Source: a virus. Taken from it: DNA of 64,000 nucleotides. A program made the position numbers and the translations under genes. Below, one piece after another: positions 1 to 64,000 of the stretch. Below the pieces are notes generated by a model. The model ran no database searches, had not been told where the DNA came from, and saw nothing but the letters and a program-made list of their open reading frames with translations. Positions within the stretch are counted from its first letter, which is position 1. Each line of letters opens with the position of its first letter. Location: positions 1-64,000 of IMG/VR virus record IMGVR_UViG_3300021963_000034; one strand, 5' to 3'.

Positions 1-122
1 TTGTTATGTTAAACTCTATTCAGAAAGAACAAAAATCAAATGTTCTGACTTCACAAGATATTGCCTGGCAAGAGGCAAGACGCCAACGCAAAGTAAAGCG
101 TTTGGATTTTGAGGTTCGCTGA
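1..122 (+). CDS. 3' end of a hypothetical protein (partial; ...EARRQRKVKRLDFEVR*)
   Basis: Open frame from the window edge to TGA at 120-122. Confidence 0.6.
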   Translation, partial: VMLNSIQKEQKSNVLTSQDIAWQEARRQRKVKRLDFEVR

Positions 123-134
123 ACCTCTAATATT

Positions 135-220
135 GGAAGATTGGCCGAGTGGTTGATGGCGATAGTCTTGAAAACTATTAACGTTAATAGCGTTCCAGGG
201 TTCGAATCCCTGATCTTCCT
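135..220 (+). tRNA. trnS: tRNA-Ser(UGA)
   Basis: Acceptor GGAAGAT/ATCTTCC, anticodon arm ATAGT-CTTGAAA-ACTAT, long variable arm, GGTTCGAATCC T-loop; no encoded CCA. Confidence 0.95.
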
Positions 221-333
221 TTAAGAAAAATTACAAATTTAATAATTCCTTCAACAGTGTTACTGAATGAACACAAAAGTTGACTTTGAAAGGTTAGTGA
301 TTAGTATATAGTAGTATACTAAGATAAAGACCT

Positions 334-483
334 ATGGATCAGCACACCTACCTTAACTGGGTGAAGATCAAGGAGACCTTTGAAGAGTCTGGTAATACAG
401 ACAATATGTTTTACAAAAGATCAGTTGAAATTGTGAAAACCCGAAGAGATCCTCTCGCAAAATTTCTTGGAGATGAGAAATGA
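334..483 (+). CDS. hypothetical protein (49 aa, MDQHTYLNWVKIKETFEESG...)
   Basis: Hand-translated ORF; stop overlaps next start (ATGA). Confidence 0.7.
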   Translation: MDQHTYLNWVKIKETFEESGNTDNMFYKRSVEIVKTRRDPLAKFLGDEK

Positions 484-686
484 TGGAACCTTTCGATGAT
501 GATTATGTAACTCGCACAGAAGTGCAGGAGATGATCGATGCAGCAATACGACGACACAACCGTAATGCTTCTATCATTAGTATGTGCGTCGGTTGGGTGG
601 TTCTTGCTTTATTTGCTGAGGGACTGCTGAGGTTAGTTGGAGTAATTCCCCCATTACTACCATGGCTCAAAATCACTCTGAACTAA
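480..686 (+). CDS. small membrane hypothetical protein
   Basis: ORF track; one hydrophobic segment; operon packing. Confidence 0.7.
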   Translation: MMEPFDDDYVTRTEVQEMIDAAIRRHNRNASIISMCVGWVVLALFAEGLLRLVGVIPPLLPWLKITLN

Positions 687-952
687 TTTTTTTGGTTCCG
701 TGGTTTGTTCTTTTAGTTATTTCTATATCAATGTTTGTGCAGGGATGGATGATTATGAATGCTCATCATGGGTATTCAAAAAGTCCAAAAGTCAAACACC
801 CAGAATTAAACGACGTTAAGGCAGGAGATCCTTTACTGGTGATTAGATTTACAGAAGAAGATTTACAAGAACTACACCAAAGAATTCTTCAACAAAAAAT
901 GGATGAACTCTTTGAAGAACCATCTACTTACGAGGATGAAGAGGATGACTAA
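662..952 (+). CDS. membrane-anchored hypothetical protein (DUF2973-like)
   Basis: N-terminal TM helix, HPEL motif, acidic tail. Confidence 0.6.
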   Translation: MAQNHSELIFLVPWFVLLVISISMFVQGWMIMNAHHGYSKSPKVKHPELNDVKAGDPLLVIRFTEEDLQELHQRILQQKMDELFEEPSTYEDEEDD

Positions 953-1037
953 AACGCTTTTAACTTTAACGCTCATTTACGGTTCAACCATGGCAATTTG
1001 GATTGTCTGGGGATTAAATAGCGCATATCCACAATAG
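945..1037 (+). CDS. 30-aa single-TM protein, possible NdhQ-like NDH-1 subunit
   Basis: MTKTLLTLTLIYGSTMAIWIVWGLNSAYPQ; C-terminal IxWxLxxAY pattern resembles NdhQ; not in ORF track. Confidence 0.45.
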   Translation: MTKTLLTLTLIYGSTMAIWIVWGLNSAYPQ

Positions 1038-1047
1038 GAGTTAATGG

Positions 1048-1701
1048 ATGAAGATTTTTCTAGATACTGCTGATGTTTCACTAATTGCACCAGCATATGA
1101 AACGGGAATACTAGATGGTGTCACTACAAATCCATCACTTATTCTCAAAAGCGGAAGACAACTTCTAGACGTTATCGCAGAGATTTCAAGTGAATTTAAA
1201 AACTTGGAAAGTATCTCCGCAGAAGTTGTAGCAGATACATCTGAAGAAATGCTTTCGCAAGCAGAAAAGTATTACACGATTGCACCTGTAGTTACGATTA
1301 AAGTTCCTTGTACAGTGGAGGGACTTAAAGCATGTAAGTTTCTTACTGATAATGGAATACAAGTCAATGTAACTTTGGTGTTTTCAGTTTCCCAAGCAAT
1401 ATTAGCATCTAAGGCAGGTGCAACATTCATTTCACCTTTTGTAGGTCGTTGGATGGATAATTCAATTGATGGTATTGAGTTAATCAAAAATATCCGTAAG
1501 GCATTTGATTACTCTGGAACAAAAACCCAAATCCTTGCTGCATCTCTTCGTGATGTAAGACAAGTTGAGCAATCTGCATTAAACGGTGCTGATGTAGTTA
1601 CCATTCCACCAATTGTATTCTGGGGAATGTATAAGAATATTATGACTGATAAAGGATTGGAATTATTTCAAAAAGATTGGGAAGAAGTTCTTAAAAAATG
1701 A
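1048..1701 (+). CDS. talC: transaldolase (TalC/FSA family)
   Basis: FLDTAD, GVTTNPSL, TIKVP, NVTLVFS, SPFVGR, ILAASLR motifs. Confidence 0.97.
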   Translation: MKIFLDTADVSLIAPAYETGILDGVTTNPSLILKSGRQLLDVIAEISSEFKNLESISAEVVADTSEEMLSQAEKYYTIAPVVTIKVPCTVEGLKACKFLTDNGIQVNVTLVFSVSQAILASKAGATFISPFVGRWMDNSIDGIELIKNIRKAFDYSGTKTQILAASLRDVRQVEQSALNGADVVTIPPIVFWGMYKNIMTDKGLELFQKDWEEVLKK

Positions 1702-1904
1702 AAAAAGAACATGAATGTTGGAACTTTGTGATGTCTTCTTTTGCAAGAATTTATGGAGTACCAAAAATGAAAAGTGATGAAAGAATTCATGCATTCGCAT
1801 TAGAATGGTGCGATGAAAATAATTATACTTGTGATATTCATTTAGATGATTTGAGAAAAGTTGATGCTTATTTTAAACAACAATACGAAAATTGGGAGGG
1901 TTAG
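1698..1904 (+). CDS. hypothetical protein (paralog of 3032-3235)
   Basis: ORF track; overlaps talC stop. Confidence 0.75.
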   Translation: MKKEHECWNFVMSSFARIYGVPKMKSDERIHAFALEWCDENNYTCDIHLDDLRKVDAYFKQQYENWEG

Positions 1905-2939
1905 ATGAAAATAGGACTGATTGGACTGGGACGTATGGGAGAAGGTATGTCCCGTCGTATGATGAAAGCGGGTATTGAAGTTTGGGGGTATAGAAGAAAT
2001 TATGAAAAAGCAAACGAAACTTTTGAAAATGGATTTGTTAATGGAATTGCAACTAATATTGAAAGCCTTGTTAAAGTAGTTAAACAAAACAATAAAGGTG
2101 GATCACAACCAGGCATATTCCAAATGGTTGTCCCTGCCGAAACAGTAGAGGAAACAATCAATGAGTTACTACGATATTGTAGTGAAGGAGATATTATTAT
2201 TGATCATGGCAATAGCAATTTTAAAGACAGTAGGAAAAGAGCAGAACGCTTGGCAAAACTGGGTATCCAATATATTGATTGTGGTACTAGCGGTGGTGTT
2301 TATGGTTTGGATCGTGGATACTGTCTTATGGTTGGTGGCGGAAATACTGCGGTCGCCACTTGTTCGCGCATTTTTGATGCCCTTGCCCCAGGAATCAATG
2401 CTGCCCCAAGGACTCAATTTGACTCGGACATAACTTCTGCAGAGTATGGATGGTTGCATTGTGGTGGTCCAGGTGCTGGACACTTTGTGAAGATGGTGCA
2501 TAACGGCATTGAATATGGAATGATGCAAGCATATGCTGAAGGATTTAATATCTTAAAGAATGCAAATAATGGAGCACAATATGTCAGAGAAGGAGATGCT
2601 GAGGTCGCTCCAATGGCAGATCCAGAAAGTTATTGCTATGATATTGACGTTGCTGAGGTGGCTGAGTTATGGCGTCGCGGTAGTGTGGTTGGCAGTTGGT
2701 TACTCGATCTTACTGCTGATGTGTTACGCAGGGATGGTAGCCTTAAACAGTTCTCTGGTGGAGTTTCCGATAGCGGTGAGGGTCGTTGGACTGTTTCTGC
2801 CGCTGTGGACCTGGGGGTTCCCGCTCCTGTCATTACTACTGCCCTTTTTGAAAGATTTAATTCACGCAATCTCGGATCATTCGGAGCAAAAATCCTGAAC
2901 GGAATGCGATACATGTTTGGAGGTCATCATGTTAGGTAA
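1905..2939 (+). CDS. gnd: 6-phosphogluconate dehydrogenase (decarboxylating, short type)
   Basis: GLIGLGRMG, IDHGNS, DCGTSGG, GAGHFVKMVHNGIEYG, DSGEGRW, FGGH motifs. Confidence 0.97.
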   Translation: MKIGLIGLGRMGEGMSRRMMKAGIEVWGYRRNYEKANETFENGFVNGIATNIESLVKVVKQNNKGGSQPGIFQMVVPAETVEETINELLRYCSEGDIIIDHGNSNFKDSRKRAERLAKLGIQYIDCGTSGGVYGLDRGYCLMVGGGNTAVATCSRIFDALAPGINAAPRTQFDSDITSAEYGWLHCGGPGAGHFVKMVHNGIEYGMMQAYAEGFNILKNANNGAQYVREGDAEVAPMADPESYCYDIDVAEVAELWRRGSVVGSWLLDLTADVLRRDGSLKQFSGGVSDSGEGRWTVSAAVDLGVPAPVITTALFERFNSRNLGSFGAKILNGMRYMFGGHHVR

Positions 2940-3048
2940 AGCACTATTATTCGTTGCTATTCCATTTGTGTTATCTACACTTTACTTTGGAACACGAGGA
3001 GGATACTATGACTCCAAAGACTATAAGGGAAATGGAACCGCACATTAG
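2929..3048 (+). CDS. ndhP: NdhP-like small subunit of cyanobacterial NDH-1L
   Basis: MLGKALLFVAIPFVLSTLYFGTRGGYYDSKDYKGNGTAH: TM helix plus the FGTxxGxYDxxxYxGNGxAH signature; not in ORF track. Confidence 0.85.
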   Translation: MLGKALLFVAIPFVLSTLYFGTRGGYYDSKDYKGNGTAH

Positions 3049-3235
3049 GCAGAGATATTGATTTGCAATGTCTGCCTTTTCAAGAATGCTTGGAGTAAAG
3101 ACTGCTGCTAATGATATACATATTAAACAGTTCTGTATTGAATGGTCACATTGGGATGTTCAATCTCCTTTACAGGGACTTGACGAAGCGGACCAATACA
3201 TGTATTATGAATACAAGAACTGGAGAGGAAGATGA
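3032..3235 (+). pseudogene. hypothetical gene with in-frame TGA at codon 10 (paralog of 1698-1904)
   Basis: MEPHIRQRY*FAMSAFSRMLGV...YKNWRGR aligns with WNFVMSSFARIYGV...YENWEG. Confidence 0.55.
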
Positions 3236-3348
3236 TTTTCCACTTGGTTGAAACACTAGCAGCAAGTCCTTTTTTTCTTTTTCTATGTGGATGTGGGTTG
3301 ACAATCGTACCATTTGCTGGTATTATGTACATACATAAAAGCAAATAA
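3232..3348 (+). CDS. small membrane protein (38 aa)
   Basis: MIFHLVETLAASPFFLFLCGCGLTIVPFAGIMYIHKSK; ATGA overlap with upstream ORF. Confidence 0.65.
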   Translation: MIFHLVETLAASPFFLFLCGCGLTIVPFAGIMYIHKSK

Positions 3349-3422
3349 CGGGGTGTAGCGCAGTTTGGTAGCGCGGTTGCTTTGGGAGCAATAGGTCGCA
3401 GGTTCGAATCCTGTCACCCCGA
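3349..3422 (+). tRNA. trnP: tRNA-Pro(UGG)
   Basis: CGGGGTG/CACCCCG acceptor, loop TTTGGGA, GGTTCGAATCC. Confidence 0.95.
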
Positions 3423-3446
3423 TTAAAATTATTTTTACATCATAAA

Positions 3447-4031
3447 ATGGCGGAACATCTTATTGCACAACCTTATTTTCTTTATTCTGAAGTAATTCCT
3501 TCTGATCTTGTTGATTTGATTCTTAAAGAAGTAAATGAAATTCCTTCGAATGAATATTGTTTAGGTGAAGTTCAATCCTCTTCGGATCATCATGAGTATG
3601 AAATTTCAGAAAAAACTAGAAATTCAAAAATTTCTTGGTGGAATGAAGAACATTGGACTGCGTTAATATTTTCTCATTATTTTAATAAATCTAACAGAGA
3701 AAATTGGGAATATGATTTAGATCATCTTGATGACATACAAGTTAGTACATATAATGAAGGAGATCACTATACGTGGCATTGTGATTATGGAACTTCAACA
3801 GATGATAGATACACAAGAAAAATAAGTGCATCTTTACTTGTTACAGATCCTTCTGAATATGAAGGTGGTGACTTAGAATTAATTGACTATCACAATAATT
3901 TAATTGTTGCTCCAAAACAAAAGGGAACAATTGTTGTCTTTGATTCTAGAGTTCCTCATAGAGTTACTCCAGTTACAAAAGGAAAACGAATATCGATAGT
4001 ATCGTGGATGTTAGGTCCTAAATTAAGATAA
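3447..4031 (+). CDS. 2OG-Fe(II) oxygenase (prolyl-hydroxylase-like)
   Basis: WHCD...YEGGDL...HRVTPVTKGKRISIVSW: HxD...H...R. Confidence 0.9.
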   Translation: MAEHLIAQPYFLYSEVIPSDLVDLILKEVNEIPSNEYCLGEVQSSSDHHEYEISEKTRNSKISWWNEEHWTALIFSHYFNKSNRENWEYDLDHLDDIQVSTYNEGDHYTWHCDYGTSTDDRYTRKISASLLVTDPSEYEGGDLELIDYHNNLIVAPKQKGTIVVFDSRVPHRVTPVTKGKRISIVSWMLGPKLR

Positions 4032-4056
4032 ATTTATTAAACTTTAAATCAAATTT

Positions 4057-4299
4057 ATGAAAAACCAAAATTCAGAAACTGAAGAATTATCAAATATTCC
4101 AAAGTTTACAGTTGAAGAATTTCAAGAAAATTTTGACAATTTAATGAATAGGGTTGAAAACGGTGAATCAATTATAATTACAAGTGATCATGGAAATGCA
4201 GTTATGGTTCCATATAAAGAAGTAATTGAAATATTTAAAGAATCAGGTATAGATGAAGAACTAATACGAATACACACAGACCACGAAGAAGGTTCTTGA
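4057..4299 (+). CDS. Phd/YefM-like antitoxin-fold protein (orphan)
   Basis: FTVEEFQENFDNLMNRVENGESIIIT..GNAVMVP matches the Phd/YefM N-terminal pattern. Confidence 0.65.
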   Translation: MKNQNSETEELSNIPKFTVEEFQENFDNLMNRVENGESIIITSDHGNAVMVPYKEVIEIFKESGIDEELIRIHTDHEEGS

Positions 4300-4324
4300 C
4301 AAAGCGTTCCAGATCCGCTATTAT
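4296..4324 (+). promoter_or_regulatory. sigma70-type promoter for the tRNA pair
   Basis: TTGACA-N17-TATTAT. Confidence 0.75.
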
Positions 4325-4338
4325 AGATCTGGATTCAA

Positions 4339-4410
4339 GGGAGTATAGCTTAATGGTTAGAGCGGGCTCCTTATAAGGGCTTAGTCTGGGTTCAACTCCC
4401 AGTATTCCCA
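4339..4410 (+). tRNA. trnI: tRNA-Ile(UAU)
   Basis: GGGAGTA/TATTCCC acceptor; anticodon arm GGCTC-CTTATAA-GGGCT; GGTTCAACTCC. Confidence 0.9.
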
Positions 4411-4412
4411 TC

Positions 4413-4485
4413 GCTCCTTTAGCAATCTGGTGAATGCAGCGAACTCATAATTCGCCTGAGGCGTGTTCGATCCACGCAAGGAGCA
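4413..4485 (+). tRNA. trnM: tRNA-Met(CAU)
   Basis: GCTCCTT/AAGGAGC acceptor; GCGAA-CTCATAA-TTCGC; GTTCGATCC. Confidence 0.9.
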
Positions 4486-4486
4486 C

Positions 4487-4516
4487 TTGACAGATTGCCT
4501 GTCAAACCTTTATAAT
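4487..4516 (+). promoter_or_regulatory. sigma70-type promoter
   Basis: TTGACA-N18-TATAAT. Confidence 0.7.
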
Positions 4517-4538
4517 AACAAGGTCAACATTCAAAACA

Positions 4539-4754
4539 ATGACTCTCACAACAAAATTCAAGAAAGATGTTCAAACCCTTCGTGGTGCAGCAAATGGCGA
4601 TTTCTACCTTGATGTAAAGAATCCGAAACTCTACAAAAAGGTTCGTCGTTTCTACGAAAACGAAGGTGTAGTGTTCTCTGGTGATCCTCTGGATGATTAT
4701 GAGATGCTTATGGAATATGTTCTTGCTGATCTTGAATCCGTTGAGGTTGCATGA
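4539..4754 (+). CDS. hypothetical protein
   Basis: ORF track; follows promoter. Confidence 0.75.
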   Translation: MTLTTKFKKDVQTLRGAANGDFYLDVKNPKLYKKVRRFYENEGVVFSGDPLDDYEMLMEYVLADLESVEVA

Positions 4755-4996
4755 CAACACGACTTCCTAAAGTACTTTTGGAACGTGAAGGATACCGCTT
4801 TGTAGAAGTTGGTATTATTGAGTTAAACGGTAAACCTGATTACCGTCTCCAAAAACAAAATGAATACACAAAACGCTGGAATGACATTTATCTTTTTGAT
4901 AATGTTCTACAATGTTCTACTGCAATGGAGGATATTGAATATGCGAAATGGTTAGATCCAGATCGTGTTCCATGTTATGTAAAAGATGATGATTAA
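4751..4996 (+). CDS. hypothetical protein
   Basis: ORF track; ATGA overlap. Confidence 0.75.
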   Translation: MTTRLPKVLLEREGYRFVEVGIIELNGKPDYRLQKQNEYTKRWNDIYLFDNVLQCSTAMEDIEYAKWLDPDRVPCYVKDDD

Positions 4997-5399
4997 ATAG
5001 ACACGGATGGTCTATAACAGCACTGGTCGGGAGCAAACCCCTTTATGTCAAAAACAAGTATCTTAAGATACATTGGAAACTCTCTCCTTATCGTTGGTTA
5101 TCAAATCATGTTATGGGGAGATTTCAAATATGGACTGCTAGTAAAGTTTATTGGTGGTGCTTTAACAATACCGTTTGCGATAAAACTAAAACTCTATGAT
5201 GTTTTAGTTTTATGTTTGTTCTTTTCTGTAAATGAATTAGCAAAATTATCGCAACTTTTCCTAGTTTCTTAAAACTAGGTGGTGGAGTCAAATGACCCTC
5301 GTTTGGTTTCTTGCTTTTCCATAAAAAAGCAAGTGGTGCGGATGGGACTCTCTCCCGCCTGGTTTCCAATTTCCAGTCAAAGAATTGGTGGCGAGCCTG
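4997..5399 (+). ncRNA. cyanophage structured RNA of manA/wcaG type, with ORF 5045-5272 lying inside it
   Basis: Hairpin ATAGAC/GTCTAT then TGGTCGGG..CCC (4997-5041); three stem-loop modules each followed by TGGYG (CTAG/CTAG, CTTGC/GCAAG, CCAATT/AATTGG; 5258-5399); near tRNAs and upstream of sugar-nucleotide genes, the context described for these motifs. Exact family uncertain. Confidence 0.65.
5045..5272 (+). CDS. small multi-TM membrane protein
   Basis: ORF track; three hydrophobic segments. Confidence 0.7.
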   Translation: MSKTSILRYIGNSLLIVGYQIMLWGDFKYGLLVKFIGGALTIPFAIKLKLYDVLVLCLFFSVNELAKLSQLFLVS

Positions 5400-5408
5400 A
5401 ATACTATA

Positions 5409-5445
5409 AAGAGAAGTTGCATAAACTTCTCTTTTTTTGTATAAT
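5409..5445 (+). terminator. intrinsic terminator fused with a sigma70 promoter for gmd
   Basis: AGAGAAGTT-GCATA-AACTTCTCT + T-run; TTGCAT-N17-TATAAT overlaps it. Confidence 0.75.
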
Positions 5446-5465
5446 ATCATAAGTGATAATCTGAT

Positions 5466-6473
5466 ATGAAAAAAGCATTAATTACTGGTATTACTGGACA
5501 AGATGGTTCATACCTTGCAGAGTTACTTTTGAAAAAAGGATATGAAGTTCATGGCACAATCCGAAGAAGTTCTACTATTAACAATAGTAGAATTAATCAT
5601 CTATCTGATGATGTCTCCTTACATCACGCAGATTTAACTGATGCAACAAATATTCTTCATGTAATCCAAGAAGTTCAACCAACTGAAATTTATAATCTTG
5701 CTGCGCAAAGTCATGTAAAAGTATCTTTTCAAATGCCTGCATATACTGCAGAGGTTGATGCCTTAGGTGCCGTTCGCATTTTACATAGTCTTTGTATTTT
5801 GGGCATGGAAAAAGATGTTCGTTTTTATCAAGCATCAACTTCAGAAATGTTTGGTTTAGTTCAAGAAATTCCACAAAAGGAAACTACGCAATTTTATCCA
5901 CGTTCTCCTTATGGTGTAGCAAAACTTTATGGACATTGGATTACTAAAAACTATAGAGAATCTATGGGAATTCATGCAAGTTCAGGAATTCTCTTTAATC
6001 ACGAGTCTCCTAGAAGAGGAGAAACTTTTGTCACTCGTAAGATTGCAATTGGACTATCAAAAGTTAAAACTGGTCTCTTGGATTGTTTGCCATTAGGAAA
6101 CTTAAACGCAAAACGTGATTGGGGACATGCTAAAGATTTTGTAGAGGCAATGTGGTTAATGCTTCAACAAGATGTTCCTGATGATTATGTTATTGCAACT
6201 GAAGAGCAGCATTCTGTACGTGAATTTGTAGAACGATGTGCTCCATATTTTGGTATGAATATTGAATGGCATGGAGAAGATCTTGAAGAAATTGGTATTG
6301 ATACTGTTACTGGTAAAGTTGTAATTAGAGTTGATGATAAGTATTTTCGTCCATCTGAAGTAGAAACTCTTGTTGGAGATTCTTCTAAGGCAAGAGAAAA
6401 ACTGGGATGGTCTCCAAAAATTTCTTTCGATGATCTAGTTAAAGATATGTGTCTAAATGAATTAAAATTTTAA
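5466..6473 (+). CDS. gmd: GDP-mannose 4,6-dehydratase
   Basis: [52 protein letters not shown]. Confidence 0.97.
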
Positions 6474-6490
6474 TATTGGAGGATATTCTA

Positions 6491-7648
6491 ATGTATTGGC
6501 CTTTAATGAAAGATACGATCACCTTTAGTGATCGTTTAAAAATGGCAGCATTTTTGCTTACTAGCAGTAGGTTGACAAATGGACCAAAGGTAAAAAAGTT
6601 TGAAGACGCTTGGTCAAATTGGTTAGGTGTAAAGCATTCTCTATATGTTTCTAGTGGGAGCACTGCAAATTCATTACTTGTTTCTTCTGTAAAAGAATAT
6701 TATGGATTGAAAGATGGAGATAAAGTTTTAGTTCCTGCAACTACTTGGATGACAAACGTTGCTCCTATTATTCAATCTGGGTTACAACCTATTTTTTGTG
6801 ATATTAATTTAAAAAACTTTTCTTTTGATATTGATGAGTTAAAATATGTTGCTTCTCAGCATCCAGACATTAAGTGCGTATTTATTACTCATCTAATCGG
6901 ACTTTCTTCCGACGTAGAAAAAATTAAAGAGATATTTCCAAATGCACTTATTCTTGAGGATGTTTGTGAGTCTCATGGAGTAAGAGGTCCAGACGGTAAA
7001 AGACGAGGCACAACTTCTGTTGGTTCGACGTTTAGTTTTTATTTTGGGCATCATATTACAACTATTGAGGGTGGAATTGTTTGTACTAACAATAGTGAAC
7101 TATATGAAATAATGAGGATGAAAAGAAGTCACGGTATGGCTCGTGAAGCTTCTCCAAAGATTTTTGAAAAATATAAAAAAGAAAATCCTTATATTGATCC
7201 AGCGTTTTTATTCATTACTGATGGATACAACTTTAGAAATCATGAGATTTGTGCTGTTCTTGGGTTATCTCAACTTAAAAAATTAGATAAAAATATTGAT
7301 ATTCGTCAACAAAACTTTAGATATTGGTGGAAAAAAGTATATAAATCTTCCGAGTATATTATTCCAGAATATCAAGTTGGTAATAGTAGTTTTTCTTTCC
7401 CACTTATTTCTAAAGAAAAGAGCGTTTGTTACTATCTGAAAGAAAAACTAAAAGAGAATAGTATAGAGTATCGTCCTATTATTAGCGGAAATTTACTTTT
7501 ACATCCTGCATTTAAGCAATATAAACTTTGCACAGAAAGACAAAATCCAAATGTCTCTACTCTTCATTATAATGGTTTATATGTAGGAAATAGTCAGTTT
7601 GTGAAAACAGAACAAATAGATAGACTTACTACTCTTATGGGTCTATAA
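6491..7648 (+). CDS. PLP-dependent DegT/DnrJ-family enzyme, ColD-like GDP-4-keto-6-deoxymannose 3-dehydratase
   Basis: SSGSTAN, EDVCESHG, SFYFGHHITTIEGG (His in place of the Schiff-base Lys), GYNFR. Confidence 0.8.
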   Translation: MYWPLMKDTITFSDRLKMAAFLLTSSRLTNGPKVKKFEDAWSNWLGVKHSLYVSSGSTANSLLVSSVKEYYGLKDGDKVLVPATTWMTNVAPIIQSGLQPIFCDINLKNFSFDIDELKYVASQHPDIKCVFITHLIGLSSDVEKIKEIFPNALILEDVCESHGVRGPDGKRRGTTSVGSTFSFYFGHHITTIEGGIVCTNNSELYEIMRMKRSHGMAREASPKIFEKYKKENPYIDPAFLFITDGYNFRNHEICAVLGLSQLKKLDKNIDIRQQNFRYWWKKVYKSSEYIIPEYQVGNSSFSFPLISKEKSVCYYLKEKLKENSIEYRPIISGNLLLHPAFKQYKLCTERQNPNVSTLHYNGLYVGNSQFVKTEQIDRLTTLMGL

Positions 7649-7684
7649 TATAAATACAAAAAAATTTTTTTGAGGTGTAATTGA

Positions 7685-8752
7685 ATGACTGAAAGACAAA
7701 AGACTGCTTTAGTGTGTGGTGCTGGTGGATTTATTGGAAGTCACATGGTGCGCAGATTGAAAAGTGAAGGTTATTGGGTTAGAGGTGTAGATATTAAAAA
7801 TCCAGAATATTCTGAGACATCAGCAGATGAATTTATTATCGGCAATCTTACTGATGCTCGATTTGTTGATCGCGTAGTCAGATTTATGGGAAATTCTGGT
7901 AATTTTTATAATACTATTCCGGAAAGATATCAAGAACCATTTGATGAAATTTATCAGTTTGCTGCTGATATGGGTGGTGCTGGATTTGTTTTTAGTGGTG
8001 ATAATGATGCTGAAATTATGCACAATTCTGCAGCAATCAATTTGAATATTCTTGAGTCAGTAAAGCAACTTAATCAATCTACTAATACTAATAAGACCAA
8101 AATTTTCTATTCATCGTCTGCTTGCATGTACCCTGAGTATGCTCAAATGGATGTTGATAATCCTGGACTAAAAGAAACTGATGCATATCCTGCAGGTCCA
8201 GATTCTGAATATGGATGGGAAAAACTATTTTCCGAACGTATTTTTCTAGCATACAATAGAAATCATGGTATTCCTGTGCGTATTGCGCGTTACCATAATA
8301 TCTTTGGTCCAGAAGGAACTTGGACTGGTGGTAGGGAAAAATCTCCAGCAGCAATGTGTAGAAAAGTTGCTGAACTTCCTGTTGAAGGTGGAGAAATTGA
8401 AATCTGGGGCGATGGTGAACAAACTCGATCATTCCTTTATATTGACGAATGTATTGAGGCAACTCGTCGCTTAATGGATTCGGATTTCATGGGACCAGTA
8501 AATATTGGTTCGGAAGAAATGGTCACAATCAATACTCTAGCAGATACTGCTGCAAAAGTTGCTGGCAAAACAATTACCAAAAAACATATTGATGGTCCTC
8601 TTGGTGTTCGTGGACGTAACTCTAACAATGACCTTATTCGTGAAAAACTTGGTTGGGATTATTCTCAAACTCTTGAAGAAGGAATTTCTAAAACATACGA
8701 GTGGATTAATATACAAGTTAATAAGAATACTGTATTACATCATTCGGTTTGA
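7685..8752 (+). CDS. GDP-mannose 3,5-epimerase-like NAD-dependent epimerase
   Basis: GAGGFIG, FAADMGGAGF, SSACMYP, YGWEK, GGREKSPAAMCRK, GVRGRNS. Confidence 0.88.
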   Translation: MTERQKTALVCGAGGFIGSHMVRRLKSEGYWVRGVDIKNPEYSETSADEFIIGNLTDARFVDRVVRFMGNSGNFYNTIPERYQEPFDEIYQFAADMGGAGFVFSGDNDAEIMHNSAAINLNILESVKQLNQSTNTNKTKIFYSSSACMYPEYAQMDVDNPGLKETDAYPAGPDSEYGWEKLFSERIFLAYNRNHGIPVRIARYHNIFGPEGTWTGGREKSPAAMCRKVAELPVEGGEIEIWGDGEQTRSFLYIDECIEATRRLMDSDFMGPVNIGSEEMVTINTLADTAAKVAGKTITKKHIDGPLGVRGRNSNNDLIREKLGWDYSQTLEEGISKTYEWINIQVNKNTVLHHSV

Positions 8753-8754
8753 AA

Positions 8755-9690
8755 ATGAAAAAAATATACCTGGTAAACACTCCAGAGTATCCTAGTGTTG
8801 GTACTAATTATCTTTTTAATTTAAAGTTTATTAATACTTTTTCATATCATGGTCTGGAGTGTAGAGAAATTACAAGTTTTGAAACCTTCAATGAATTAGA
8901 AGATTCTGAAGATCAAATTTTCTTTTTGTGCGATAATTTTTATGATCATCGTAGACCAACTTGGAAAAATGATTTTCAATTTTTGTCTGAAAAGTTTTCT
9001 AAGTCTACCTGGATTTTTTGGTCATTCCAAAATGTACTGAGTGTCCTGTATGCAGGAGATACTTTTCCATTTAAGAAAAGTATTTTTACAGGTGAATATT
9101 ATCGAAAACCTAATATTGATGTTCTAGGACAAAATTTTCAAGATTATATTGATCTTCCTAATTATGTTCCACTTCCTTTTTCTGCAGGCGCTCATCCAGA
9201 TACCCTGGATGATCTCTGGGAAAAGAGAACAGATGTCTACGATTGTGGATTTTGTGGATGTGGATATAAAGTTGATTGGTCTAAAAAATTAAGTGAAAAG
9301 TATAATTGCTTCATTCATTACTATCCACCATTCCTGGACGAAGAAACTAGACTTCAAAAAGTATTTCTAGATTCTAAAATTTGTTTAGGATTTAATTCTG
9401 ATCATGCTGTAGAAAATGGTATGCCAACAGAAAGAGTTTTTGAAGGAGTTGCCTATGGATGCATTGTGTTAACTGATTGTCCCATGGCAGTTGATGCAAC
9501 TGATGGTGCAGCAGTTCTTGTAACAAGTTATACTGACTTAGAAGAAAAAGTTGAGTATTATCTAAACAATGAAGAAGCCCGCTTAGAAAAACAAAAGCAA
9601 GGGAAAATATTTGCAAAATCTAAAGGGACTTACTTTAGTGTAGTTAAAAACTTTTTAGAAACTATTAATAAAATTAATCAAGAACAATGA
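8755..9690 (+). CDS. glycosyltransferase-like protein (GT-B, CgeB-like C-terminus)
   Basis: SKICLGFNS...ERVFEGVAYGCIVLTD...YYLNNEEAR pattern. Confidence 0.65.
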   Translation: MKKIYLVNTPEYPSVGTNYLFNLKFINTFSYHGLECREITSFETFNELEDSEDQIFFLCDNFYDHRRPTWKNDFQFLSEKFSKSTWIFWSFQNVLSVLYAGDTFPFKKSIFTGEYYRKPNIDVLGQNFQDYIDLPNYVPLPFSAGAHPDTLDDLWEKRTDVYDCGFCGCGYKVDWSKKLSEKYNCFIHYYPPFLDEETRLQKVFLDSKICLGFNSDHAVENGMPTERVFEGVAYGCIVLTDCPMAVDATDGAAVLVTSYTDLEEKVEYYLNNEEARLEKQKQGKIFAKSKGTYFSVVKNFLETINKINQEQ

Positions 9691-10448
9691 ATAGAATTTC
9701 AAATTATAAAGAAGTTAAAGATAACATTGTAAAATGGTTGGGCGACTATGTTGTAAAAAATCCAGGCATTAAATCTTTTGTTGTTGGAGTGTCTGGTGGA
9801 ATTGATTCTGCTGTAGTATCCACTCTTTGTGCAGAAACTGGTTTGCCAACCTACGTTTTATCAATGCCTTTGCATTCTAGTGCAAAAAATGATACTCTTT
9901 CTGATGATTACAGTGATTTTCTTGAGAAGAATTATTCAAATGTCACTAAGATTAGAATCGATCTTACCACTGCATATGATCAATTTTTAAATTCATTTGA
10001 TTTTTGGACAGGTAAGGGAGAATATACCTCAAATCAATTGACCAATGCAAACACAAAGTCTCGTCTTCGTATGGTGACTTTATACCAAGTAGCAGGTACT
10101 GTTGGTGGTATTGTTGTTGGAACTGGCAATAAGGTTGAAGATTATGGTGTAGGATTTTATACTAAATATGGTGACGGTGGAGTTGACATTGCTCCCATCG
10201 CAGATCTTTACAAAACCGAAGTATGGGAACTTGGGAAGTATCTTGGCGTAGATCAACGTATCATTGATGCTCCTCCTACGGATGGTCTTTGGGAAGATAG
10301 TAGATCTGATGAAGATCAGATTGGTGCATCTTATGCTGAACTTGAAGAAGCAATGGAAAGCGGAACTGGACCTGCAGTTGAAATTCTGCTAAAATTTAAT
10401 AATCAAAACAAACACAAAATGGAACCCATCCCCACGTTTAAACTATGA
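9687..10448 (+). CDS. nadE: NH3-dependent NAD+ synthetase
   Basis: GVSGGIDSAV, NTKSRLRM, GTGNKVE, GFYTKYGDGGVD, PPTDGLW. Confidence 0.95.
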   Translation: MNRISNYKEVKDNIVKWLGDYVVKNPGIKSFVVGVSGGIDSAVVSTLCAETGLPTYVLSMPLHSSAKNDTLSDDYSDFLEKNYSNVTKIRIDLTTAYDQFLNSFDFWTGKGEYTSNQLTNANTKSRLRMVTLYQVAGTVGGIVVGTGNKVEDYGVGFYTKYGDGGVDIAPIADLYKTEVWELGKYLGVDQRIIDAPPTDGLWEDSRSDEDQIGASYAELEEAMESGTGPAVEILLKFNNQNKHKMEPIPTFKL

Positions 10449-11608
10449 AAATTGGAGTAATTGGTGCAGGAAGACTTGGTATTTGCTTTGCTCTTCTTTG
10501 TGAAGCAGCAGGATATGATGTTCTTGTTTCTGACATTAGAGAAGATTATGTCGAAAGTCTTAATAATAGAGATATTGTAACTAACGAACCAGAAGTTCAA
10601 AGTCTTTTGAAAGTTGCTAAAAATTTCAGAGCAACTACCGACAACAAAGAAGTAATTCGTGAATGTGATTTAATTTACACATTGGTAGCCACTCCTTCTC
10701 TGGAAGATGGTTCATATGATGTTTCTTCTGTTTGGAGTATCGTTGAAAATTTCAATGAAGAAAATATTAGAGATAAAAAATATTTTGTTGTTGGGTGTAC
10801 TGTAAATCCTGGAGATTGTGATAACTTTAGAAAAAATCTCCCAAGTAATATAAAGGTTTTTTATAATCCAGAATTTATTGCACAAGGATCTATTATCAAT
10901 GATCTTCGTAATGCTGATATGGTTCTTCTTGGTGTAGATCCTAGAGTTGACAGTGATGATAAAACTATTTCGGATATCAAAGGTCTCTATAAGAAAATCC
11001 AAGTTAACCGAGCAATTGTTTGTACAATGTCAACAACTGCTGCCGAGATTACAAAAATTGCAGTTAATTGCTTCCTGACAACAAAAATTAGTTATGCCAA
11101 TATGCTTGGAGACGTTCTTAATCTTTCTGGTTGTGGCGATGAAGTTATTGGAGTTCTTACTGCAATTGGAACTGATACTAGAATCGGTAGAAAATATCTT
11201 AACTATGGTTTAGGATATGGTGGACCTTGCTTACCAAGAGATAATAGAGCATTTGCTGCATTTGCAAAAAACCTTGGATTAGATTATAATCTAGGTACTG
11301 TCACTGATGAAATTAATAATCAACATGCAAGTTTTGTTTGTGACTTTTACAATAAAATAAACAAAAATCACAAACCTTTTTATTTTGATTATATTACCTA
11401 TAAGAAAGGTACTGACATTCTAACAGAAAGTCAGCAGTATAGACTTTGTATTGATCTTTTAGAACTTGGACATTCTGTTTACATTCATAATGATAAACGA
11501 ATTTTTAATGAAGTTTATGATTATCTAAATGAAAAATATGGAGACAGAGTTAAGTTTGTTGATGACATTAAAAATATTACAGAACCTATTTTCATTGTAA
11601 ATCTATGA
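10445..11608 (+). CDS. UDP-glucose/GDP-mannose 6-dehydrogenase family
   Basis: GAGRLG, NPEFIAQG, AEITKIAVN, GYGGPCLPRD. Confidence 0.9.
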   Translation: MKIGVIGAGRLGICFALLCEAAGYDVLVSDIREDYVESLNNRDIVTNEPEVQSLLKVAKNFRATTDNKEVIRECDLIYTLVATPSLEDGSYDVSSVWSIVENFNEENIRDKKYFVVGCTVNPGDCDNFRKNLPSNIKVFYNPEFIAQGSIINDLRNADMVLLGVDPRVDSDDKTISDIKGLYKKIQVNRAIVCTMSTTAAEITKIAVNCFLTTKISYANMLGDVLNLSGCGDEVIGVLTAIGTDTRIGRKYLNYGLGYGGPCLPRDNRAFAAFAKNLGLDYNLGTVTDEINNQHASFVCDFYNKINKNHKPFYFDYITYKKGTDILTESQQYRLCIDLLELGHSVYIHNDKRIFNEVYDYLNEKYGDRVKFVDDIKNITEPIFIVNL

Positions 11609-12450
11609 TAGGATATAACAGACTCGGTACAAATGGTAGATTTGGTAATCAACTATTTCAATATGCAGCACTTAGAGGAATTGCTGCAAAACATGGATAT
11701 GAGTGGACTATTCCTCCAGATGAGTATGAAACCCATGCAAACTATGGAATTCATCATCCATTCAAATTAAAACATTTAAAAAATATTGGAATTGTTCCTT
11801 TCCCGACGAAAGATGAATCGCATTTTCATTTTGATGAAGAACTGTTTGATACCTGTCCAGACAATATAAATCTAGACGGGTATCTTCAGAGTGAAAAATA
11901 TTTTAAACACATTGAAAATGAAATTCGCGAAGATTTTGAATTTATTGATGGAATTCTAAATCCTTGCAAAGAGTTCATTGATCAATATGAAAAGATTATT
12001 TTTCTTCATGTTCGTCGTGGAGACAATGTAGGCAGAGAAGATTATCATCCTATTCCTACTTTTGATTATTACAAGTCTGCACTTGAGAATTTTGATGATG
12101 ATGTTAATGTTCTAATTTGTTCCGATGATGTCAATTGGTGTAAGGAACAAGAGTTTTTCTCTGGTGATAAATTTTTGATTAATGAAAACGTTCAACAATA
12201 CTCTCATAAATGTGTAGAAGGTGATGGTGTGGCAAGAAATTCTTTCATTCCTTATACTGATTTGTGCTTAATGAGCCTCTGTGACGGTGCTATTATTTCT
12301 CCAAGTACTTTGAGTTGGTGGGGTGCCTGGCTGCAAAAGAATAGAACTAGAGCAGTCGTTGCTCCAAATCCTTGGTTTGGTCCCAAACTTTCCATTAAGA
12401 ATAATACAAAAGATTTGCTTCCCGATGATTGGATTAAACTATCTTGGTAA
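11605..12450 (+). CDS. GT11 alpha-1,2-fucosyltransferase-like
   Basis: GRFGNQLFQYA, GYLQSEKYF, HVRRGD, STLSWWGAWL. Confidence 0.9.
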   Translation: MIGYNRLGTNGRFGNQLFQYAALRGIAAKHGYEWTIPPDEYETHANYGIHHPFKLKHLKNIGIVPFPTKDESHFHFDEELFDTCPDNINLDGYLQSEKYFKHIENEIREDFEFIDGILNPCKEFIDQYEKIIFLHVRRGDNVGREDYHPIPTFDYYKSALENFDDDVNVLICSDDVNWCKEQEFFSGDKFLINENVQQYSHKCVEGDGVARNSFIPYTDLCLMSLCDGAIISPSTLSWWGAWLQKNRTRAVVAPNPWFGPKLSIKNNTKDLLPDDWIKLSW

Positions 12451-13234
12451 AATGGGGCAACTTGGAAATCAAATGTTCCAATATGCCGCATTAAAAGGAA
12501 TTGCCAGAAATAAAAATTATGAATTTTGTATTCCAAACCATCAAGAAGTAGTTGATGATGGTTTGGGAAATAAATTGCGAATAGAACTTTTAGATGTATT
12601 TGACTTAAACAAAAACACTTTTGGGTATGTAAATACATCTAATAATATTCAAGAAGCAAATTTTTCATTTGATTCTGAGTTGTTCAACAACTGTCCTGAT
12701 AACTCATGTTTGATTGGATATTTTCAAACTGAAAAATATTTCAAACATATTGAAACTGAAATAAGAAGTGATTTTTCTTTTAAGGAAGAATTTCTTAGTT
12801 CATATGAAGAAATTAAAGATATGTTTGATAATCCAATTGCTCTTCATATCAGACGCGGAGATTTTTTAATCAACTCTGCAAATCACTATAATCTTTCTCT
12901 TGATTATTATAGAACTGCTTTATCGCAATTTGAAAGTAATCGTCAGGTAGTAATATTTTCTGATGATACTCGATGGTGTAAAGAACAAGAATTATTTGCT
13001 GACGATAGGTTTTTAGTTTGTGAAACAAATAATTCTTATGTCGATCTTTGTATAATGTCAAAGTGCTCTGACTTTATAATTGCTAACTCTACTTTTTCCT
13101 GGTGGGGTGCTTGGCTTTGCGATAATAAAAATAAAGTGGTATTATATCCAGATAAATGGTTCGGGCCCAACAACAGCGATAAATCAACAAAAGATTTGTT
13201 TCCCGAAGAGTGGAGAATGATTAATGAAAACTAA
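12425..13234 (+). CDS. GT11 alpha-1,2-fucosyltransferase-like (paralog)
   Basis: GQLGNQMFQYA, HIRRGD, NSTFSWWGAWL; start moved to ATG 12425 by similarity to the upstream paralog. Confidence 0.9.
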   Translation: MIGLNYLGKMGQLGNQMFQYAALKGIARNKNYEFCIPNHQEVVDDGLGNKLRIELLDVFDLNKNTFGYVNTSNNIQEANFSFDSELFNNCPDNSCLIGYFQTEKYFKHIETEIRSDFSFKEEFLSSYEEIKDMFDNPIALHIRRGDFLINSANHYNLSLDYYRTALSQFESNRQVVIFSDDTRWCKEQELFADDRFLVCETNNSYVDLCIMSKCSDFIIANSTFSWWGAWLCDNKNKVVLYPDKWFGPNNSDKSTKDLFPEEWRMINEN

Positions 13235-14105
13235 TTTAAAAGATACAACATTCATAATTCCTTTAAGAATTGATACTGGAGATAGGCTTAGAAATGTAAT
13301 TATTTCTACTGCCTATCTTTTACATCATTTTGATACTAATGTATTAATTAAGGAAGTGGATTCTGAGCATAGGTTTGAAACTTATGCATTGCCTGTAATT
13401 AAAAGACTTGTAGATACCTCCAATTTAATTCATATTTTTGAAGAAGAAACTAGAACAGATGATTCTTTTCATCGTACAAAGGTTCTTAATGATATGATTT
13501 TAAGTGCAACTACAGAAATAGTTGTTAATTATGACACAGATATTATTCTTCCTGTAAGCACTTACATCAAGTCTAACAAAATGCTTAACGGAGAATATGA
13601 TGTGGTCTACCCATACAGATTTGGCAACTATGGGGAAAGGAAAGTAGTTCTTGATTTTACTATTGAAACTCAAGATGATATGGATAATTTTGAAAAAAAT
13701 AGTTTTGTAAGTCAATTCATTCAATCAAATTATAATTGCGAATGTTTTGATGATAAGTATTTTCATTATGAAAGTCATCAAGGTCTTGGGTGGGCAGAAT
13801 ATGGAATGGTTCAGTTTTTTAATCGTCAAGTTTATATTGACGGTTATCTAGAGAATGAGGGTTTTATTGCTTATGCTCCAGAAGATGTAGAAAGACATCA
13901 TAGATGGAAAACTTTGGGTTACAATATTGGAAGAGTTGATAATCATGCATATCACTTAGAGCATGAAAGAACTCAAAATTCTTGGTATCATAACCCTCAT
14001 ATGCAAAATAATAACAATCTTTGGGAACACCTTAAAAATTTATCTAAAGAAGAACTTATTACATACTACGAAAATCAAGAGTATGTAAAGGAGAGGAAAA
14101 AATGA
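13224..14105 (+). CDS. GT-A glycosyltransferase (GT2/GT7-like)
   Basis: FIIPLRID, NYDTD, ENEGFIAYAPED, YHLEH. Confidence 0.75.
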   Translation: MKTNLKDTTFIIPLRIDTGDRLRNVIISTAYLLHHFDTNVLIKEVDSEHRFETYALPVIKRLVDTSNLIHIFEEETRTDDSFHRTKVLNDMILSATTEIVVNYDTDIILPVSTYIKSNKMLNGEYDVVYPYRFGNYGERKVVLDFTIETQDDMDNFEKNSFVSQFIQSNYNCECFDDKYFHYESHQGLGWAEYGMVQFFNRQVYIDGYLENEGFIAYAPEDVERHHRWKTLGYNIGRVDNHAYHLEHERTQNSWYHNPHMQNNNNLWEHLKNLSKEELITYYENQEYVKERKK

Positions 14106-14851
14106 AATTAGTTTATATAAATTATTCTGATTTAAATTACAGAGAACATCAAGAAAAATTAATACAGCATGTTTTAGGCAATAAACTATTTGATGCTGCA
14201 ATTCCATTTACTAAAGAGTGGTTATTAGAAACTGATTTCTACAATCAAAATAAAAAAATTCTTGATAGAGATCGCCTTGCTGGTTATGCAATATGGAAAC
14301 CTTACATCATTTTAGAAGCATTTAATCATGTCGAAGAGGGTGATGTAATTGTTTATATGGATTGTGGTGATGTTCCTTTTCCAGGAATTGATCAGTGTAT
14401 TCGTGACTATATGAAAGTAAATGATCAATATTTCCTATCCCAAAATCATACAGGTGTGCATAAATGGTTTACTAAAAGAGACTGTTTTTATTATATGAAT
14501 TGTGATAGTGAAAAGTATTGGGATGCTATTCAACTTGAAGATGGTTTTATGGCCTTTAAAAAGACTGAATATAATATTAATCTTCTCAATGAGTTTTTAA
14601 AATATTGTTGCGATGAAAGAATAGTTACTGATATTCCCAATCAGTGCGGATTAGAAAATTTTGAGGGGTTTCAAGATCATCGGCATGATCAAAGCATCAT
14701 AACCAATCTTCAATTGAAGTATGATCTTCCTAGGGTAGTTGGTCATAGTGGAGTTAGAAACTTTATTCAGTGGAATGTCTTACTTCATAAAGATGGTGAA
14801 GAATATTCTAATGGTTCATATAATTGGGGGGAGATGGGATGCATAGCATAG
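14102..14851 (+). CDS. putative GT-A glycosyltransferase
   Basis: WKPYII, YMDCGD, DHRHDQS motifs. Confidence 0.65.
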   Translation: MKLVYINYSDLNYREHQEKLIQHVLGNKLFDAAIPFTKEWLLETDFYNQNKKILDRDRLAGYAIWKPYIILEAFNHVEEGDVIVYMDCGDVPFPGIDQCIRDYMKVNDQYFLSQNHTGVHKWFTKRDCFYYMNCDSEKYWDAIQLEDGFMAFKKTEYNINLLNEFLKYCCDERIVTDIPNQCGLENFEGFQDHRHDQSIITNLQLKYDLPRVVGHSGVRNFIQWNVLLHKDGEEYSNGSYNWGEMGCIA

Positions 14852-15669
14852 TATTAACTGTTCACAATAAAGATTGGCTTTTACCTTTAGTATTGAATGG
14901 TATTAAGGATAATACTTTAGGAGATTATGAACTGGTTGTTGTTCTTGATGGATGCACTGATAATTCTGAACAATCTCTTAATGAATTTGTAAAAGAAAAT
15001 CCAAACATTAAAACAAAGATTGTTTTCACTCCAGATGTCTTTGAAACAAAGGCAAATAATGCTGGTCTTAAAGTTTGTGAGGGTGATAAAGTAATCATCG
15101 TTCAAGATGATATGGTTATAAAGGAACTTGGATGGAACCAAAGACTGGAAAAACCATTTGACGAGTTTATTGATGTTTTTGCAGTAACTGCCCGATCTGC
15201 ATTTAACTATAGGTTTAATCATAATAGTGTTCATGTAAATTTATCTGTAGATGAAGACTCTAAAATAGATAATTGCTGGAGTGATATCTTTACATACGAA
15301 TCTCACATCAATAGCGATGAAGGTTTGAGTAGAAATATTTTTGCAGTTAGAAATAATGTTAATCGAGGTCCACTTATGATTGATCATGCAGACCTGATTA
15401 AATTAGATTATTTTGATGAGATTTTTTCTCCTCAAGACCAGGATGATGCAGATCTTTGTTATCGTGCCTTTAAAGAACTAGGAAAAGTAGTTGGGGCATA
15501 TTGGATTGAATATGATTGCGATCATGCTTGGGGTGGAACCCGTCCAGATGGAAAAAACCCTGCACCTTGGTTGTTGAGAGCACATCATAAAAATAGTAGA
15601 ATAGTTTTTGATCGACATTCAGATATTATTTTCTTTGAAAAACATGACGAGGATAGAGTTTTAAAATGA
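14839..15669 (+). CDS. GT2 glycosyltransferase
   Basis: SIVLTVHN, VVLDGCTDNS, VQDD, DDADLCYR. Confidence 0.85.
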   Translation: MHSIVLTVHNKDWLLPLVLNGIKDNTLGDYELVVVLDGCTDNSEQSLNEFVKENPNIKTKIVFTPDVFETKANNAGLKVCEGDKVIIVQDDMVIKELGWNQRLEKPFDEFIDVFAVTARSAFNYRFNHNSVHVNLSVDEDSKIDNCWSDIFTYESHINSDEGLSRNIFAVRNNVNRGPLMIDHADLIKLDYFDEIFSPQDQDDADLCYRAFKELGKVVGAYWIEYDCDHAWGGTRPDGKNPAPWLLRAHHKNSRIVFDRHSDIIFFEKHDEDRVLK

Positions 15670-16292
15670 ATAATTTTTCCGATATTTTCAAACTTGAATA
15701 TTTTGAAAAAATGAAAACGCCCGGAAGTCTTAATAATCCTGTTAGAAATAGGGCTGATAGTTTTTTGAAAATATTTGAATTGCTAGAGCAAAAAAAAGAT
15801 AAGACTTTTTATATTGTAGAAACTGGAACTACAAGAGCAGATCATGGACACCTTGCTTTTGGAGATGATGGTGCATCTACGTATATTTTTGATCAGTTTA
15901 TAAATTACTATGATGGAGAGGTAAATTCGGTAGATATAAGTCAAGCAAATGTAGATCACTGTTCTAGTCTTGTTTCTTCTAAAACAAAAGTTTTTTGCTC
16001 AGACTCTGTTAAATTTTTATGGGACCTTCCTAAAAAAAGAAAAATTGATTTCTTATATTTGGATTCTTATGATATTGAAAAAAACAATCCACATCCATCA
16101 CAACTTCATCATGTAAAGGAGTTGTGTGCTGCAATAGATAAATTAAAGAGTGGATCTATAGTTGCAGTTGATGATCATGATGCTTTCTTTACTGGTGGAC
16201 AAATCGGCAAAGGAAATTATGTAAAAGATTTTATGGATGATATTGGAGCAACTCTTGTTTATGAAGGTTATCAAATAGTTTGGATTTTATGA
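15666..16292 (+). CDS. class I SAM-dependent methyltransferase
   Basis: IVETGT, SVDI, IDFLYLDS, VAVDD. Confidence 0.8.
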   Translation: MNNFSDIFKLEYFEKMKTPGSLNNPVRNRADSFLKIFELLEQKKDKTFYIVETGTTRADHGHLAFGDDGASTYIFDQFINYYDGEVNSVDISQANVDHCSSLVSSKTKVFCSDSVKFLWDLPKKRKIDFLYLDSYDIEKNNPHPSQLHHVKELCAAIDKLKSGSIVAVDDHDAFFTGGQIGKGNYVKDFMDDIGATLVYEGYQIVWIL

Positions 16293-17017
16293 CTGACATT
16301 TTTTTAAAGGCATATCATGGCGGACTTGGAGATAGTCTACAATTTTCTACTCTGCCAGAACAATTTTCAAAGCAACAAGGAAAAAAGACTTACATTCTAG
16401 AAGACGCACCTTTCAGAAATACTGAGATTTATGAACTAGTCTGGGGTAAAAATCCATATGTTGAGGGAAGAGCATTAGGCACTTGGAATGCGGGAGATAC
16501 TCCAGAAATTGAGTATTCTAATCTCACTGGAAATACCATTTTGAATTGGGAAAAACTTCACGGACTTAAACCAGTTAATACTCACCCAAAAATTTATTAT
16601 GAACCAGAAAATCATAAAGACATGAAAGATGTTTTTATTGTAGATTTTTCTTGTATTAGCATAGATTATGATAAGTGGCAACTTAAAAATATTTTTGAAA
16701 AAATAAAAAATGAATATCCTGATAGAAAATTTTTATCAGTATACTTTAAAAATAAAGTTTCTGATGGTAAGCATAATGTTTATGATATTGGATTTGATGG
16801 TTATATTGAAATCGAAAGTATTTTTAGGTATTGTGATTTAATTTCTTCTGCATATGGATTTCTTTCTTTGAGTAGTGGAGCTAGTCATTTGAGTTCTGCA
16901 ATCAAAGAATATTCTCCCAATCTTAAGAGTATTTGCATAATGCCAGAGAAATGGTATAATATTCATAGAGATCGTGGTCTTTTTCTTTTTGATAATATTG
17001 AATACTTAAAATACTAA
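16289..17017 (+). CDS. GT9 (heptosyltransferase)-like protein
   Basis: N-terminal GGLGD and C-terminal SSGASHLSSA resemble GT9 motifs. Confidence 0.5.
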   Translation: MTDIFLKAYHGGLGDSLQFSTLPEQFSKQQGKKTYILEDAPFRNTEIYELVWGKNPYVEGRALGTWNAGDTPEIEYSNLTGNTILNWEKLHGLKPVNTHPKIYYEPENHKDMKDVFIVDFSCISIDYDKWQLKNIFEKIKNEYPDRKFLSVYFKNKVSDGKHNVYDIGFDGYIEIESIFRYCDLISSAYGFLSLSSGASHLSSAIKEYSPNLKSICIMPEKWYNIHRDRGLFLFDNIEYLKY

Positions 17018-17019
17018 AA

Positions 17020-17997
17020 ATGAAATTTTTAATTACAGGAATTACTGGATTTGCAGGACCGCATCTTGCAAATCTTCTTCATAAAGAAGGTCATAAAGTT
17101 TATGGATTAATCCGCCGCACGAATGGAATGGAGAGTGATATTCGTGATGTTGTTCCGGACGATGTTTATAATTCGATTACATTTTTGTACGGAGATCTAA
17201 CAAACTATCGCTCAATGCGAAAAGTTTTTGAAGAAAATCAATTTGATGGAGTATTTCATCTCGCCGCCCAGTCTCATCCACCAACCAGTTTTATTGATCC
17301 TATTGGAACAATGGAAACAAACGTGATTGGTAGTGCAAATCTTATTCAAGTGTTGCAAGATCACCAACCCGATTGTAAAGTAATGTTCTGCTCTACTTCG
17401 GAGGTTTATGGTAATGTGGGTCAAGATGGACGTAAAATTCATTGGGAAGATCATATCGTTCCTTCCAATCCATATGGAGCATCTAAAGCAGCTACTGACG
17501 TTTATCTACAAGAAAGATTTAATAATGGGTTCCTAGAGGGATTTATCACTCGGGCATTTTCTCATACTGGACCTCGTAGAGGAAGAATTTTTTCAATTTC
17601 ATCAGATGCATATCAAATCGCACGAATGATGAAAGGTATGCAAGATAAAGTTCTTCTTGTAGGAAACCTTAGTACCACTAGAGTTGTTATGGATGTAAGA
17701 GATACTGTTCGTGCATATTATCTTGCAATGATTAATCCTGAGGTGACTAATCATGTATTTAATATTTGTGGAGACACTCCTCGTAAGATGCAGTTCTTTA
17801 CTGACAAATTGATTGAACTTTCTGGTCTTGATTATGTTGAACAAAAAATTCATGATCCATTTTGGAGACCTCATGAAATTTATTATCAACATGGAGACTC
17901 TACCAATCTAGTAGAAATGACTGGTTTTAAGGAAGAGTATAGTATTGAAAAAACACTAGATGATCTTTTGAAGTATTGGTACAATAAAATTTCGTGA
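17020..17997 (+). CDS. GDP-sugar 4,6-dehydratase/reductase (DmhA/Rmd-like SDR)
   Basis: GITGFAG, HLAAQS, STSEVYG, YGASK, RAFSHTGPRRG. Confidence 0.85.
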   Translation: MKFLITGITGFAGPHLANLLHKEGHKVYGLIRRTNGMESDIRDVVPDDVYNSITFLYGDLTNYRSMRKVFEENQFDGVFHLAAQSHPPTSFIDPIGTMETNVIGSANLIQVLQDHQPDCKVMFCSTSEVYGNVGQDGRKIHWEDHIVPSNPYGASKAATDVYLQERFNNGFLEGFITRAFSHTGPRRGRIFSISSDAYQIARMMKGMQDKVLLVGNLSTTRVVMDVRDTVRAYYLAMINPEVTNHVFNICGDTPRKMQFFTDKLIELSGLDYVEQKIHDPFWRPHEIYYQHGDSTNLVEMTGFKEEYSIEKTLDDLLKYWYNKIS

Positions 17998-18395
17998 CTA
18001 AAGTATTTGTAAACGGAACATTTGATGTCCTCCACCGAGGGCATCTTTTGCTGCTTAATTATGCTAAAAGTTTGGGTGATGTTCTTTACGTTGCCATAGA
18101 TACAGATGAAAGAGTTAAAGAAAAGAAAGGACCATCAAGACCTGTCAATTCTCTTGATGAGAGAATGTTTATGCTTGAAAATTTAAAAGCAGTTGATCAT
18201 GTCATGTCATTTTCAAACGATAAGTCTTTAGAGAGTCTTGTAAAAATTTTAAAACCTGATATAATGGTTGTAGGATCTGATTGGAAAGATAAATCTGTAA
18301 TAGGATCTTATTATGCAGCAAAAGTTATATTTTTTGATAGAATAGATGAGTACTCAACAACAAAAATCATTCAAAGTATTATTGATAGGGGATAG
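17994..18395 (+). CDS. heptose-1-phosphate adenylyltransferase (RfaE/HldE domain II)
   Basis: NGTFDVLHRGH, KGPSRPVN, GSDW, YSTTKII. Confidence 0.88.
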   Translation: MTKVFVNGTFDVLHRGHLLLLNYAKSLGDVLYVAIDTDERVKEKKGPSRPVNSLDERMFMLENLKAVDHVMSFSNDKSLESLVKILKPDIMVVGSDWKDKSVIGSYYAAKVIFFDRIDEYSTTKIIQSIIDRG

Positions 18396-19107
18396 TTGCG
18401 TAGATGAGTATGTCTATGGCGTATGCGATAGATTAAGTCCTGAAGCACCAGTTCCAGTTCTTTCATATAAAGAAACAAAAAAATCAATAGGAATGTCTCA
18501 TAACGTTTTTTTAAATCTCCTTTCATTTGGCATTGATTGTCAATTTCATACTAATGACCCAGAGGAATTAATTAAAAGAAGGTTTGTTGATCTAAAATCA
18601 ATGACACAGTTAATGCGTCAAGATATTGGATCGTTGGTTGAATCAAAACCAGTAGAAGTTAATAGTGAATATGATGCTGTTGTAATCTCAGATTATAATA
18701 AAGGATTTGTAGATGCTGATTCAATTAAAAAATTATGTGAAACATTTTCTGGTCCAATATTTGTTGACAGTAAAAGAAAAGATCTTAGTATCTTTCCAAA
18801 TTCTATAATAAAAATTAATCAGTATGAGGCAGAACATGCAATTTTACCACATGCATGTGACATAATTGTTACTTATGGGAAAGATGGAGCAATGTATAAA
18901 GGTGATCATTTTAAAGCACCACATGTGGATGTTTATGATGTGACCGGTGCAGGAGATATCTTTCTCGCATCTTTATGTTACTTTTATCTTAAAACAAAAA
19001 ATCTAGAGGAGTCAATTCCTAAATGTGTAACCCTAGCAACTAAGTCAGTTCAGCATATTGGATCTTACATTCTTACAGAGGAGGATATTAATGAAGTATG
19101 TAATTGA
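18346..19107 (+). CDS. heptose-7-phosphate kinase (RfaE/HldE domain I, PfkB family)
   Basis: RLSPEAPVPV, ISDYNKG, DVTGAGD. Confidence 0.88.
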   Translation: MSTQQQKSFKVLLIGDSCVDEYVYGVCDRLSPEAPVPVLSYKETKKSIGMSHNVFLNLLSFGIDCQFHTNDPEELIKRRFVDLKSMTQLMRQDIGSLVESKPVEVNSEYDAVVISDYNKGFVDADSIKKLCETFSGPIFVDSKRKDLSIFPNSIIKINQYEAEHAILPHACDIIVTYGKDGAMYKGDHFKAPHVDVYDVTGAGDIFLASLCYFYLKTKNLEESIPKCVTLATKSVQHIGSYILTEEDINEVCN

Positions 19108-19414
19108 TATTGATGGAACTATTTGTGATAAGGAGGATGGTAAAAGTTATTCATCTTCTATACCAAAAAGAGATAGGATAGAAGCGATCAATCGACTTTA
19201 TGATGATGGGCATTTGATTGTTTATCTTACTGCACGAGGTATGGGTAGATATGATAATAATGCAAAACTAGCAGAGGCAGACTTGAGATATATAACGGAG
19301 TTGCAACTTAAAGAATGGGGATGTAAATATCACGAATTGTTTATGGGCAAACCTTCAGGTGATGTCTATATAGATGACAAAGGAGTTAATGCAAATGACT
19401 TTTTCACAGAATGA
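19091..19414 (+). CDS. HAD-family phosphatase (capsule-biosynthesis type)
   Basis: DIDGTIC, TARG, GKP, YIDDK. Confidence 0.85.
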   Translation: MKYVIDIDGTICDKEDGKSYSSSIPKRDRIEAINRLYDDGHLIVYLTARGMGRYDNNAKLAEADLRYITELQLKEWGCKYHELFMGKPSGDVYIDDKGVNANDFFTE

Positions 19415-19760
19415 TTTTATTAAGTTTGTTTCAAAAGGATGGGGATTTGAAAAGTGGATTGTAAATTGTGAACAGTATTGCGGTAAACTTCTTTATCTTG
19501 CAAAAGGTAGAAAATGTTCCTGGCATTATCACGAAATAAAAGATGAAACTTTTTACATTCAATCTGGTAAACTTATATTGTTTTATGGGAATGATGACGA
19601 TATTAATTTAGCCCAGAAAAAAGTTCTTAAAAAAGGTGATAAATTTCACGTTCCAATTGGTCTCAGGCATAGAATGTATGCTTTAGAAGACACTGAATTA
19701 TTTGAATTTTCTACTCAACATTTTGATAGTGATAGTATTAGAATTATTAATGGTGACTAA
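19395..19760 (+). CDS. cupin-fold sugar isomerase-like protein
   Basis: KGWGFE, SWHYHEIKDETF, HRM, EFST. Confidence 0.8.
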   Translation: MTFSQNDFIKFVSKGWGFEKWIVNCEQYCGKLLYLAKGRKCSWHYHEIKDETFYIQSGKLILFYGNDDDINLAQKKVLKKGDKFHVPIGLRHRMYALEDTELFEFSTQHFDSDSIRIINGD

Positions 19761-19762
19761 TA

Positions 19763-20560
19763 ATGGATAAAAATAAATCAACATATAAACTGAAAAATAT
19801 TGGACCTATCTATTACCTTAATCTTGATGGTCAACCAGAAAGGCAACAGTATATGGAAGACCAATTTAAATATTGGGAAATAGAAAACTATACTCGAATT
19901 TCTGCATATGATGGTAGAGAAGATGATCTGAGTGATATTATTAAGGGAAGATATCCCGAGATGATGTCTTCTGGAGAAATCGGATGCGTTACTTCTCATC
20001 TTAAGGCAATCAAACATTGGTATGAAACTTCTGATAGTCCTTATGCGATTATCATGGAAGATGATTGTAATTTGGATCTTGTCAAGTATTGGAATTTTAC
20101 TTGGGATGATTTTTATTGCCGTGTTCCATATGATTGGGATATTGTTCAGATCGCTATTATTTGTACTGGTGATTTGCATGTAAAACTACATAAAAGATTT
20201 GTAAACGATTTTTCTACAGCTTGTTATTTGATTAATCGTCATCATGCAACTAAGTTGCTAAAACATCATATTAGGGATGACAAATATAAACTTGATAATG
20301 GTGTTAAACCAAGACCCGTTGCTGATGATTTAATTTACAATTCTGGAAACACATATAGTATTCCTCTATTCCTTTATAAGATTGAACTTGGTTCATCTAT
20401 TCACCCAGAACATATTGACATCTTTCATAGGGGTAGTCATGATGGTCTGTTAAACTTTTGGAGTCAAAAAGGATCTGAAATGGATATTTCCGATTTAATG
20501 AACTACGATCCATACTTGGGTCGAATAACTGAAAATTCGGCAACACAACAAAGTGCTTGA
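19763..20560 (+). CDS. GT25 glycosyltransferase
   Basis: YLNLD..ER, GEIGCVTSH, IMEDD. Confidence 0.85.
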   Translation: MDKNKSTYKLKNIGPIYYLNLDGQPERQQYMEDQFKYWEIENYTRISAYDGREDDLSDIIKGRYPEMMSSGEIGCVTSHLKAIKHWYETSDSPYAIIMEDDCNLDLVKYWNFTWDDFYCRVPYDWDIVQIAIICTGDLHVKLHKRFVNDFSTACYLINRHHATKLLKHHIRDDKYKLDNGVKPRPVADDLIYNSGNTYSIPLFLYKIELGSSIHPEHIDIFHRGSHDGLLNFWSQKGSEMDISDLMNYDPYLGRITENSATQQSA

Positions 20561-20645
20561 CATAATCTTAAAAACAATGTTAAGATAGCAAAACCTTGAG
20601 GAAACTTAAGGTTTTTTTCATATTCTATAGAAGAAATACAAACTT

Positions 20646-22112
20646 ATGAAACTCAAACAACTGATGCTTGCACCTGTTGCTCTGGGAATGATTGCTCCTG
20701 CTGCTGCGAATGCGGCAGACCTTAACATGGCAGCAGTCAATCAATATTCTGCAGAACAGGTTACAAGCGTCACTCAACTTTCTGATGTGCAACCAACTGA
20801 TTGGGCGTATCAGGCACTCAGCAACCTTGTAGAGCGTTATGGTTGCGTCGCTGGTTACCCCAATGGCACCTTTGCTGGTGGTAAGGCAATGACCCGCTAT
20901 GAGGCAGCTGCTCTTTTGAATGCTTGCCTTGACCGTGTAACTGAAGTTACCGACGAACTCAAGCGTCTTGCTAATGAGTTTGAGCAAGAACTTGCTGTGC
21001 TTCGTAATCGTGTAGGCAAACTGGAAACACAAGTTACCACTCTTGAAGCACAACAGTTCTCCACTACCACCAAACTGCGTGGTGAAGCAAACTTTGTTCT
21101 CGGTGGTGTTGATGACTATCAAACCAAAGGTGGCGATGTAACTCATACTGCATTTAACTACGATCTTCGTCTTAACCTGGATACTTCATTCACTGGTAAG
21201 GATCTGCTACGCACTCGTCTGCGTTCCGCTAACTTCAGTGGCGATCCTTTCGGTTCCAGTTCTTCAATCTTTAAACTGGATAAAGCAGACGATACTTCTA
21301 GCGAAGTTGGTAACAACGTAGTTATCGACCGTCTGTATTATTCGTTCCCTGCTTTCAATAACAGCACTACTCTGACTGCTGGTGCTCTGGTTCGTAACAC
21401 CGAAATCTCCTGGGTGCCTACTGCATATAAGTCTGGTATTCTTGACTTCTTTGCTGTTGCTGGTACTCCTGGTGTTTATAACAAAGCAACTGGTGCTGGT
21501 TTCGGTGCCCAGTACGGCACAAAAGGTCTTGTTGCTGGTGTAAACTATGTTGCCCAAGCAGGTCAAGATAGCACCCGTGGTGAGTTTGATGAGACTGGTG
21601 CTCTGAATACTCTGGCACAAATCGGTTATCGTGGTAATAACTGGGGTGCTGCATTCGGTTATCGTTATGGTACTGAAGGTACTCGTGTTCGCACTTACAA
21701 CGGTCTGAACGGTGCTTCTGGTACTCTTGTTCCAGGTCAAACCTCTAACGGTTATGCCCTGAACGCTTATTGGCAACCTCAGAAATCAGGCATTATTCCT
21801 TCTGTATCTGCTGGTTATGGTTGGAACACTGTTAGCGGAACCGCTAGCAATGCTACCAATAGTCAGTCTTGGTTCGCTGGTCTTCAGTGGGAAGATGTGT
21901 TTGTTGGTGGTAATTCCGCTGGTGTTGCTATCGGACAGGCTCCTACTGGCGAGAACCTTGAGAAGTCCACTCTGCTTGAAATCTTCTACAAGTATCAAGT
22001 GTCTGATAACATCAGCGTCACTCCTGCTATCATCTACGGTAGCGACAATCAGCGTCTTGCTGATAACTCTTCCAACTGGGGTGGTGTAATCCAGACTACC
22101 TTTAAGTTCTGA
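20646..22112 (+). CDS. cyanobacterial outer-membrane porin (SLH + OprB/Som type)
   Basis: Signal peptide, SDVQPTDWAYQAL..L.ERYGCVAGYP SLH domain, FSTTTKLRGE, C-terminal TTFKF; host-like codon usage. Confidence 0.93.
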   Translation: MKLKQLMLAPVALGMIAPAAANAADLNMAAVNQYSAEQVTSVTQLSDVQPTDWAYQALSNLVERYGCVAGYPNGTFAGGKAMTRYEAAALLNACLDRVTEVTDELKRLANEFEQELAVLRNRVGKLETQVTTLEAQQFSTTTKLRGEANFVLGGVDDYQTKGGDVTHTAFNYDLRLNLDTSFTGKDLLRTRLRSANFSGDPFGSSSSIFKLDKADDTSSEVGNNVVIDRLYYSFPAFNNSTTLTAGALVRNTEISWVPTAYKSGILDFFAVAGTPGVYNKATGAGFGAQYGTKGLVAGVNYVAQAGQDSTRGEFDETGALNTLAQIGYRGNNWGAAFGYRYGTEGTRVRTYNGLNGASGTLVPGQTSNGYALNAYWQPQKSGIIPSVSAGYGWNTVSGTASNATNSQSWFAGLQWEDVFVGGNSAGVAIGQAPTGENLEKSTLLEIFYKYQVSDNISVTPAIIYGSDNQRLADNSSNWGGVIQTTFKF

Positions 22113-22144
22113 TCTCCTAACAAAATTAGGTATAAATGACTACT

Positions 22145-22181
22145 AGAGGGGCTTGACCCCTCTTTCTTTTTGCTATATAAT
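22145..22181 (+). terminator. terminator hairpin with the -35 of the hli promoter in its loop
   Basis: AGAGGGG-CTTGA-CCCCTCT + T-rich; TTGACC-N17-TATAAT. Confidence 0.7.
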
Positions 22182-22209
22182 TATGTAACAATTCTTAACG
22201 AATTAAACA

Positions 22210-22404
22210 ATGACTGTAACAACTAATGAGTATGGGCAACAAAACATGTTTGCCAAAGAACCGACAATGTATTATGAGAACTATGGGATGCTGTCTCCCA
22301 ATCAAGTAAAGGAGCGCACTAATGGACGCTGGGCAATGCTCGGTTTTGTTGCTGGTGTTATTTCTTATGCTAGCACTGGGAACTTCTTCTTCGGTATCTT
22401 CTGA
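22210..22404 (+). CDS. hli: high-light inducible protein
   Basis: GQQNMFAKEP N-terminus, ERTNGRWAMLGF. Confidence 0.92.
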   Translation: MTVTTNEYGQQNMFAKEPTMYYENYGMLSPNQVKERTNGRWAMLGFVAGVISYASTGNFFFGIF

Positions 22405-22490
22405 TGATTGAAGCAATTTGGACAGTGACTACGGTTGCATTTTTTGTGATTCTAGGTTATGCTGTTGATCAACTATCTGAAACATACTGA
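22404..22490 (+). CDS. 28-aa membrane peptide
   Basis: MIEAIWTVTTVAFFVILGYAVDQLSETY; TGATG coupling at both ends. Confidence 0.55.
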   Translation: MIEAIWTVTTVAFFVILGYAVDQLSETY

Positions 22491-22768
22491 TGACCGCTGG
22501 AATGCTCGGGCAATTTGCGCTTGCCCTTGAAACACTTGGATGGGATAAAGATGATGACATCTCAGTTGAAATTGGTGGTGTAGCAGTCACAGGAACTCCT
22601 ACTAGTCCAGATGCTAATCCAAAATGGGCAAAACCATTTGGAACAGTATCTTACCAAAACGATGCCTTCATCGTAATTAAAAACAAATCAAGGAACCCAG
22701 TTGTTCCTTCACAACCAAATCCTGAACTCAAACAACGACACCCTTATAATGGAACACTCTCTAGTTGA
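22490..22768 (+). CDS. hypothetical protein
   Basis: ORF track. Confidence 0.7.
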   Translation: MTAGMLGQFALALETLGWDKDDDISVEIGGVAVTGTPTSPDANPKWAKPFGTVSYQNDAFIVIKNKSRNPVVPSQPNPELKQRHPYNGTLSS

Positions 22769-22934
22769 ACTGCTGACTTACTATGTAATCGTTGCTGCTC
22801 TCTTTATTGGAGCACCTGCAGTATTTTTTACAATTGCTTTTATGCCTGCTTTGATGAATACTAAGGGCGCAGTTGTTGGTTATAAAATTCACCGCGATTA
22901 TGGTGAAACATTTATCTATTCTAAAGTAAAATAA
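22749..22934 (+). CDS. small membrane protein
   Basis: ORF track (ATG 22749). Confidence 0.65.
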   Translation: MEHSLVELLTYYVIVAALFIGAPAVFFTIAFMPALMNTKGAVVGYKIHRDYGETFIYSKVK

Positions 22935-22946
22935 AGGAGAAAAACA

Positions 22947-23066
22947 ATGAACAAAATTTTTACTGAAAAAGCAGAACGCATTAATGGTTGGGCTGCAATG
23001 ATTGGATTTGTTGCCGCTGCTGGTTCTTATCTTGTCACTGGCCAAATTATTCCTGGTTTGTTTTGA
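22947..23066 (+). CDS. hli: high-light inducible protein (39 aa)
   Basis: AERINGWAAMIGF...TGQIIPGLF; AAGGAG RBS; not in ORF track. Confidence 0.92.
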   Translation: MNKIFTEKAERINGWAAMIGFVAAAGSYLVTGQIIPGLF

Positions 23067-23077
23067 TGGAGGTTAAA

Positions 23078-23605
23078 ATGCGTAAAGAAGGTTATCAAAT
23101 TCCACAAGTTGAATTTGTATTCCGCGAGAATAGCGAATTCGTAACCCGTACATCTTCAGAACTTTTCGATGGAAAGCGTGTGGTCCTGTTTAGCCTGCCT
23201 GGTGCTTTCACTCCTACTTGCAGTGCCTATCAGCTACCTGGATTCGAAGAGAAATTTGACGACTTTATTGGTAGTGGCATCGACGATATTTACTGCATCT
23301 CTGTTAATGATGGGTTTGTGATGAATGCCTGGGCACAAGATCAAAACATTAAGAATGTAAAACTTATTCCGGATGGCAATGCATATTTTACACGCTCAAT
23401 GGGGCAACTTGTAATGAAATCAAATCTTGGATTTGGTGGACGCAGTTGGAGATATGCTGCGATTGTTGATAATGGTATTATCGAAAAACTATTCGAAGAG
23501 TCTGGAAAGAGAGACAATGCTGATACTGATCCTTACGAAGAAACTACCCCAGACAAAGTTCTGGATTATGTAAAATCTACAACAAGGGAAACTGTTACTG
23601 CCTGA
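23078..23605 (+). CDS. peroxiredoxin (type II/Prx5)
   Basis: LPGAFTPTCS, SVNDGFVMNAW, RSWRYA. Confidence 0.92.
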   Translation: MRKEGYQIPQVEFVFRENSEFVTRTSSELFDGKRVVLFSLPGAFTPTCSAYQLPGFEEKFDDFIGSGIDDIYCISVNDGFVMNAWAQDQNIKNVKLIPDGNAYFTRSMGQLVMKSNLGFGGRSWRYAAIVDNGIIEKLFEESGKRDNADTDPYEETTPDKVLDYVKSTTRETVTA

Positions 23606-23613
23606 AGATAATC

Positions 23614-23646
23614 AAAGCGCCTAAAAAGGCGCTTTTTTTATAAATA
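23614..23646 (+). promoter_or_regulatory. terminator followed by T4-type late promoter
   Basis: AAAGCGCC/GGCGCTTT hairpin + T-run, then TATAAATA at 23639-23646. Confidence 0.75.
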
Positions 23647-23671
23647 TCTTCAGTGTTTATAGAGATAATCC

Positions 23672-24343
23672 ATGACCCTAGATCTTCATAACTTTTTTAA
23701 GTTTTATGATGATAGCAATTCAAATCATGTTGCAGCGGTTCAATGGTTAGAAGACAATCTTCCCGCTCAGTTTTTGGATGATTCAGAGACAGATTGGATT
23801 GGAATTTTCAGAACCAAACCACCAACACCGGCAGTTCTCAACGTTCCTTACTTCAATCAAGTAGATAACTACAGAGATGCACATAGAACTTGCAACTCTT
23901 CATCGTGTGCTATGTGCCTTGCTTTCCTCAAGCCAGGCAGCATCAAAGGCGATGACGAATACGTTAAAAAAGTATTTGCTATCGGTGACACAACTGATCA
24001 TGCCGTACAGACAAAGGTTCTGGCAGGTTATGGAGTTAAGTCACACTTTAGTTACAATCTTTCTTTCGCTGATATTGATAAAAGTCTCGATGCTGGGAAA
24101 CCTGTTGTTATTGGTATCCTTCACAGGGGTTCTCTTTCTGCACCTACTGGTGGGCATATGTGTGTTGTAATTGGTAAGACACCAGATGGAAAGGGATATT
24201 ATGTAAACGATCCTTATGGTTCTCTTAACGATAACTATACTGGACCTGTAACTAACGGTAAGAAGACAATCTATACCAAAGCAGTTCTCAAGCACCGTTG
24301 GTGTCCAGGGGGTAACGATGGATGGGGCAGAATCTTCGACTAA
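23672..24343 (+). CDS. C39-like cysteine peptidase (putative cell-wall hydrolase)
   Basis: VPYFNQ..RTCNSSSCAM, GGHM, VNDPYG. Confidence 0.8.
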   Translation: MTLDLHNFFKFYDDSNSNHVAAVQWLEDNLPAQFLDDSETDWIGIFRTKPPTPAVLNVPYFNQVDNYRDAHRTCNSSSCAMCLAFLKPGSIKGDDEYVKKVFAIGDTTDHAVQTKVLAGYGVKSHFSYNLSFADIDKSLDAGKPVVIGILHRGSLSAPTGGHMCVVIGKTPDGKGYYVNDPYGSLNDNYTGPVTNGKKTIYTKAVLKHRWCPGGNDGWGRIFD

Positions 24344-24441
24344 TTTTAAAAGAAAGATGCTTAAGGTCATTAGAGATCTTACAAATAGTGGAAAGCATCT
24401 AGAGGCAAACGAACTTTATCAACGGTATTTCGGAGACAACA

Positions 24442-25113
24442 ATGGCAAGAATCGACTTACATAACTTCTTTAAGTTCTATGACGAGAAGAATCCTAATCA
24501 TGTAAAAGCAGTTCAGTGGTTAGAAGATAACCTACCTGTCAAATATCTAGAAGATAATATTGATTGGGCGGAGATTTATAGAGGAAAAAAGACTAGTGCT
24601 GCACCAGCATCTGCACCCGCTGCTGCAGCTCCTGTAACAGGTGGTGATGATGTTCCACAAATGGGAATCAAGTTAATTAAAGAGTTTGAAGGATGTCACT
24701 TAAAGGCATATCCAGATCCTCTTACTGGAGGACTTCCAATCACAATCGGTTGGGGTTCTACCCGCAAGAAAGACGGATCGCCATTTAAACTTGGTGATAC
24801 TCTATCTCAACAAGAAGCAGATGAACTTCTTATCGAACAATGTAAGAAAGAGTTCCTTCCTGCCTTGCGTAAAATCCCTCATTGGAGTGAAATGTCTGAT
24901 GGAAAAAGAGGCGCTCTGCTCAGCTTTGCTTATAATCTTGGTGCCGGTTTTTACGGTGGCGATAACTTTAATACTATTACTAAACGCCTAAAAAATAAAG
25001 AGTGGGATTTAGTTCCTGATGCTCTTTATCTCTATCGCAATCCTGGTTCTAATGTAGAAGCAGGTCTTGCACGTAGAAGAAAGGCAGAAGGTGAAGCTTG
25101 GAAGAAGGGATAA
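24442..25113 (+). CDS. GH24 lysozyme (endolysin)
   Basis: IKEFEGCHLKAYPD, TIGWGST, ALLSFAYNLG, GLARRRKAE. Confidence 0.9.
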   Translation: MARIDLHNFFKFYDEKNPNHVKAVQWLEDNLPVKYLEDNIDWAEIYRGKKTSAAPASAPAAAAPVTGGDDVPQMGIKLIKEFEGCHLKAYPDPLTGGLPITIGWGSTRKKDGSPFKLGDTLSQQEADELLIEQCKKEFLPALRKIPHWSEMSDGKRGALLSFAYNLGAGFYGGDNFNTITKRLKNKEWDLVPDALYLYRNPGSNVEAGLARRRKAEGEAWKKG

Positions 25114-25168
25114 ATAGTTACAATCATACCTGATTCTTGATCTTAACTGGTCTGAATCTACATAGTCC

Positions 25169-25255
25169 GAGTCCTCTGTGATTCGGTGAATACTTTACTT
25201 TTAAACATAACTTCGGTTTGTTTTGTTTAGTACACACTGAACTCACAGAGGATTC
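25169..25255 (+). promoter_or_regulatory. long leader hairpin covering the RBS of the downstream gene
   Basis: GAGTCCTCTGTGA-TTCGGTG pairs with CACTGAA-C-TCACAGAGGATTC; inner AAC-TTCG-GTT tetraloop. Confidence 0.6.
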
Positions 25256-25257
25256 TT

Positions 25258-27435
25258 ATGTCTTACGCTACAAGGGCGCTTGCTGTAGCGTCTGCTCTTT
25301 TAATGGGGGCACCAACAGCATTCGCAGATACAATTTCTGGTACAGATTTCGAGACTGGAGATACTTCAGGATGGAATACTGGAACTCAAACTGGAACACT
25401 AGATGCCACAATCGGTGGAAATGGAACTGGTGTGAGTGTTGTCGATAATCCAGTTATCTTTAATGCTGGATCTTTCCCCGCAGTAGGAAGCCCAACACTA
25501 CAAGACGGTTCTCCTAATCCATATCACGCACCCGCAGTAACACCAACCACTTGGGAGTTTGCTCCTTATGGAACTGCTGGTGCCGCACTACAACCAAACG
25601 GTCAACAAACATTTAACCAAGCAACAGAAGCACTTGGTTTAACTCCAGAGCAAAATCAAGCAATAAGAGATCTTCTCACTCAACAACAACAAGCATCAGG
25701 ACTTGGAAATCCAAACCCAACCGATGCTTCTTGGATTACTAAATCAGTCACTTTGGAGACTGGAAAAGTTTATACGATGTCTTGGAACTATATTGGAACT
25801 GATTATGTTCCTTTCAATGATGGTTCTATCACTTCACTTGTTTATCAGGGATCTGGAACTTCCCCATCAGTAACAGTTAATAACCAACTTCAAAACTATG
25901 CATTACTTGGATTTACCAATCCAGGAACAGGTGATTATTCAACAGGTTCTTTTGGTTCTACTGGATGGCAGTATTCGACTTATCAGGTAGGTGCTGATGG
26001 TGATTATCTCTTAGGATTTGCAGTATTCAATCTTGGAGATACCGCACTATCACCAGTTCTTTTAGTTGATAGTCAACCTGGAACTACAACAGCAAATGGT
26101 CAGGCATTCACTCCTGTTGCTCCAAACAATCCAGATGCACCATCTGTTGATGAAGTAGCACCAACACCAACTCCTGAACCAGAACCCACTCCTGAACCCA
26201 CACCAGAACCAGAGCCAACTCCTGAACCAGAACCCACTCCTGAGCCAGAGCCAACTCCTGAACCTACACCAGAACCAGAGCCAACTCCTGAACCTACACC
26301 AGAACCAGAACCAACTCCTGAACCTGAAGTAACTCCAGAACCAACTCCTGAACCTGAAGTAACTCCAGAACCAACTCCTGAACCCACTCCAGAACCAGAA
26401 CCCACTCCTGAACCAGAACCACCAACATTATTAAACTCTGTGACTGTTCCTGCACCAGGACTTCCAGTTGTTGTTACTACAGAAGTAACTCATAAGGCAT
26501 CTGAGAAGGATGGAGTTCAGAAGATTAGAAGAGACTTTGCAACCACAACTCAAACTCCATTATTAAAGCAAGATACTTATAGTGATGGAACAGTTGTAAG
26601 TTCTTTACTTCTCTCAGTTGATACTCAAAATACTCGTGATGTTCTTTCTGGTCGTGTAGATCAATATGAAGTTTTAGATAAGATTGGTGGTGGATTACAA
26701 AATCTTCTCATTCACGAACCATCTAAACCAGACACTGATATAGTAAGAGTATTCAGTAACAACTATTATGCATGGTCTTCTGGTGATTATGGATACAATG
26801 GTAAGACTTTAATCATTGGTGGTGGATTAGAGATTGATATTACTCCTACTTGGACAATTGGTGGTCAGTATAATAATATGAATATTGATTTAGGTGGAGT
26901 TGATAGCACTTCTAAACTCCTCAAAAATCATTATGGAATATTCAATATGTTCCGTGGAAATACATTCTCACTCTTAACAAATGCTGGATTTGCACAGAAC
27001 AAATATAATGTATCCAGAAATGTTCAGGGTGTCTTTAATAATGAAAGTTCAACAGAAGGAAAAGAGTGGTTTGTAAATAACAGACTATTCTGGCATCTCA
27101 ATAAGAACGTAACATCATTTGTTGGTTACACTGTTGGTAACTATCAAAGAGATGAATTTGTTGAAAAAGGATCTATTCAATCCAGAAGAACTGTTGATTC
27201 TATAAACAAAACTTCACAATCTGGTGAGGTAGGTCTAAATATTTCACACCGTTTTGGTGGAAAGAAAAAGGATTTATTTGGAGTAACTGTTGGTGGTTCT
27301 TATGAAACCAGTGGAATGATTGAGGCATCTGCTTCTGTTGATTATAAAGAGATGGTCGTTATTGAAGGAATTCATCAAATCAATGATGGAGTTTCTAACA
27401 CAGCAGTTTCTGCAAAACTTAAATTTAAGTTCTAA
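25258..27435 (+). CDS. secreted autotransporter-like outer-membrane protein with Pro-Thr-Glu linker
   Basis: Signal peptide, beta-rich N-domain, PTPEPE repeats, C-terminal amphipathic beta strands ending KLKFKF. Confidence 0.7.
26161..26422 (+). repeat. coding tandem repeat, PTPE/PE units
   Basis: Degenerate CCAACTCCTGAACCAGAA units. Confidence 0.9.
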
Positions 27436-27470
27436 AATCCTAAATAACAAAGACATCATCACAGGAACTG

Positions 27471-27809
27471 ATGGAAAACAAAAGGGAAAAATGTATGAGT
27501 CAGATTATTCGTATTGCGATTTTGGGTTGGTCTGCCGCACTACTGACAGCAAGTTATGCTGGTGCTCTCGCTAAAATGGATCCTACCTTTATTGCAACCG
27601 TATTCACTGCCTCTGCTGCAACCTTTGGTATTAACACAATGAAGAAGGGCGGTGATGATGATGAAAAAAAGGATGAACCAAAAAGGGAAGAGGTTGTAGA
27701 ATCTCTTCCTGAACCACCTACTCCCGAAGTTTCCGCATCGGAACCAACTCTAGAAGAAAGAGTTGAAGTATTGGAAGGTCAAGTACAACCTCGCACAGGT
27801 GGAGCATAA
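27471..27809 (+). CDS. membrane hypothetical protein
   Basis: ORF track; two TM segments, MDPTFIATVF. Confidence 0.7.
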   Translation: MENKREKCMSQIIRIAILGWSAALLTASYAGALAKMDPTFIATVFTASAATFGINTMKKGGDDDEKKDEPKREEVVESLPEPPTPEVSASEPTLEERVEVLEGQVQPRTGGA

Positions 27810-27922
27810 TGGCAAAGTCCGCAAATAAAGGTAAGAAAGGTTCTGCTGGAGGTAAGCAATCCAAGCAAAATCAAGGTAATGCAACTGCCAAAAAAGCAAA
27901 GAATGGTGGAAAGAAAAAATGA
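27809..27922 (+). CDS. 37-aa Lys/Gly-rich basic peptide
   Basis: MAKSANKGKKGSAGGKQSKQ...GGKKK; TAATG coupling. Confidence 0.55.
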   Translation: MAKSANKGKKGSAGGKQSKQNQGNATAKKAKNGGKKK

Positions 27923-28025
27923 TTGAATTTGTGACTTTGGTGGTTGTTGGTCATATGATAGTTGGACCTAACTTATGTCAAACTGATTTTTTAGGTGATA
28001 ATCAAATTTACACATTTACATACCA

Positions 28026-28226
28026 ATGCCAAGAGAATGGAACACTCCTAAACGAGAGTGTTGGAATGCTCCCATCCATCAAATACTCAAAGCTATAGAT
28101 AATCACACCCGTCTTCACATGGAGACGGGTGATTTTTGGCATGAAGAACAGGCCCAGATCTTGAGAAAATATGTCAAAGATTTGAAAATCTGGATTCATA
28201 AACAAGAAGGATGGTGGAATGAATGA
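28026..28226 (+). CDS. hypothetical protein
   Basis: ORF track. Confidence 0.7.
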   Translation: MPREWNTPKRECWNAPIHQILKAIDNHTRLHMETGDFWHEEQAQILRKYVKDLKIWIHKQEGWWNE

Positions 28227-28969
28227 AAAAAATTTTAGCAACAATTGGGTTATCCCTAACTTTAGCATTTCCTGCAATTGCTAATTCTTTACAATCAATC
28301 CAACCAACAGTAAAGCCATATAGTGCCGCTGCAATGGGTTGTATGATACTTTTAGAATGTACTGAAGGAGTTGAAAAACTCACAGTAGATTCTGAACTAC
28401 TAAAGGATCCAGACTTTGATCCATTCAGAGAAGAACTAAAAAGAATTATTACTGCTCTTGATGGTGTAAATGTTCCCGTTTATGTTGCACCAGAAAGATA
28501 CTTTACTCCAAGAACAGTAGGATTATATAAACCAAACTATAATCGTTTCTTTGTCAATGAAACTCTTCTCAAAGATCCTAGAGAGTTCTTGGGAACAATG
28601 AGACACGAAGGATGGCACGCTGTACAAGATTGTATGGGTGGAGGAATGCAAACTTCTTTTATGGCTCAGGTACATCAGGATTCAGAAATTCCTGCTTGGG
28701 TAATGAAGCAGACTCGATTAACTTATGAATCAATGATGCAAAGTCGTGCTATTCCTTGGGAAGCAGATGCTAACTGGGCAGAAGAGCAATCAAATCAAAC
28801 AGCAGAAAAACTTGAAATGTGTGCAAAAGGTCCACTATGGGATCAAATCAGACCAACTCCAATGACGATGGATTGGTTAATTGGATGTGGATGGATGAAA
28901 CCACAAGAAGGTAAGTATCCTTATTATCCAAATAAGAAAGTTGAGTATTGCACTGAGGGTAAGTATTGA
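28223..28969 (+). CDS. secreted zincin-like metalloprotein
   Basis: Signal peptide; HEGWH (HExxH) and downstream WEADA. Confidence 0.65.
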   Translation: MKKILATIGLSLTLAFPAIANSLQSIQPTVKPYSAAAMGCMILLECTEGVEKLTVDSELLKDPDFDPFREELKRIITALDGVNVPVYVAPERYFTPRTVGLYKPNYNRFFVNETLLKDPREFLGTMRHEGWHAVQDCMGGGMQTSFMAQVHQDSEIPAWVMKQTRLTYESMMQSRAIPWEADANWAEEQSNQTAEKLEMCAKGPLWDQIRPTPMTMDWLIGCGWMKPQEGKYPYYPNKKVEYCTEGKY

Positions 28970-29071
28970 TGGATTTTCCGTGGGGAGTTGTTACAATATT
29001 GGGATGCGGTCTTATCTTTACTGCATATGTAATTTACTACATACTACGATTAGCACACGAGGAAATGAAAG

Positions 29072-29284
29072 ATGAAAAATCTAGCAATCATTCTGTCAGC
29101 AACGAGTCTGGCAATTAGTGGAGCACTTTGTTACGGTGCTTATGTGACCTATAAAAAAGCAGAAGCAATCCTCAACAATCCAGAAGAGTTTGTTGGTAAG
29201 GTTGTAGAGAACCAAGTCAATAAAGCATTTGAAAAATTACCTATCCCCAAACTAAATACTGAGAAGTTCAAATTACCATTCTAA
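29072..29284 (+). CDS. membrane-anchored hypothetical protein
   Basis: ORF track. Confidence 0.7.
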   Translation: MKNLAIILSATSLAISGALCYGAYVTYKKAEAILNNPEEFVGKVVENQVNKAFEKLPIPKLNTEKFKLPF

Positions 29285-29721
29285 TGGATAAAGATCCGTA
29301 CATTTATAGAATCAAGTCTGTTCTTAAGGTTGTAGATGGTGACACTATTGACGCTGCTATTGATCTTGGTTTTGATATCTCCCTTACTAAGCGAATTCGT
29401 CTTGCTGGTGTCGATACCCCAGAGAGCAGAACAACTGATGCTAAAGAAAAGGCACTTGGTCTTGAAGTTAAAGAATGGCTTAAGAAAAAGTTAGAAGGTC
29501 AAACCGACATCATTGTTAAAACAGAACTCCCAGATTCTACTGAGAAATATGGTAGAATTCTGGGATATTTGTTTATTGGAGATGCTGAAGTATCTGCAGT
29601 CAATAAAAAGAAATCAGTCAATCAACAAATGATTGATGAGGGATTTGCTTGGGAATATTCCGGTGGAACTAAAAAGAAAGATTTTTCTCTATTGGAATCA
29701 AAAAGACAAGCGAGCAGATAA
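29284..29721 (+). CDS. thermonuclease (SNase-like)
   Basis: VVDGDTID, IRLAGVDTPE, KYGRILG. Confidence 0.9.
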   Translation: MDKDPYIYRIKSVLKVVDGDTIDAAIDLGFDISLTKRIRLAGVDTPESRTTDAKEKALGLEVKEWLKKKLEGQTDIIVKTELPDSTEKYGRILGYLFIGDAEVSAVNKKKSVNQQMIDEGFAWEYSGGTKKKDFSLLESKRQASR

Positions 29722-30576
29722 TTTTTTAGCAATCTTTTTAGGAGGGGCATAGAGAGGTTTGAATCTTTCTTGTCCTTCTTTTGTGAACTTATCTTTTATT
29801 GGTTCATCAATGATTACTTTATTTTCAATTTCGTAAAGTGTGTTTTGCTCTATTTGGTCTCTAATGTACTGTTCAACATTATCAACTTGAGCAACTAATC
29901 TTGTTCCTTCTGCTGAGTATTCAAAAATATCAATATGACCTGCTTCTGCCATCACATAATGGAGAACAGGTTTAACTTGTTTGATTTTAATTTTAAACTT
30001 ATTCTTTGTTGCTTCTTTGATAAATGGTTCAGCAGCATTCTTCAATACATTAAAAGCAGCAGTTGATGCTATCGTAGCAGCAGTTGTAACTACTGCTACA
30101 GCACCAGCCGTAGCAACAAGAGAAGGATCAGGTAGATTAATATCGACACCATAAACAGAAAAGGTTGGTTGAGGTTTATCTGGTGGAACTTCTACAACTG
30201 GTGTAGGAGTTTGAGTAGTGGAGGTTTCAGCAACTTGTGGAAGTTGAGGTTGAGTGATAGTATCTGGAAGTCCTCTATTTTTCTGTTGTTCTTCTGCTGC
30301 TTGTTTTTGACGTTCTGCATTTACTGCAGCATCAAACTCTGCCTGAGTGGGAACATTGAGAACTGGATATTTAATTCCAGTGTTCGGCATATTAATAACA
30401 GGAACTTCTAACCCACGAACTACTGGTACTTCTACACCACGAACACTCGGTCTATCTATAGTTGATATTACAGATGGACCGGATATTCGATTTATGTTTG
30501 CGTTTGGTATGTTAATCGGATTATTTCCGATTATTGGTCTTAAATTTGGATTATCAATTGGTTGTATTGGTTCCAT
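29698..30576 (-). CDS. hypothetical protein
   Basis: ORF track; last gene of a four-gene minus-strand operon. Confidence 0.7.
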   Translation of the reverse strand: MEPIQPIDNPNLRPIIGNNPINIPNANINRISGPSVISTIDRPSVRGVEVPVVRGLEVPVINMPNTGIKYPVLNVPTQAEFDAAVNAERQKQAAEEQQKNRGLPDTITQPQLPQVAETSTTQTPTPVVEVPPDKPQPTFSVYGVDINLPDPSLVATAGAVAVVTTAATIASTAAFNVLKNAAEPFIKEATKNKFKIKIKQVKPVLHYVMAEAGHIDIFEYSAEGTRLVAQVDNVEQYIRDQIEQNTLYEIENKVIIDEPIKDKFTKEGQERFKPLYAPPKKIAKKLSARLSF

Positions 30577-31135
30577 TGACCACATCCTCAACTCTTGGGT
30601 ATTTCACAACAACATCCGCACAAACTTTATAGTAAGGACTATCGGGATGGAACATTACCCCCGCTTTATATGCCTCACCGCATTTCAATAATCTCACGAG
30701 TTCAAAATCTAATCTTGCCTTATCTGCTTCTGCTTGTTGTCTTGAAATTTCGACCCTTGCTCTTGCCTTACAAAGTTCTTGTAAAGAACCATCTAGTGGG
30801 ACATTAAATCCCATAGACAATCCAGCGTTACCAGAAAAAGATGTAAACTGTTCTGGGTCTTGACTTGCATTTCCATTACCAACAACGAAAGGTGCTAGAG
30901 AGAAGGTCGGTCCCTGGCAACTAACGCCCGCACCATAGGTATTAAGTGCGTACGGCCCTTGGAGAACTTGGACCGCTTGGTTTGTAACGTTTCCAGTAGC
31001 ACTAGCAGAAGGCCCAGCGATATTAGTATTACTAGGAGCTGTTTGAGCCAACACTGGCGATACATAAAGTCCTACTGCGTAAATACAGATACGGATGTAG
31101 TTGTTGATTCTGTTTCTGTAGTTCTGTCTATCCAT
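30554..31135 (-). CDS. secreted Cys-containing hypothetical protein
   Basis: ORF track; signal-like segment, four Cys in the mature part; true start uncertain. Confidence 0.7.
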   Translation of the reverse strand: MDRQNYRNRINNYIRICIYAVGLYVSPVLAQTAPSNTNIAGPSASATGNVTNQAVQVLQGPYALNTYGAGVSCQGPTFSLAPFVVGNGNASQDPEQFTSFSGNAGLSMGFNVPLDGSLQELCKARARVEISRQQAEADKARLDFELVRLLKCGEAYKAGVMFHPDSPYYKVCADVVVKYPRVEDVVNGTNTTN

Positions 31136-31437
31136 GTTTCTTTTGCCACTCCAGGTCCGAGATAGGTTTCACTGAACTGGAATGGAGCACCTTGCGTCAT
31201 AATTGAATAACCAGAACCTCTTTGAGGAACGCCAGGAATGTTGATGTTCGTACCAGTTACAGTATAAGATTCACCAGTTGTATATTCAACTTGGCGGATT
31301 GTTTCTACAATTCTTGTTGTAGATTCTGTTGTTGCGTTAATAGTGCCTCTAGTAAAATTAGGCACAACTGTATTTGCCATTGCGGGAGTACAAATGACTC
31401 CCGTTGCTAAAAGCAAAGCGGGAGTTAAATGTCTCAT
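31072..31437 (-). CDS. secreted Thr-rich hypothetical protein
   Basis: ORF track; signal peptide, VVPNF motif. Confidence 0.7.
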   Translation of the reverse strand: MRHLTPALLLATGVICTPAMANTVVPNFTRGTINATTESTTRIVETIRQVEYTTGESYTVTGTNINIPGVPQRGSGYSIMTQGAPFQFSETYLGPGVAKETWIDRTTETESTTTSVSVFTQ

Positions 31438-31898
31438 TTGAATACACTTAATTCGATGGATCTTTGAGCAGTAGCACTTGTACCTGCACCACCAGCAGTA
31501 ACAGTAGGAACACCAGTTGGAGAAAGAGTACCTGCAAGAGTTCCTTTCTCGCCACCAACTTGAGTTACACTATCTCCATAGAGATTTGGTGAGTCAAATG
31601 TTCCTTGATTAGAAAGTGTTTGATTGAGAACAGGAGTATCTGCCTCAATAATGCTTTCTGAGAAGCTAAATGCTTGACCTGGAGTATTAATGTCGTAGGT
31701 TCCAGCACCACCAACACCCCCAAAGGATGTTGCTTGGATATTGGTTCCTGACGCTGAATAGGAAGCACCAATTCGGGTTGATTGAACAGCAGCACCATCA
31801 ACTTTCAATTGAACGGAATCAGTGATTTTAGATGTAATTTCAGCAGCATTAACTGGGATTGCGAAGAATAACGAAAAGGCTAATAGAAGTCTTTTCAT
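31434..31898 (-). CDS. secreted beta-rich hypothetical protein
   Basis: ORF track; MKRLLLAFSLFFAIPVNA signal peptide; TAAATA on the minus strand at 31926-31931. Confidence 0.7.
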   Translation of the reverse strand: MKRLLLAFSLFFAIPVNAAEITSKITDSVQLKVDGAAVQSTRIGASYSASGTNIQATSFGGVGGAGTYDINTPGQAFSFSESIIEADTPVLNQTLSNQGTFDSPNLYGDSVTQVGGEKGTLAGTLSPTGVPTVTAGGAGTSATAQRSIELSVFK

Positions 31899-31955
31899 TT
31901 TCTTAATGTGAATAAACACTACTCTTATTTAGGAGAGTGTCTCCATTTGAAGGGC

Positions 31956-31989
31956 TTGACAAGGGCAGCAGACCGTAGTATGATAAATA
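31956..31989 (+). promoter_or_regulatory. psbA promoter (sigma70 plus late-type TAAATA)
   Basis: TTGACA-N17-TATGAT followed by AAATA. Confidence 0.75.
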
Positions 31990-32033
31990 GGTAAACAAAT
32001 GTTACGAACCCTAACGGATCTGTAACATTGTCC

Positions 32034-32112
32034 ACTCCCATTAACCGAGACCTATGGGGAGTATAAAAACGTCTCTCATACCCACAGTGGAGGGTGCTGT
32101 GGGGTATAATTG
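32034..32112 (+). ncRNA. PhotoRC-II-like RNA motif in the psbA leader
   Basis: CTCCCCAT/ATGGGGAG stem whose loop GAGAC can pair with downstream GTCTC; second stem CCCACAG/CTGTGGG around GAGGGTG. Confidence 0.7.
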
Positions 32113-32156
32113 TATCAGTTCGTCCCCCCGAACTTTTAACTAACTCTCTTAAAAAA

Positions 32157-33239
32157 ATGACTGCTACAATTTCACGTCAACAATCACAATCGAATATTTG
32201 GGAACAGTTTTGTAACTGGGTAACTTCAACCGACAACCGCCTCTATGTGGGTTGGTTCGGCGTTTTGATGATTCCCTGCTTGCTTGCTGCTACTACTTGC
32301 TTCATCATCGCATTCATCGGTGCTCCCCCAGTGGACATTGATGGTATCCGTGAACCAGTTGCTGGTTCTTTGATGTACGGAAACAACATCATCTCTGGTG
32401 CTGTTATTCCTTCGTCCAATGCAATTGGACTGCACTTTTATCCTATCTGGGAAGCTGCCTCTCTTGATGAGTGGCTATATAATGGCGGTCCTTTCCAACT
32501 TGTAGTGTTCCACTTCCTCATCGGTATCTATGCCTATATGGGTCGTGAGTGGGAACTTTCCTACCGCCTGGGTATGCGTCCTTGGATCTGCGTTGCTTAC
32601 TCTGCACCTGTTGCTGCTGCAAGCGCAGTGTTCCTGGTCTATCCTTTCGGTCAAGGTTCTTTCTCTGATGCAATGCCTCTTGGCATCTCTGGTACGTTCA
32701 ACTACATGCTTGTGTTCCAGGCAGAGCACAACATCCTGATGCACCCCTTCCACATGCTTGGAGTTGCTGGTGTGTTCGGTGGTTCTCTGTTCAGTGCTAT
32801 GCACGGTTCTCTGGTTACTTCCTCGCTGGTTCGTGAAACCACCGAGAACGAGTCACAGAACTATGGTTACAAGTTCGGTCAAGAAGAAGAGACCTATAAC
32901 ATCGTTGCTGCTCACGGTTATTTCGGACGCCTTATTTTTCAATATGCTTCCTTTAATAACTCCCGTTCGCTGCACTTCTTCCTGGCTGCCTGGCCTGTGG
33001 TTGGCATCTGGTTCACTGCTCTTGGTGTAAGCACGATGGCTTTTAATCTCAACGGTCTGAATTTTAACCAGAGCATTCTGGATAGTCAGGGTCGTGTGCT
33101 CAATACTTGGGCAGATGTCCTTAACCGTGCTGGACTGGGAATGGAGGTAATGCACGAGCGCAATGCTCATAACTTCCCTCTGGACCTTGCTACTGCACAG
33201 AACACTCCTGTTGCTCTGACTGCTCCTGCAATCGGTTGA
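32157..33239 (+). CDS. psbA: photosystem II D1 protein (intronless, Q130 type)
   Basis: Canonical D1 sequence; ATG 32157 gives 360 aa. Confidence 0.99.
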
Positions 33240-33258
33240 TAAAAACTCAATAGTTTTT

Positions 33259-33285
33259 AAGACCTCCTTCGAGAGGTCTTTTTTT
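33259..33285 (+). terminator. intrinsic terminator after psbA
   Basis: AAGACCTC/GAGGTCTT + T-run. Confidence 0.85.
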
Positions 33286-33349
33286 GTGACTACTTGACTA
33301 AATACTTAAAGTTATGCTATAATAACTTTAACAACTTAATCAAAGGACT

Positions 33350-33790
33350 ATGAAAACCTGTAAAATTTGCAACGAATTAAAACCACTTACAGAATTTTAC
33401 CAGACAGTAAGGAATGGAACTCCTTATGGACATCATGGTAAATGTAAAAAATGTTATGTAAAAAAGCAACAAGAAAACTATGACCCTATAAAAAAGAGAG
33501 ATGAAAACTTGAAAAGGGTTTATGGTATTGGTATTGAAGAGTATAATAATCTTCTAGAAAAACAAGGACATAAATGTGCTGTCTGTGGTTCTACTGACCC
33601 GAAAGGTAGAAAATCTGGTAGAGGTGGTGGTGTAGATGTTTTCTATGTTGACCATAACCATAAAACTGGTAAGGTAAGAGGTCTACTCTGTAATGTCTGC
33701 AATAGAACTATTGGATATGTAAATGAGGATGTTGATTTGATTAGGAATATGATAGAATATGTTAAAAAGCATAAAACCAATGTCTCATAA
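33350..33790 (+). mobile_element. free-standing Endo VII-family homing endonuclease (F-CphI-like)
   Basis: CxxC zinc motifs, VDHNHKTGKVRGLLCNVCN; directly downstream of psbA as in S-PM2. Confidence 0.85.
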
Positions 33791-33902
33791 TAATCAACAT
33801 CATCCTATGGAACCCTGGATTATCTGGGCAGGTGTAGGTATGATGGGATTCACAATCATTGTGTTTGTCGTATTCACTCTTTCGGTAATTTATTGGGGAT
33901 GA
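33780..33902 (+). CDS. small single-TM protein
   Basis: MSHNNQHHPMEPWIIWAGVGMMGFTIIVFVVFTLSVIYWG. Confidence 0.6.
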   Translation: MSHNNQHHPMEPWIIWAGVGMMGFTIIVFVVFTLSVIYWG

Positions 33903-33970
33903 GCACAAACACTCATTGACTTCTTTGTTAAGCAATGTTAAGATAAATATGAGAAACGATATAGGAGGCT

Positions 33971-34042
33971 ATGACTTCTTCAACTCTTTCACCGCCCATT
34001 TCTCAGAGAGGTTGGTTCGATGTCCTGGATGACTGGAAATAA
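33971..34042 (+). pseudogene. psbD: truncated duplicate psbD 5' end (23 codons) with own promoter and RBS
   Basis: [23 protein letters not shown]; TTGACT-N17-TAAGAT and AGGAGG upstream. Confidence 0.9.
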
Positions 34043-34245
34043 ACAAAACCTCTTAGCTTCCGTGAGGACTTCTGTATGACCTTTTTGGGACTATATCTTA
34101 TCTTTCTTGGTGTGAGTGGATTGTTTAGAGATTTACAGAGATACAGAGAACAAACTGACGATAGGTAGACACTAAAAAAATCGGCACAGGGGCACTTGAA
34201 AACAGGTGCCCTTTCTGGTATGATACTCTTATATACAAATGACTG

Positions 34246-34437
34246 ATGACCAACAACAAAGAAGTAGCACAAAAAGTTTATGAAGCATTCTGGAAAGATG
34301 AACCACATCCCTGTAATGTTGATGGATATGAGATTGCTAATGCTCTCCGTGAAGTAATCAACCAACTCCAACAATCTCCTGGTGTGATTTCTTGTCCCGA
34401 CCTCCTTGAACTTTGCGATGAGTTGGAAAATCTATGA
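34246..34437 (+). CDS. hypothetical protein
   Basis: ORF track; TTGAAA-N17-TATGAT promoter at 34196-34224. Confidence 0.65.
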   Translation: MTNNKEVAQKVYEAFWKDEPHPCNVDGYEIANALREVINQLQQSPGVISCPDLLELCDELENL

Positions 34438-34610
34438 CTGAAATCAAATACCGACTTACTTGGAAATCAGACACTCAACGCACTCGTAAAGAAGCATACT
34501 TTCCTACACGCACGATGGCTGAAAAGTGGTATGATGAGAAACTAACAGAAGGTAAAAAACCACAACTCTGGATGGAAGAAACCACCACTATCCTTTATAA
34601 ACTGAAATGA
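34434..34610 (+). CDS. hypothetical protein (58 aa)
   Basis: MTEIKYRLTWKSDTQRTRKEAYF...; ATGA coupling. Confidence 0.6.
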   Translation: MTEIKYRLTWKSDTQRTRKEAYFPTRTMAEKWYDEKLTEGKKPQLWMEETTTILYKLK

Positions 34611-34741
34611 GTCGTTTTACTAAAAACCCAGACGAAGAATATATGGTATCTATTGATGAGAACTATTGAAGAACTGGAAACTAAAAAGTAGAAATATTCA
34701 TTTGTATAAATATTTATGTAGTCAATACAGTAGCAGTAAGA

Positions 34742-35323
34742 ATGAAGCATAAACATCATATTGTTCCAAGACATATGGGTGGAACTGACGACCCTTCTAA
34801 TCTTATTGAACTGACTGTGGAAGAACACGCAGAGGCACACAGAAAGTTATGGGAACAATATGGTAATATCAAAGATTACTGTGCTTGGAAAGGTTTAGAA
34901 GGAACTATTGGTAAAGAAGAGATTGTAAGATTGCTGATGGACCCAACTGGAAGAGTTCATACAGAAGAGACCAAACAGAAAATGAGTGAGGCACATAAAG
35001 GTAAGTCAAAACATACAAAGGAAAGTAAAGAAAAGATAAGTGAAGCAAGAAAAGGAAAGCCTTTGAGTGAAGAGCACAGGGCAAAAATATCAAAAAGTTT
35101 AGAAGGAAATACCCGTATGGTGGGTAAAAAATTGAGTGATGAGACAAAGAAAAAAATAAGTGAGGCAGGTAAAGGTAATAAGAGAGCATCTGGTCCTCAT
35201 AATGTTAGTGAAGAAGCAAAAAGAAATAGGATTGAAGCAACAAAAGAAAGGTGGAGGAAATACAGGGAGGCAAAAGGACTTGACCCAAATAAACCTATTG
35301 ATAGTAGATACTCCAAGATATAG
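34742..35323 (+). mobile_element. HNH homing endonuclease with NUMOD3 repeats
   Basis: HHIVPRHMGGTDDPSNL..LTVEEHAEAH; HTEETKQKMSEAHKGK-type repeats; late promoter TATAAATA at 34705. Confidence 0.88.
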
Positions 35324-35423
35324 TGCCCGCAAGGGCACCTGCCGAAGGCAGTAAGTATAAATACACTTCCCTCCTTACTTGATTTGCCCTATAATAAATA
35401 TGTAAAGTAATGTAAAGGAGGCT

Positions 35424-36488
35424 ATGACTTCTTCTGTTTTACAGACACCCTCCCAATCGCAGCGTGGATGGTTTGATGTCCTTGACGATTGGTTGAAAAG
35501 GGATAGATTTGTGTTCGTAGGTTGGTCTGGCCTGCTTTTATTTCCAACAGCATACCTCGCACTTGGGGGGTGGTTGACTGGAACTACATTTGTTTCAGCG
35601 TGGTATACACACGGTTTAGCATCAAGTTATTTGGAAGGTTGTAATTTTTTGACCGCAGCGGTAAGTAGCCCCGCAGACGCTCTTGGACATTCCTTACTTC
35701 TTCTATGGGGTCCAGAAGCTCAGGGAGATTTCGTCCGCTGGGTCCAACTTGGGGGACTATGGACTTTTGTGGCGCTCCACGGGGCTTTCAGCCTGATTGG
35801 ATTTATGCTCCGCCAGTTTGAGATTGCCCGTCTTGTAGGCATCCGCCCTTACAACGCAATCGCGTTCTCTGGTCCCATTGCGGTGTTCGTCAGCGTTTTC
35901 CTGATGTACCCTCTGGGTCAATCCAGTTGGTTCTTCGCACCATCCTTTGGTGTCGCAGCAATCTTCAGATTCCTTCTGTTCTTACAAGGATTCCATAACT
36001 GGACCCTCAACCCTTTCCATATGATGGGAGTTGCTGGTATACTGGGAGGAGCACTTCTCTGTGCAATCCATGGAGCAACTGTAGAAAATACTCTATTTGA
36101 AGATGGTGATCAAGCAAATACATTCAAGGCATTTGAACCGACTCAAGAGGAAGAAACCTATTCAATGGTTACTGCGAACCGCTTCTGGTCGCAGATTTTT
36201 GGAATTGCTTTTTCCAATAAGCGTTGGTTACATTTTTTCATGCTTTTTGTTCCCGTTATGGGTCTCTGGACTAGTTCTATTGGGATTATTGGTCTCGCTC
36301 TCAATCTTCGTGCTTATGATTTTGTAAGTCAAGAAGTAAGAGCAGCAGAAGACCCAAGTTACGAAACTTTCTACACAAAAAATATCTTATTAAACGAAGG
36401 GCTTCGTGCTTGGTTAGCACCAGTTGATCAACCACACGAATCGTTTGTTTTTCCTGAGGAGGTATTGCCTCGCGGAAACGCACTTTGA
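35424..36488 (+). CDS. psbD: photosystem II D2 protein
   Basis: Canonical D2 sequence ending EVLPRGNAL. Confidence 0.99.
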
Positions 36489-36492
36489 TTTT

Positions 36493-36519
36493 AAAGACCT
36501 CATTGTTGGGGTCTTTTTT
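36493..36519 (+). terminator. intrinsic terminator after psbD
   Basis: AAAGACCTC/GGGGTCTTT + T-run. Confidence 0.8.
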
Positions 36520-36581
36520 ATTTACATAAGAACCAAAATATGATATTATATAAATAATAATAGATATTCATATTCAGGATA

Positions 36582-37163
36582 ATGCCTTTAAATAATAAAT
36601 CAAAACCTTGTGGTGCTTTGGTTGGTGAAAAGTTTGGAAAACTTACCGTTTTAAAAGAAGAAGTTATTTTTAAAAGTGGAAAGAATAGAGTATACACAAC
36701 TTGTAAGTGCGAATGTGGTGGGCAAAAAACCTGTGAAAGATATGGTTTAGTGTCTGGAAGAACTACTAGTTGTGGGTGTGTATTAACAGAACGAACTATT
36801 GCTTTTAATAAAACCAAAAAGAAACCAAAAGGTAGCAAAAAAGCAGATGATAGAAGATATAAGATGTTTCATAATGCTCAACATAGAGCAAAAAGAAAAG
36901 GCATTCCATTCAGTATAACTATAGATGATATTATTATTCCAGAAACTTGTCCTTTACTTGGAATACCTCTTATATCTACTAATGATAAGAGTGATCCAAG
37001 AAATCCAAGTCTGGATCAAAAGGTTCCCGGTAAAGGATATACTCCAGATAATATTTGGGTTATATCTTCAAGAGCAAATGCTTTAAAGTGGGACGCATCC
37101 CTACAAGAACTAGAACTCCTAGTAGAAAACCTAAAATGTTTCTCATCCTCTTCTCATTCATAG
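36582..37163 (+). mobile_element. free-standing His-Me-finger homing endonuclease
   Basis: FGKLTV..CKCECG..SCGC N-domain; CPLLG..SLDQKVPGKGYTPDNIWVIS..AN nuclease domain; TATAAATA at 36549. Confidence 0.8.
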
Positions 37164-37318
37164 CGTTTGGAATTCTAATGTTTATATTATCTGTTATGCA
37201 AGACTTATGATAACTTCAACTACACCATACAAACTCGCAGAAATCATTAGAGATACTTGGCCTGGACTTTACAGACCACCAGTAAAGAGTTATAATCAAG
37301 CAAAAGCACCAGAAAAAA

Positions 37319-37603
37319 ATGTATGATTATTGGGTGGTCACAGATAAAACCACAGGTAGGGTAATCGCTCATTGTGGCGAAGAAAATGATGCATTGATGT
37401 TAGTTGGATTCGATAAAGACAAAAGAACTTATCGAAAGCAAAAGTTTATTATGGATCAAGTGATTACAATAACATCAACAACAGATAAACAACTTCTTGG
37501 TCAACAAGGATTGCCTGCTGCAAAAGAAGAACTTCCTCCAATAGAACTTCAACAACAAGTATGGTTACCTGAAGGACAAGGAATTCCAGTTAACGCTAAA
37601 TAA
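37319..37603 (+). CDS. hypothetical protein
   Basis: ORF track. Confidence 0.65.
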   Translation: MYDYWVVTDKTTGRVIAHCGEENDALMLVGFDKDKRTYRKQKFIMDQVITITSTTDKQLLGQQGLPAAKEELPPIELQQQVWLPEGQGIPVNAK

Positions 37604-37623
37604 CTTTCAGTTTTATAAGAATT

Positions 37624-37860
37624 ATGAAGTTTACAGTTTATTCAAAAGACGGTTGCCCATATTGCACAAAAGTCCAACAGGTGTTAGAGTTGGCACAACT
37701 ACAGCATGTAGTCTACAAATTGAATACTGATTTTACTCGCGATGAGTTTTATGCTGAGTTTGGAGAAGGTTCTACCTTTCCCCAAGTGATTGTCAATGAT
37801 CAACACATTGGTGGTTGTTCTGACACAGTTCAATATCTACAGGAGCAAAAACTAGTTTAA
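37624..37860 (+). CDS. nrdC: glutaredoxin
   Basis: CPYC, TFPQV, IGGC. Confidence 0.93.
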   Translation: MKFTVYSKDGCPYCTKVQQVLELAQLQHVVYKLNTDFTRDEFYAEFGEGSTFPQVIVNDQHIGGCSDTVQYLQEQKLV

Positions 37861-38219
37861 TGGATAATAATCTTTACGAAGTTTGTAACGATGTTGAAAA
37901 AGCAATTGATTATGCTTTTAATGGTCAATTTGTTTTGAGTTTTTATGATTATTTAAAAGTTCGTGGAACTAAAAAAGTAGAAGTTGAACAGTTTATTGAA
38001 AGTAATACAGCACATGAACTGAGTAATCTTGTAATGGATTTGGATGACTATCTTGAAGGTGGGTCTGATGAGATGCATAAACAACTTCGTGAAGGATATG
38101 GTCATATTCCAAAGCCACAAGCAAGAAAAATAAGAAATTACCTATATGGTATTCTTGAAGATGCATGGAGATATAGTAATGACAAAAAACCGGGAAGGCG
38201 AAAGAAGCAAACTAAATAA
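37860..38219 (+). CDS. hypothetical protein
   Basis: ORF track. Confidence 0.75.
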   Translation: MDNNLYEVCNDVEKAIDYAFNGQFVLSFYDYLKVRGTKKVEVEQFIESNTAHELSNLVMDLDDYLEGGSDEMHKQLREGYGHIPKPQARKIRNYLYGILEDAWRYSNDKKPGRRKKQTK

Positions 38220-38385
38220 GTCAGAACCTCAAATTAATCGAGGTGTTGAATTATTACTTAGGAATAAAAGGAGGAGAGAATCAAAACCAAAAACCTTTCA
38301 AGTGAAGTTTGGTAAAATGATTTCTCTCTTTCGCAGAGAGTTTCACTTTTTTATAGAATTTCATTTTGATGTTAGAAAAAAATAA
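38179..38385 (+). CDS. hypothetical protein
   Basis: ORF track. Confidence 0.65.
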   Translation: MTKNREGERSKLNKSEPQINRGVELLLRNKRRRESKPKTFQVKFGKMISLFRREFHFFIEFHFDVRKK

Positions 38386-38403
38386 ACTCTCTGGAGAAAA
38401 CAA

Positions 38404-38637
38404 ATGGAAACGGCATACGTAGTAACATTTATTACAATGTTTACCTTGCTCTTTTTTATGGTAGGAGGTATAATAGGTTGGTTAACTTATAAACATCTAC
38501 TGGAATCAAAACCTCCATATTTGCATCCAGAGTTTTTTGATGAAAATGGTCAGATTATTCCTGACGAAATAGTATCTGTACGATTTGAAAACGATTACGA
38601 TTATGACTACGACGAAGATGAAGAAAGCGACGATTGA
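38404..38637 (+). CDS. membrane-anchored hypothetical protein (HPEFFD motif)
   Basis: ORF track. Confidence 0.75.
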   Translation: METAYVVTFITMFTLLFFMVGGIIGWLTYKHLLESKPPYLHPEFFDENGQIIPDEIVSVRFENDYDYDYDEDEESDD

Positions 38638-39178
38638 AAAACCTATTGAAACTCTTCCAACAAACCCCTTTGTATTTGAGATTCTAGAACTTGCCTCAAA
38701 GCAAAGAAGCAATGCAAAGAAAGTAGAAGTTCTTAAGACATATGAACACGATTCTCTAAAAGCAATTTTTATTTGGAACTTTGATGAGTCTGTTATTTCC
38801 CTTCTTCCCGAAGGTCAAGTTCCATATGCCAGTACAGGAGAGCAAACATCCTATAGTGGAACTCTAAGTGGAAAAATTGAAGACGCAGTATCTAAGATGC
38901 AAGAGTTAAACTCAAATTCTCTTGGATCAATGGATCAAGGAAAATCTTCCATCAGAAAAGAATATCATATGTTTTATAATTTCCTAAAAGGTGGTAATGA
39001 TGGATTGAGTTCTCTACGTAGAGAAACTATGTTTATTAATATTCTTCAGGGACTTCATCCTCTTGAGGCAGAAATTCTTTGTTTGGTAAAAGATAAAAAA
39101 CTTTCCAATAAATATAAGATATCTTTTGAAAATGTTAAAGAAGCATACCCCGATATTCAATGGGGTGGTCGTTCATGA
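38603..39178 (+). CDS. conserved T4-like phage hypothetical protein
   Basis: LP.G.VPY, RRETMFI.IL.GLHP.EAE. Confidence 0.75.
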   Translation: MTTTKMKKATIEKPIETLPTNPFVFEILELASKQRSNAKKVEVLKTYEHDSLKAIFIWNFDESVISLLPEGQVPYASTGEQTSYSGTLSGKIEDAVSKMQELNSNSLGSMDQGKSSIRKEYHMFYNFLKGGNDGLSSLRRETMFINILQGLHPLEAEILCLVKDKKLSNKYKISFENVKEAYPDIQWGGRS

Positions 39179-39513
39179 GTGCAGTAGTAGGAGAAAAGAA
39201 AAAAATGGCAGAAAATAAAACCAAGATTAATAAAGTTCTGCCACATGAATATGGATGCGAAATTCTTTTAGAAAAAACTACTGTAGAAAAAGCAAAAGAT
39301 TCTTCACTCCCAAATGATGCATATTTAATTTGGTATATCGTTGATGATGAAGAATGTATTGATCTAACTCGTTGCCCCAAACGAGTAAATCTTTTTGATA
39401 TGTACTACGATAAGTATGGTCCTGGTGCTGTTAAAAAAATTGATTTTGGGTATGGTAGAACTAATCCAAAACTTTGGGGATATAAACAACCAGAGAAAAA
39501 GAAAAGAAAATGA
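39175..39513 (+). CDS. hypothetical protein
   Basis: ORF track; NPKLWGY. Confidence 0.75.
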   Translation: MSAVVGEKKKMAENKTKINKVLPHEYGCEILLEKTTVEKAKDSSLPNDAYLIWYIVDDEECIDLTRCPKRVNLFDMYYDKYGPGAVKKIDFGYGRTNPKLWGYKQPEKKKRK

Positions 39514-39689
39514 GTTCAGGATTTGATGTAGAAATTGAAATGCCGAAGTCTGATATTGACAAACTTCTTAAGCAGTATAAAAAAATAAAAAAGTATCAAA
39601 AATCATCTCTGTATGCTATCAAAACAATGGACGGCACAGAAGATATTGTGAGTTCATTGATAAAGGAAGCGGAGGAGAATCCACTGTAA
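39510..39689 (+). CDS. hypothetical protein (59 aa)
   Basis: Hand-translated; fills the gap exactly. Confidence 0.65.
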   Translation: MSSGFDVEIEMPKSDIDKLLKQYKKIKKYQKSSLYAIKTMDGTEDIVSSLIKEAEENPL

Positions 39690-40016
39690 ATGGGAAAGCA
39701 TTATCTACTTAACTTGTATGGATGCTCGTTTGTCCTTTTGGACGACGAGCGTTGTCTTATAGACTTACTAGAAAACGCAGCAGTAGCAAGTGGTGCTACT
39801 GTGGTTCAAACTATCTCAAAAAAGTTTGAACCACAGGGAGTTACTGTTATTTGTTTATTGTCTGAAAGTCATATTAGTATTCATACTTGGCCTGAAGAAG
39901 GTAAGGCAGCAGTGGACGTTTATACCTGTGGTGATTGTAATCCAAAGATTGGGTGTGATATGATTATCGAACAACTCTTTGCACAGAACCATACATTAAG
40001 TTATATTGAACGGTAA
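39690..40016 (+). CDS. speD: S-adenosylmethionine decarboxylase proenzyme
   Basis: GKH, FEPQGVT, LSESHISIHTWPE, DVYTCG. Confidence 0.95.
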   Translation: MGKHYLLNLYGCSFVLLDDERCLIDLLENAAVASGATVVQTISKKFEPQGVTVICLLSESHISIHTWPEEGKAAVDVYTCGDCNPKIGCDMIIEQLFAQNHTLSYIER

Positions 40017-40026
40017 CAAAAGTTAC
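40013..40026. promoter_or_regulatory. NtcA box
   Basis: GTA-ACAAAAGT-TAC (GTA-N8-TAC) upstream of TATAAT at 40059. Confidence 0.6.
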
Positions 40027-40073
40027 AAAAGTACTTGTATAGATAATGTAACTAGAGGTATAATAATCCTCTA

Positions 40074-40377
40074 CCGTTCATCCTATGACTAAAGCACTCT
40101 TGCTTTTAGCATGGGTTCCTTTCCTCTTTGTTTCAGCGCCACAAGCATCTAGCATCCAACAGGTTGCAGTTTCTTGTGACACCGCGATGGAACTAATGGA
40201 CATCGTTAAAAACGGCGATGTAGTATCACAAAAGACAGAGGACCGATTGTTATTAGAACTCCGAAAGGATTTTATAGTAAAGTGCTAAAACCTAATAGGA
40301 CGGAAGTAAGCCGACGCGGAACGGATCGTTCATTCGCTATTCGCAAATAGCGAACGCAAACGCCGACTGAAGGAACG
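40074..40377 (+). ncRNA. tandem glutamine riboswitch (glnA/Downstream-peptide type); aptamer 1 encloses an ORF
   Basis: Aptamer 1 CCGTTCA-TCCTAT[...]ATAGGA-CGGAAGTAAGCCGACGCGGAACGG (40074-40324); aptamer 2 CGTTCA-TTCGCTATT/AATAGCGAA-CGCAAACGCCGACTGAAGGAACG (40327-40377); precedes a DUF4278-like gene. Confidence 0.8.
40085..40288 (+). CDS. small secreted two-Cys protein nested in a riboswitch loop
   Basis: ORF track; signal-peptide-like N-terminus. Confidence 0.7.
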   Translation: MTKALLLLAWVPFLFVSAPQASSIQQVAVSCDTAMELMDIVKNGDVVSQKTEDRLLLELRKDFIVKC

Positions 40378-40408
40378 CTCTTTAACCTAAAAAACTAAGG
40401 AGAACCCA

Positions 40409-40546
40409 ATGTCTAGAGTAGTATATCGTGGTGTTGAGTATGACACCCAAAAGCGTCTTGAGTATCAACAACAAATGATGCAGCAACCCCAACAATACAA
40501 CGAAACCTATCGTGGTGTTAAGTTTGTAAAGGAGGGGCATAAATGA
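40409..40546 (+). CDS. DUF4278-like peptide (two YRG motifs)
   Basis: MSRVVYRGVEYD...TYRGVKF; AAGGAG RBS; not in ORF track. Confidence 0.85.
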   Translation: MSRVVYRGVEYDTQKRLEYQQQMMQQPQQYNETYRGVKFVKEGHK

Positions 40547-40641
40547 AGAAACTAAACTTCCTTCAACTCATTAAAGAGCAAAAACAAAAAGAAGAGAGGC
40601 GTCAAAAAGCATCTCTTGCTACTTTAGTAGCAGCAAAATAA
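40543..40641 (+). CDS. 32-aa basic peptide
   Basis: MKKLNFLQLIKEQKQKEERRQKASLATLVAAK; GGAGG RBS. Confidence 0.6.
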   Translation: MKKLNFLQLIKEQKQKEERRQKASLATLVAAK

Positions 40642-40644
40642 TTT

Positions 40645-40683
40645 AGAGAGGGACTTGACTCCCTCTCTTTTTTTATGTATAAT
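40645..40683 (+). terminator. terminator with the -35 of the next promoter in its loop
   Basis: AGAGAGGGA-CTTGAC-TCCCTCTCT + T-run; TTGACT-N17-TATAAT. Confidence 0.75.
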
Positions 40684-40706
40684 TACCTTTGTCGAGGTTA
40701 ATAAAC

Positions 40707-40892
40707 ATGGATCAAGAAAAGCTTAAGCTAATTGTCAGAAACCTTGAATCTCTGGTAGAATGTTTAAAGTCAGAGATTAGTTCTGATGAGGATTCTTTTA
40801 AACCAGAATTACAATATGAGGAAATTAAAAACTTTCTAAATGATTACGACGAAGTATTTTATGACGAGGAAGATGAATACAATGTTCGATGA
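40707..40892 (+). CDS. hypothetical protein
   Basis: ORF track (ATG 40707). Confidence 0.7.
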   Translation: MDQEKLKLIVRNLESLVECLKSEISSDEDSFKPELQYEEIKNFLNDYDEVFYDEEDEYNVR

Positions 40893-41592
40893 TTTTGAAT
40901 TTATGAAACCAGAAGTAAAACTAATTAGTGTTACTCCTGACGCAGAAAAGCATATGGCATATTGTGCTCGCGTAAGTAACCCTGCAAATCAGGAGAATGA
41001 AAAGTTCTCTGGACTACTCAAGTATTGTATTCAACATCAGCACTGGAGCATCTTTGAGCAAGCAAGTATGACTGTAGAAATTAATACTACAAGAGGTATC
41101 GCAGCTCAGATTTTACGTCATAGGTCATTTACATATCAAGAATTTTCGCAACGATATGCTGATGCTAATCTTCTGAATAATACTATTCCTCTTCCTGAAC
41201 TTCGTCGTCAGGATACAAAGAATCGTCAGAATAGTATCGATGATATTCCGGACTATCTGCGTCTAACTTTGACAGAAGATGTCCGCGTCCATTTTGAGAG
41301 TGCTCTACGCCTCTACAACCGCCTTCTGGAGAAAGGAGTGGCAAAGGAGTGTGCAAGGTTTGTACTGCCCTTAGCAACGCCTACAAGACTCTATATGACC
41401 GGTTCTGTAAGGTCATGGATCCATTATATTGATCTTCGTTCTGCACATGGTACACAGAAAGAACATATGGAGATTGCAGAACTTGTTCGCTGTATCTTTA
41501 CCTGCCAGTTCCCTGCGGTATCTGAAGCACTTGGTTGGACTCGTGAGGGATGTGTAGAATGTGTTGATCCACCTTCAGTCACTATTGAATAA
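40882..41592 (+). CDS. thyX: flavin-dependent thymidylate synthase
   Basis: HWSIFEQ, QILRHRSFTYQEFSQRY, ECARFVLP. Confidence 0.95.
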   Translation: MFDDFEFMKPEVKLISVTPDAEKHMAYCARVSNPANQENEKFSGLLKYCIQHQHWSIFEQASMTVEINTTRGIAAQILRHRSFTYQEFSQRYADANLLNNTIPLPELRRQDTKNRQNSIDDIPDYLRLTLTEDVRVHFESALRLYNRLLEKGVAKECARFVLPLATPTRLYMTGSVRSWIHYIDLRSAHGTQKEHMEIAELVRCIFTCQFPAVSEALGWTREGCVECVDPPSVTIE

Positions 41593-41621
41593 ATATCCTT
41601 ACATACTATGGAGGTGTAACA

Positions 41622-41870
41622 TTGGCAACGTATCCAGTTTATAATAAAGTTACTGGTGAACAAAAAGAAGTTGTTCTCAGTGTTCATGATTGGGATCAGT
41701 GGAAAAAAGATAATCCAGATTGGGATAGAGATTGGTCTGATCCATCAACTTGTCCTGCATCTGGAGAAGTTGGTGAGATTTATGATCGACTTATAAAATC
41801 TCATCCAGGATGGAATGATGTTCTTCATAAAGCATCAAAAGCACCAGGATCAAAAGTAAAACCAATTTAA
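41622..41870 (+). CDS. hypothetical protein (TTG start)
   Basis: GGAGG RBS; ORF track. Confidence 0.75.
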   Translation: MATYPVYNKVTGEQKEVVLSVHDWDQWKKDNPDWDRDWSDPSTCPASGEVGEIYDRLIKSHPGWNDVLHKASKAPGSKVKPI

Positions 41871-41877
41871 TCATTCT

Positions 41878-42630
41878 ATGGCAAGAAGAAGAAAAGAAGA
41901 CCAACCAATTGGTGTTGGGATGACTGCTAAGCAGATGAAGCGTAAAAAACCAATCAATCTAGATTTAATTAGAGAGATTGAACCACTAACAGATAATCAA
42001 AAACTTTTATATCAAGCATACGAAAAGGGACAAAATATCGTTGCATATGGATGCGCAGGAACAGGTAAGACATTCATCACGCTTTATAACGCTCTTCAAG
42101 ACGTACTTGATGAAAGATCTCCTTACGAAAAGATTTATATCGTTAGGTCTCTTGTTGCTACCCGTGAAATTGGTTTTCTTCCTGGTGATCATGAAGACAA
42201 GTCATCACTTTATCAAATTCCCTATAAGAATATGGTGAAGTATATGTTTCAGATGCCAGATGATGCGTCGTTTGAAATGCTTTATGGAAATCTAAAACTT
42301 CAAGGAACAATTAGTTTTTGGTCTACTTCCTTTATTCGTGGAACTACTCTGGATAATGCAATCATCATTGTCGATGAATTTCAAAACTTGAATTTTCATG
42401 AACTTGATAGTATCATTACTCGTGTAGGTGAAAATAGTAAGATTATGTTCTGTGGAGATGCTACTCAAAGCGATCTTATTAAAACGAACGAAAAGAATGG
42501 AATTATCGATTTTATGAAAGTTCTTCGCGTGATGCCTTCAATTGATATTATTGAATTTGGAGTTGATGATATCGTCCGCTCTGGATTTGTGAAGGAATAT
42601 ATTCTTGCTAAAATGGAAGTCGGTGTATGA
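41878..42630 (+). CDS. phoH: PhoH-family ATPase
   Basis: GCAGTGKT, IGFLPG, RGTTLD, DEFQN, GDATQSD. Confidence 0.95.
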   Translation: MARRRKEDQPIGVGMTAKQMKRKKPINLDLIREIEPLTDNQKLLYQAYEKGQNIVAYGCAGTGKTFITLYNALQDVLDERSPYEKIYIVRSLVATREIGFLPGDHEDKSSLYQIPYKNMVKYMFQMPDDASFEMLYGNLKLQGTISFWSTSFIRGTTLDNAIIIVDEFQNLNFHELDSIITRVGENSKIMFCGDATQSDLIKTNEKNGIIDFMKVLRVMPSIDIIEFGVDDIVRSGFVKEYILAKMEVGV

Positions 42631-43307
42631 GTTTTATTCATTGTAATTACTTAGGTGATCTTGAATTAGAAAAGAAAGAAACAAATGGCATCCGCTTGTA
42701 TAATCTTCCTGATGGTCAGTGGGTGCCATCAATTACATCTGTGACTTCTTTTTATAATCGCGATATCTTTATTAAGTGGAGAAAAAGAGTAGGACTGGAA
42801 GAGGCAAATCGAATTACTAAAAGAGCCACTGCAAGAGGAACCGATTTTCACCAAGTCTGTCAAGATTATTTGGAAAACAAAGAACTTGATTGGAATGATT
42901 ATCAACCAATGACAAAGATAATGTTTTCTTACGCAAAACCTTATCTTAATAAGATAAATAATATTCATGCAATTGAAAGGACACTTTATTCTGAATATTT
43001 GGGACTTGCTGGAAGAGTAGATTGTATTGCAGAATACGAAGGAGAACTAGCAGTAATAGATTTTAAAACATCTGAGAAGATTAAACCCGAGGAGTGGATT
43101 GAAAATTATTTTGTTCAAGAAACTTTTTATGCTGCAGCATATTACGAACTCACTGGTCAGGTTGTTAAGAAACTTATTACACTCATGGTAACTCCTGGTG
43201 GAGAAGTGAAAGTATTTGACAAAAGAAACAAAGGCGACTATATTAAACTATTAGTTCGTTATATTAAAGAATTTGTACATCACAATACTAGGTCAGATGG
43301 AGAATGA
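42627..43307 (+). CDS. PD-(D/E)XK exonuclease
   Basis: PSITSV, RGTDFH, AGRVDCIA..IDFKTS. Confidence 0.88.
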   Translation: MSFIHCNYLGDLELEKKETNGIRLYNLPDGQWVPSITSVTSFYNRDIFIKWRKRVGLEEANRITKRATARGTDFHQVCQDYLENKELDWNDYQPMTKIMFSYAKPYLNKINNIHAIERTLYSEYLGLAGRVDCIAEYEGELAVIDFKTSEKIKPEEWIENYFVQETFYAAAYYELTGQVVKKLITLMVTPGGEVKVFDKRNKGDYIKLLVRYIKEFVHHNTRSDGE

Positions 43308-43554
43308 ATTAGAGAAAGCATTAGAAAGTAAGTTTTTTTGTCCCTCTAAATTCGCACAAGAAATCGAAAATCTTGTACAAGTTAATGTTGAAATGAACTA
43401 TATCGATGCCATTGTTTATTTTTGTGAACAAAATAACATCGATATAGAGTCAGTGCCAAAACTTATTTCAAAACCATTGAAAGAGAAAATTAAGTATGAA
43501 GCAATGGAACTTAATTTTTTAAAGAAAACATCTCGTGCTAAATTAGTTTTTTGA
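43297..43554 (+). CDS. g33: late promoter transcription coactivator gp33
   Basis: YIDAIV.FCE, LKEKIKYEAMELNFL; synteny with g59/g32. Confidence 0.88.
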   Translation: MENELEKALESKFFCPSKFAQEIENLVQVNVEMNYIDAIVYFCEQNNIDIESVPKLISKPLKEKIKYEAMELNFLKKTSRAKLVF

Positions 43555-44151
43555 ATGATTCCTTTTGATGCTTATAAATGTTATTTGTCTTTGAAAAATC
43601 ATTTTACCAAAGACAATTATGATTACCATAAGTATTGTGGTAAAAGTAGAGCAACTCTTCAATCTTTTTATAGAAGAAAAGATAGGATGTGGTTTGAAAA
43701 AGTTTCCAGACAAAAATCTGATAAAGAGGTAGAAGAGTTTTTCGTCGCCAATTTCGTATCATGCAATGATCCAGAAACTCTCTGGATTGGAGAAATGATT
43801 AAAGATGGTGAAGGAAGATATACTGAATGGAAAAAGAAAATACAATCTCTTTCATATATCTTTAAACAAGAAACAGAAAATTTATTTTCTGAAAACAAAT
43901 TTGAGGATGTTTTTAAGTGTTCTAAGGGACATCCTCCAATCTTAAAAAAGTTCCTGAACGGTAATATTAGCCTAGAAACTCTAGTCATATATGATAAAAT
44001 ATTCCTGTTCGGGAATGACTTTGATAAGAAACTTCAAGACCCGGTATGGCAAACCGTCAGTCGTAGGATTAAAAAATATAATCCATTTCTAAATATTGAT
44101 GTATTTCGTTACCGAAAAATTTTAAAGGAAGTAGTTCTAGGAGAAAGATGA
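43555..44151 (+). CDS. g59: helicase loader gp59
   Basis: YLSLKNHF..YDYHKY.GK, ISLET. Confidence 0.9.
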   Translation: MIPFDAYKCYLSLKNHFTKDNYDYHKYCGKSRATLQSFYRRKDRMWFEKVSRQKSDKEVEEFFVANFVSCNDPETLWIGEMIKDGEGRYTEWKKKIQSLSYIFKQETENLFSENKFEDVFKCSKGHPPILKKFLNGNISLETLVIYDKIFLFGNDFDKKLQDPVWQTVSRRIKKYNPFLNIDVFRYRKILKEVVLGER

Positions 44152-44492
44152 GTTTTTTTAATTCTGAAGTTGTACGTGCTGAGATGGTAGAAATATCTGA
44201 ACTTCAAGAGGAAATTTATGGAAGTGTCTTTAAATTTCCAGCTATGACGAAAGAAGATAAAATTAAGCATGTTGATCTTTTAGAAAAACTTTTGAATAAG
44301 CAACAAATTCTTTATACTCGTTTAAGTTTATCTGATGATCCTGAAGCTCAGGAAATGAAAAAACGGATAACAGAATCTGCTTCTATGATGGGTCTTCCTT
44401 CTGGAGTGGACATGAATATCATCTTTGGTAATATGACTAAGATGCTTGAAGTGATGAGGAAACAGATTGACAAGACTGGTTCCGACCTGTAG
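44148..44492 (+). CDS. DUF1825-like protein
   Basis: MSFFNSEVV...RLSLSDDPEA. Confidence 0.75.
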   Translation: MSFFNSEVVRAEMVEISELQEEIYGSVFKFPAMTKEDKIKHVDLLEKLLNKQQILYTRLSLSDDPEAQEMKKRITESASMMGLPSGVDMNIIFGNMTKMLEVMRKQIDKTGSDL

Positions 44493-44539
44493 AATAACGA
44501 AGTACACAAAGGCCAAATCTCAACAAATAAGAGGTACAA

Positions 44540-45493
44540 ATGTCTAATTTTGCAAATCTTAAAAAGCAATCTTCGCTTGGTTCATTGACTGAGAAACTAG
44601 TGAAGCAAGTCGAGAAGATGAATACCACTTCTGGTGGTGCTGATGAACGTCTCTGGAAACCTGAGATGGATAAAACTGGAGTAGGTTCTGCAGTTGTTCG
44701 TTTCCTGCCTGCTCCTGATGGCGAAGATGTTCCTTGGGTAAAGATGTATACTCACGCTTTCCAAGGTCCTGGTGGTTGGTATATTGAAAACAGTTTGACT
44801 ACGATTGGTCAAAAAGATCCTGTTAGTGAATACAATCGTGGTCTCTGGAATAGTGGTAGCGAGAAAGATAAGGAAACTGTTCGTAAGCAAAAGCGTAAAC
44901 TTTCTTACTACAGCAACATTTATGTTGTAAAGGATCCTGCTAATCCATCTAACGAAGGTAAAGTATTTCTCTTTAAGTATGGTAAGAAGATCTTTGATAA
45001 GATTCTGAATGCTATGCAACCTGAGTTTGATGATGAAGATCCGATCAATCCTTTTGACTTCTGGCAAGGTGCAAACTTCAAGATCAAGATCGTGAAGAAA
45101 GATGGTTATTGGAACTATGATAAGTCTGAATTTGATCGTGTTGCTCCTCTTCTGGATGATGATGACGCACTTGAAGCACTTTGGAAGAAAGAGTATTCTC
45201 TGACTGCAATCACTGCTCCAGATCAGTTTAAGACTTATGAAGAACTTGAGAAGCGTATGAATTACGTTCTTGGTGTTGGTGGAACTAATACACCCACTCA
45301 GTCTCGTGCAGTAGTTGAACAGGAAGATGTATACGAGTCTTACAGTTCTCCCGTAACCCGTGAGGATAAAGTTATGGAAGAACTTGAGCAGTCTTATACT
45401 CGTTCTAAGTCTCCTTCACTTCCAGTTATCTCTCAAGATACTGATGATGAAGATGACGCTCTTTCTTATTTCCAGCGACTTGCTGAAGATTGA
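44540..45493 (+). CDS. g32: single-stranded DNA-binding protein gp32
   Basis: RFLPAP, HAFQGPGGWYIEN, FDFWQGANFK, acidic tail. Confidence 0.95.
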   Translation: MSNFANLKKQSSLGSLTEKLVKQVEKMNTTSGGADERLWKPEMDKTGVGSAVVRFLPAPDGEDVPWVKMYTHAFQGPGGWYIENSLTTIGQKDPVSEYNRGLWNSGSEKDKETVRKQKRKLSYYSNIYVVKDPANPSNEGKVFLFKYGKKIFDKILNAMQPEFDDEDPINPFDFWQGANFKIKIVKKDGYWNYDKSEFDRVAPLLDDDDALEALWKKEYSLTAITAPDQFKTYEELEKRMNYVLGVGGTNTPTQSRAVVEQEDVYESYSSPVTREDKVMEELEQSYTRSKSPSLPVISQDTDDEDDALSYFQRLAED

Positions 45494-46504
45494 TTATTCA
45501 GAAAGTTTAATATTGTGCGCTTTCTTTAGGGTATCACTCACATACTGGGTGCTACCCTTTTTATATGGCATAATATCTTCTAAGTCATTAAACATTACGT
45601 TCAGATAACTTGGTTTTAGTATAAAGATATTTCTTTTTCTATTTTCAATTTCAGATTCATATTCAAAATTTGTAACTGATCTTAAAATTGATGATGAAGG
45701 TAATAATGAGTAATAGTTTAGTCCTGCATCATAAAATTCGTAGTAGTATGAATTTCCTCCAGTTCCCACTTGAAAAATAACTTCCTCGCTGCCATTTGTA
45801 CTTAAAGTTGGTGTTGCGGAAATTGGTGTTCTTGGTAATTCATATGTAAATGAAACTGCAATGTCATCGAATGGAACATACGCGGAGGTAACTTCAAATC
45901 TACCATTGAATATTCTTTCTGAAATATTGTTGATATTAACTTCAGAACCAACGTTTAATCCTTTTATGCCGTTGTTTAATGTTATGGTTACTGTTTTTGA
46001 TGGTGTTCTGCCATCTCCAGAAAATATTTGAGTAATTTTTGAGTTATTCACTTCAATAAAATTACCGCTAGTCTTCCATGTATTTGGCATTTTTAATCCA
46101 GCAGGTAAGACAACAGCACCTCTAGAATCTGTAGTTCCTATAGTTTCATAGTGATGAACACCAGAGTATAAGTTTTCATATGATCCATATTTGTTTAGGA
46201 GAACTTCATCAAATACTGATAGTGGCAAAGGCCATTCTGTTTGAACACTGAGAATATTATTGGACAACAATACCACCCAATCTAGAGTTTCATCTCCGTA
46301 GACTTTATAAGCAACATTGTCTGGTCTATCACCTCCTTGGATTTGATATTTTTCAAAGAAAGAAAGATTTCCAAAAATGTCTTCTCTAAGTTTCCCTCTC
46401 TTGAATAAATTTTTTACAGGAACACTGTCTGTAATTGAACTATATTGAGTAGTTCTATCTACATATTCGAAGTTTGGTACTTGTCTGAAATATGGTTTTG
46501 CCAT
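45494..46504 (-). CDS. g53: baseplate wedge gp53-like
   Basis: RPDNVAYKVYG..LDWVVLL.NNI, NFEYE..EN.KRNI. Confidence 0.85.
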   Translation of the reverse strand: MAKPYFRQVPNFEYVDRTTQYSSITDSVPVKNLFKRGKLREDIFGNLSFFEKYQIQGGDRPDNVAYKVYGDETLDWVVLLSNNILSVQTEWPLPLSVFDEVLLNKYGSYENLYSGVHHYETIGTTDSRGAVVLPAGLKMPNTWKTSGNFIEVNNSKITQIFSGDGRTPSKTVTITLNNGIKGLNVGSEVNINNISERIFNGRFEVTSAYVPFDDIAVSFTYELPRTPISATPTLSTNGSEEVIFQVGTGGNSYYYEFYDAGLNYYSLLPSSSILRSVTNFEYESEIENRKRNIFILKPSYLNVMFNDLEDIMPYKKGSTQYVSDTLKKAHNIKLSE

Positions 46505-46507
46505 TTT

Positions 46508-47758
46508 TTAGTAACCTATTGGGTGATCTGTGTAGTCTGTACTGTATATTGGTTCTAGTTCTTGGAATGATAATGTCATTGTATATGCAACCATAGTTCC
46601 ATCATCATAAGTCATGTAGGTTCCCAGTGGCGTATAGTCAACCGCACAGTTTAGAAGAGCACATTCTTTAATTTGATTTATGCCAGTGTGGGTTGTTTCT
46701 CCTCCTTTAAGTTTATATTCGATGAAAAAAGTTTTTGGAGCCTTAAGGAAGATATTATCATCTGTTTTTCTTGGTGCCATATTTTCCTTGAAAAACTTGA
46801 TAATTTTTTTGATGTTATTCGCTTCTCTCTTTTCTCTTGCTGACATTTTAAATGTAAAGTCAAAAGGTCTTAGTTGTGGACCAGTAAAGAGAAGTTCTAA
46901 GTTTGGGTTCAATACTGAACCAAATCTTCCAAGTAGGTTTTGAATACCTACTGCTTCTCCTGCAAGGGCAACTCTTACTTCGTCTCCATACTTAACGACA
47001 TTTGCCAGTGCCTTATTGCCACTCTGCTCAAAAGCTGTACCTAAATCTTTGGTTGTTTGTGCTTTCATAGCATTGAGAGACAAGTTCACAAGTTCTCTGT
47101 CAACTACATTTAAACTTGCACCTTGCCAATCAACTGAGTTTGAATCTGTAATAGAGGCTTGAATTGGTAAAAATACATGTGGACCAGATCTAGTCTTTGT
47201 TCTGTTTGGAGAACTGAGACCAGATGATAAATTTCCACTTGCTTGATATTCAACTGCAGTAAATTTAATTCTATCTTGATCTGTCCCTCTCATTCCAAGT
47301 GGGTAAATTAATACGCCATCATCTTGTGGTTTTTGTTGTTGTATTTGTTGAGTTGGATTACTTCCACTCTGCTGGTCTGGAGTTCCAGCAGTACTAGCAG
47401 TATTTCCACTTCCACCACCAATCTGACTTAACGTTGATTGTTGTATTGGAGTGCCGATAGGTTCAAAGAAAGTTTTTTCAGTTGATCTTACTTGATCTCT
47501 TCTAACTTGATTTAAAGTTGAGTTTGGATTTGCAAGAAGTTTTTGTTCTTCTGCGGAAGCGTTGACTGTGTTTATTGATCTAGCAACAGGACCACCACCA
47601 GCTGGAGTTGCGTAACCCGCAATAGGTACATCGTTTTTTCCTTGAGAATCTGTTCGAAATAAAGTAGTACTAAAAGTACCATCTCCTTGATCGGTTACTT
47701 GTGTTCTATAAAAATTGTTACCTACTTTATTGACACCGCTTACTGCAATTTTTGCCAT
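46508..47758 (-). CDS. g48: baseplate tail-tube cap gp48-like
   Basis: NPNLELLF.GP.LR.F.F.F, IK.II.FFK, L.FQELEP. Confidence 0.85.
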   Translation of the reverse strand: MAKIAVSGVNKVGNNFYRTQVTDQGDGTFSTTLFRTDSQGKNDVPIAGYATPAGGGPVARSINTVNASAEEQKLLANPNSTLNQVRRDQVRSTEKTFFEPIGTPIQQSTLSQIGGGSGNTASTAGTPDQQSGSNPTQQIQQQKPQDDGVLIYPLGMRGTDQDRIKFTAVEYQASGNLSSGLSSPNRTKTRSGPHVFLPIQASITDSNSVDWQGASLNVVDRELVNLSLNAMKAQTTKDLGTAFEQSGNKALANVVKYGDEVRVALAGEAVGIQNLLGRFGSVLNPNLELLFTGPQLRPFDFTFKMSAREKREANNIKKIIKFFKENMAPRKTDDNIFLKAPKTFFIEYKLKGGETTHTGINQIKECALLNCAVDYTPLGTYMTYDDGTMVAYTMTLSFQELEPIYSTDYTDHPIGY

Positions 47759-47773
47759 TAGACACAGCGTTTT

Positions 47774-48172
47774 TTATTTATTTAGACGGAATTTTGCATA
47801 AGGTATAGAAAGCATTTCATCAAGTTCTTCATATTTAACAGTATATAATTTTCCCGCAACTTCTTCCCAAGTATAATTTCTATATTTTTCCCAATGAAAA
47901 TTGATTCCTCTGAATCCCCAATTTTTAAGATCTACGCAAGCAATTAAAGGATGTTGATCGTATTCAATATCTGGAGTTTTTGGATTATATACAAATGTAT
48001 AAAATTTTCCTATTTCTGGATATAATGCATCTTCTTTTAATACTTCCATAATAATTAGCATTAAATCTTCTGGGTCGTTAGTTCCTGCATCAATAATTTT
48101 TTTTCTAAGTTCTCTCATTCTTGGTGGAACGTTAGAATACTGATTAGAATACTGACCAAAACCCTCTGCCAT
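47774..48172 (-). CDS. g2: DNA end protector gp2-like
   Basis: FVYNPKT..YDQHPL..GFRGINFHW. Confidence 0.75.
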   Translation of the reverse strand: MAEGFGQYSNQYSNVPPRMRELRKKIIDAGTNDPEDLMLIIMEVLKEDALYPEIGKFYTFVYNPKTPDIEYDQHPLIACVDLKNWGFRGINFHWEKYRNYTWEEVAGKLYTVKYEELDEMLSIPYAKFRLNK

Positions 48173-48624
48173 TATTTGATACCTAATTCGTTTTCTGTAA
48201 TTATGAGGAACTTAATCATTCTGTCTTCGCACCATTCTCGAATAGAATTCCATTTAGATTGATTAACAGCATATGTATTTACTTCATTAATATATGTTTT
48301 TGTTTTCTTATTTCCTTGAACTGGTGGTATAGTTTGTTTTCTTGGTTTTATTTCTATAACATATTTCTGTGTTTTTCCGTTACTTTCTAATACTTCAATA
48401 ATAAAATCTGGAAAGTATCTACATACTCGTTGTTTTACTGGATTATAATATGGAATACAAAATTCTTCTGAACCATATTTCAAAATATTAGAAGACCTAT
48501 CACACCATTGCATAAATTTAAGTTCCCATCCACTACGATATACTATGTTTTGAGGATCTCCAATATATTTTTCTGGATTTCTTGGATGGAAATACCCTTG
48601 ATGATACTTTGGTTCACGACGCAT
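48172..48624 (-). CDS. g4: head completion nuclease gp4
   Basis: YRSGWE, GSEE, RYFPDF, EIKP, VNQSKW, ITE.ELG. Confidence 0.9.
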   Translation of the reverse strand: MRREPKYHQGYFHPRNPEKYIGDPQNIVYRSGWELKFMQWCDRSSNILKYGSEEFCIPYYNPVKQRVCRYFPDFIIEVLESNGKTQKYVIEIKPRKQTIPPVQGNKKTKTYINEVNTYAVNQSKWNSIREWCEDRMIKFLIITENELGIK

Positions 48625-48973
48625 TTTTCCAACCTTTATGCGATTTTCTCTTTCTAGATAAAAGTTCTGATAGGTGACCCGTACTTAAATTTAATTCTTT
48701 TGCTGCTTTAGTAATACAATCAAATTCAAAAATTTTTCCATCTTTTATAATTTTTCCACCCTTATGTAAATGTGGTTTACTTTTTTGTGCAGATAAACTC
48801 ATTTTCTTTTTAGTTTTTTCTGAATGTTTTTTTCCTAACATTCCAGGAAAATGATATCCGCTTTGAGTGTATTCAAAAGTTTCTTCATATGTTGTAGCAC
48901 CATCTACATTAAAAAGTTCGCATAATTTTGTTGTATCAAATTTATACATATATGTTTTAATACTTTCTGCCAT
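48614..48973 (-). mobile_element. NUMOD3/HTH protein, homing-endonuclease derivative without a recognisable nuclease domain
   Basis: GKKHSEKTKKKMS (NUMOD3) and C-terminal FDCITKAAKELNL..HKGW. Confidence 0.65.
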
Positions 48974-49012
48974 TTTCCAGCATACATAATATAATAGTAA
49001 AAGTATTTATAA

Positions 49013-49942
49013 ATGCCTGGAAGAGAGGACTTAATCCAAAGAAATATAACCAGAGCAGCAGCACAAGGACAACCTCCTGTGCCCGGAGTTCCACTACCTT
49101 CGAATAATTTTACTTCAGGATCAGGAAGTAGTCCGGGAAATGCCAATCCATCTATGAATTCAACGGCAGAGGTTCCTTCTGGACCAAAACCACAAAGAGT
49201 TCCTAATTATGAAATAAAATCAAAGTTATTAAGACCTGCATTAACTTCACATTTTCAATGCATTTTTAATCCACCCAATGTAGATACCATAAGAAGATAC
49301 TATCTGGAAGGTGGAAAAATAATTACTTTATTGTGCAGTGAAGCCTCTTTACCAGGTTCATCCGTTCTTACTAATGAAATCAATGATGATTATACTGGCG
49401 TAACCGAGAGAATAGGTTATCGTAAACAGTATGATGATAGAGCAGACTTTACTTTTTATGTTGATCAAGGAACTCAGAATGGTGGTTATAATGTAATTAG
49501 ATTGTTTGAAGAATGGATAAGATATGCTATGGGTGAAAAGGAGACAACTGGTGCAAATTATAGTTATAGAGTGAGATTTCCAGACGAACCTGGAAGTGGA
49601 TATAGGACTGATATGTTCATTCAAAAATTTGAAAAAGATTTTGGTGGAAATTATTTGGAGTATGTTTTCGTAAAGGCATATCCAATTAGTATTGCATCTA
49701 TGCCAGTTTCTTACGATTCTTCTCAATTACTAAAATGTACAGTTTCTTTTACTTACAATCGTTATGTTCTTAGATTACGTCAGAATGTGCAAGAAAAAGA
49801 ACCACAACCATCAACACCACCAGGAGTTCCAAAAAAACCAGAATATTATGGACCTGGATTGCCTGGAGAACAAGCAAACGAACTTCGAAGAGGTCTCCTT
49901 GAAGACTTTATTGTAAGACAGCAAAATAATCCTCTTTTTTAA
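49013..49942 (+). CDS. tail-tube-fold baseplate protein (gp54/gp19-like)
   Basis: LLCSEASLPG, FTFYVD, AYPISI..PVSY, TVSFTY. Confidence 0.65.
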   Translation: MPGREDLIQRNITRAAAQGQPPVPGVPLPSNNFTSGSGSSPGNANPSMNSTAEVPSGPKPQRVPNYEIKSKLLRPALTSHFQCIFNPPNVDTIRRYYLEGGKIITLLCSEASLPGSSVLTNEINDDYTGVTERIGYRKQYDDRADFTFYVDQGTQNGGYNVIRLFEEWIRYAMGEKETTGANYSYRVRFPDEPGSGYRTDMFIQKFEKDFGGNYLEYVFVKAYPISIASMPVSYDSSQLLKCTVSFTYNRYVLRLRQNVQEKEPQPSTPPGVPKKPEYYGPGLPGEQANELRRGLLEDFIVRQQNNPLF

Positions 49943-49991
49943 TATCTAATAAAAACAATAAATAATCACACTGAAACTTCTATAGGACATT

Positions 49992-50711
49992 ATGCCTTTA
50001 CCTAAGATCTCTACGCCAACTTATGAACTTGAGTTGCCATCTACAGGACAATTAATTAAGTATAGACCTTTTCTAGTAAGAGAAGAAAAACTTTTAGTTC
50101 TTGCTCTAGAATCTGAAGATACCAAACAGATTACCACAGCAATTAAAACTGTTATTAAAAATTGTATAGAAACAAAAAATGTTAAGGTAGAATTGTTACC
50201 TACATTTGATATTGAATTTATCTTTTTAAATATTAGAGGTAAGTCAGTCGGTGAAGAAATTGAGGTAAATATTATCTGCCCAGATGATGGTGAAACGACA
50301 GTACCTATTAAAATAAATGTAGATGATATTCGGGTTCAAAAAAATCCTGAGCATAGTAAGAGAATTAAAGTCGATAACTCTATCATGATGGAAATGCGGT
50401 ATCCATCTCTGGATCAATTTATTAAGAGTAACTTCGATTTCTCTGCAGATAATACAATGGATCAATCTTTTGAATTAATCTCTTCATGTATTGACAAAAT
50501 TTTTACAGAAGAAGAAGTATGGTCTGCCTCTGATGTAACCAAAAAAGAACTTATGGAATTCCTAGATCAAATGAATTCTAGTCAATTTAAAGAGATTGAG
50601 AAGTTCTTTGAAACAATGCCTAAACTTTCGCATACAATTAAGGTCACAAATCCAAATACTGAAATTGAAAGTGAAGTAGTTCTAGAAGGGTTATCAAGTT
50701 TTTTCGCATAG
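49992..50711 (+). CDS. g26: baseplate hub subunit gp26-like
   Basis: MPLPKI.TPTYEL.LPS, YRPFLV.EEK, FL.IRGKSVGE, GL.SFF. Confidence 0.88.
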   Translation: MPLPKISTPTYELELPSTGQLIKYRPFLVREEKLLVLALESEDTKQITTAIKTVIKNCIETKNVKVELLPTFDIEFIFLNIRGKSVGEEIEVNIICPDDGETTVPIKINVDDIRVQKNPEHSKRIKVDNSIMMEMRYPSLDQFIKSNFDFSADNTMDQSFELISSCIDKIFTEEEVWSASDVTKKELMEFLDQMNSSQFKEIEKFFETMPKLSHTIKVTNPNTEIESEVVLEGLSSFFA

Positions 50712-50713
50712 GT

Positions 50714-50884
50714 ATGTCCCATATGGACTTGGAAAATTATTTCAAACTAAATTTTTCCTTAATACAGTACCATAAATATTCATTAACAGAGATTGAAAAC
50801 TTGATACCTTGGGAAAGGGATGTATACGTTGGATTGTTAAAAAATCATCTGGAAGAAGAAGAACTTAAGCAACAACAACGATAA
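50714..50884 (+). CDS. g51: baseplate hub assembly protein gp51-like (56 aa)
   Basis: NF.L.QYHKYSLTEIENLIPWERDVY; not in ORF track. Confidence 0.8.
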   Translation: MSHMDLENYFKLNFSLIQYHKYSLTEIENLIPWERDVYVGLLKNHLEEEELKQQQR

Positions 50885-53374
50885 ATGAACTCAGTATCCG
50901 AAAAAATAGATGAAAGAATTCTGAGGTTACTGGGACTTCAATATACGTTTGACCTTGATTATGATACCTACTTAACTCTCATTAGGGAGGCAATGGTTTC
51001 TGGCGCAGGCAAATTACCACAAGAGGAACTTGCTCTCCTTGCAAATGAAAGAAAGAGAGTAAGAGGAAAGAAGGGTAGATTTAAACCAAAGAAGCAAAAA
51101 ATAACTGCAGGAAAATTTGCAACTACTAAGTTTCTAAAACCAACTGTTCAACCAGTATCTACCCCACTCCTGTCTGGATCAGTTGAACCACAAACTCAGT
51201 TAGTTAATTTATCGCCACTCCAAGGTCCTATTGAATCTATAAAGAAAACATTATCATCTTTCTTTGATTTTAGAAAAGATGCTGGTGAACAGGAGAGAAG
51301 AGACTACGAATTTCAAAAAAGATCTAAAAGAGAGGAGGGTCTTGAGGGCATAAAGAAGGGGATGGGTGCAGTCTCCGATGCCGTACAGAAATTTATTTCT
51401 CCTTTTCAGGGTATTATTGATAGAATTTGGAGATTTATTTACTTTACTTTATTGGGTAGAGCATTTACTCAACTTGTAAATTGGTTTGGTGATTCTAAAA
51501 ATAAAAAGAAGGTTGAAGTTTTAAAGAGATTTTTGAAGGATTGGTGGCCCTCTCTTCTTGCAGCGGCAGGATTCTTTTTTACTCCATTTGGAAAATTTGT
51601 TAGAGGGATTTTATCAATTGTTGGTGGATTAACTGGTAGATTAATATCGTTAATACCAAGAATTTCTGGTGCAGTAAAGGGACTTAGTAGAGTTTTACTT
51701 AATCCTTGGGTTGCTGTTCCTGCAGCAGCAGTTGGATTAGCAGCCGCTGCAAATGAAGTTACTGGACAAAGAAAAGCAGCAGGAGTACAAGCAGAGAACA
51801 AAGCAAGAGCACAGACTGGAAAGGGTCTAGGTGTTCAGGGAACTGACACTATGACAGATAAAGTTCCTAGTGTTGGTAACATGGGTGCTACAACACCTTA
51901 TGGACTCTTACAACAAGCTGCCCGTGGCGGTTCTGTGATGGATGGGTATTATGGTATTGATCATAGTACTGGACAAAGGATATCTGGATTTGGTCCTGAC
52001 ACACAATTAATCGCTGCACAACCTGGTGAAGTTGTTATTAATAAGAAAACTGTAGATGCTGTTGGTGCAGATACATTTTTAAGTTTAAATCATTACTATG
52101 GCGGTAGTGGTGCAAATCAACCTAAGTTTGGTAGATTATTTAATACTGGTGGAATTGTTGGTGGATTATCCCGTGGTGTTACAAAATTAGCAACTCCAAT
52201 CGAGAGAGCTATTAACTTTGCATTTCCGGTGGGAGGAAGAAAACCAACAACTAAAGGGCTTCGTGGCGCTCCTCTTAAAAGAATTATGCATGGCACCTCA
52301 TTTGGAGCACCTGAGTCTATTCGTGCTACAGGATTTAGAGAACAAATGGGAATGCTGGGGAAAGGTGTTTACGGTAGCGTAAAAGGTTGGGTTTCTGATA
52401 CTTATAGAGGTGCTGGTAAATTTAAAGGAATTTTACCTGGACAAGGACCAAGATTGGATATGTTAGTTCCTCAAGGAGCAAGAACATTAAGAGGTGCTAC
52501 AGTTGTTTCTGCCAGACAAGCAAATAGAGGTCTAAGAATTGCTGAAGGTATTATGAGTGGGAGGTATACTGGTGCTAAGGCAAGGTCATTAATGCCACTA
52601 TTGACTAGACAGACACCATCTATGGGTCGTGTATTAACAACAAGTGCTGCCAGACTTGGTGGTAGATTTGTTGGCGCTCTAAATGCGCCGATAATTGGAG
52701 ACATGCTTGACCCTGCAGGTACTGCAATGTACGATCAACTTAGCGGTCCTTATGCATATTACAATGCACCTGGATATAGAGGACCAAAACCACTAAGAAG
52801 GCAAGGTGGTGGAGAGATATCTGGATCAATAACTCCTGAAGAGGGAATGCGTGGATACCAGATGGCTTTAAAGAAAAAAGAACTTCCTGACTGGATAATA
52901 ACTGAATTAGGGAGAGAGATATGGGATGCTAAGTATGGTCCTGCTGCTAGAGGTGGTGCTGCTTTGAAAAAATACTATGGTGGTGGATTAGTTAAAGAAA
53001 ATACTGGAATGAATATTCGTGGTGCAACTGCTGATAGACAAATGACTGCACTTCAACCTGGTGAATATGTTTTACCTGTTGACACAGTTTCTCGTCTTGG
53101 AACTTCTTTGATTGATAAACTTGTAGCATTTACTGACAGCAATTCAAACCCCGCAAAATTAGGTAAGAAAAATATCAATAGACCAAATATTACTCCACTA
53201 TCCAATGGTGGAGGGAGTGGAGTGATTACTCTTCCGCCAATTACACAATCAACCTCTGGAGGATCTGCAGGTTCTCGTGGTGCTGGATCAAGAGTTCCTC
53301 CATTTCCTGCGACTTCTCCAACTGCTATTGAAGTAAGATCTATGAATGCTAGTATCTATGGGATTGTAGGATAA
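50885..53374 (+). CDS. large tail/tape-measure-like protein with an internal ADP-ribosyltransferase-like segment
   Basis: Helical N-half, repeated GG...AQPGE units, MHGTS...GF...GMLGKGVY. Confidence 0.6.
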   Translation: MNSVSEKIDERILRLLGLQYTFDLDYDTYLTLIREAMVSGAGKLPQEELALLANERKRVRGKKGRFKPKKQKITAGKFATTKFLKPTVQPVSTPLLSGSVEPQTQLVNLSPLQGPIESIKKTLSSFFDFRKDAGEQERRDYEFQKRSKREEGLEGIKKGMGAVSDAVQKFISPFQGIIDRIWRFIYFTLLGRAFTQLVNWFGDSKNKKKVEVLKRFLKDWWPSLLAAAGFFFTPFGKFVRGILSIVGGLTGRLISLIPRISGAVKGLSRVLLNPWVAVPAAAVGLAAAANEVTGQRKAAGVQAENKARAQTGKGLGVQGTDTMTDKVPSVGNMGATTPYGLLQQAARGGSVMDGYYGIDHSTGQRISGFGPDTQLIAAQPGEVVINKKTVDAVGADTFLSLNHYYGGSGANQPKFGRLFNTGGIVGGLSRGVTKLATPIERAINFAFPVGGRKPTTKGLRGAPLKRIMHGTSFGAPESIRATGFREQMGMLGKGVYGSVKGWVSDTYRGAGKFKGILPGQGPRLDMLVPQGARTLRGATVVSARQANRGLRIAEGIMSGRYTGAKARSLMPLLTRQTPSMGRVLTTSAARLGGRFVGALNAPIIGDMLDPAGTAMYDQLSGPYAYYNAPGYRGPKPLRRQGGGEISGSITPEEGMRGYQMALKKKELPDWIITELGREIWDAKYGPAARGGAALKKYYGGGLVKENTGMNIRGATADRQMTALQPGEYVLPVDTVSRLGTSLIDKLVAFTDSNSNPAKLGKKNINRPNITPLSNGGGSGVITLPPITQSTSGGSAGSRGAGSRVPPFPATSPTAIEVRSMNASIYGIVG

Positions 53375-56300
53375 TGGCAATTAACACTCAAAAGTTTTTA
53401 CCATCAGCAAAAACTACTGCAATTGCTAAGATTGGTGGATCAAATGCATCATCAAGTATTGTAGGTAAAAAAAGTATAAGTGCCGGTAAATTAATGGCAC
53501 TATCTCAAAAACGCAATGATGAAAGTGTTGATATTGTAAAAAGATCTTTAATTGATGTTGATTCCCTTTTAAGATCTGTTTTAAGTGAAGACAGAAAAAC
53601 AGAAACTGTAAAAAATGTAAGAAAGCAACAAGAAGAAAGTCAAGAAAGAGAGACTAAATTAGAAACTCCTAAAGAATCTAAGAAGTTTAACTTGCCAAAA
53701 GTTTCTCTTCCCGGAATGAGTTTTCTTGATAGAATAAAAAGATTTTTATTTTTCACTGGACTTGGGTGGTTATTTACAAGATTTCAAGAACAACTACCAA
53801 AGTTAACTGCCATTGTTAAAATTATTACTCCAATTTATGGAGTTGTTGAAAATATATTCAAATTCATTTTAGAGTCTGTTGTTAATTTTATAGATCGAGG
53901 ATATCAAACTTATGACAAAATAAGATCTATAGTAAAGAGTGTTGGTGGAGAAAAGGCACAGCAAGACTTTGATAAACTTTCTAGTAAATTAAATGAATAC
54001 ATTAACTATGTTTTTATTGGAGGAATGGCACTCACTGGTGCTATTACAACCTTTACTAAAAATGCAAAAAATTATAAACCACCTAAACCACCAACTCCAA
54101 CTCCACCAAGAGGTCCATTACAGAGAGTAGTTAGACCTGCTCAAGCAGCAGCAATAAAGGCATCTAGAGCAGCTATAGGAAAGCAAGCAACACGTCAATT
54201 ATTGAAACTTGCAAAAGGTCCATTATCAAGACTTCCTATTCTTGGTGGGTTAATTGAATTTGGACTTTCTTGGGCTCTTGGAGATCCTGTAGGTAAAGCA
54301 GCATTTAGAGGAGTTGGAACTTTACTTCTTGGTGCTGTTGGTTCTTTAATTATGCCCGGGTTTGGAACGTTTATTGGTGGTTGGGCTGGCGCAGAACTTG
54401 CTGGAAAATTGTATGAGGTTCTTTTTGAGAATAAAAAACCAGGAGCAACTGTTCAAACTCAAAGACATGGTGGAAAGATTAAACGTTATGCCAAAGGTGG
54501 TCAAGTTCTTGGTTCTAAGGGTAGAACTTTAACAATTCAAAAATCTAAGAAACCATATGTTGCACCACAATCAACTCAACCTGGTAAGGATGTAGGTGGA
54601 AAGAAAAAGATAGAATACTTATATCCAAATCCATCTGGTGGAACATTTTTTAGCAAAAAATTAACTTTAGATGAGTGGTTAAGAACCGGTAGTGGTGGTA
54701 CTTATGAAGACTATTTAAAGGAATATGACAATAGAAAAACTAAACCCAATGCATACAAAGCATTGACTGGTGTTGCTGAAATTTTAAAGGATATTCCTTT
54801 TGGAATTGGTTCTTTGATGGGTGGAGCAGTTGATGTTGCATTGGGTCAAAAATTAGACAGAGGGACTTTGAAAGGTATAAGTTATGGTCTTGAAAATCTT
54901 TTTAGTTCTTTTAGGGCAATATCTGAAAAATCTACACAAGGACTTTATGGTGTTCAGAAAGAAATTTCTACAATGCAGACTGGCGGAGTTATTGGTAGAA
55001 CTTCTGGTATGGGTTCAGTTGAGGTTGACCCCTTAAAAATTATTGGCGTAAGTATAAAGCAAAAAGTTGATGAGGCACTTAGAGAGGTTCAGAAACAAAT
55101 CTCCTTAAAAAAAGAAGAGAAAAAAATCACTCCTGGCGGAGAAACAGGACCATCTGCTCCACCACAAAGAGGGCCTGGAGGTGGAGGTGGAGGTGGACCA
55201 TCTCCAACTGGAGAAAATGGAAGATTGTCAGAATCTGTTCTTAAATCTGTTGGTCAGGGAAGATGTCGTGGTGGATGTAGATTATGGACTCCTGCGGCTA
55301 ATGCCTATTTAAAAATGAAAGCAGATGCTGCAAAAGATAAAATTAATTTTCAATTGGAAAGTGCTTATAGAAGTTATGAACACCAGGCAGAACTTCGTAA
55401 AGATTATGAAGAGGGTAGAGGTCCATTAGCAGCTCTTCCAGGAAAATCGGATCACGGTTTAGGAAAAGCAATTGATTTATATCCAGAAGCGGCGCAAGAT
55501 TGGGTTAGAGCGAACGGAAGAAAATACGGTTGGTATTGGCCTCCAGAAACTGGAGAACCTTGGCACTTTGTTTATGTTGGTGGAGGAAGACTTGAACCAC
55601 AAAAACAACAAACACCAATACCAAAACAACAACCGCAAATACCAGATAATCAAAATTATGGAGTAAAAGATGGTGAGCAAAAAAGAGTCAAATATAATAA
55701 TCAAAACTATGTGATTGCCAGAGACAAAGGTAGGTGGAGAATTTATAAGGTAAATCCAACAACTGGATTACTCGAAGAAGTTGACAGAACAGATCAAAGA
55801 TTCTTAAAGGTGCTTGAAGAGTATAGAAAAACTCAGTCTCCAACTTCGCCCAAACCTTCAGGACAACAACCAAAAGCAAAGAAATCTGGACAAGCTTCTT
55901 GGTATGGTCCTGGATTTCAAGGAGGGAGAACAGCGAGTGGTGAAGTTTATGATATGAATAAATTTACTGCAGCAAGTCCTACTTTGCCATTTGGTACTAA
56001 AGTTACAGTTACTAATAAGGCAAATGGTAAGAGCGTTGTTGTTACAATTAATGATAGAGGTCCATTTGAACCAGATTTAGTTACTCCTCATAGAACAAGG
56101 GTTATCGATCTATCAAAAGCAGCGATGGATAAACTTGGTGGTCTTGGATCTGGTGTAATTAATGTTGATCTTAATTATCAAGGTGGTGGACTTATTCCAA
56201 AACAGTCTCCAAAGAATAGAACATCATCACTCTCAATGTATCCATCATATTCGGAAGGTGGTGTGCGAATTGCTATTCAACCTATGATTATTGAAAAAGT

Positions 56301-56400
56301 AGTTCCTGTTCCTACTCCTTCTGGTGGAAATAGATCAGTAACATTTCCTGTTTCTGCTGGGGTAAATAATAGTAACATGGAAAGTTTAAGTAGAGGATAA
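53374..56400 (+). CDS. large tail-associated protein with M15 peptidase and RlpA-like lytic transglycosylase domains
   Basis: SAYRSY..Q, PGKSDHG.G.AIDL, EPWHF; ASWYGPGF.G..TASGE, NDRGPF, IDLS. Confidence 0.8.
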   Translation: MAINTQKFLPSAKTTAIAKIGGSNASSSIVGKKSISAGKLMALSQKRNDESVDIVKRSLIDVDSLLRSVLSEDRKTETVKNVRKQQEESQERETKLETPKESKKFNLPKVSLPGMSFLDRIKRFLFFTGLGWLFTRFQEQLPKLTAIVKIITPIYGVVENIFKFILESVVNFIDRGYQTYDKIRSIVKSVGGEKAQQDFDKLSSKLNEYINYVFIGGMALTGAITTFTKNAKNYKPPKPPTPTPPRGPLQRVVRPAQAAAIKASRAAIGKQATRQLLKLAKGPLSRLPILGGLIEFGLSWALGDPVGKAAFRGVGTLLLGAVGSLIMPGFGTFIGGWAGAELAGKLYEVLFENKKPGATVQTQRHGGKIKRYAKGGQVLGSKGRTLTIQKSKKPYVAPQSTQPGKDVGGKKKIEYLYPNPSGGTFFSKKLTLDEWLRTGSGGTYEDYLKEYDNRKTKPNAYKALTGVAEILKDIPFGIGSLMGGAVDVALGQKLDRGTLKGISYGLENLFSSFRAISEKSTQGLYGVQKEISTMQTGGVIGRTSGMGSVEVDPLKIIGVSIKQKVDEALREVQKQISLKKEEKKITPGGETGPSAPPQRGPGGGGGGGPSPTGENGRLSESVLKSVGQGRCRGGCRLWTPAANAYLKMKADAAKDKINFQLESAYRSYEHQAELRKDYEEGRGPLAALPGKSDHGLGKAIDLYPEAAQDWVRANGRKYGWYWPPETGEPWHFVYVGGGRLEPQKQQTPIPKQQPQIPDNQNYGVKDGEQKRVKYNNQNYVIARDKGRWRIYKVNPTTGLLEEVDRTDQRFLKVLEEYRKTQSPTSPKPSGQQPKAKKSGQASWYGPGFQGGRTASGEVYDMNKFTAASPTLPFGTKVTVTNKANGKSVVVTINDRGPFEPDLVTPHRTRVIDLSKAAMDKLGGLGSGVINVDLNYQGGGLIPKQSPKNRTSSLSMYPSYSEGGVRIAIQPMIIEKVVPVPTPSGGNRSVTFPVSAGVNNSNMESLSRG

Positions 56401-56401
56401 A

Positions 56402-57727
56402 ATGCCAGCAGCAAATTTTGCCGCTCAGGCGGGAGAAACTCAAATTAAAATGTTTGAATTTTATTCAAACTATGGTAAAACTGTTGATGTGTCGAGTGGT
56501 TGTATTGAATTAAATTATTATGAGAGCATTCTTGATAATACAATTAGAGCGACTGCAACTTTTGCTGATACTGGAAATAGAAGTTCTGGTGAAGGGTCTG
56601 CTTCTGTAGAAAAAGATGACTTAAATTTAACTGTTGGTGAAAAGGTAAATTTAAAAGTAATTGATGGAAATCGAACAAGCCTTGAATTTACTGGCAGCAA
56701 ACAACTAAGAATTAAAGAAACCCGTAATATTGATGAAAGCACTGATAAATTAACGTTTACTGTAGATCTATTTTCAAAAGAATCTATTGATAATGAAATG
56801 GAAGAATTTAGAGTAAAGAAAAGATATGATGGAAAAATTTCAGATACAGTAGATAAAATATTAAAACAGGTTTTGAAAACTTCCAAGAAAATAGAAATCG
56901 ATACAACTCTTAATTCTCTGAGTGTATTGCCTACGACAACTAAACCGTTTTATCAATGTACTTGGTTGGGCCCTAGATCAGTCCCTACCGTTCAAAATGC
57001 AAAAGGAAATCTTGCGGGATTTTTCTTTTATGAAACATATGATGGATTTAAATTTAAATCTATTGATAAACTTTTTGAACAAAAACCTAAGAAAAAACTT
57101 ATCTTTAATAATTTAATTGGAGAAGTTCCTAAGGAATATGATGCAAAAATATTAGACTATTCTTTCGATAGTACAATAGATTTAAAAAATGTTTTGCTTA
57201 CAGGATCTCAATTAAATTCTAAGATGAAAGCAGTCAATTCTTATGAGAGTGCCTATCGAGAAAGTTCATTTGATTCAAAGAAGCAATTTAACACATCTAA
57301 TAATGGTGGAAAAGAGCAACCATTAATTGCAAAAGATCTTGGAATTCAACAAAAAACATCTAGGATATCTTATAAATGGGATGATCCTGGTTTTCTTGTA
57401 GAAGGAAAGTCTCTAAAAGATCAACTTCCAAAATCAACGTATATTAATTACAGTAACGATGAAATCTTGAGACAATCTTACATGAGATATAATAATCTTT
57501 TTGTTATTAAACTTTCGGTTACTATTGCTGGAGATTTAAGTTTAAGAGCAGGTGATTTGGTTCATTGTGATTTTCCTGAGGTTTCATCTAAAAAGAATAC
57601 GATTGTCAGTCAGAAAAAAAGTGGTATATATATGATAGCAGATGTATGTCATCGCGTAACAAAAAACAGTTGTTATACAAGACTAAATTTGATAAGAGAA
57701 TCCATTGGCAGAAAACCATTTAAGTAA
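56402..57727 (+). CDS. baseplate hub-like tail protein
   Basis: YYESI, FFFYET.DGF.FKSID, IAGD..LRAGD, SG.Y.I...CH. Confidence 0.65.
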   Translation: MPAANFAAQAGETQIKMFEFYSNYGKTVDVSSGCIELNYYESILDNTIRATATFADTGNRSSGEGSASVEKDDLNLTVGEKVNLKVIDGNRTSLEFTGSKQLRIKETRNIDESTDKLTFTVDLFSKESIDNEMEEFRVKKRYDGKISDTVDKILKQVLKTSKKIEIDTTLNSLSVLPTTTKPFYQCTWLGPRSVPTVQNAKGNLAGFFFYETYDGFKFKSIDKLFEQKPKKKLIFNNLIGEVPKEYDAKILDYSFDSTIDLKNVLLTGSQLNSKMKAVNSYESAYRESSFDSKKQFNTSNNGGKEQPLIAKDLGIQQKTSRISYKWDDPGFLVEGKSLKDQLPKSTYINYSNDEILRQSYMRYNNLFVIKLSVTIAGDLSLRAGDLVHCDFPEVSSKKNTIVSQKKSGIYMIADVCHRVTKNSCYTRLNLIRESIGRKPFK

Positions 57728-57728
57728 C

Positions 57729-57944
57729 ATGGACAGAACACTTCAACAACACATTAATGATGATAAAGATGAGATTGATAATCCTAATATCAGTGGCCAA
57801 CGTCGCCGCCACTTGGAGGATGAACTCGATCACTTAGAAAAATATCAGGTAAATCATCCAGATACTGATCATGATCCAACCGGATTTGAAATGTATTGCG
57901 ATGAACATCCAGATGCTCTAGGATGTAGAGTATACGAAGATTAA
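57729..57944 (+). CDS. cp12: CP12 Calvin-cycle inhibitor (phage type)
   Basis: SGQRRRH, DHDPT..EMYCDEHPDALGCRVYED. Confidence 0.88.
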   Translation: MDRTLQQHINDDKDEIDNPNISGQRRRHLEDELDHLEKYQVNHPDTDHDPTGFEMYCDEHPDALGCRVYED

Positions 57945-58636
57945 TGAATCCATACTCAGGAAACTTTGATTTAGCGACTGTATCTGCTTTACCTAGATGG
58001 TTTGGTAGAGTAGTCTCTAGTATTTCTTGGCAAGATAATATTGAAGCATCCCATTTTAATCCAAAAAATCAAAAAGGATGGGGTTATCGATATAGAGTAA
58101 GATATTTTGGGTTACATTCTAGTAATACTCAGGAAGTCCCTGATGATCAGTTACCGATGGCAAATGTTGTCATGCCAGTAACTGCTGGTTCTGGTCTTGG
58201 TGGATTTATTGATACTCCAACTATTTCTGCGGGGACAATTGTAACTGGTTTTTTCTTAGATGGAATGGGTGGCCAAGAACCTTATATTGATGGTATCTTA
58301 ATAAACTCAAATAATTCTGTTCCAAAATCTCAACCAAAAGATGAACTTGGTGGACTTCAACTTTTTAATGATACTTATAAAGGAACTAGTCCTCAAACGG
58401 GTGCTTTTGTTCCTGATTTTTTGCAGGCAATTAAACCAGTAAATAGACCTTCAAGTGCTAGTACTCAATATAAAGTAGCACAACAAAGTCCACTCACGAT
58501 TGATCAATTGAGAGCAAGAACTGCTGAAAGGGAAGCAGCAGGACCACAAGTTGGACAAAAAGTTACAGATGCCGAGACATTGAAACTCATAGAACAGGAG
58601 AGGGAGATTGGAAGAACCGGAAGATTTACTAGATAA
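57944..58636 (+). CDS. g5: gp5 N-terminal OB-fold baseplate hub protein
   Basis: W.GRV, RYRVR..G.H, LP.A.V..P, V.GFFLDG..GQEP. Confidence 0.8.
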   Translation: MNPYSGNFDLATVSALPRWFGRVVSSISWQDNIEASHFNPKNQKGWGYRYRVRYFGLHSSNTQEVPDDQLPMANVVMPVTAGSGLGGFIDTPTISAGTIVTGFFLDGMGGQEPYIDGILINSNNSVPKSQPKDELGGLQLFNDTYKGTSPQTGAFVPDFLQAIKPVNRPSSASTQYKVAQQSPLTIDQLRARTAEREAAGPQVGQKVTDAETLKLIEQEREIGRTGRFTR

Positions 58637-58649
58637 TAATAAGGAGTAG

Positions 58650-59723
58650 TTGAAAAAAATGACAGCGATCACCGCAGGTTCACCATCTACAAGCACCATA
58701 ATTCAATCTGCTGTAGATAAAGCAAGGACAGTTGACTTTACTGAAATTACTAAAGCGGCATGGTCTCAAGATTTTGACTTGAAAAGGGTTTTAGATATTC
58801 AGAGCCCTTGTAAGTCTGATAATAGTTCTATGAAAGGAATTCAAAGAGTTATTAAAAATCTTCAGAATGATCTTGAGAGAATTAAAAGATTTTCAAATGT
58901 CAATTCTGCTTTTGATGCATTAACTAAAGAAGATGTTGAACCTTGGAAATCTATTAAAAAACTTATAAATTTTTCCGCAGATGACATTGCAAGTTATGTA
59001 AAAAATATATTGGGCGGAGTTCGTGGTTGGGTGATGACCACTATACAAAATAAAGTTAAAGAAAAATTACCATTTCTTTTTCCTGGCGAAATGCCATCAT
59101 TCATTGATAAGTTGAATAAAGGATTGAATGGAATTTCTTGTGCCTTTGCCAAGATTGTGAGAGGTCTTGCAAAAACTGTGGGAAATTTGCTTCTTCAAAT
59201 GTTGGATAAATTTATTAACGGTCCAATGTGTTTGGTTGAAAATTTTATTAATAATTTACTTAAGAAAATTTTAGGACCTATAGAATCTGCAATAAAAACT
59301 GCCTTGGGAATAATCGACAAAGCACTTTCCGCTGTTCAAAATCTAGCAGGCAGTTTGTTCAACTTACTAGACTTTATTACAGGTATTCTCAACTTTTTTA
59401 AATGTGATGATGATAAAGCATGTCCATCAGTTCAGGAGATAACATTGTCTGGTGCTGGGCAAAATAATCCTCAAGGTGGAGATGCTGTTGGTCCAAATTC
59501 TTCTTCATCAAGTTCTTCTCCTTTAGATGGTGGAATTACTCCTACTGGACAGTTTACTTCTGGCGTTGCGCAAGGAGATTCGTCTTCTACCCAAGATGCT
59601 AGAACATCATCTCCTAGCGGATCTACTAATTCTAATATTGATAAAACCTTTGGGACAAGTCAAGAAGCAAAAGATTTACTTGCTGGTAAAAAAGTTGACG
59701 GACTTTCTTTTGAGTTGAATTAA
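58650..59723 (+). CDS. baseplate/spike-associated protein (gp5 region)
   Basis: ORF track; helical, Cys-spaced. Confidence 0.55.
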   Translation: MKKMTAITAGSPSTSTIIQSAVDKARTVDFTEITKAAWSQDFDLKRVLDIQSPCKSDNSSMKGIQRVIKNLQNDLERIKRFSNVNSAFDALTKEDVEPWKSIKKLINFSADDIASYVKNILGGVRGWVMTTIQNKVKEKLPFLFPGEMPSFIDKLNKGLNGISCAFAKIVRGLAKTVGNLLLQMLDKFINGPMCLVENFINNLLKKILGPIESAIKTALGIIDKALSAVQNLAGSLFNLLDFITGILNFFKCDDDKACPSVQEITLSGAGQNNPQGGDAVGPNSSSSSSSPLDGGITPTGQFTSGVAQGDSSSTQDARTSSPSGSTNSNIDKTFGTSQEAKDLLAGKKVDGLSFELN

Positions 59724-59724
59724 T

Positions 59725-60867
59725 ATGGCAGACCAATATAGAGATACCTGTGTAGACAGGCAAAATAAAACTAGAAAATCTTTTAAAGGAAACCCTCTTG
59801 ATCCAATTAGAATTTCTTTCTATGATAAAGATGGACAAAAGATTAATGATGTAACTAGAAGTGAAGCAAATTGTATTGCAAAAGAAAATCCACAGCAAAA
59901 ATTTTATTATCAAGATGGTGGTGGATATCAAAGAGAGTTACTTATTGGTCAAGTAAATGCTTTATCTATTTTAGATTCTTTACCAAAAGCACCTAATTGT
60001 CCATCAAATCCACAACCTTGTGGTCCACCAAGAGTTCAGTTTTTTGGTGGTATGGGATTGGGAGCAATGGCAAATACAATAATCAGTCCAAATTCTAAAT
60101 CAATTATTGGATTTGATATTGTAAATCCTGGATTCAATTATCTAAATCCTCCTTTTGCAAATCTTGTTGATGAATGTGGAAATGGATCTGGTGGAAATTT
60201 ATTAGTTCAGACTAGACCTTATAGTGGAGGAGATCCTACTAAGGGAGGTCTAGAAATAAAGAACATTGTTATTACTGCTCCTGGAGATGGTTATCTTCCT
60301 GCACCTGACGGGTCTCTAGGTGGAAATGGAAGAGTGTGGAAATATCCTGAGGAAGGATATGTTGAAAGGAGTGATGGAAGCATCTATATAGTTCCTTCCG
60401 GTGCTATACCTGAAAATTTACCAGTTGGAGATAAATTTTATCCACCGGAATTACCGAGAACACAACCCACAATAAATACTTTGCCGACAACATATCCAGT
60501 AGTAGCTCAACTTGATGAAATATTTGTGGCAGATCCTGGATTTGGGTATGAACCTGGCGATACTTTGCAGGTGCTTGCTTCTGATGGTACAACCGGAGGA
60601 GCTGAATTGAGACCTGTTATAAATGACAGAGGAGAAATAATTCAAGTTAAAGTTATAAAACCGGGAATAGGATTTGTTGATCTTCCTGAGATTATTATAG
60701 ATTCTTCTAGAGGTTATAATGCAAAATTAATACCTGTATTAAAAGTAATTCCGTTGAGTCAACTTCCTGATCCAGCAGTAATTCCGCGATCAACTGCAGT
60801 AATTTCTGTTGTTGATTGTGTTGGTAGAATACTACCAAGAGAGACCTTTGATGTAGTACCGAGATGA
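59725..60867 (+). CDS. virion structural protein with PG.GY repeats
   Basis: ORF track; repeated V..PG.GY motifs. Confidence 0.6.
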   Translation: MADQYRDTCVDRQNKTRKSFKGNPLDPIRISFYDKDGQKINDVTRSEANCIAKENPQQKFYYQDGGGYQRELLIGQVNALSILDSLPKAPNCPSNPQPCGPPRVQFFGGMGLGAMANTIISPNSKSIIGFDIVNPGFNYLNPPFANLVDECGNGSGGNLLVQTRPYSGGDPTKGGLEIKNIVITAPGDGYLPAPDGSLGGNGRVWKYPEEGYVERSDGSIYIVPSGAIPENLPVGDKFYPPELPRTQPTINTLPTTYPVVAQLDEIFVADPGFGYEPGDTLQVLASDGTTGGAELRPVINDRGEIIQVKVIKPGIGFVDLPEIIIDSSRGYNAKLIPVLKVIPLSQLPDPAVIPRSTAVISVVDCVGRILPRETFDVVPR

Positions 60868-61442
60868 CAAAATCCAAAAATTACGAAACAAAAAGAACAG
60901 GTACAAAAGATGGACAAATATCTTTTGGACATATTCATGGAGATCAAGTAAAGTCTTCTGTTATGGTTCAGGGACAAGAAGCACTTGAATATATTTCTAT
61001 TGATCAAACTGAACCAAGAAAACGCTGGATGACATCAAGATGTCGTGGAAGATATCAAGTTAAATGTGGTGATGATATTCCTAAGGATCAGGTTGGGATG
61101 TGGTTTAATGCGGATAGAAGTGATATACTAATTCAAACCAGAGGTAGACTTAGATTAGAAGCGGAAAATATTGACATAATTGCTCGTGGGCCTGATGCCA
61201 CTAAAGGTGTGGTTAATATTATTTCAAATGAAAGTGTTAATGTTGAAACTAAAAAGTTTACAGTTAATGCAAATGAGACTATCAGTTTATATACTGATGG
61301 AGAAATGCTGCAGAGCGCAATAAATATTATGAAAATGTACGCTGGAAGTATTCAAAAAATGACTTCCATGAGTGCTATAAAGTCTCCTTCTCAACCGATT
61401 TTGAAGAATTTACTTCAGTTAACAAAACAATTCCCAAATTAA
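60864..61442 (+). CDS. spike beta-helix-like protein (gp5 C-region)
   Basis: ORF track; FGHIH, L.AENIDI. Confidence 0.55.
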   Translation: MTKSKNYETKRTGTKDGQISFGHIHGDQVKSSVMVQGQEALEYISIDQTEPRKRWMTSRCRGRYQVKCGDDIPKDQVGMWFNADRSDILIQTRGRLRLEAENIDIIARGPDATKGVVNIISNESVNVETKKFTVNANETISLYTDGEMLQSAINIMKMYAGSIQKMTSMSAIKSPSQPILKNLLQLTKQFPN

Positions 61443-61448
61443 AAAATT

Positions 61449-62483
61449 ATGTCAAGTTCAAGCGATTTTGAATTAATTCATGGACAACTTCATGTTTGTG
61501 ATCGGGTTAATGATAAACCTTTAACCCCGGAAGCATTAGGTAGAGGTACTTGCAATATTAGAGGTGCTGCCTATTTTCAGTCTCCCACAATTTTGGGAAA
61601 TGATAAGACCTTTGATGCGACTGAAGCGACCGTTATGATAGGTCCTTTGAAAAATTTAGATGCACCTTTTCCTATTGTTTGTGGAAACTTGGAATTCATA
61701 GACAAATGGGAAATTAGTCCCTGCTCAAACGTCGGAGTTGGGAAGGGAATGGAAAAAGGTAAAGAACTTTTGAATCCATATTCTTTAGTTGTTCGTAAAG
61801 GACGACCAATAGTAGAGGGTCCAGAATGTTGTGCTCCAAAATGCGAAGGTCCTAGAAAAGGTCCAGCTGCCGCGATGTTTATTGGTGATGTTGATTTTTA
61901 TGAGAACGTAAGAATTAAAGAAAAATTATCTGTTGTTGATAAAGCAGATTTTTATGATGATATTGTAGTTAGGCAAAATGTCATTACTGGTAAAAATGGA
62001 TGTTTTGGTGGAACTCTAGATGGTACTCCGACAGGAAGATTACTTGCGAGAATTGAAGTAGCAGATGCTAGACCAAAACCATTTGATATGGTTCATCCAT
62101 CACTTGGGAAAGGTCATCGTCTTCGTTATGCTTGTATTGAGGGCCCTGAAGTTGGTGTATATTTTAGAGGTAGAGTAACGAATAAAACTGAGATTGAACT
62201 TCCCTGGTATTGGAAGGACTTGGTGCATACTAGAAGTATTTCTGTTCAACTTCAACCAATAGGATCTCATCAAGATATTATTGTAAAAAGATGGGACGAT
62301 CAAAAAATATATCTTCAGTCAAAGAGTGGAATTCCTATTGATTGTTTTTATCATGTCTATGCAGAAAGGAAAGATGTTAATGCACTTGTTGTTGAATATG
62401 ATGGCAACGAATGGAGTGATTATCCTGATAAAGATTATAACGATCCTCAATATGCGAATAAGGTAAACACTAAGACGTTGTGA
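61449..62483 (+). CDS. virion structural protein with a C-terminal chaperone-like domain
   Basis: KPFDM.HP...RLRYACIEGPE.GVY.RG, Y.VYAERKD. Confidence 0.6.
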   Translation: MSSSSDFELIHGQLHVCDRVNDKPLTPEALGRGTCNIRGAAYFQSPTILGNDKTFDATEATVMIGPLKNLDAPFPIVCGNLEFIDKWEISPCSNVGVGKGMEKGKELLNPYSLVVRKGRPIVEGPECCAPKCEGPRKGPAAAMFIGDVDFYENVRIKEKLSVVDKADFYDDIVVRQNVITGKNGCFGGTLDGTPTGRLLARIEVADARPKPFDMVHPSLGKGHRLRYACIEGPEVGVYFRGRVTNKTEIELPWYWKDLVHTRSISVQLQPIGSHQDIIVKRWDDQKIYLQSKSGIPIDCFYHVYAERKDVNALVVEYDGNEWSDYPDKDYNDPQYANKVNTKTL

Positions 62484-63046
62484 AAAGATTGATTTATATT
62501 GAGGAAAATTTTTTAGACGCAGTAGCGTGTAAATCGTTTATAGATTTTGCTATTGAAAATAAGGATAAAGAATTGCCATATGGTAATGAAAGTAGAGGTG
62601 GAGATACTTTTATTACTAATTTAGATTGTGGTGGTAACCTTTATCAAGGAGGAGTGCCTGATTGTATAGACTTAAATGGTGTAAAAAATCCAATAATTTC
62701 TTCAATTACAAAAATTTGCAAGTCTTTTGATGAAAATATTAAATTAGACTATGCGACGATCGTGAGATGGCCTGAAGGAACTTTTATGAAACCTCATTAT
62801 GATAACTCCTATCAAGATAATCCTGATGTTTTTGCTGCTCTAGTGTACCTAAATGATTCTTATAGTGGTGGATATACTTGCTTTGAGGACTTTGAAGTGA
62901 AACCACAATTAGGAAAACTAGTTATATTTTCCAACTCCCAATATCTTCATCATGTTACAAAAGTTGAGGACAGCGAAAGATTTGTTCTTTCCCTCTGGTA
63001 CAGTGGGTTGACACGGACCCTTGACCGTGCTATGATACATGGGTAA
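62480..63046 (+). CDS. 2OG-Fe(II) oxygenase
   Basis: PHYD, YLND.Y.GG, HHVTKV..ERF. Confidence 0.88.
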   Translation: MKRLIYIEENFLDAVACKSFIDFAIENKDKELPYGNESRGGDTFITNLDCGGNLYQGGVPDCIDLNGVKNPIISSITKICKSFDENIKLDYATIVRWPEGTFMKPHYDNSYQDNPDVFAALVYLNDSYSGGYTCFEDFEVKPQLGKLVIFSNSQYLHHVTKVEDSERFVLSLWYSGLTRTLDRAMIHG

Positions 63047-63061
63047 TCAACGGACGACCGA

Positions 63062-63244
63062 ATGCAAGACGAGTACCTCTCACGCTGCGTGGTGGACCCT
63101 ATCAAGCGTACAGTGTATCTGTATTCTAACGAAGGGTCAGAGAAGCAAGTGACCTGTGATACAGTAGAAGAATTTATGAATGTGCTAGAGTTTGTTCGTT
63201 CTGCAGTGGATGAAGAGACTCTCTCATACGCAAATCCACTTTAA
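63062..63244 (+). CDS. hypothetical protein
   Basis: ORF track; TTGACA-N17-TATGAT upstream. Confidence 0.75.
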   Translation: MQDEYLSRCVVDPIKRTVYLYSNEGSEKQVTCDTVEEFMNVLEFVRSAVDEETLSYANPL

Positions 63245-63307
63245 TTTCCATTTTTGGTCCAAAAATTTTCCCGGTAAAAATTGCCCTTATTACTTTTTTG
63301 AAAAAGT

Positions 63308-63511
63308 ATGGTTTATAAAATTTCATACAAAGACCTCAAAGAGGAACCAGTCAAAACCACTCCCGAAAATGTAAAAGAGTCAAATGAAGCACTCTTTACA
63401 GCAAAGTGGAATCTCCCTAAAGCAGCAAAGCACTGTGGAATGTCACAAAAAGAAATGAAGTTGACATTCTGGGAATATATCAAGTATAATCCTAGTACTT
63501 ACCAAGCGTAA
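63308..63511 (+). CDS. hypothetical protein
   Basis: ORF track; WNLPKAAKHCGM. Confidence 0.75.
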   Translation: MVYKISYKDLKEEPVKTTPENVKESNEALFTAKWNLPKAAKHCGMSQKEMKLTFWEYIKYNPSTYQA

Positions 63512-63518
63512 GTTTTTT

Positions 63519-63800
63519 GCGAGTATGGTGGAATCGGTAGACACACCAGACTTATGAAAATTGAGCCTCATTTAGGAAACTTTATGAGTGTAATTCCTCA
63601 AATTCGGTGAAACCTGTAAAATGGCAATACCGAGCCAAGCATCGCAAGATGAAGGTGTAGAGACTAGACGGGGAACACCTAAACCAAAAGGTATGGTGAA
63701 GGTATAGTCCAGACCACAAACCGAAAGGGTAGTGAAAACTATAGTGGTACGAAAATCTGTTGGGCGTATGCCCGTGGGAGTTCAAGTCTCCCTACTCGCA
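63519..63800 (+). tRNA. trnL: tRNA-Leu(UAA), split by an intron (exons 63519-63553 and 63752-63800)
   Basis: GCGAGTA/TACTCGC acceptor; joining exons restores CAGA-CTTAAAA-TCTG, a variable arm and GTTCAAGTC. Confidence 0.93.
63554..63751 (+). mobile_element. group I intron (IC3-like, 198 nt, no ORF)
   Basis: Follows exon U, ends in G; core AAATTCGGTGAAACC, GGCAATACCGAGCCAAG, GTAGAGACTAGACGG, GAAGGTATAGTCC. Confidence 0.92.
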
Positions 63801-63843
63801 TTAGAGTTCATACTCTAAATAAACAAAAGTAAGGGACTATTCT

Positions 63844-64000
63844 ATGAAATACAGAATAGATGCCAGATATGTTTGGTATAACAAAGGATCAATGGTTGTT
63901 CTTATGTATTTCATAAACCAGATTCCTTTTACTTTTGATGAACTCCCTGACGAATCTATATTTGACTTGGAGTTAGTAGAATTAGCAGACAAAGAAAGAA
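63844..64000 (+). CDS. hypothetical protein (partial)
   Basis: MKYRIDARYVWYNKG... open to the window end. Confidence 0.65.
   Translation, partial: MKYRIDARYVWYNKGSMVVLMYFINQIPFTFDELPDESIFDLELVELADKER

Follow-up and report, generated by a model that had tools for sequence, protein, structure and literature searches.

The locus described here raises the question of whether a riboswitch can carry a complete protein-coding gene inside one of its helices and, if so, what the sensor and the gene have to do with each other. The window, i.e., the whole stretch of 64,000 nucleotides that was analysed (positions 1 to 64,000 of IMG/VR record IMGVR_UViG_3300021963_000034), comes from a T4-like cyanomyophage; the record is 153.6 kb long, about 72% complete, and contains one glutamine-riboswitch locus. 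Besides this locus the window encodes a wcaG RNA (window 5302–5402, 101.9 bits), a PhotoRC-II RNA (window 32023–32117, 79.4 bits), tRNAs, speD, thyX and phoH, and a group I intron (62.9 bits) lies at window 63544–63733. The order at the locus is speD, a GTA-N8-TAC box, a TATAAT hexamer, the split riboswitch with the gene here called ORF-A, a gene for a 45-aa peptide, a 32-aa ORF and a terminator. The features are as follows.

39690–40016: speD.
40013–40026, plus strand: candidate NtcA-type box GTA-N8-TAC, read from the sequence, 32 nt upstream of TATAAT.
40035–40, plus strand: possible −35 element, TTGTAT.
40053–40073, plus strand: stem TAGAGG/CCTCTA with the −10 hexamer TATAAT (40059–64) in its loop, read from the sequence.
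40075–40079, plus strand: P1 5′ strand CGUUC of the outer glutamine core, invariant in 67 of 70 ORF-A loci.
40081–40086, plus strand: P2a 5′ strand UCCUAU, which includes the A and U of the start codon and pairs with 40295–40300.
40083–40114, plus strand: hairpin H1, 13 bp, with the AUG paired to the CAU of codons 9–10 (RNAalifold, 38 unique loci).
40085–40288, plus strand: ORF-A, 67 aa, with a signal-peptide-like N-terminus and invariant Cys31 and Cys67.
40200–40221, plus strand: hairpin H3 (ACAUCGUU/GGCGAUGU) inside ORF-A (RNAalifold).
40295–40300, plus strand: P2a 3′ strand AUAGGA, invariant in 67 of 67 loci.
40300–40308, plus strand: unit 1 core ACGGAAGUA, which fits the RF01739 consensus and has the same letters in S-CREM1.
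40309–40315, plus strand: first strand of the shared helix, AGCCGAC, pairing with 40362–68.
40318–40331, plus strand: GGAACG-GAU-CGUUC; in a tandem arrangement the P1 3′ strand of unit 1 and the P1 5′ strand of unit 2, in an interlaced one a local hairpin that is the P1 of the inner core.
40333–40354, plus strand: P2b hairpin, 9 bp, loop CGCA.
40362–40368, plus strand: second strand of the shared helix, GCCGACU, with compensatory changes.
40369–40377, plus strand: GAAG-GAACG, conserved core and distal P1 3′ strand.
40378–40402, plus strand: CUCUUU (40378–83), which can pair with the Shine–Dalgarno (SD) sequence AAGGAG (40397–402) of the next gene, conserved in most loci.
40409–40546, plus strand: double-YRG peptide of 45 aa, DUF4278/IF17-like (phrog_5049, E 4e-10; Pfam DUF4278, E 0.003, below the cut-off).
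40543–40641, plus strand: basic ORF of 32 aa that overlaps the stop of the DUF4278-like gene (ATGA), with no family match in Pfam or PHROG.
40645–40675 (also given as 40645–68), plus strand: intrinsic terminator.

The promoter was called from the consensus −10 only, and the transcription start is a predicted one. The stem around it covaries among loci (AGAGG/CCTCT, AGGGG/CCCCT, AGGAG/CTCCT), in an arrangement at 40053–40073 that we take to resemble the promoter-stem-loop cassettes of T4-type phages. An NtcA-type box also precedes the riboswitch in S-PM2, DSL-LC02, S-CREM1 and P-TIM68.

At this locus the core of a glutamine riboswitch closes its P2 helix around a complete gene. CCGTTC (40074–79), a single A (40080) and TCCTAT (40081–86) lead into ORF-A, whose ATG (40085–87) begins inside TCCTAT and whose TAA lies at 40286–88, and the riboswitch resumes with ATAGGA (40295–40300) and, further on, GGAACGG (40318–24). 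The P2 loop is precisely where the interruption of 208 nt falls. Two of the six base pairs of P2 involve the A and the U of the start codon, and the stop codon ends 7 nt before the P2 3′ strand. An initial annotation, made from the same letters, had proposed such a nested gene, with its AUG overlapping the 5′ strand of P2 and without an SD; letters and coordinates agree with it, no purine-rich SD being found before the ORF-A ATG, and homology to uninterrupted units now places the gene in the P2 loop. Uninterrupted units occur at the same place in S-PM2 (where speD lies upstream as well), S-CREM1, P-TIM68, S-CAM7, DSL-LC02 and S-SRM01. The flanks of the gene match the annotated glnA riboswitch of S-CREM1 at 9 of 9 bases (40075–40083) and at 86 of 88 (40298–40385, from GGACGG to the end of unit 2), and a GAAA loop stands there at the position of the window's gene, so that S-CREM1 supplies a natural counterpart of the deletion of the insert that had been suggested as a check. 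BLAST alignments to relatives begin precisely where the 3′ half resumes. The pattern CGTTCATC..ATG occurs once in the window, against 0.17 occurrences expected by chance.

An Rfam scan of the window, at the gathering threshold and at E ≤ 10, gave no match for the split unit, because the 53-position model cannot span an insert of 208 nt. Unit 2 (40325–40381), whose P2 loop of 4 nt (CGCA) is as initially annotated, scores 33.1 bits against RF01739 (E 3e-5), below the gathering cut-off of 35 bits, and the uninterrupted unit 1 of DSL-LC02 scores 35.6 bits. Compared with the family part by part, both strands of the P1 helix CGUUC/GAACG are present and invariant, with two identical GAACG copies as possible partner, and the junction sequences (the A after P1, ACGGAAGUA and GAAGGAACG) are present when compared with the printed consensus. 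A local short P3 hairpin between GUA and GAAGG was not found; a helix of 7 positions between the two units is found instead. A single-unit relative (L046) has ORF-A in P2 and then the canonical P3 (GGC/GCC), with no second core. Both the minimum-free-energy (MFE) and the centroid structure of the single sequence close P1 and P2 over ORF-A (z −3.35). Binding of glutamine by the gene-bearing units is a prediction.

The layout is conserved. Among 70 IMG/VR loci in which the ORF-A start is complete, ORF-A is flanked by these two halves in 67, which also have a second unit, and AUAGGA does not change even though its spacer to the stop codon ranges from −3 to +9 nt. Neither P1 nor P2a varies inside the ORF-A family, so the case for their pairing there rests on conservation and on other families. 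In one lineage ORF-A and hairpin H1 remain, but the 3′ half, the second unit and the peptide genes are gone, and only in this lineage is the P1 5′ strand mutated (to AGUUC); the protein is therefore not dependent on the switch.

A neutral DNA pattern was used to sample IMG/VR junctions more widely, and 100 of those sampled were usable. Unit 1 bears a gene in 24 of the 75 that could be resolved and is short in 51, unit 2 bears one in 38 of 83 and is short in 45, and at 8 sampled junctions both units do; P2a and P2b, each either empty or gene-bearing, occur in all four combinations. At least four families of nested proteins occur, each with a hydrophobic N-terminus and two cysteines about 35 residues apart. 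ORF-B (50–59 aa) occupies the P2 loop of unit 2 in DSL-LC02, S-SRM01 and 424 IMG/VR stretches. ORF-A and ORF-B gave no BLASTP match and an hhalign probability of 0.9%, and common ancestry of the two is not supported despite the similar cysteine spacing. Family C (L169, L251, L275, L267, L281) is found in unit 1 or in unit 2, a sign that the two P2 loops may exchange genes; family D is represented by L192, L223, L241, L258 and L273.

The pairing of P2 could be followed in 38 unique gene-bearing copies of unit 2, an unbiased sample. P2 positions 1–5 are paired in 100, 100, 100, 97 and 89% of them, three or four pair types being seen where positions vary, and the values for slid controls are far lower; the covariation, for which the initial annotation had asked in relatives with and without the insert, holds across gene-bearing and empty units together. 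The AUG begins 3–5 nt into P2 in all 38 copies. In 34 of the 38 the ORF runs on, always in the same frame, for 16 nt of the core, and the C-terminus DAKAD is therefore encoded by the aptamer itself; in ORF-B, (I/W)DAKAD and the stop codon are encoded by AUAGACGCAAAAGCCGACUGA (L001 1242–1394; L006 1071–1238; the L043–L086 set). One ORF-B copy, in L135, has a premature stop (41 aa) and retains the aptamer halves.

The initial annotation had described two aptamers side by side. Two units are indeed present, but a simple tandem is unlikely, and they are probably interlaced cores joined by a shared helix, formed by the seven nucleotides that follow GUA in unit 1 (40309–15) and the seven that precede GAAGG in unit 2 (40362–68). 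Across 126 unique units the common pair AGCCGAC/GCCGACU is replaced by AGACAAC/GUUGACU, GGACGAC/GCCGCCC and CGCCGAC/GCCGACG. In the test of this helix 98 of 147 cells were paired, compared with 90.9 ± 2.4 in shuffles, of which 8 in 2000 reached the observed value, and other registers failed the same test; these statistics ignore relatedness, and 93 of the 126 units carry one identical sequence pair, so the evidence for the shared helix is moderate. The nested fold then consists of an outer P1 (40075–79/40373–77), P2a around ORF-A, the shared helix, an inner P1 formed by GAACG-GAU-CGUUC (40319–31), and P2b, and its outer junction is closer to the canonical consensus than that of either tandem unit. 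Interlacing also bears on the P1 that had been written as CCGTTC/GAACGG: its strands are present and invariant, but the 3′ partner at 40319–24 may be the wrong one, since in interlaced units the distal GAACG (40373–77) can take its place. Nearest-neighbour folding does not separate the tandem from the interlaced P1 pairings; the MFE structure of the full leader contains the GGAACG-GAU-CGUUC hairpin, and the linker between GGAACG and CGUUC is always at least 3 nt. An extra hairpin lies within this short loop in L037 (about 1745–1790) and in L110, insertions that fit the segment being a capped helix.

ORF-A contains RNA structure of its own. In H1, 99% of cells are paired and one pair shows compensatory synonymous changes (AU 30, GC 4, GU 3), the energy of the hairpin being about −13.5 kcal/mol. 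H1 competes with P2a for 40083–86, and in the folding model the two appear about isoenergetic, with mean state energies over 38 loci of −69.3 kcal/mol for P1 with P2 and −68.0 kcal/mol for P1 with H1. H1 may not belong to the switch, because it persists in the lineage without the riboswitch. H3 has two pairs with compensatory changes (three compensated cells), no broken cell and a synonymous diversity of about zero. The invariant GUUCC (40115–40119) and GGAAC (40189–40193) inside ORF-A can pair with each other, and each mimics a strand of the aptamer P1, which makes decoy pairings possible.

How might such an RNA work? The reading that we lean towards, with some reserve, is that a two-core sensor with ORF-A in its P2 divides expression between ORF-A and the IF17-like peptide, in a direction that is uncertain. 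The second unit would most likely be folded inside the first, which would put two sensor cores on one RNA upstream of the IF17-like DUF4278 peptide. A ribosome initiating at the ORF-A AUG would cover the entire leader of 13 nt, the P1 and P2 strands included, and one terminating on ORF-A would cover AUAGGA; with the P2 strand covered in this way, ORF-A should not be translated while the outer core is folded, nor the outer core fold while ORF-A is translated. A folded core stabilised by glutamine should, conversely, stop new initiation on ORF-A. At the other end of the leader, CUCUUU (40378–83) could mask the SD AAGGAG (40397–402) of the DUF4278-like gene, a pairing that is present in the MFE structure of the full leader. 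In known glutamine riboswitches the ligand makes the ribosome-binding site of DUF4278 genes accessible and so switches these genes on (PMC6212724), and it is for this reason that ORF-A and the IF17-like peptide are taken as the two alternatives: ORF-A would be favoured at low glutamine or under active translation, and the IF17-like peptide at high glutamine. A switch between the nested secreted protein and the downstream DUF4278 peptide had already been proposed in the initial annotation, which had also held that the ligand-bound fold hides the AUG. The AUG is part of the P2 5′ strand, but H1 would be an alternative closed state of similar energy that hides it as well, so the sign and size of any effect on ORF-A are uncertain.

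A broader and more tentative suggestion is that the locus is a two-input RNA gate of cyanophages, in which the interlaced glutamine sensor and the ribosome traffic through the genes nested in P2 might together choose, during infection, between secreted disulfide proteins and an IF17-like inhibitor of the host glutamine synthetase.

The arrangement could also be explained without any coupling. Since the P2 loop faces away from the ligand pocket, a gene could ride there as a passenger under a common promoter, the switch controlling the DUF4278 gene only and ORF-A being constitutive or controlled by H1. The variable P2 loops of uninterrupted units, the modular presence and absence of nested genes and the lineage in which ORF-A stands with H1 and without a riboswitch all fit this explanation. 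We nevertheless consider it rather unlikely, as the AUG always lies within the P2 5′ strand without an SD of its own, P2 is sometimes lengthened to 7–20 bp across the first codons, the genes in unit 2 enter the core in a fixed frame, and ribosomes physically have to melt P2.

Less probable still is that the insertion disabled unit 1, leaving an outer core that is a relic and an inner or second unit that alone senses glutamine. On this account the two halves persist because they overlap the 5′ UTR of ORF-A and the helix partner of unit 2; the 3′ half does supply the shared-helix strand required by the other core, and covariation is absent within the ORF-A family. Against this, no other role is known for CGUUC or for the AUA of AUAGGA, and both are nonetheless invariant over a dS of about 0.45, P2 covaries across gene-bearing units, and the 5′ CGUUC is altered only where the 3′ half is missing.

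That the 208 nt are a structured, non-coding expansion of P2, to which blocks lacking synonymous change and two covarying hairpins might point, is very hard to reconcile with a dN/dS of 0.34, indels only in threes, a frame open for 66–70 codons in at least 246 clusters, a signal-peptide-like N-terminus with two invariant cysteines, and at least three further unrelated-looking ORF families of the same protein design at the same site.

By its pattern of substitution, then, ORF-A is a real gene under purifying selection: the dN/dS just given is a median, at a dS of about 0.45, over homologues of 66–70 aa, and three blocks of the gene have almost zero synonymous change. The product matched no family in Pfam or PHROG, a tblastn search of 50,697 phage records gave no match, and a protein atlas search returned only unnamed clusters, with scores below 0.9. 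Among 185,579 genomes of cellular species a single match was found, on a 3.8-kb contig (L167) in an Acetobacteraceae MAG bin, which is probably misbinned phage DNA. The AF2 model of the protein is of low confidence (pLDDT 57), with helices at 31–42 and 52–66; a fold search from it was set aside, this pLDDT being too poor.

Single contigs in RNA libraries span ORF-A, both units and the peptide gene, which weakly suggests one transcript; all of these runs are contigs and show no start, end, strand or level. Upstream of 40064 nothing was matched in two of three riverine RNA runs and the third has a little over speD, and none of the three extends past 40642. Two RNA contigs that end at 40064 were not accepted as a mapped transcript end, as there was no DNA run for comparison.

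Among the known systems that come close to this layout is the type 1 glutamine riboswitch (RF01739; the Synechocystis gifB leader, PMC6212724). Shared with it are the core sequences CGUUCA, ACGGAAGUA and GAAGGAACG, the three-way junction of P1, P2 and P3, the position upstream of a putative DUF4278/IF17-like gene and the SD-masking segment beside P1. In contrast to it, a gene of 204 nt here lies within P2 and has its AUG in the helix itself, a further helix bearing a second, circularly permuted core takes the place of P3, and the split version is undetectable by the Rfam model. The type 2 glutamine riboswitch (Downstream-peptide motif, RF01704), which accompanies short DUF4278 peptides in picocyanobacteria (PMC2864571, PMC6698751), has the core in common, and unit 1 of relatives also matches its model at 25–29 bits; in RF01704, however, GGAACG is part of a hairpin loop and engages in a pseudoknot, and a nested gene has not been described for it.

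In cyanophages such as S-CREM1, glnA RNAs have been listed simply as glnA (PMC9964418), and a survey of 2017, which found glutamine aptamers in only two cyanophage genomes, came to the conclusion that riboswitch use by phages is rare (PMC5473149). No report of a gene nested in a glutamine aptamer turned up in a literature search, in keeping with the initial annotation, whose author knew of none. Riboswitches are usually described as non-coding leaders, whereas about a third to nearly half of the sampled IMG/VR units enclose a gene, and these gene-bearing units are missed by standard covariance models. The nested proteins, in at least four families without assigned function, are new targets. 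If the proposed coupling is true, the locus would be a naturally occurring design with an aptamer helix that serves at the same time as translation-initiation region and has an entire gene as its loop, and it would point to a phage circuit that reads the nitrogen status of the host.

Translation of short ORFs embedded in a leader (mgtL, mgtM, mgtP) also selects between alternative RNA folds in the Salmonella mgtA and mgtCBR leaders. These short ORFs encode regulatory leader peptides of fewer than 20 codons and are not known to specify conserved secreted-type proteins or to lie inside an aptamer helix; ORF-A, with its conserved protein of 66–70 aa, is not a short regulatory ORF of the mgtL type, which has no conserved product. 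The other likeness is to group I and II introns that have ORFs in peripheral loops (PMC3984707): in these, too, a functional RNA fold accommodates an entire gene, with long-range helices closed over it. The introns are, however, mobile ribozymes that carry genes for homing endonucleases or maturases, whereas here the fold is that of a metabolite sensor, and the start codon of the gene lies in the closing helix itself.

Follow-up and report, generated by a model that had tools for sequence, protein, structure and literature searches.

A 198-nt group I intron splits a tRNA-Leu(UAA) gene in a cyanomyovirus-like phage genome

According to a 2014 review, all phage group I introns then known lay in protein genes, despite the many tRNA genes that phages carry (PMC3984707), and a 2019 paper stated that phage tRNA introns had not previously been reported (PMC6784885). 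The locus described here raises the question of whether the insert interrupting a phage tRNA-Leu gene is a genuine ribozyme and, if so, where it came from and what maintains it. The insert lies close to the end of the stretch of DNA that we analysed (the window), which is the first 64 kb (positions 1 to 64,000) of a 153.6-kb IMG/VR record, IMGVR_UViG_3300021963_000034, estimated to be ~72% complete. An earlier note, made from the letters alone, had taken this DNA for phage, and the record proved to be cyanomyovirus-like. The window has a GC content of 36.3% and bears several hallmarks of a cyanophage. At the DNA level the neighbouring genes weakly resemble those of Synechococcus and Prochlorococcus myoviruses, and two RNA families were matched elsewhere in it:

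5302-5402: wcaG RNA, 101.9 bits
32023-32117: PhotoRC-II RNA, 79.4 bits, directly upstream of a psbA-like (D1) ORF at ~32163-33236

Gene structure and fold of the intron

The tRNA-Leu(UAA) gene occupies positions 63519-63800 on the plus strand, is the sole gene for this tRNA seen in the 64-kb window, and is interrupted by a group I intron that starts directly 3' of U34 and ends in G:

63461-63490, plus strand: promoter-like TTGACA-18-TATAAT, matching the consensus at 12 of 12 positions, located within the 3' end of the preceding ORF and 28 nt ahead of the tRNA
63519-63553, plus strand: 5' exon with acceptor arm, D arm, 5' half of the anticodon stem and C32 U33 U34, from ARAGORN on the joined exons
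63554-63751, plus strand: group I intron, IC3-like, at the 'Leu.3Ug' site, 198 nt and ORF-less, from RF00028, covariation and its precise absence at an orthologous locus (L301)
63752-63800, plus strand: 3' exon with A35 A36, 3' anticodon stem, long variable arm, T arm, acceptor strand and discriminator A

In its default mode ARAGORN missed the split gene, and with the -i option it called, on the unspliced gene, a tRNA-Tyr(ata) with a 196-nt intron forced to the canonical 37/38 site. This call was dropped because its split lacks U-1, whereas the split at U34|A35 yields Leu(UAA) and is the only one to do so with both U-1 and a terminal G, the combination that defines class 'Leu.3Ug'. When joined, the two exons are recognised by ARAGORN as a normal 84-nt class II tRNA-Leu(UAA). 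CCA is not encoded in the 3' exon, and the 5' exon is 91–94% identical to the intron-less tRNA-Leu of Synechococcus phages S-TIM5, S-CAM4 and ACG-2014j/e/i. The Rfam group I model RF00028 matches positions 63544-63733 over its full length (1-253) with 62.9 bits against a gathering score of 50 (E 1e-15). No plus-strand ORF of at least 40 aa was found inside the intron, and a 67-aa TTG ORF that overlaps it on the minus strand had no Pfam or PHROG family match. At the DNA level, the boundaries are confirmed by the orthologous IMG/VR locus L301, whose flanking genes are 93% and 81% identical to those of the window and from which exactly the 198 nt are missing. The feature is a genuine 198-nt group I intron splitting a phage tRNA-Leu(UAA) gene. 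The earlier note had described an intact, ORF-less group I intron of this length, with terminal G, at the U34|A35 site of trnL; its coordinates were exact, and both the RF00028 match and the covariation described next bear it out.

The P1–P9 structure was drawn by hand and tested on an alignment of 51 distinct viral pre-tRNAs (alignment A1). Its elements, all on the plus strand, are:

63550-63566, plus strand: P1, in which exon A-C-U-U and the first intron A (63550-63554) pair with the internal guide UGAG(C) (63562-63566)
63567-63588, plus strand: P2 hairpin capped by a GAAA tetraloop (L2), its 7 inner pairs all changed on both sides, recovered by the minimum free energy (MFE) fold
63594-63599, plus strand: P3 5' strand UUCCUC, pairing with 63670-63675 in 6 pairs, 100% paired, 4 compensatory
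63603-63655, plus strand: P4-P5-P6 domain, with P4 of 6 bp, P5 of 2–3 bp with a 6–8-nt loop, and P6 with a GCAA loop
63660-63666, plus strand: P7 5' strand (G, bulged A, GACUA) of the guanosine-binding helix, pairing with 63705-63710, all 6 pairs invariant
63670-63675, plus strand: P3 3' strand GGGGAA, covarying in the 51 sequences
63676-63698, plus strand: P8 hairpin, CCUAAA / UAUGG, 7 pairs of which 6 are compensatory
63705-63710, plus strand: P7 3' strand UAGUCC, pairing invariant in the 51 sequences
63714-63747, plus strand: P9 three-way element of P9 (CCAC/GUGG), P9a (GAAA loop) and P9b (UAGU-GAAA-ACUA)
63751, plus strand: omega-G, the last intron base, invariant in the 51 sequences and in agreement with the deletion boundary at L301

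Across the 51 relatives 91.8% of the paired cells hold a pair, compared with 31–42% when the partners are slid, and double-sided changes occur in 42 of the 71 pairs; none of 500 shuffles reached these values. Compensatory changes are present in P2, P3, P5, P6, P8 and P9b and therefore argue for selection on the fold of the intron, while P7, the base of P6, the U-1·G pair and the 3'-terminal omega-G are invariant. A P3–P8 pseudoknot, a P7 with a bulged base and a P4–P6 domain, with compensatory changes in P3, P4, P5, P6 and P8 and an invariant P7, make up the core expected of a group I intron, and an unconstrained MFE fold independently recovers the P2–P9b hairpins (z = -2.33). In P1 the wobble pair U63553·G63563 marks the 5' splice site, and its pairs are kept almost without exception (C-G in 51/51, U-A in 50/51 and U·G in 51/51). 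P4 is 99% paired, the inner pair of P5 alternates between C-G and G-C (28:20), and all four pairs of P9b are compensatory and 100% paired. Among IC3 features, GAAA tetraloops are found in L2, L9a and L9b, and the P8 motif is similar to the 11-nt GAAA-tetraloop receptor, into which L2 would dock by analogy with the Azoarcus architecture; a receptor motif in P5 is doubtful because this helix has only ~2–3 bp.

A decaying, inactive intron in a dead tRNA gene would account for the minimal P5, for an A·C mismatch at position 32 in the P1 extension and for a C·U mismatch at the top of the anticodon stem. The C·U mismatch, however, is shared with abundant intron-less alleles, and decay is hard to reconcile with compensatory changes over 51 sequences, with invariant catalytic strands, with a circular RNA from a relative (see below) or with UUA being a major codon of the phage; we regard it as extremely improbable. 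Over 41 long ORFs of the window, UUA accounts for 27.8% and UUG for 12.3% of leucine codons, together 40%. UUA is rare in GC-rich picocyanobacteria, and the phage therefore probably needs its tRNA-Leu(UAA). The element at 63461-63490 is a putative sigma-70-like promoter on the strength of its motifs; in relatives a TATAAT lies ~12 nt before the tRNA. Two genes upstream of the tRNA is a gene of the 2OG-Fe(II) oxygenase family (PF13640, E 5e-13; window 62480-63046, L001:437-1003).

Relatives in viruses and bacteria

A 21-nt stretch of the intron core recurs in more than 119 IMG/VR contigs. Among the matches listed, 87 contigs besides that of the window carry an intron-split tRNA across this core, mostly in tRNA arrays, and in 69 of the 87 the gene is a tRNA(UAA) split at U34|A35 by an intron of 183–230 nt. 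A further 32 IMG/VR loci (e.g., L004, L005, L006, L008, L010 and L022) have the same 21-nt core and no split tRNA by ARAGORN; these could represent introns of protein genes or of tmRNA, or else lie in tRNAs truncated where a contig stops. The earlier note had placed the intron among the smallest natural group I introns, a claim that does not survive this comparison: the 70 viral tRNA-Leu introns listed are most often 198 nt long (18 cases including that of the window), 9 of the 70 are shorter, at 183–197 nt, and the approximate minimum lengths given by ARAGORN over all tRNA types are 180 nt for viral and 190 nt for bacterial loci.

The same core is found in at least 120 bacterial genomes, the matches listed being an arbitrary sample of bacteria and coming from Proteobacteria, Acidobacteriota, Chloroflexota, Bacteroidota and Saccharibacteria. 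tRNA-Leu(UAA) is the host gene in 61 of the bacterial cases listed and the others are Met/Ile(CAU) and Arg(CCU), a distribution that fits the survey of bacterial tRNA introns by Williams 2020 (bioRxiv 10.1101/2020.01.27.920355), in which no phages were examined. With the bacterial 'Leu.3Ug' introns, the class of the classical cyanobacterial and plastid trnL intron (IC3), the phage intron shares the insertion site (CUU/AAAA), U-1, the terminal G, the helices and the lack of an ORF. It differs from them in residing in a phage genome, in being 71–73% identical to the best bacterial introns sampled, and in its length, 198 nt against a bacterial median of 230 nt.

An intron phylogeny, which the earlier note had proposed as a check, was calculated with FastTree from 201 viral and bacterial introns, no cyanobacterial trnL intron being among them. 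In this sample the window intron falls in a clade of 25 rows with 98% support, all of them viral, and 31 viral rows are nearer to it than any bacterial row. The all-viral clade is clear, but 92 of the 198 forks of the tree are open, including those that would place this clade relative to the introns of bacterial tRNAs for Leu, Ile, Met and Arg. The tree also bears on whether the intron is an ordinary cyanobacterial trnL(UAA) intron acquired from the host together with the tRNA gene. The insertion site U34|A35 and the tRNA isoacceptor are the same in both, and among bacteria the frequency of tRNA introns is highest in cyanobacteria (bioRxiv 10.1101/2020.01.27.920355). Yet neither a cyanobacterium nor a record named Azoarcus is among the 120 genome matches listed for the 21-nt core, phages that share these exons are for the most part intron-less, and the clade is virus-only in the 201-intron tree, which has no cyanobacterial rows. 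Moreover, the picocyanobacterial (Synechococcus/Prochlorococcus) clade is treated as being without a trnL intron (PMC5029880, main text and S1 Results), which argues against a simple host copy. We therefore judge acquisition from the host to be very unlikely, although the lineage may go back to an older cyanobacterial source.

The structure was also compared with that of L248, a 205-nt intron in a tRNA(CAU) that was reached via the family of a Propionivibrio match and that we take to be an Azoarcus-type intron from its length, its tRNA setting and its BH72 ribozyme motifs. The two introns have an identical 24-nt block covering J6/7-P7-P3 and near-identical P3, P4, P7 and P8 strands, and both are compact anticodon-loop introns of IC3-like architecture with a GAAA loop in L2 and a receptor-like motif in P8. 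Their overall identity, by contrast, is just 58.7%. The tRNA differs (CAU in L248, UAA in the phage), as does the site of insertion (after position 36 in the Azoarcus type, after position 34 in the phage); P5 and P6 are much shorter in the phage intron, and its P9 is longer and branched, with two GAAA hairpins. The resemblance to the ~205-nt Azoarcus tRNA-Ile ribozyme that the earlier note had pointed out therefore holds for the core and not for closest kinship, since bacterial and viral tRNA-Leu introns are nearer to the phage intron, with 71–98% identity. The phage ribozyme represents a compact natural variant of the well-studied Azoarcus model, with a minimal P5 and an elaborated P9.

Presence, absence and exchange between tRNA bodies

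Intron-bearing and intron-less forms of the gene exist side by side. The exact 5' exon-intron junction is present in 47 IMG/VR contigs and the intron-less junction of the same exons in at least 120, and many isolated Synechococcus phages possess the same tRNA-Leu without the intron. A marine metagenome (X1) contains both the intron-bearing form and one or more contigs in which the 5' exon is joined to 63752. This joint, 63553 to 63752, was considered as evidence of splicing and rejected: it comes from a DNA run, with a side of 28 nt, and represents the intron-less allele instead.

The intron is also found in more than one kind of tRNA. Within the 25-row clade its host is a class II tRNA-Leu body in some loci and a 73-nt class I tRNA in others, in both cases with the anticodon UAA and at the same array position. 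The split class I genes are:

L026:2742-3013, split 73-nt class I tRNA(UAA)
L064:11077-11347, split 73-nt class I tRNA(UAA)
L097:2838-3108, minus strand, split 73-nt class I tRNA(UAA)
L056:2788-3060, split 73-nt class I tRNA(UAA)
L039:1303-1577, split 73-nt class I tRNA(UAA)

In these five loci the intron is 89–97.5% identical to that of the window. The class I tRNA has no long variable arm and follows tRNA-Ile(UAU) and tRNA-Met, a position taken in other phages by the class II tRNA-Leu; a further tRNA-Leu(UAA) was not found in the examined segments of these loci, and a search for the donor of the class I body among 407 viral tRNAs gave a best match of 69%. The intron tree requires at least three switches between the two tRNA bodies, and therefore frequent recombination of the intron relative to its exons. 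The earlier note had suggested that phages may shuttle tRNA introns; restriction to viruses in our sample, variable presence and occurrence in at least two tRNA bodies agree with this as regards phages, whereas transfer from phage to bacterium found no such backing. In a more speculative version, to which we give limited credence, phages would be the main home of the intron lineage, which would move without an endonuclease between phages and between tRNA bodies offering CUU|AAAA, by recombination or reverse splicing, entering the 73-nt class I tRNA repeatedly, and its excised circle would persist in natural communities. If so, phages would be a vector spreading tRNA introns across bacterial phyla. 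The sharp pattern of presence and absence, with the same intron in different tRNA bodies, offers a tractable system for studying how endonuclease-less introns spread. As to the arrays themselves, in relatives such as L007 the Ile, Met and Leu tRNAs are adjacent; the window has four more tRNAs at 135-220, 3349-3422 and 4339-4486, for Ser(UGA), Pro(UGG), Ile(UAU) and Met(CAU), and its tRNA-Leu is 59 kb from those for Ile and Met.

A free-standing endonuclease gene lies ~350 nt downstream of the split tRNA, beyond the window:

Record positions 64155-64511 (L001:2112-2468): HNH endonuclease gene, phrog_2255, E 5e-32

It sits on a 388-nt insertion that is absent from the otherwise syntenic loci L014, L038, L101 and L037, which bear the same intron (97.5–98% identical), and only weak homologues, with identities of 28–36%, occur in a few other loci. 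We rejected it as an obligate homing partner, since a gene missing from the closest intron-bearing relatives cannot be in obligate partnership with the intron. Of the two marks of a mobile intron, an endonuclease ORF inside it or a conserved partner gene beside it, neither was found. The situation resembles that of the cyanophage psbA intron (Zeng, Bonocora & Shub 2009, as cited in PMC3037559), which is likewise an ORF-less group I intron of a cyanomyovirus with a free-standing endonuclease nearby. According to that citation, however, the psbA intron interrupts a protein gene whereas ours is in a tRNA gene, and the HNH gene of the window record is missing from the closest relatives.

The nearby HNH gene also bears on whether the intron is kept as protection, either by interrupting the DNA target of tRNA-Leu-cutting endonucleases in mixed infections or by delaying exposure of the anticodon to anticodon nucleases. 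Endonucleases aimed at tRNA anticodon regions, and free-standing ones at cyanophage psbA intron sites, are cited in PMC3984707 and PMC3037559, and phage tRNAs have been proposed as a counter to anticodon nucleases (PMC10264068). Against a protective role, the HNH insertion is lacking from the four loci with the same intron, intron-less alleles of the tRNA form the majority, and after splicing the anticodon loop of the tRNA is an ordinary one and exposed. The proposal in the earlier note that the intron hides the anticodon site from nucleases gains no support on the last two counts, and we consider protection in either form unlikely. The feature is very probably a functional group I intron of the bacterial tRNA type that lacks an ORF and splices itself, carried by viruses as a near-neutral selfish passenger and not copied from a host.

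Traces in RNA and in deposited phage genomes

Six riverine metatranscriptome runs contain about the intron's share of sequence words. In one of them (X16) a 225-nt contig with a depth of 52 begins and ends with the same 30 nt, the pattern that a circular unitig gives, and therefore represents a circular RNA of 195 nt. Its order is 63600-63721, then 30 nt of an L039-like P9 region, then 63557-63629, so that the circle joins the 3' tail of the intron of a close relative, not of the window phage itself, to its 5' region. Compared with L039, the nearest DNA relative, the junction lacks 2–3 nt of the intron's 5' end and 3 nt of its 3' end, and when aligned to L039 it does not match a simple attack by the terminal G. 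The Azoarcus intron, of 205 nt, self-splices and circularises with the loss of a few 5' nucleotides (PMC13168695), and a circle is thus common to it and to a relative of the phage intron. The 195-nt RNA hints at a catalytically active intron, the activity being that of a relative and not of the window gene. The spliced exon junction was in no RNA contig, and in three RNA runs the exons were without cover.

We tentatively propose the following course of splicing, which follows standard group I chemistry. The pre-tRNA would probably be transcribed from its own sigma-70-like promoter. C-U-U of the anticodon loop and the first intron base would pair with the internal guide UGAG, with the U·G wobble setting the 5' splice site, which free guanosine bound in P7 would attack. 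The terminal G (63751) would then occupy the guanosine site, and the freed 3'-OH of U34 would attack the 3' splice site. The product would be an 84-nt tRNA that reads UUA and UUG, 40% of the phage's leucine codons, and the excised intron would be released and able to circularise. In evolutionary terms, the near-neutral selfish passenger that we favour would be gained or lost precisely and would recombine among co-infecting phages without an endonuclease of its own.

The kind of ribozyme and its chemistry are known. What is notable is that it resides in a phage tRNA gene and belongs to a virus-borne lineage that is both widespread and polymorphic; the searched literature yielded no account of group I introns in the tRNA genes of phages. 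The 'enigmatic' tRNA introns of Lak megaphages (Devoto 2019, PMC6784885) are also located in phage tRNA genes, but are short non-group I inserts, whereas the window intron is a full ribozyme. The arrangement is common in uncultured phages, judging by the more than 119 IMG/VR contigs with the core, and it is present, unannotated, in a cultured one. This is the jumbo Agrobacterium phage Atu_ph07 (MF403008.1), in which a group I-like intron of 278 nt splits a tRNA-Leu(UAA) (L274:483-844). Other deposited genomes add to this: a 205-nt intron interrupts a tRNA-Leu(UAA) of the huge phage LR756501, Microcoleus phage My-WqHQDG carries an annotated 'tRNA-Arg' of 286 nt, and Pelagibacter phage HTVC120P (MH598807.1) has a stretch 75% identical to the intron core between two capsid CDS (L275:1164-1354), which from its similarity is probably a group I intron that interrupts a protein gene and was missed in annotation.

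At E 0.001, RF00028 found nothing in the deposited phage loci L002, L273, L274 and L275. We read this silence as a limit of sensitivity and not as absence, because ARAGORN -i and BLAST show intron-split tRNAs in the first three and, by BLAST similarity alone, the core in L275. The seeds of RF00028 are said to contain no bacterial sequence (Williams 2020, bioRxiv 10.1101/2020.01.27.920355), so that such introns are easily overlooked. With tRNA finders skipping or mislabelling the split genes and Rfam missing close relatives, phage tRNA repertoires, and the codon-usage arguments built on them, are therefore incomplete. In Atu_ph07, a CDS annotated as 'hypothetical protein' runs across the 3' exon of the tRNA-Leu.
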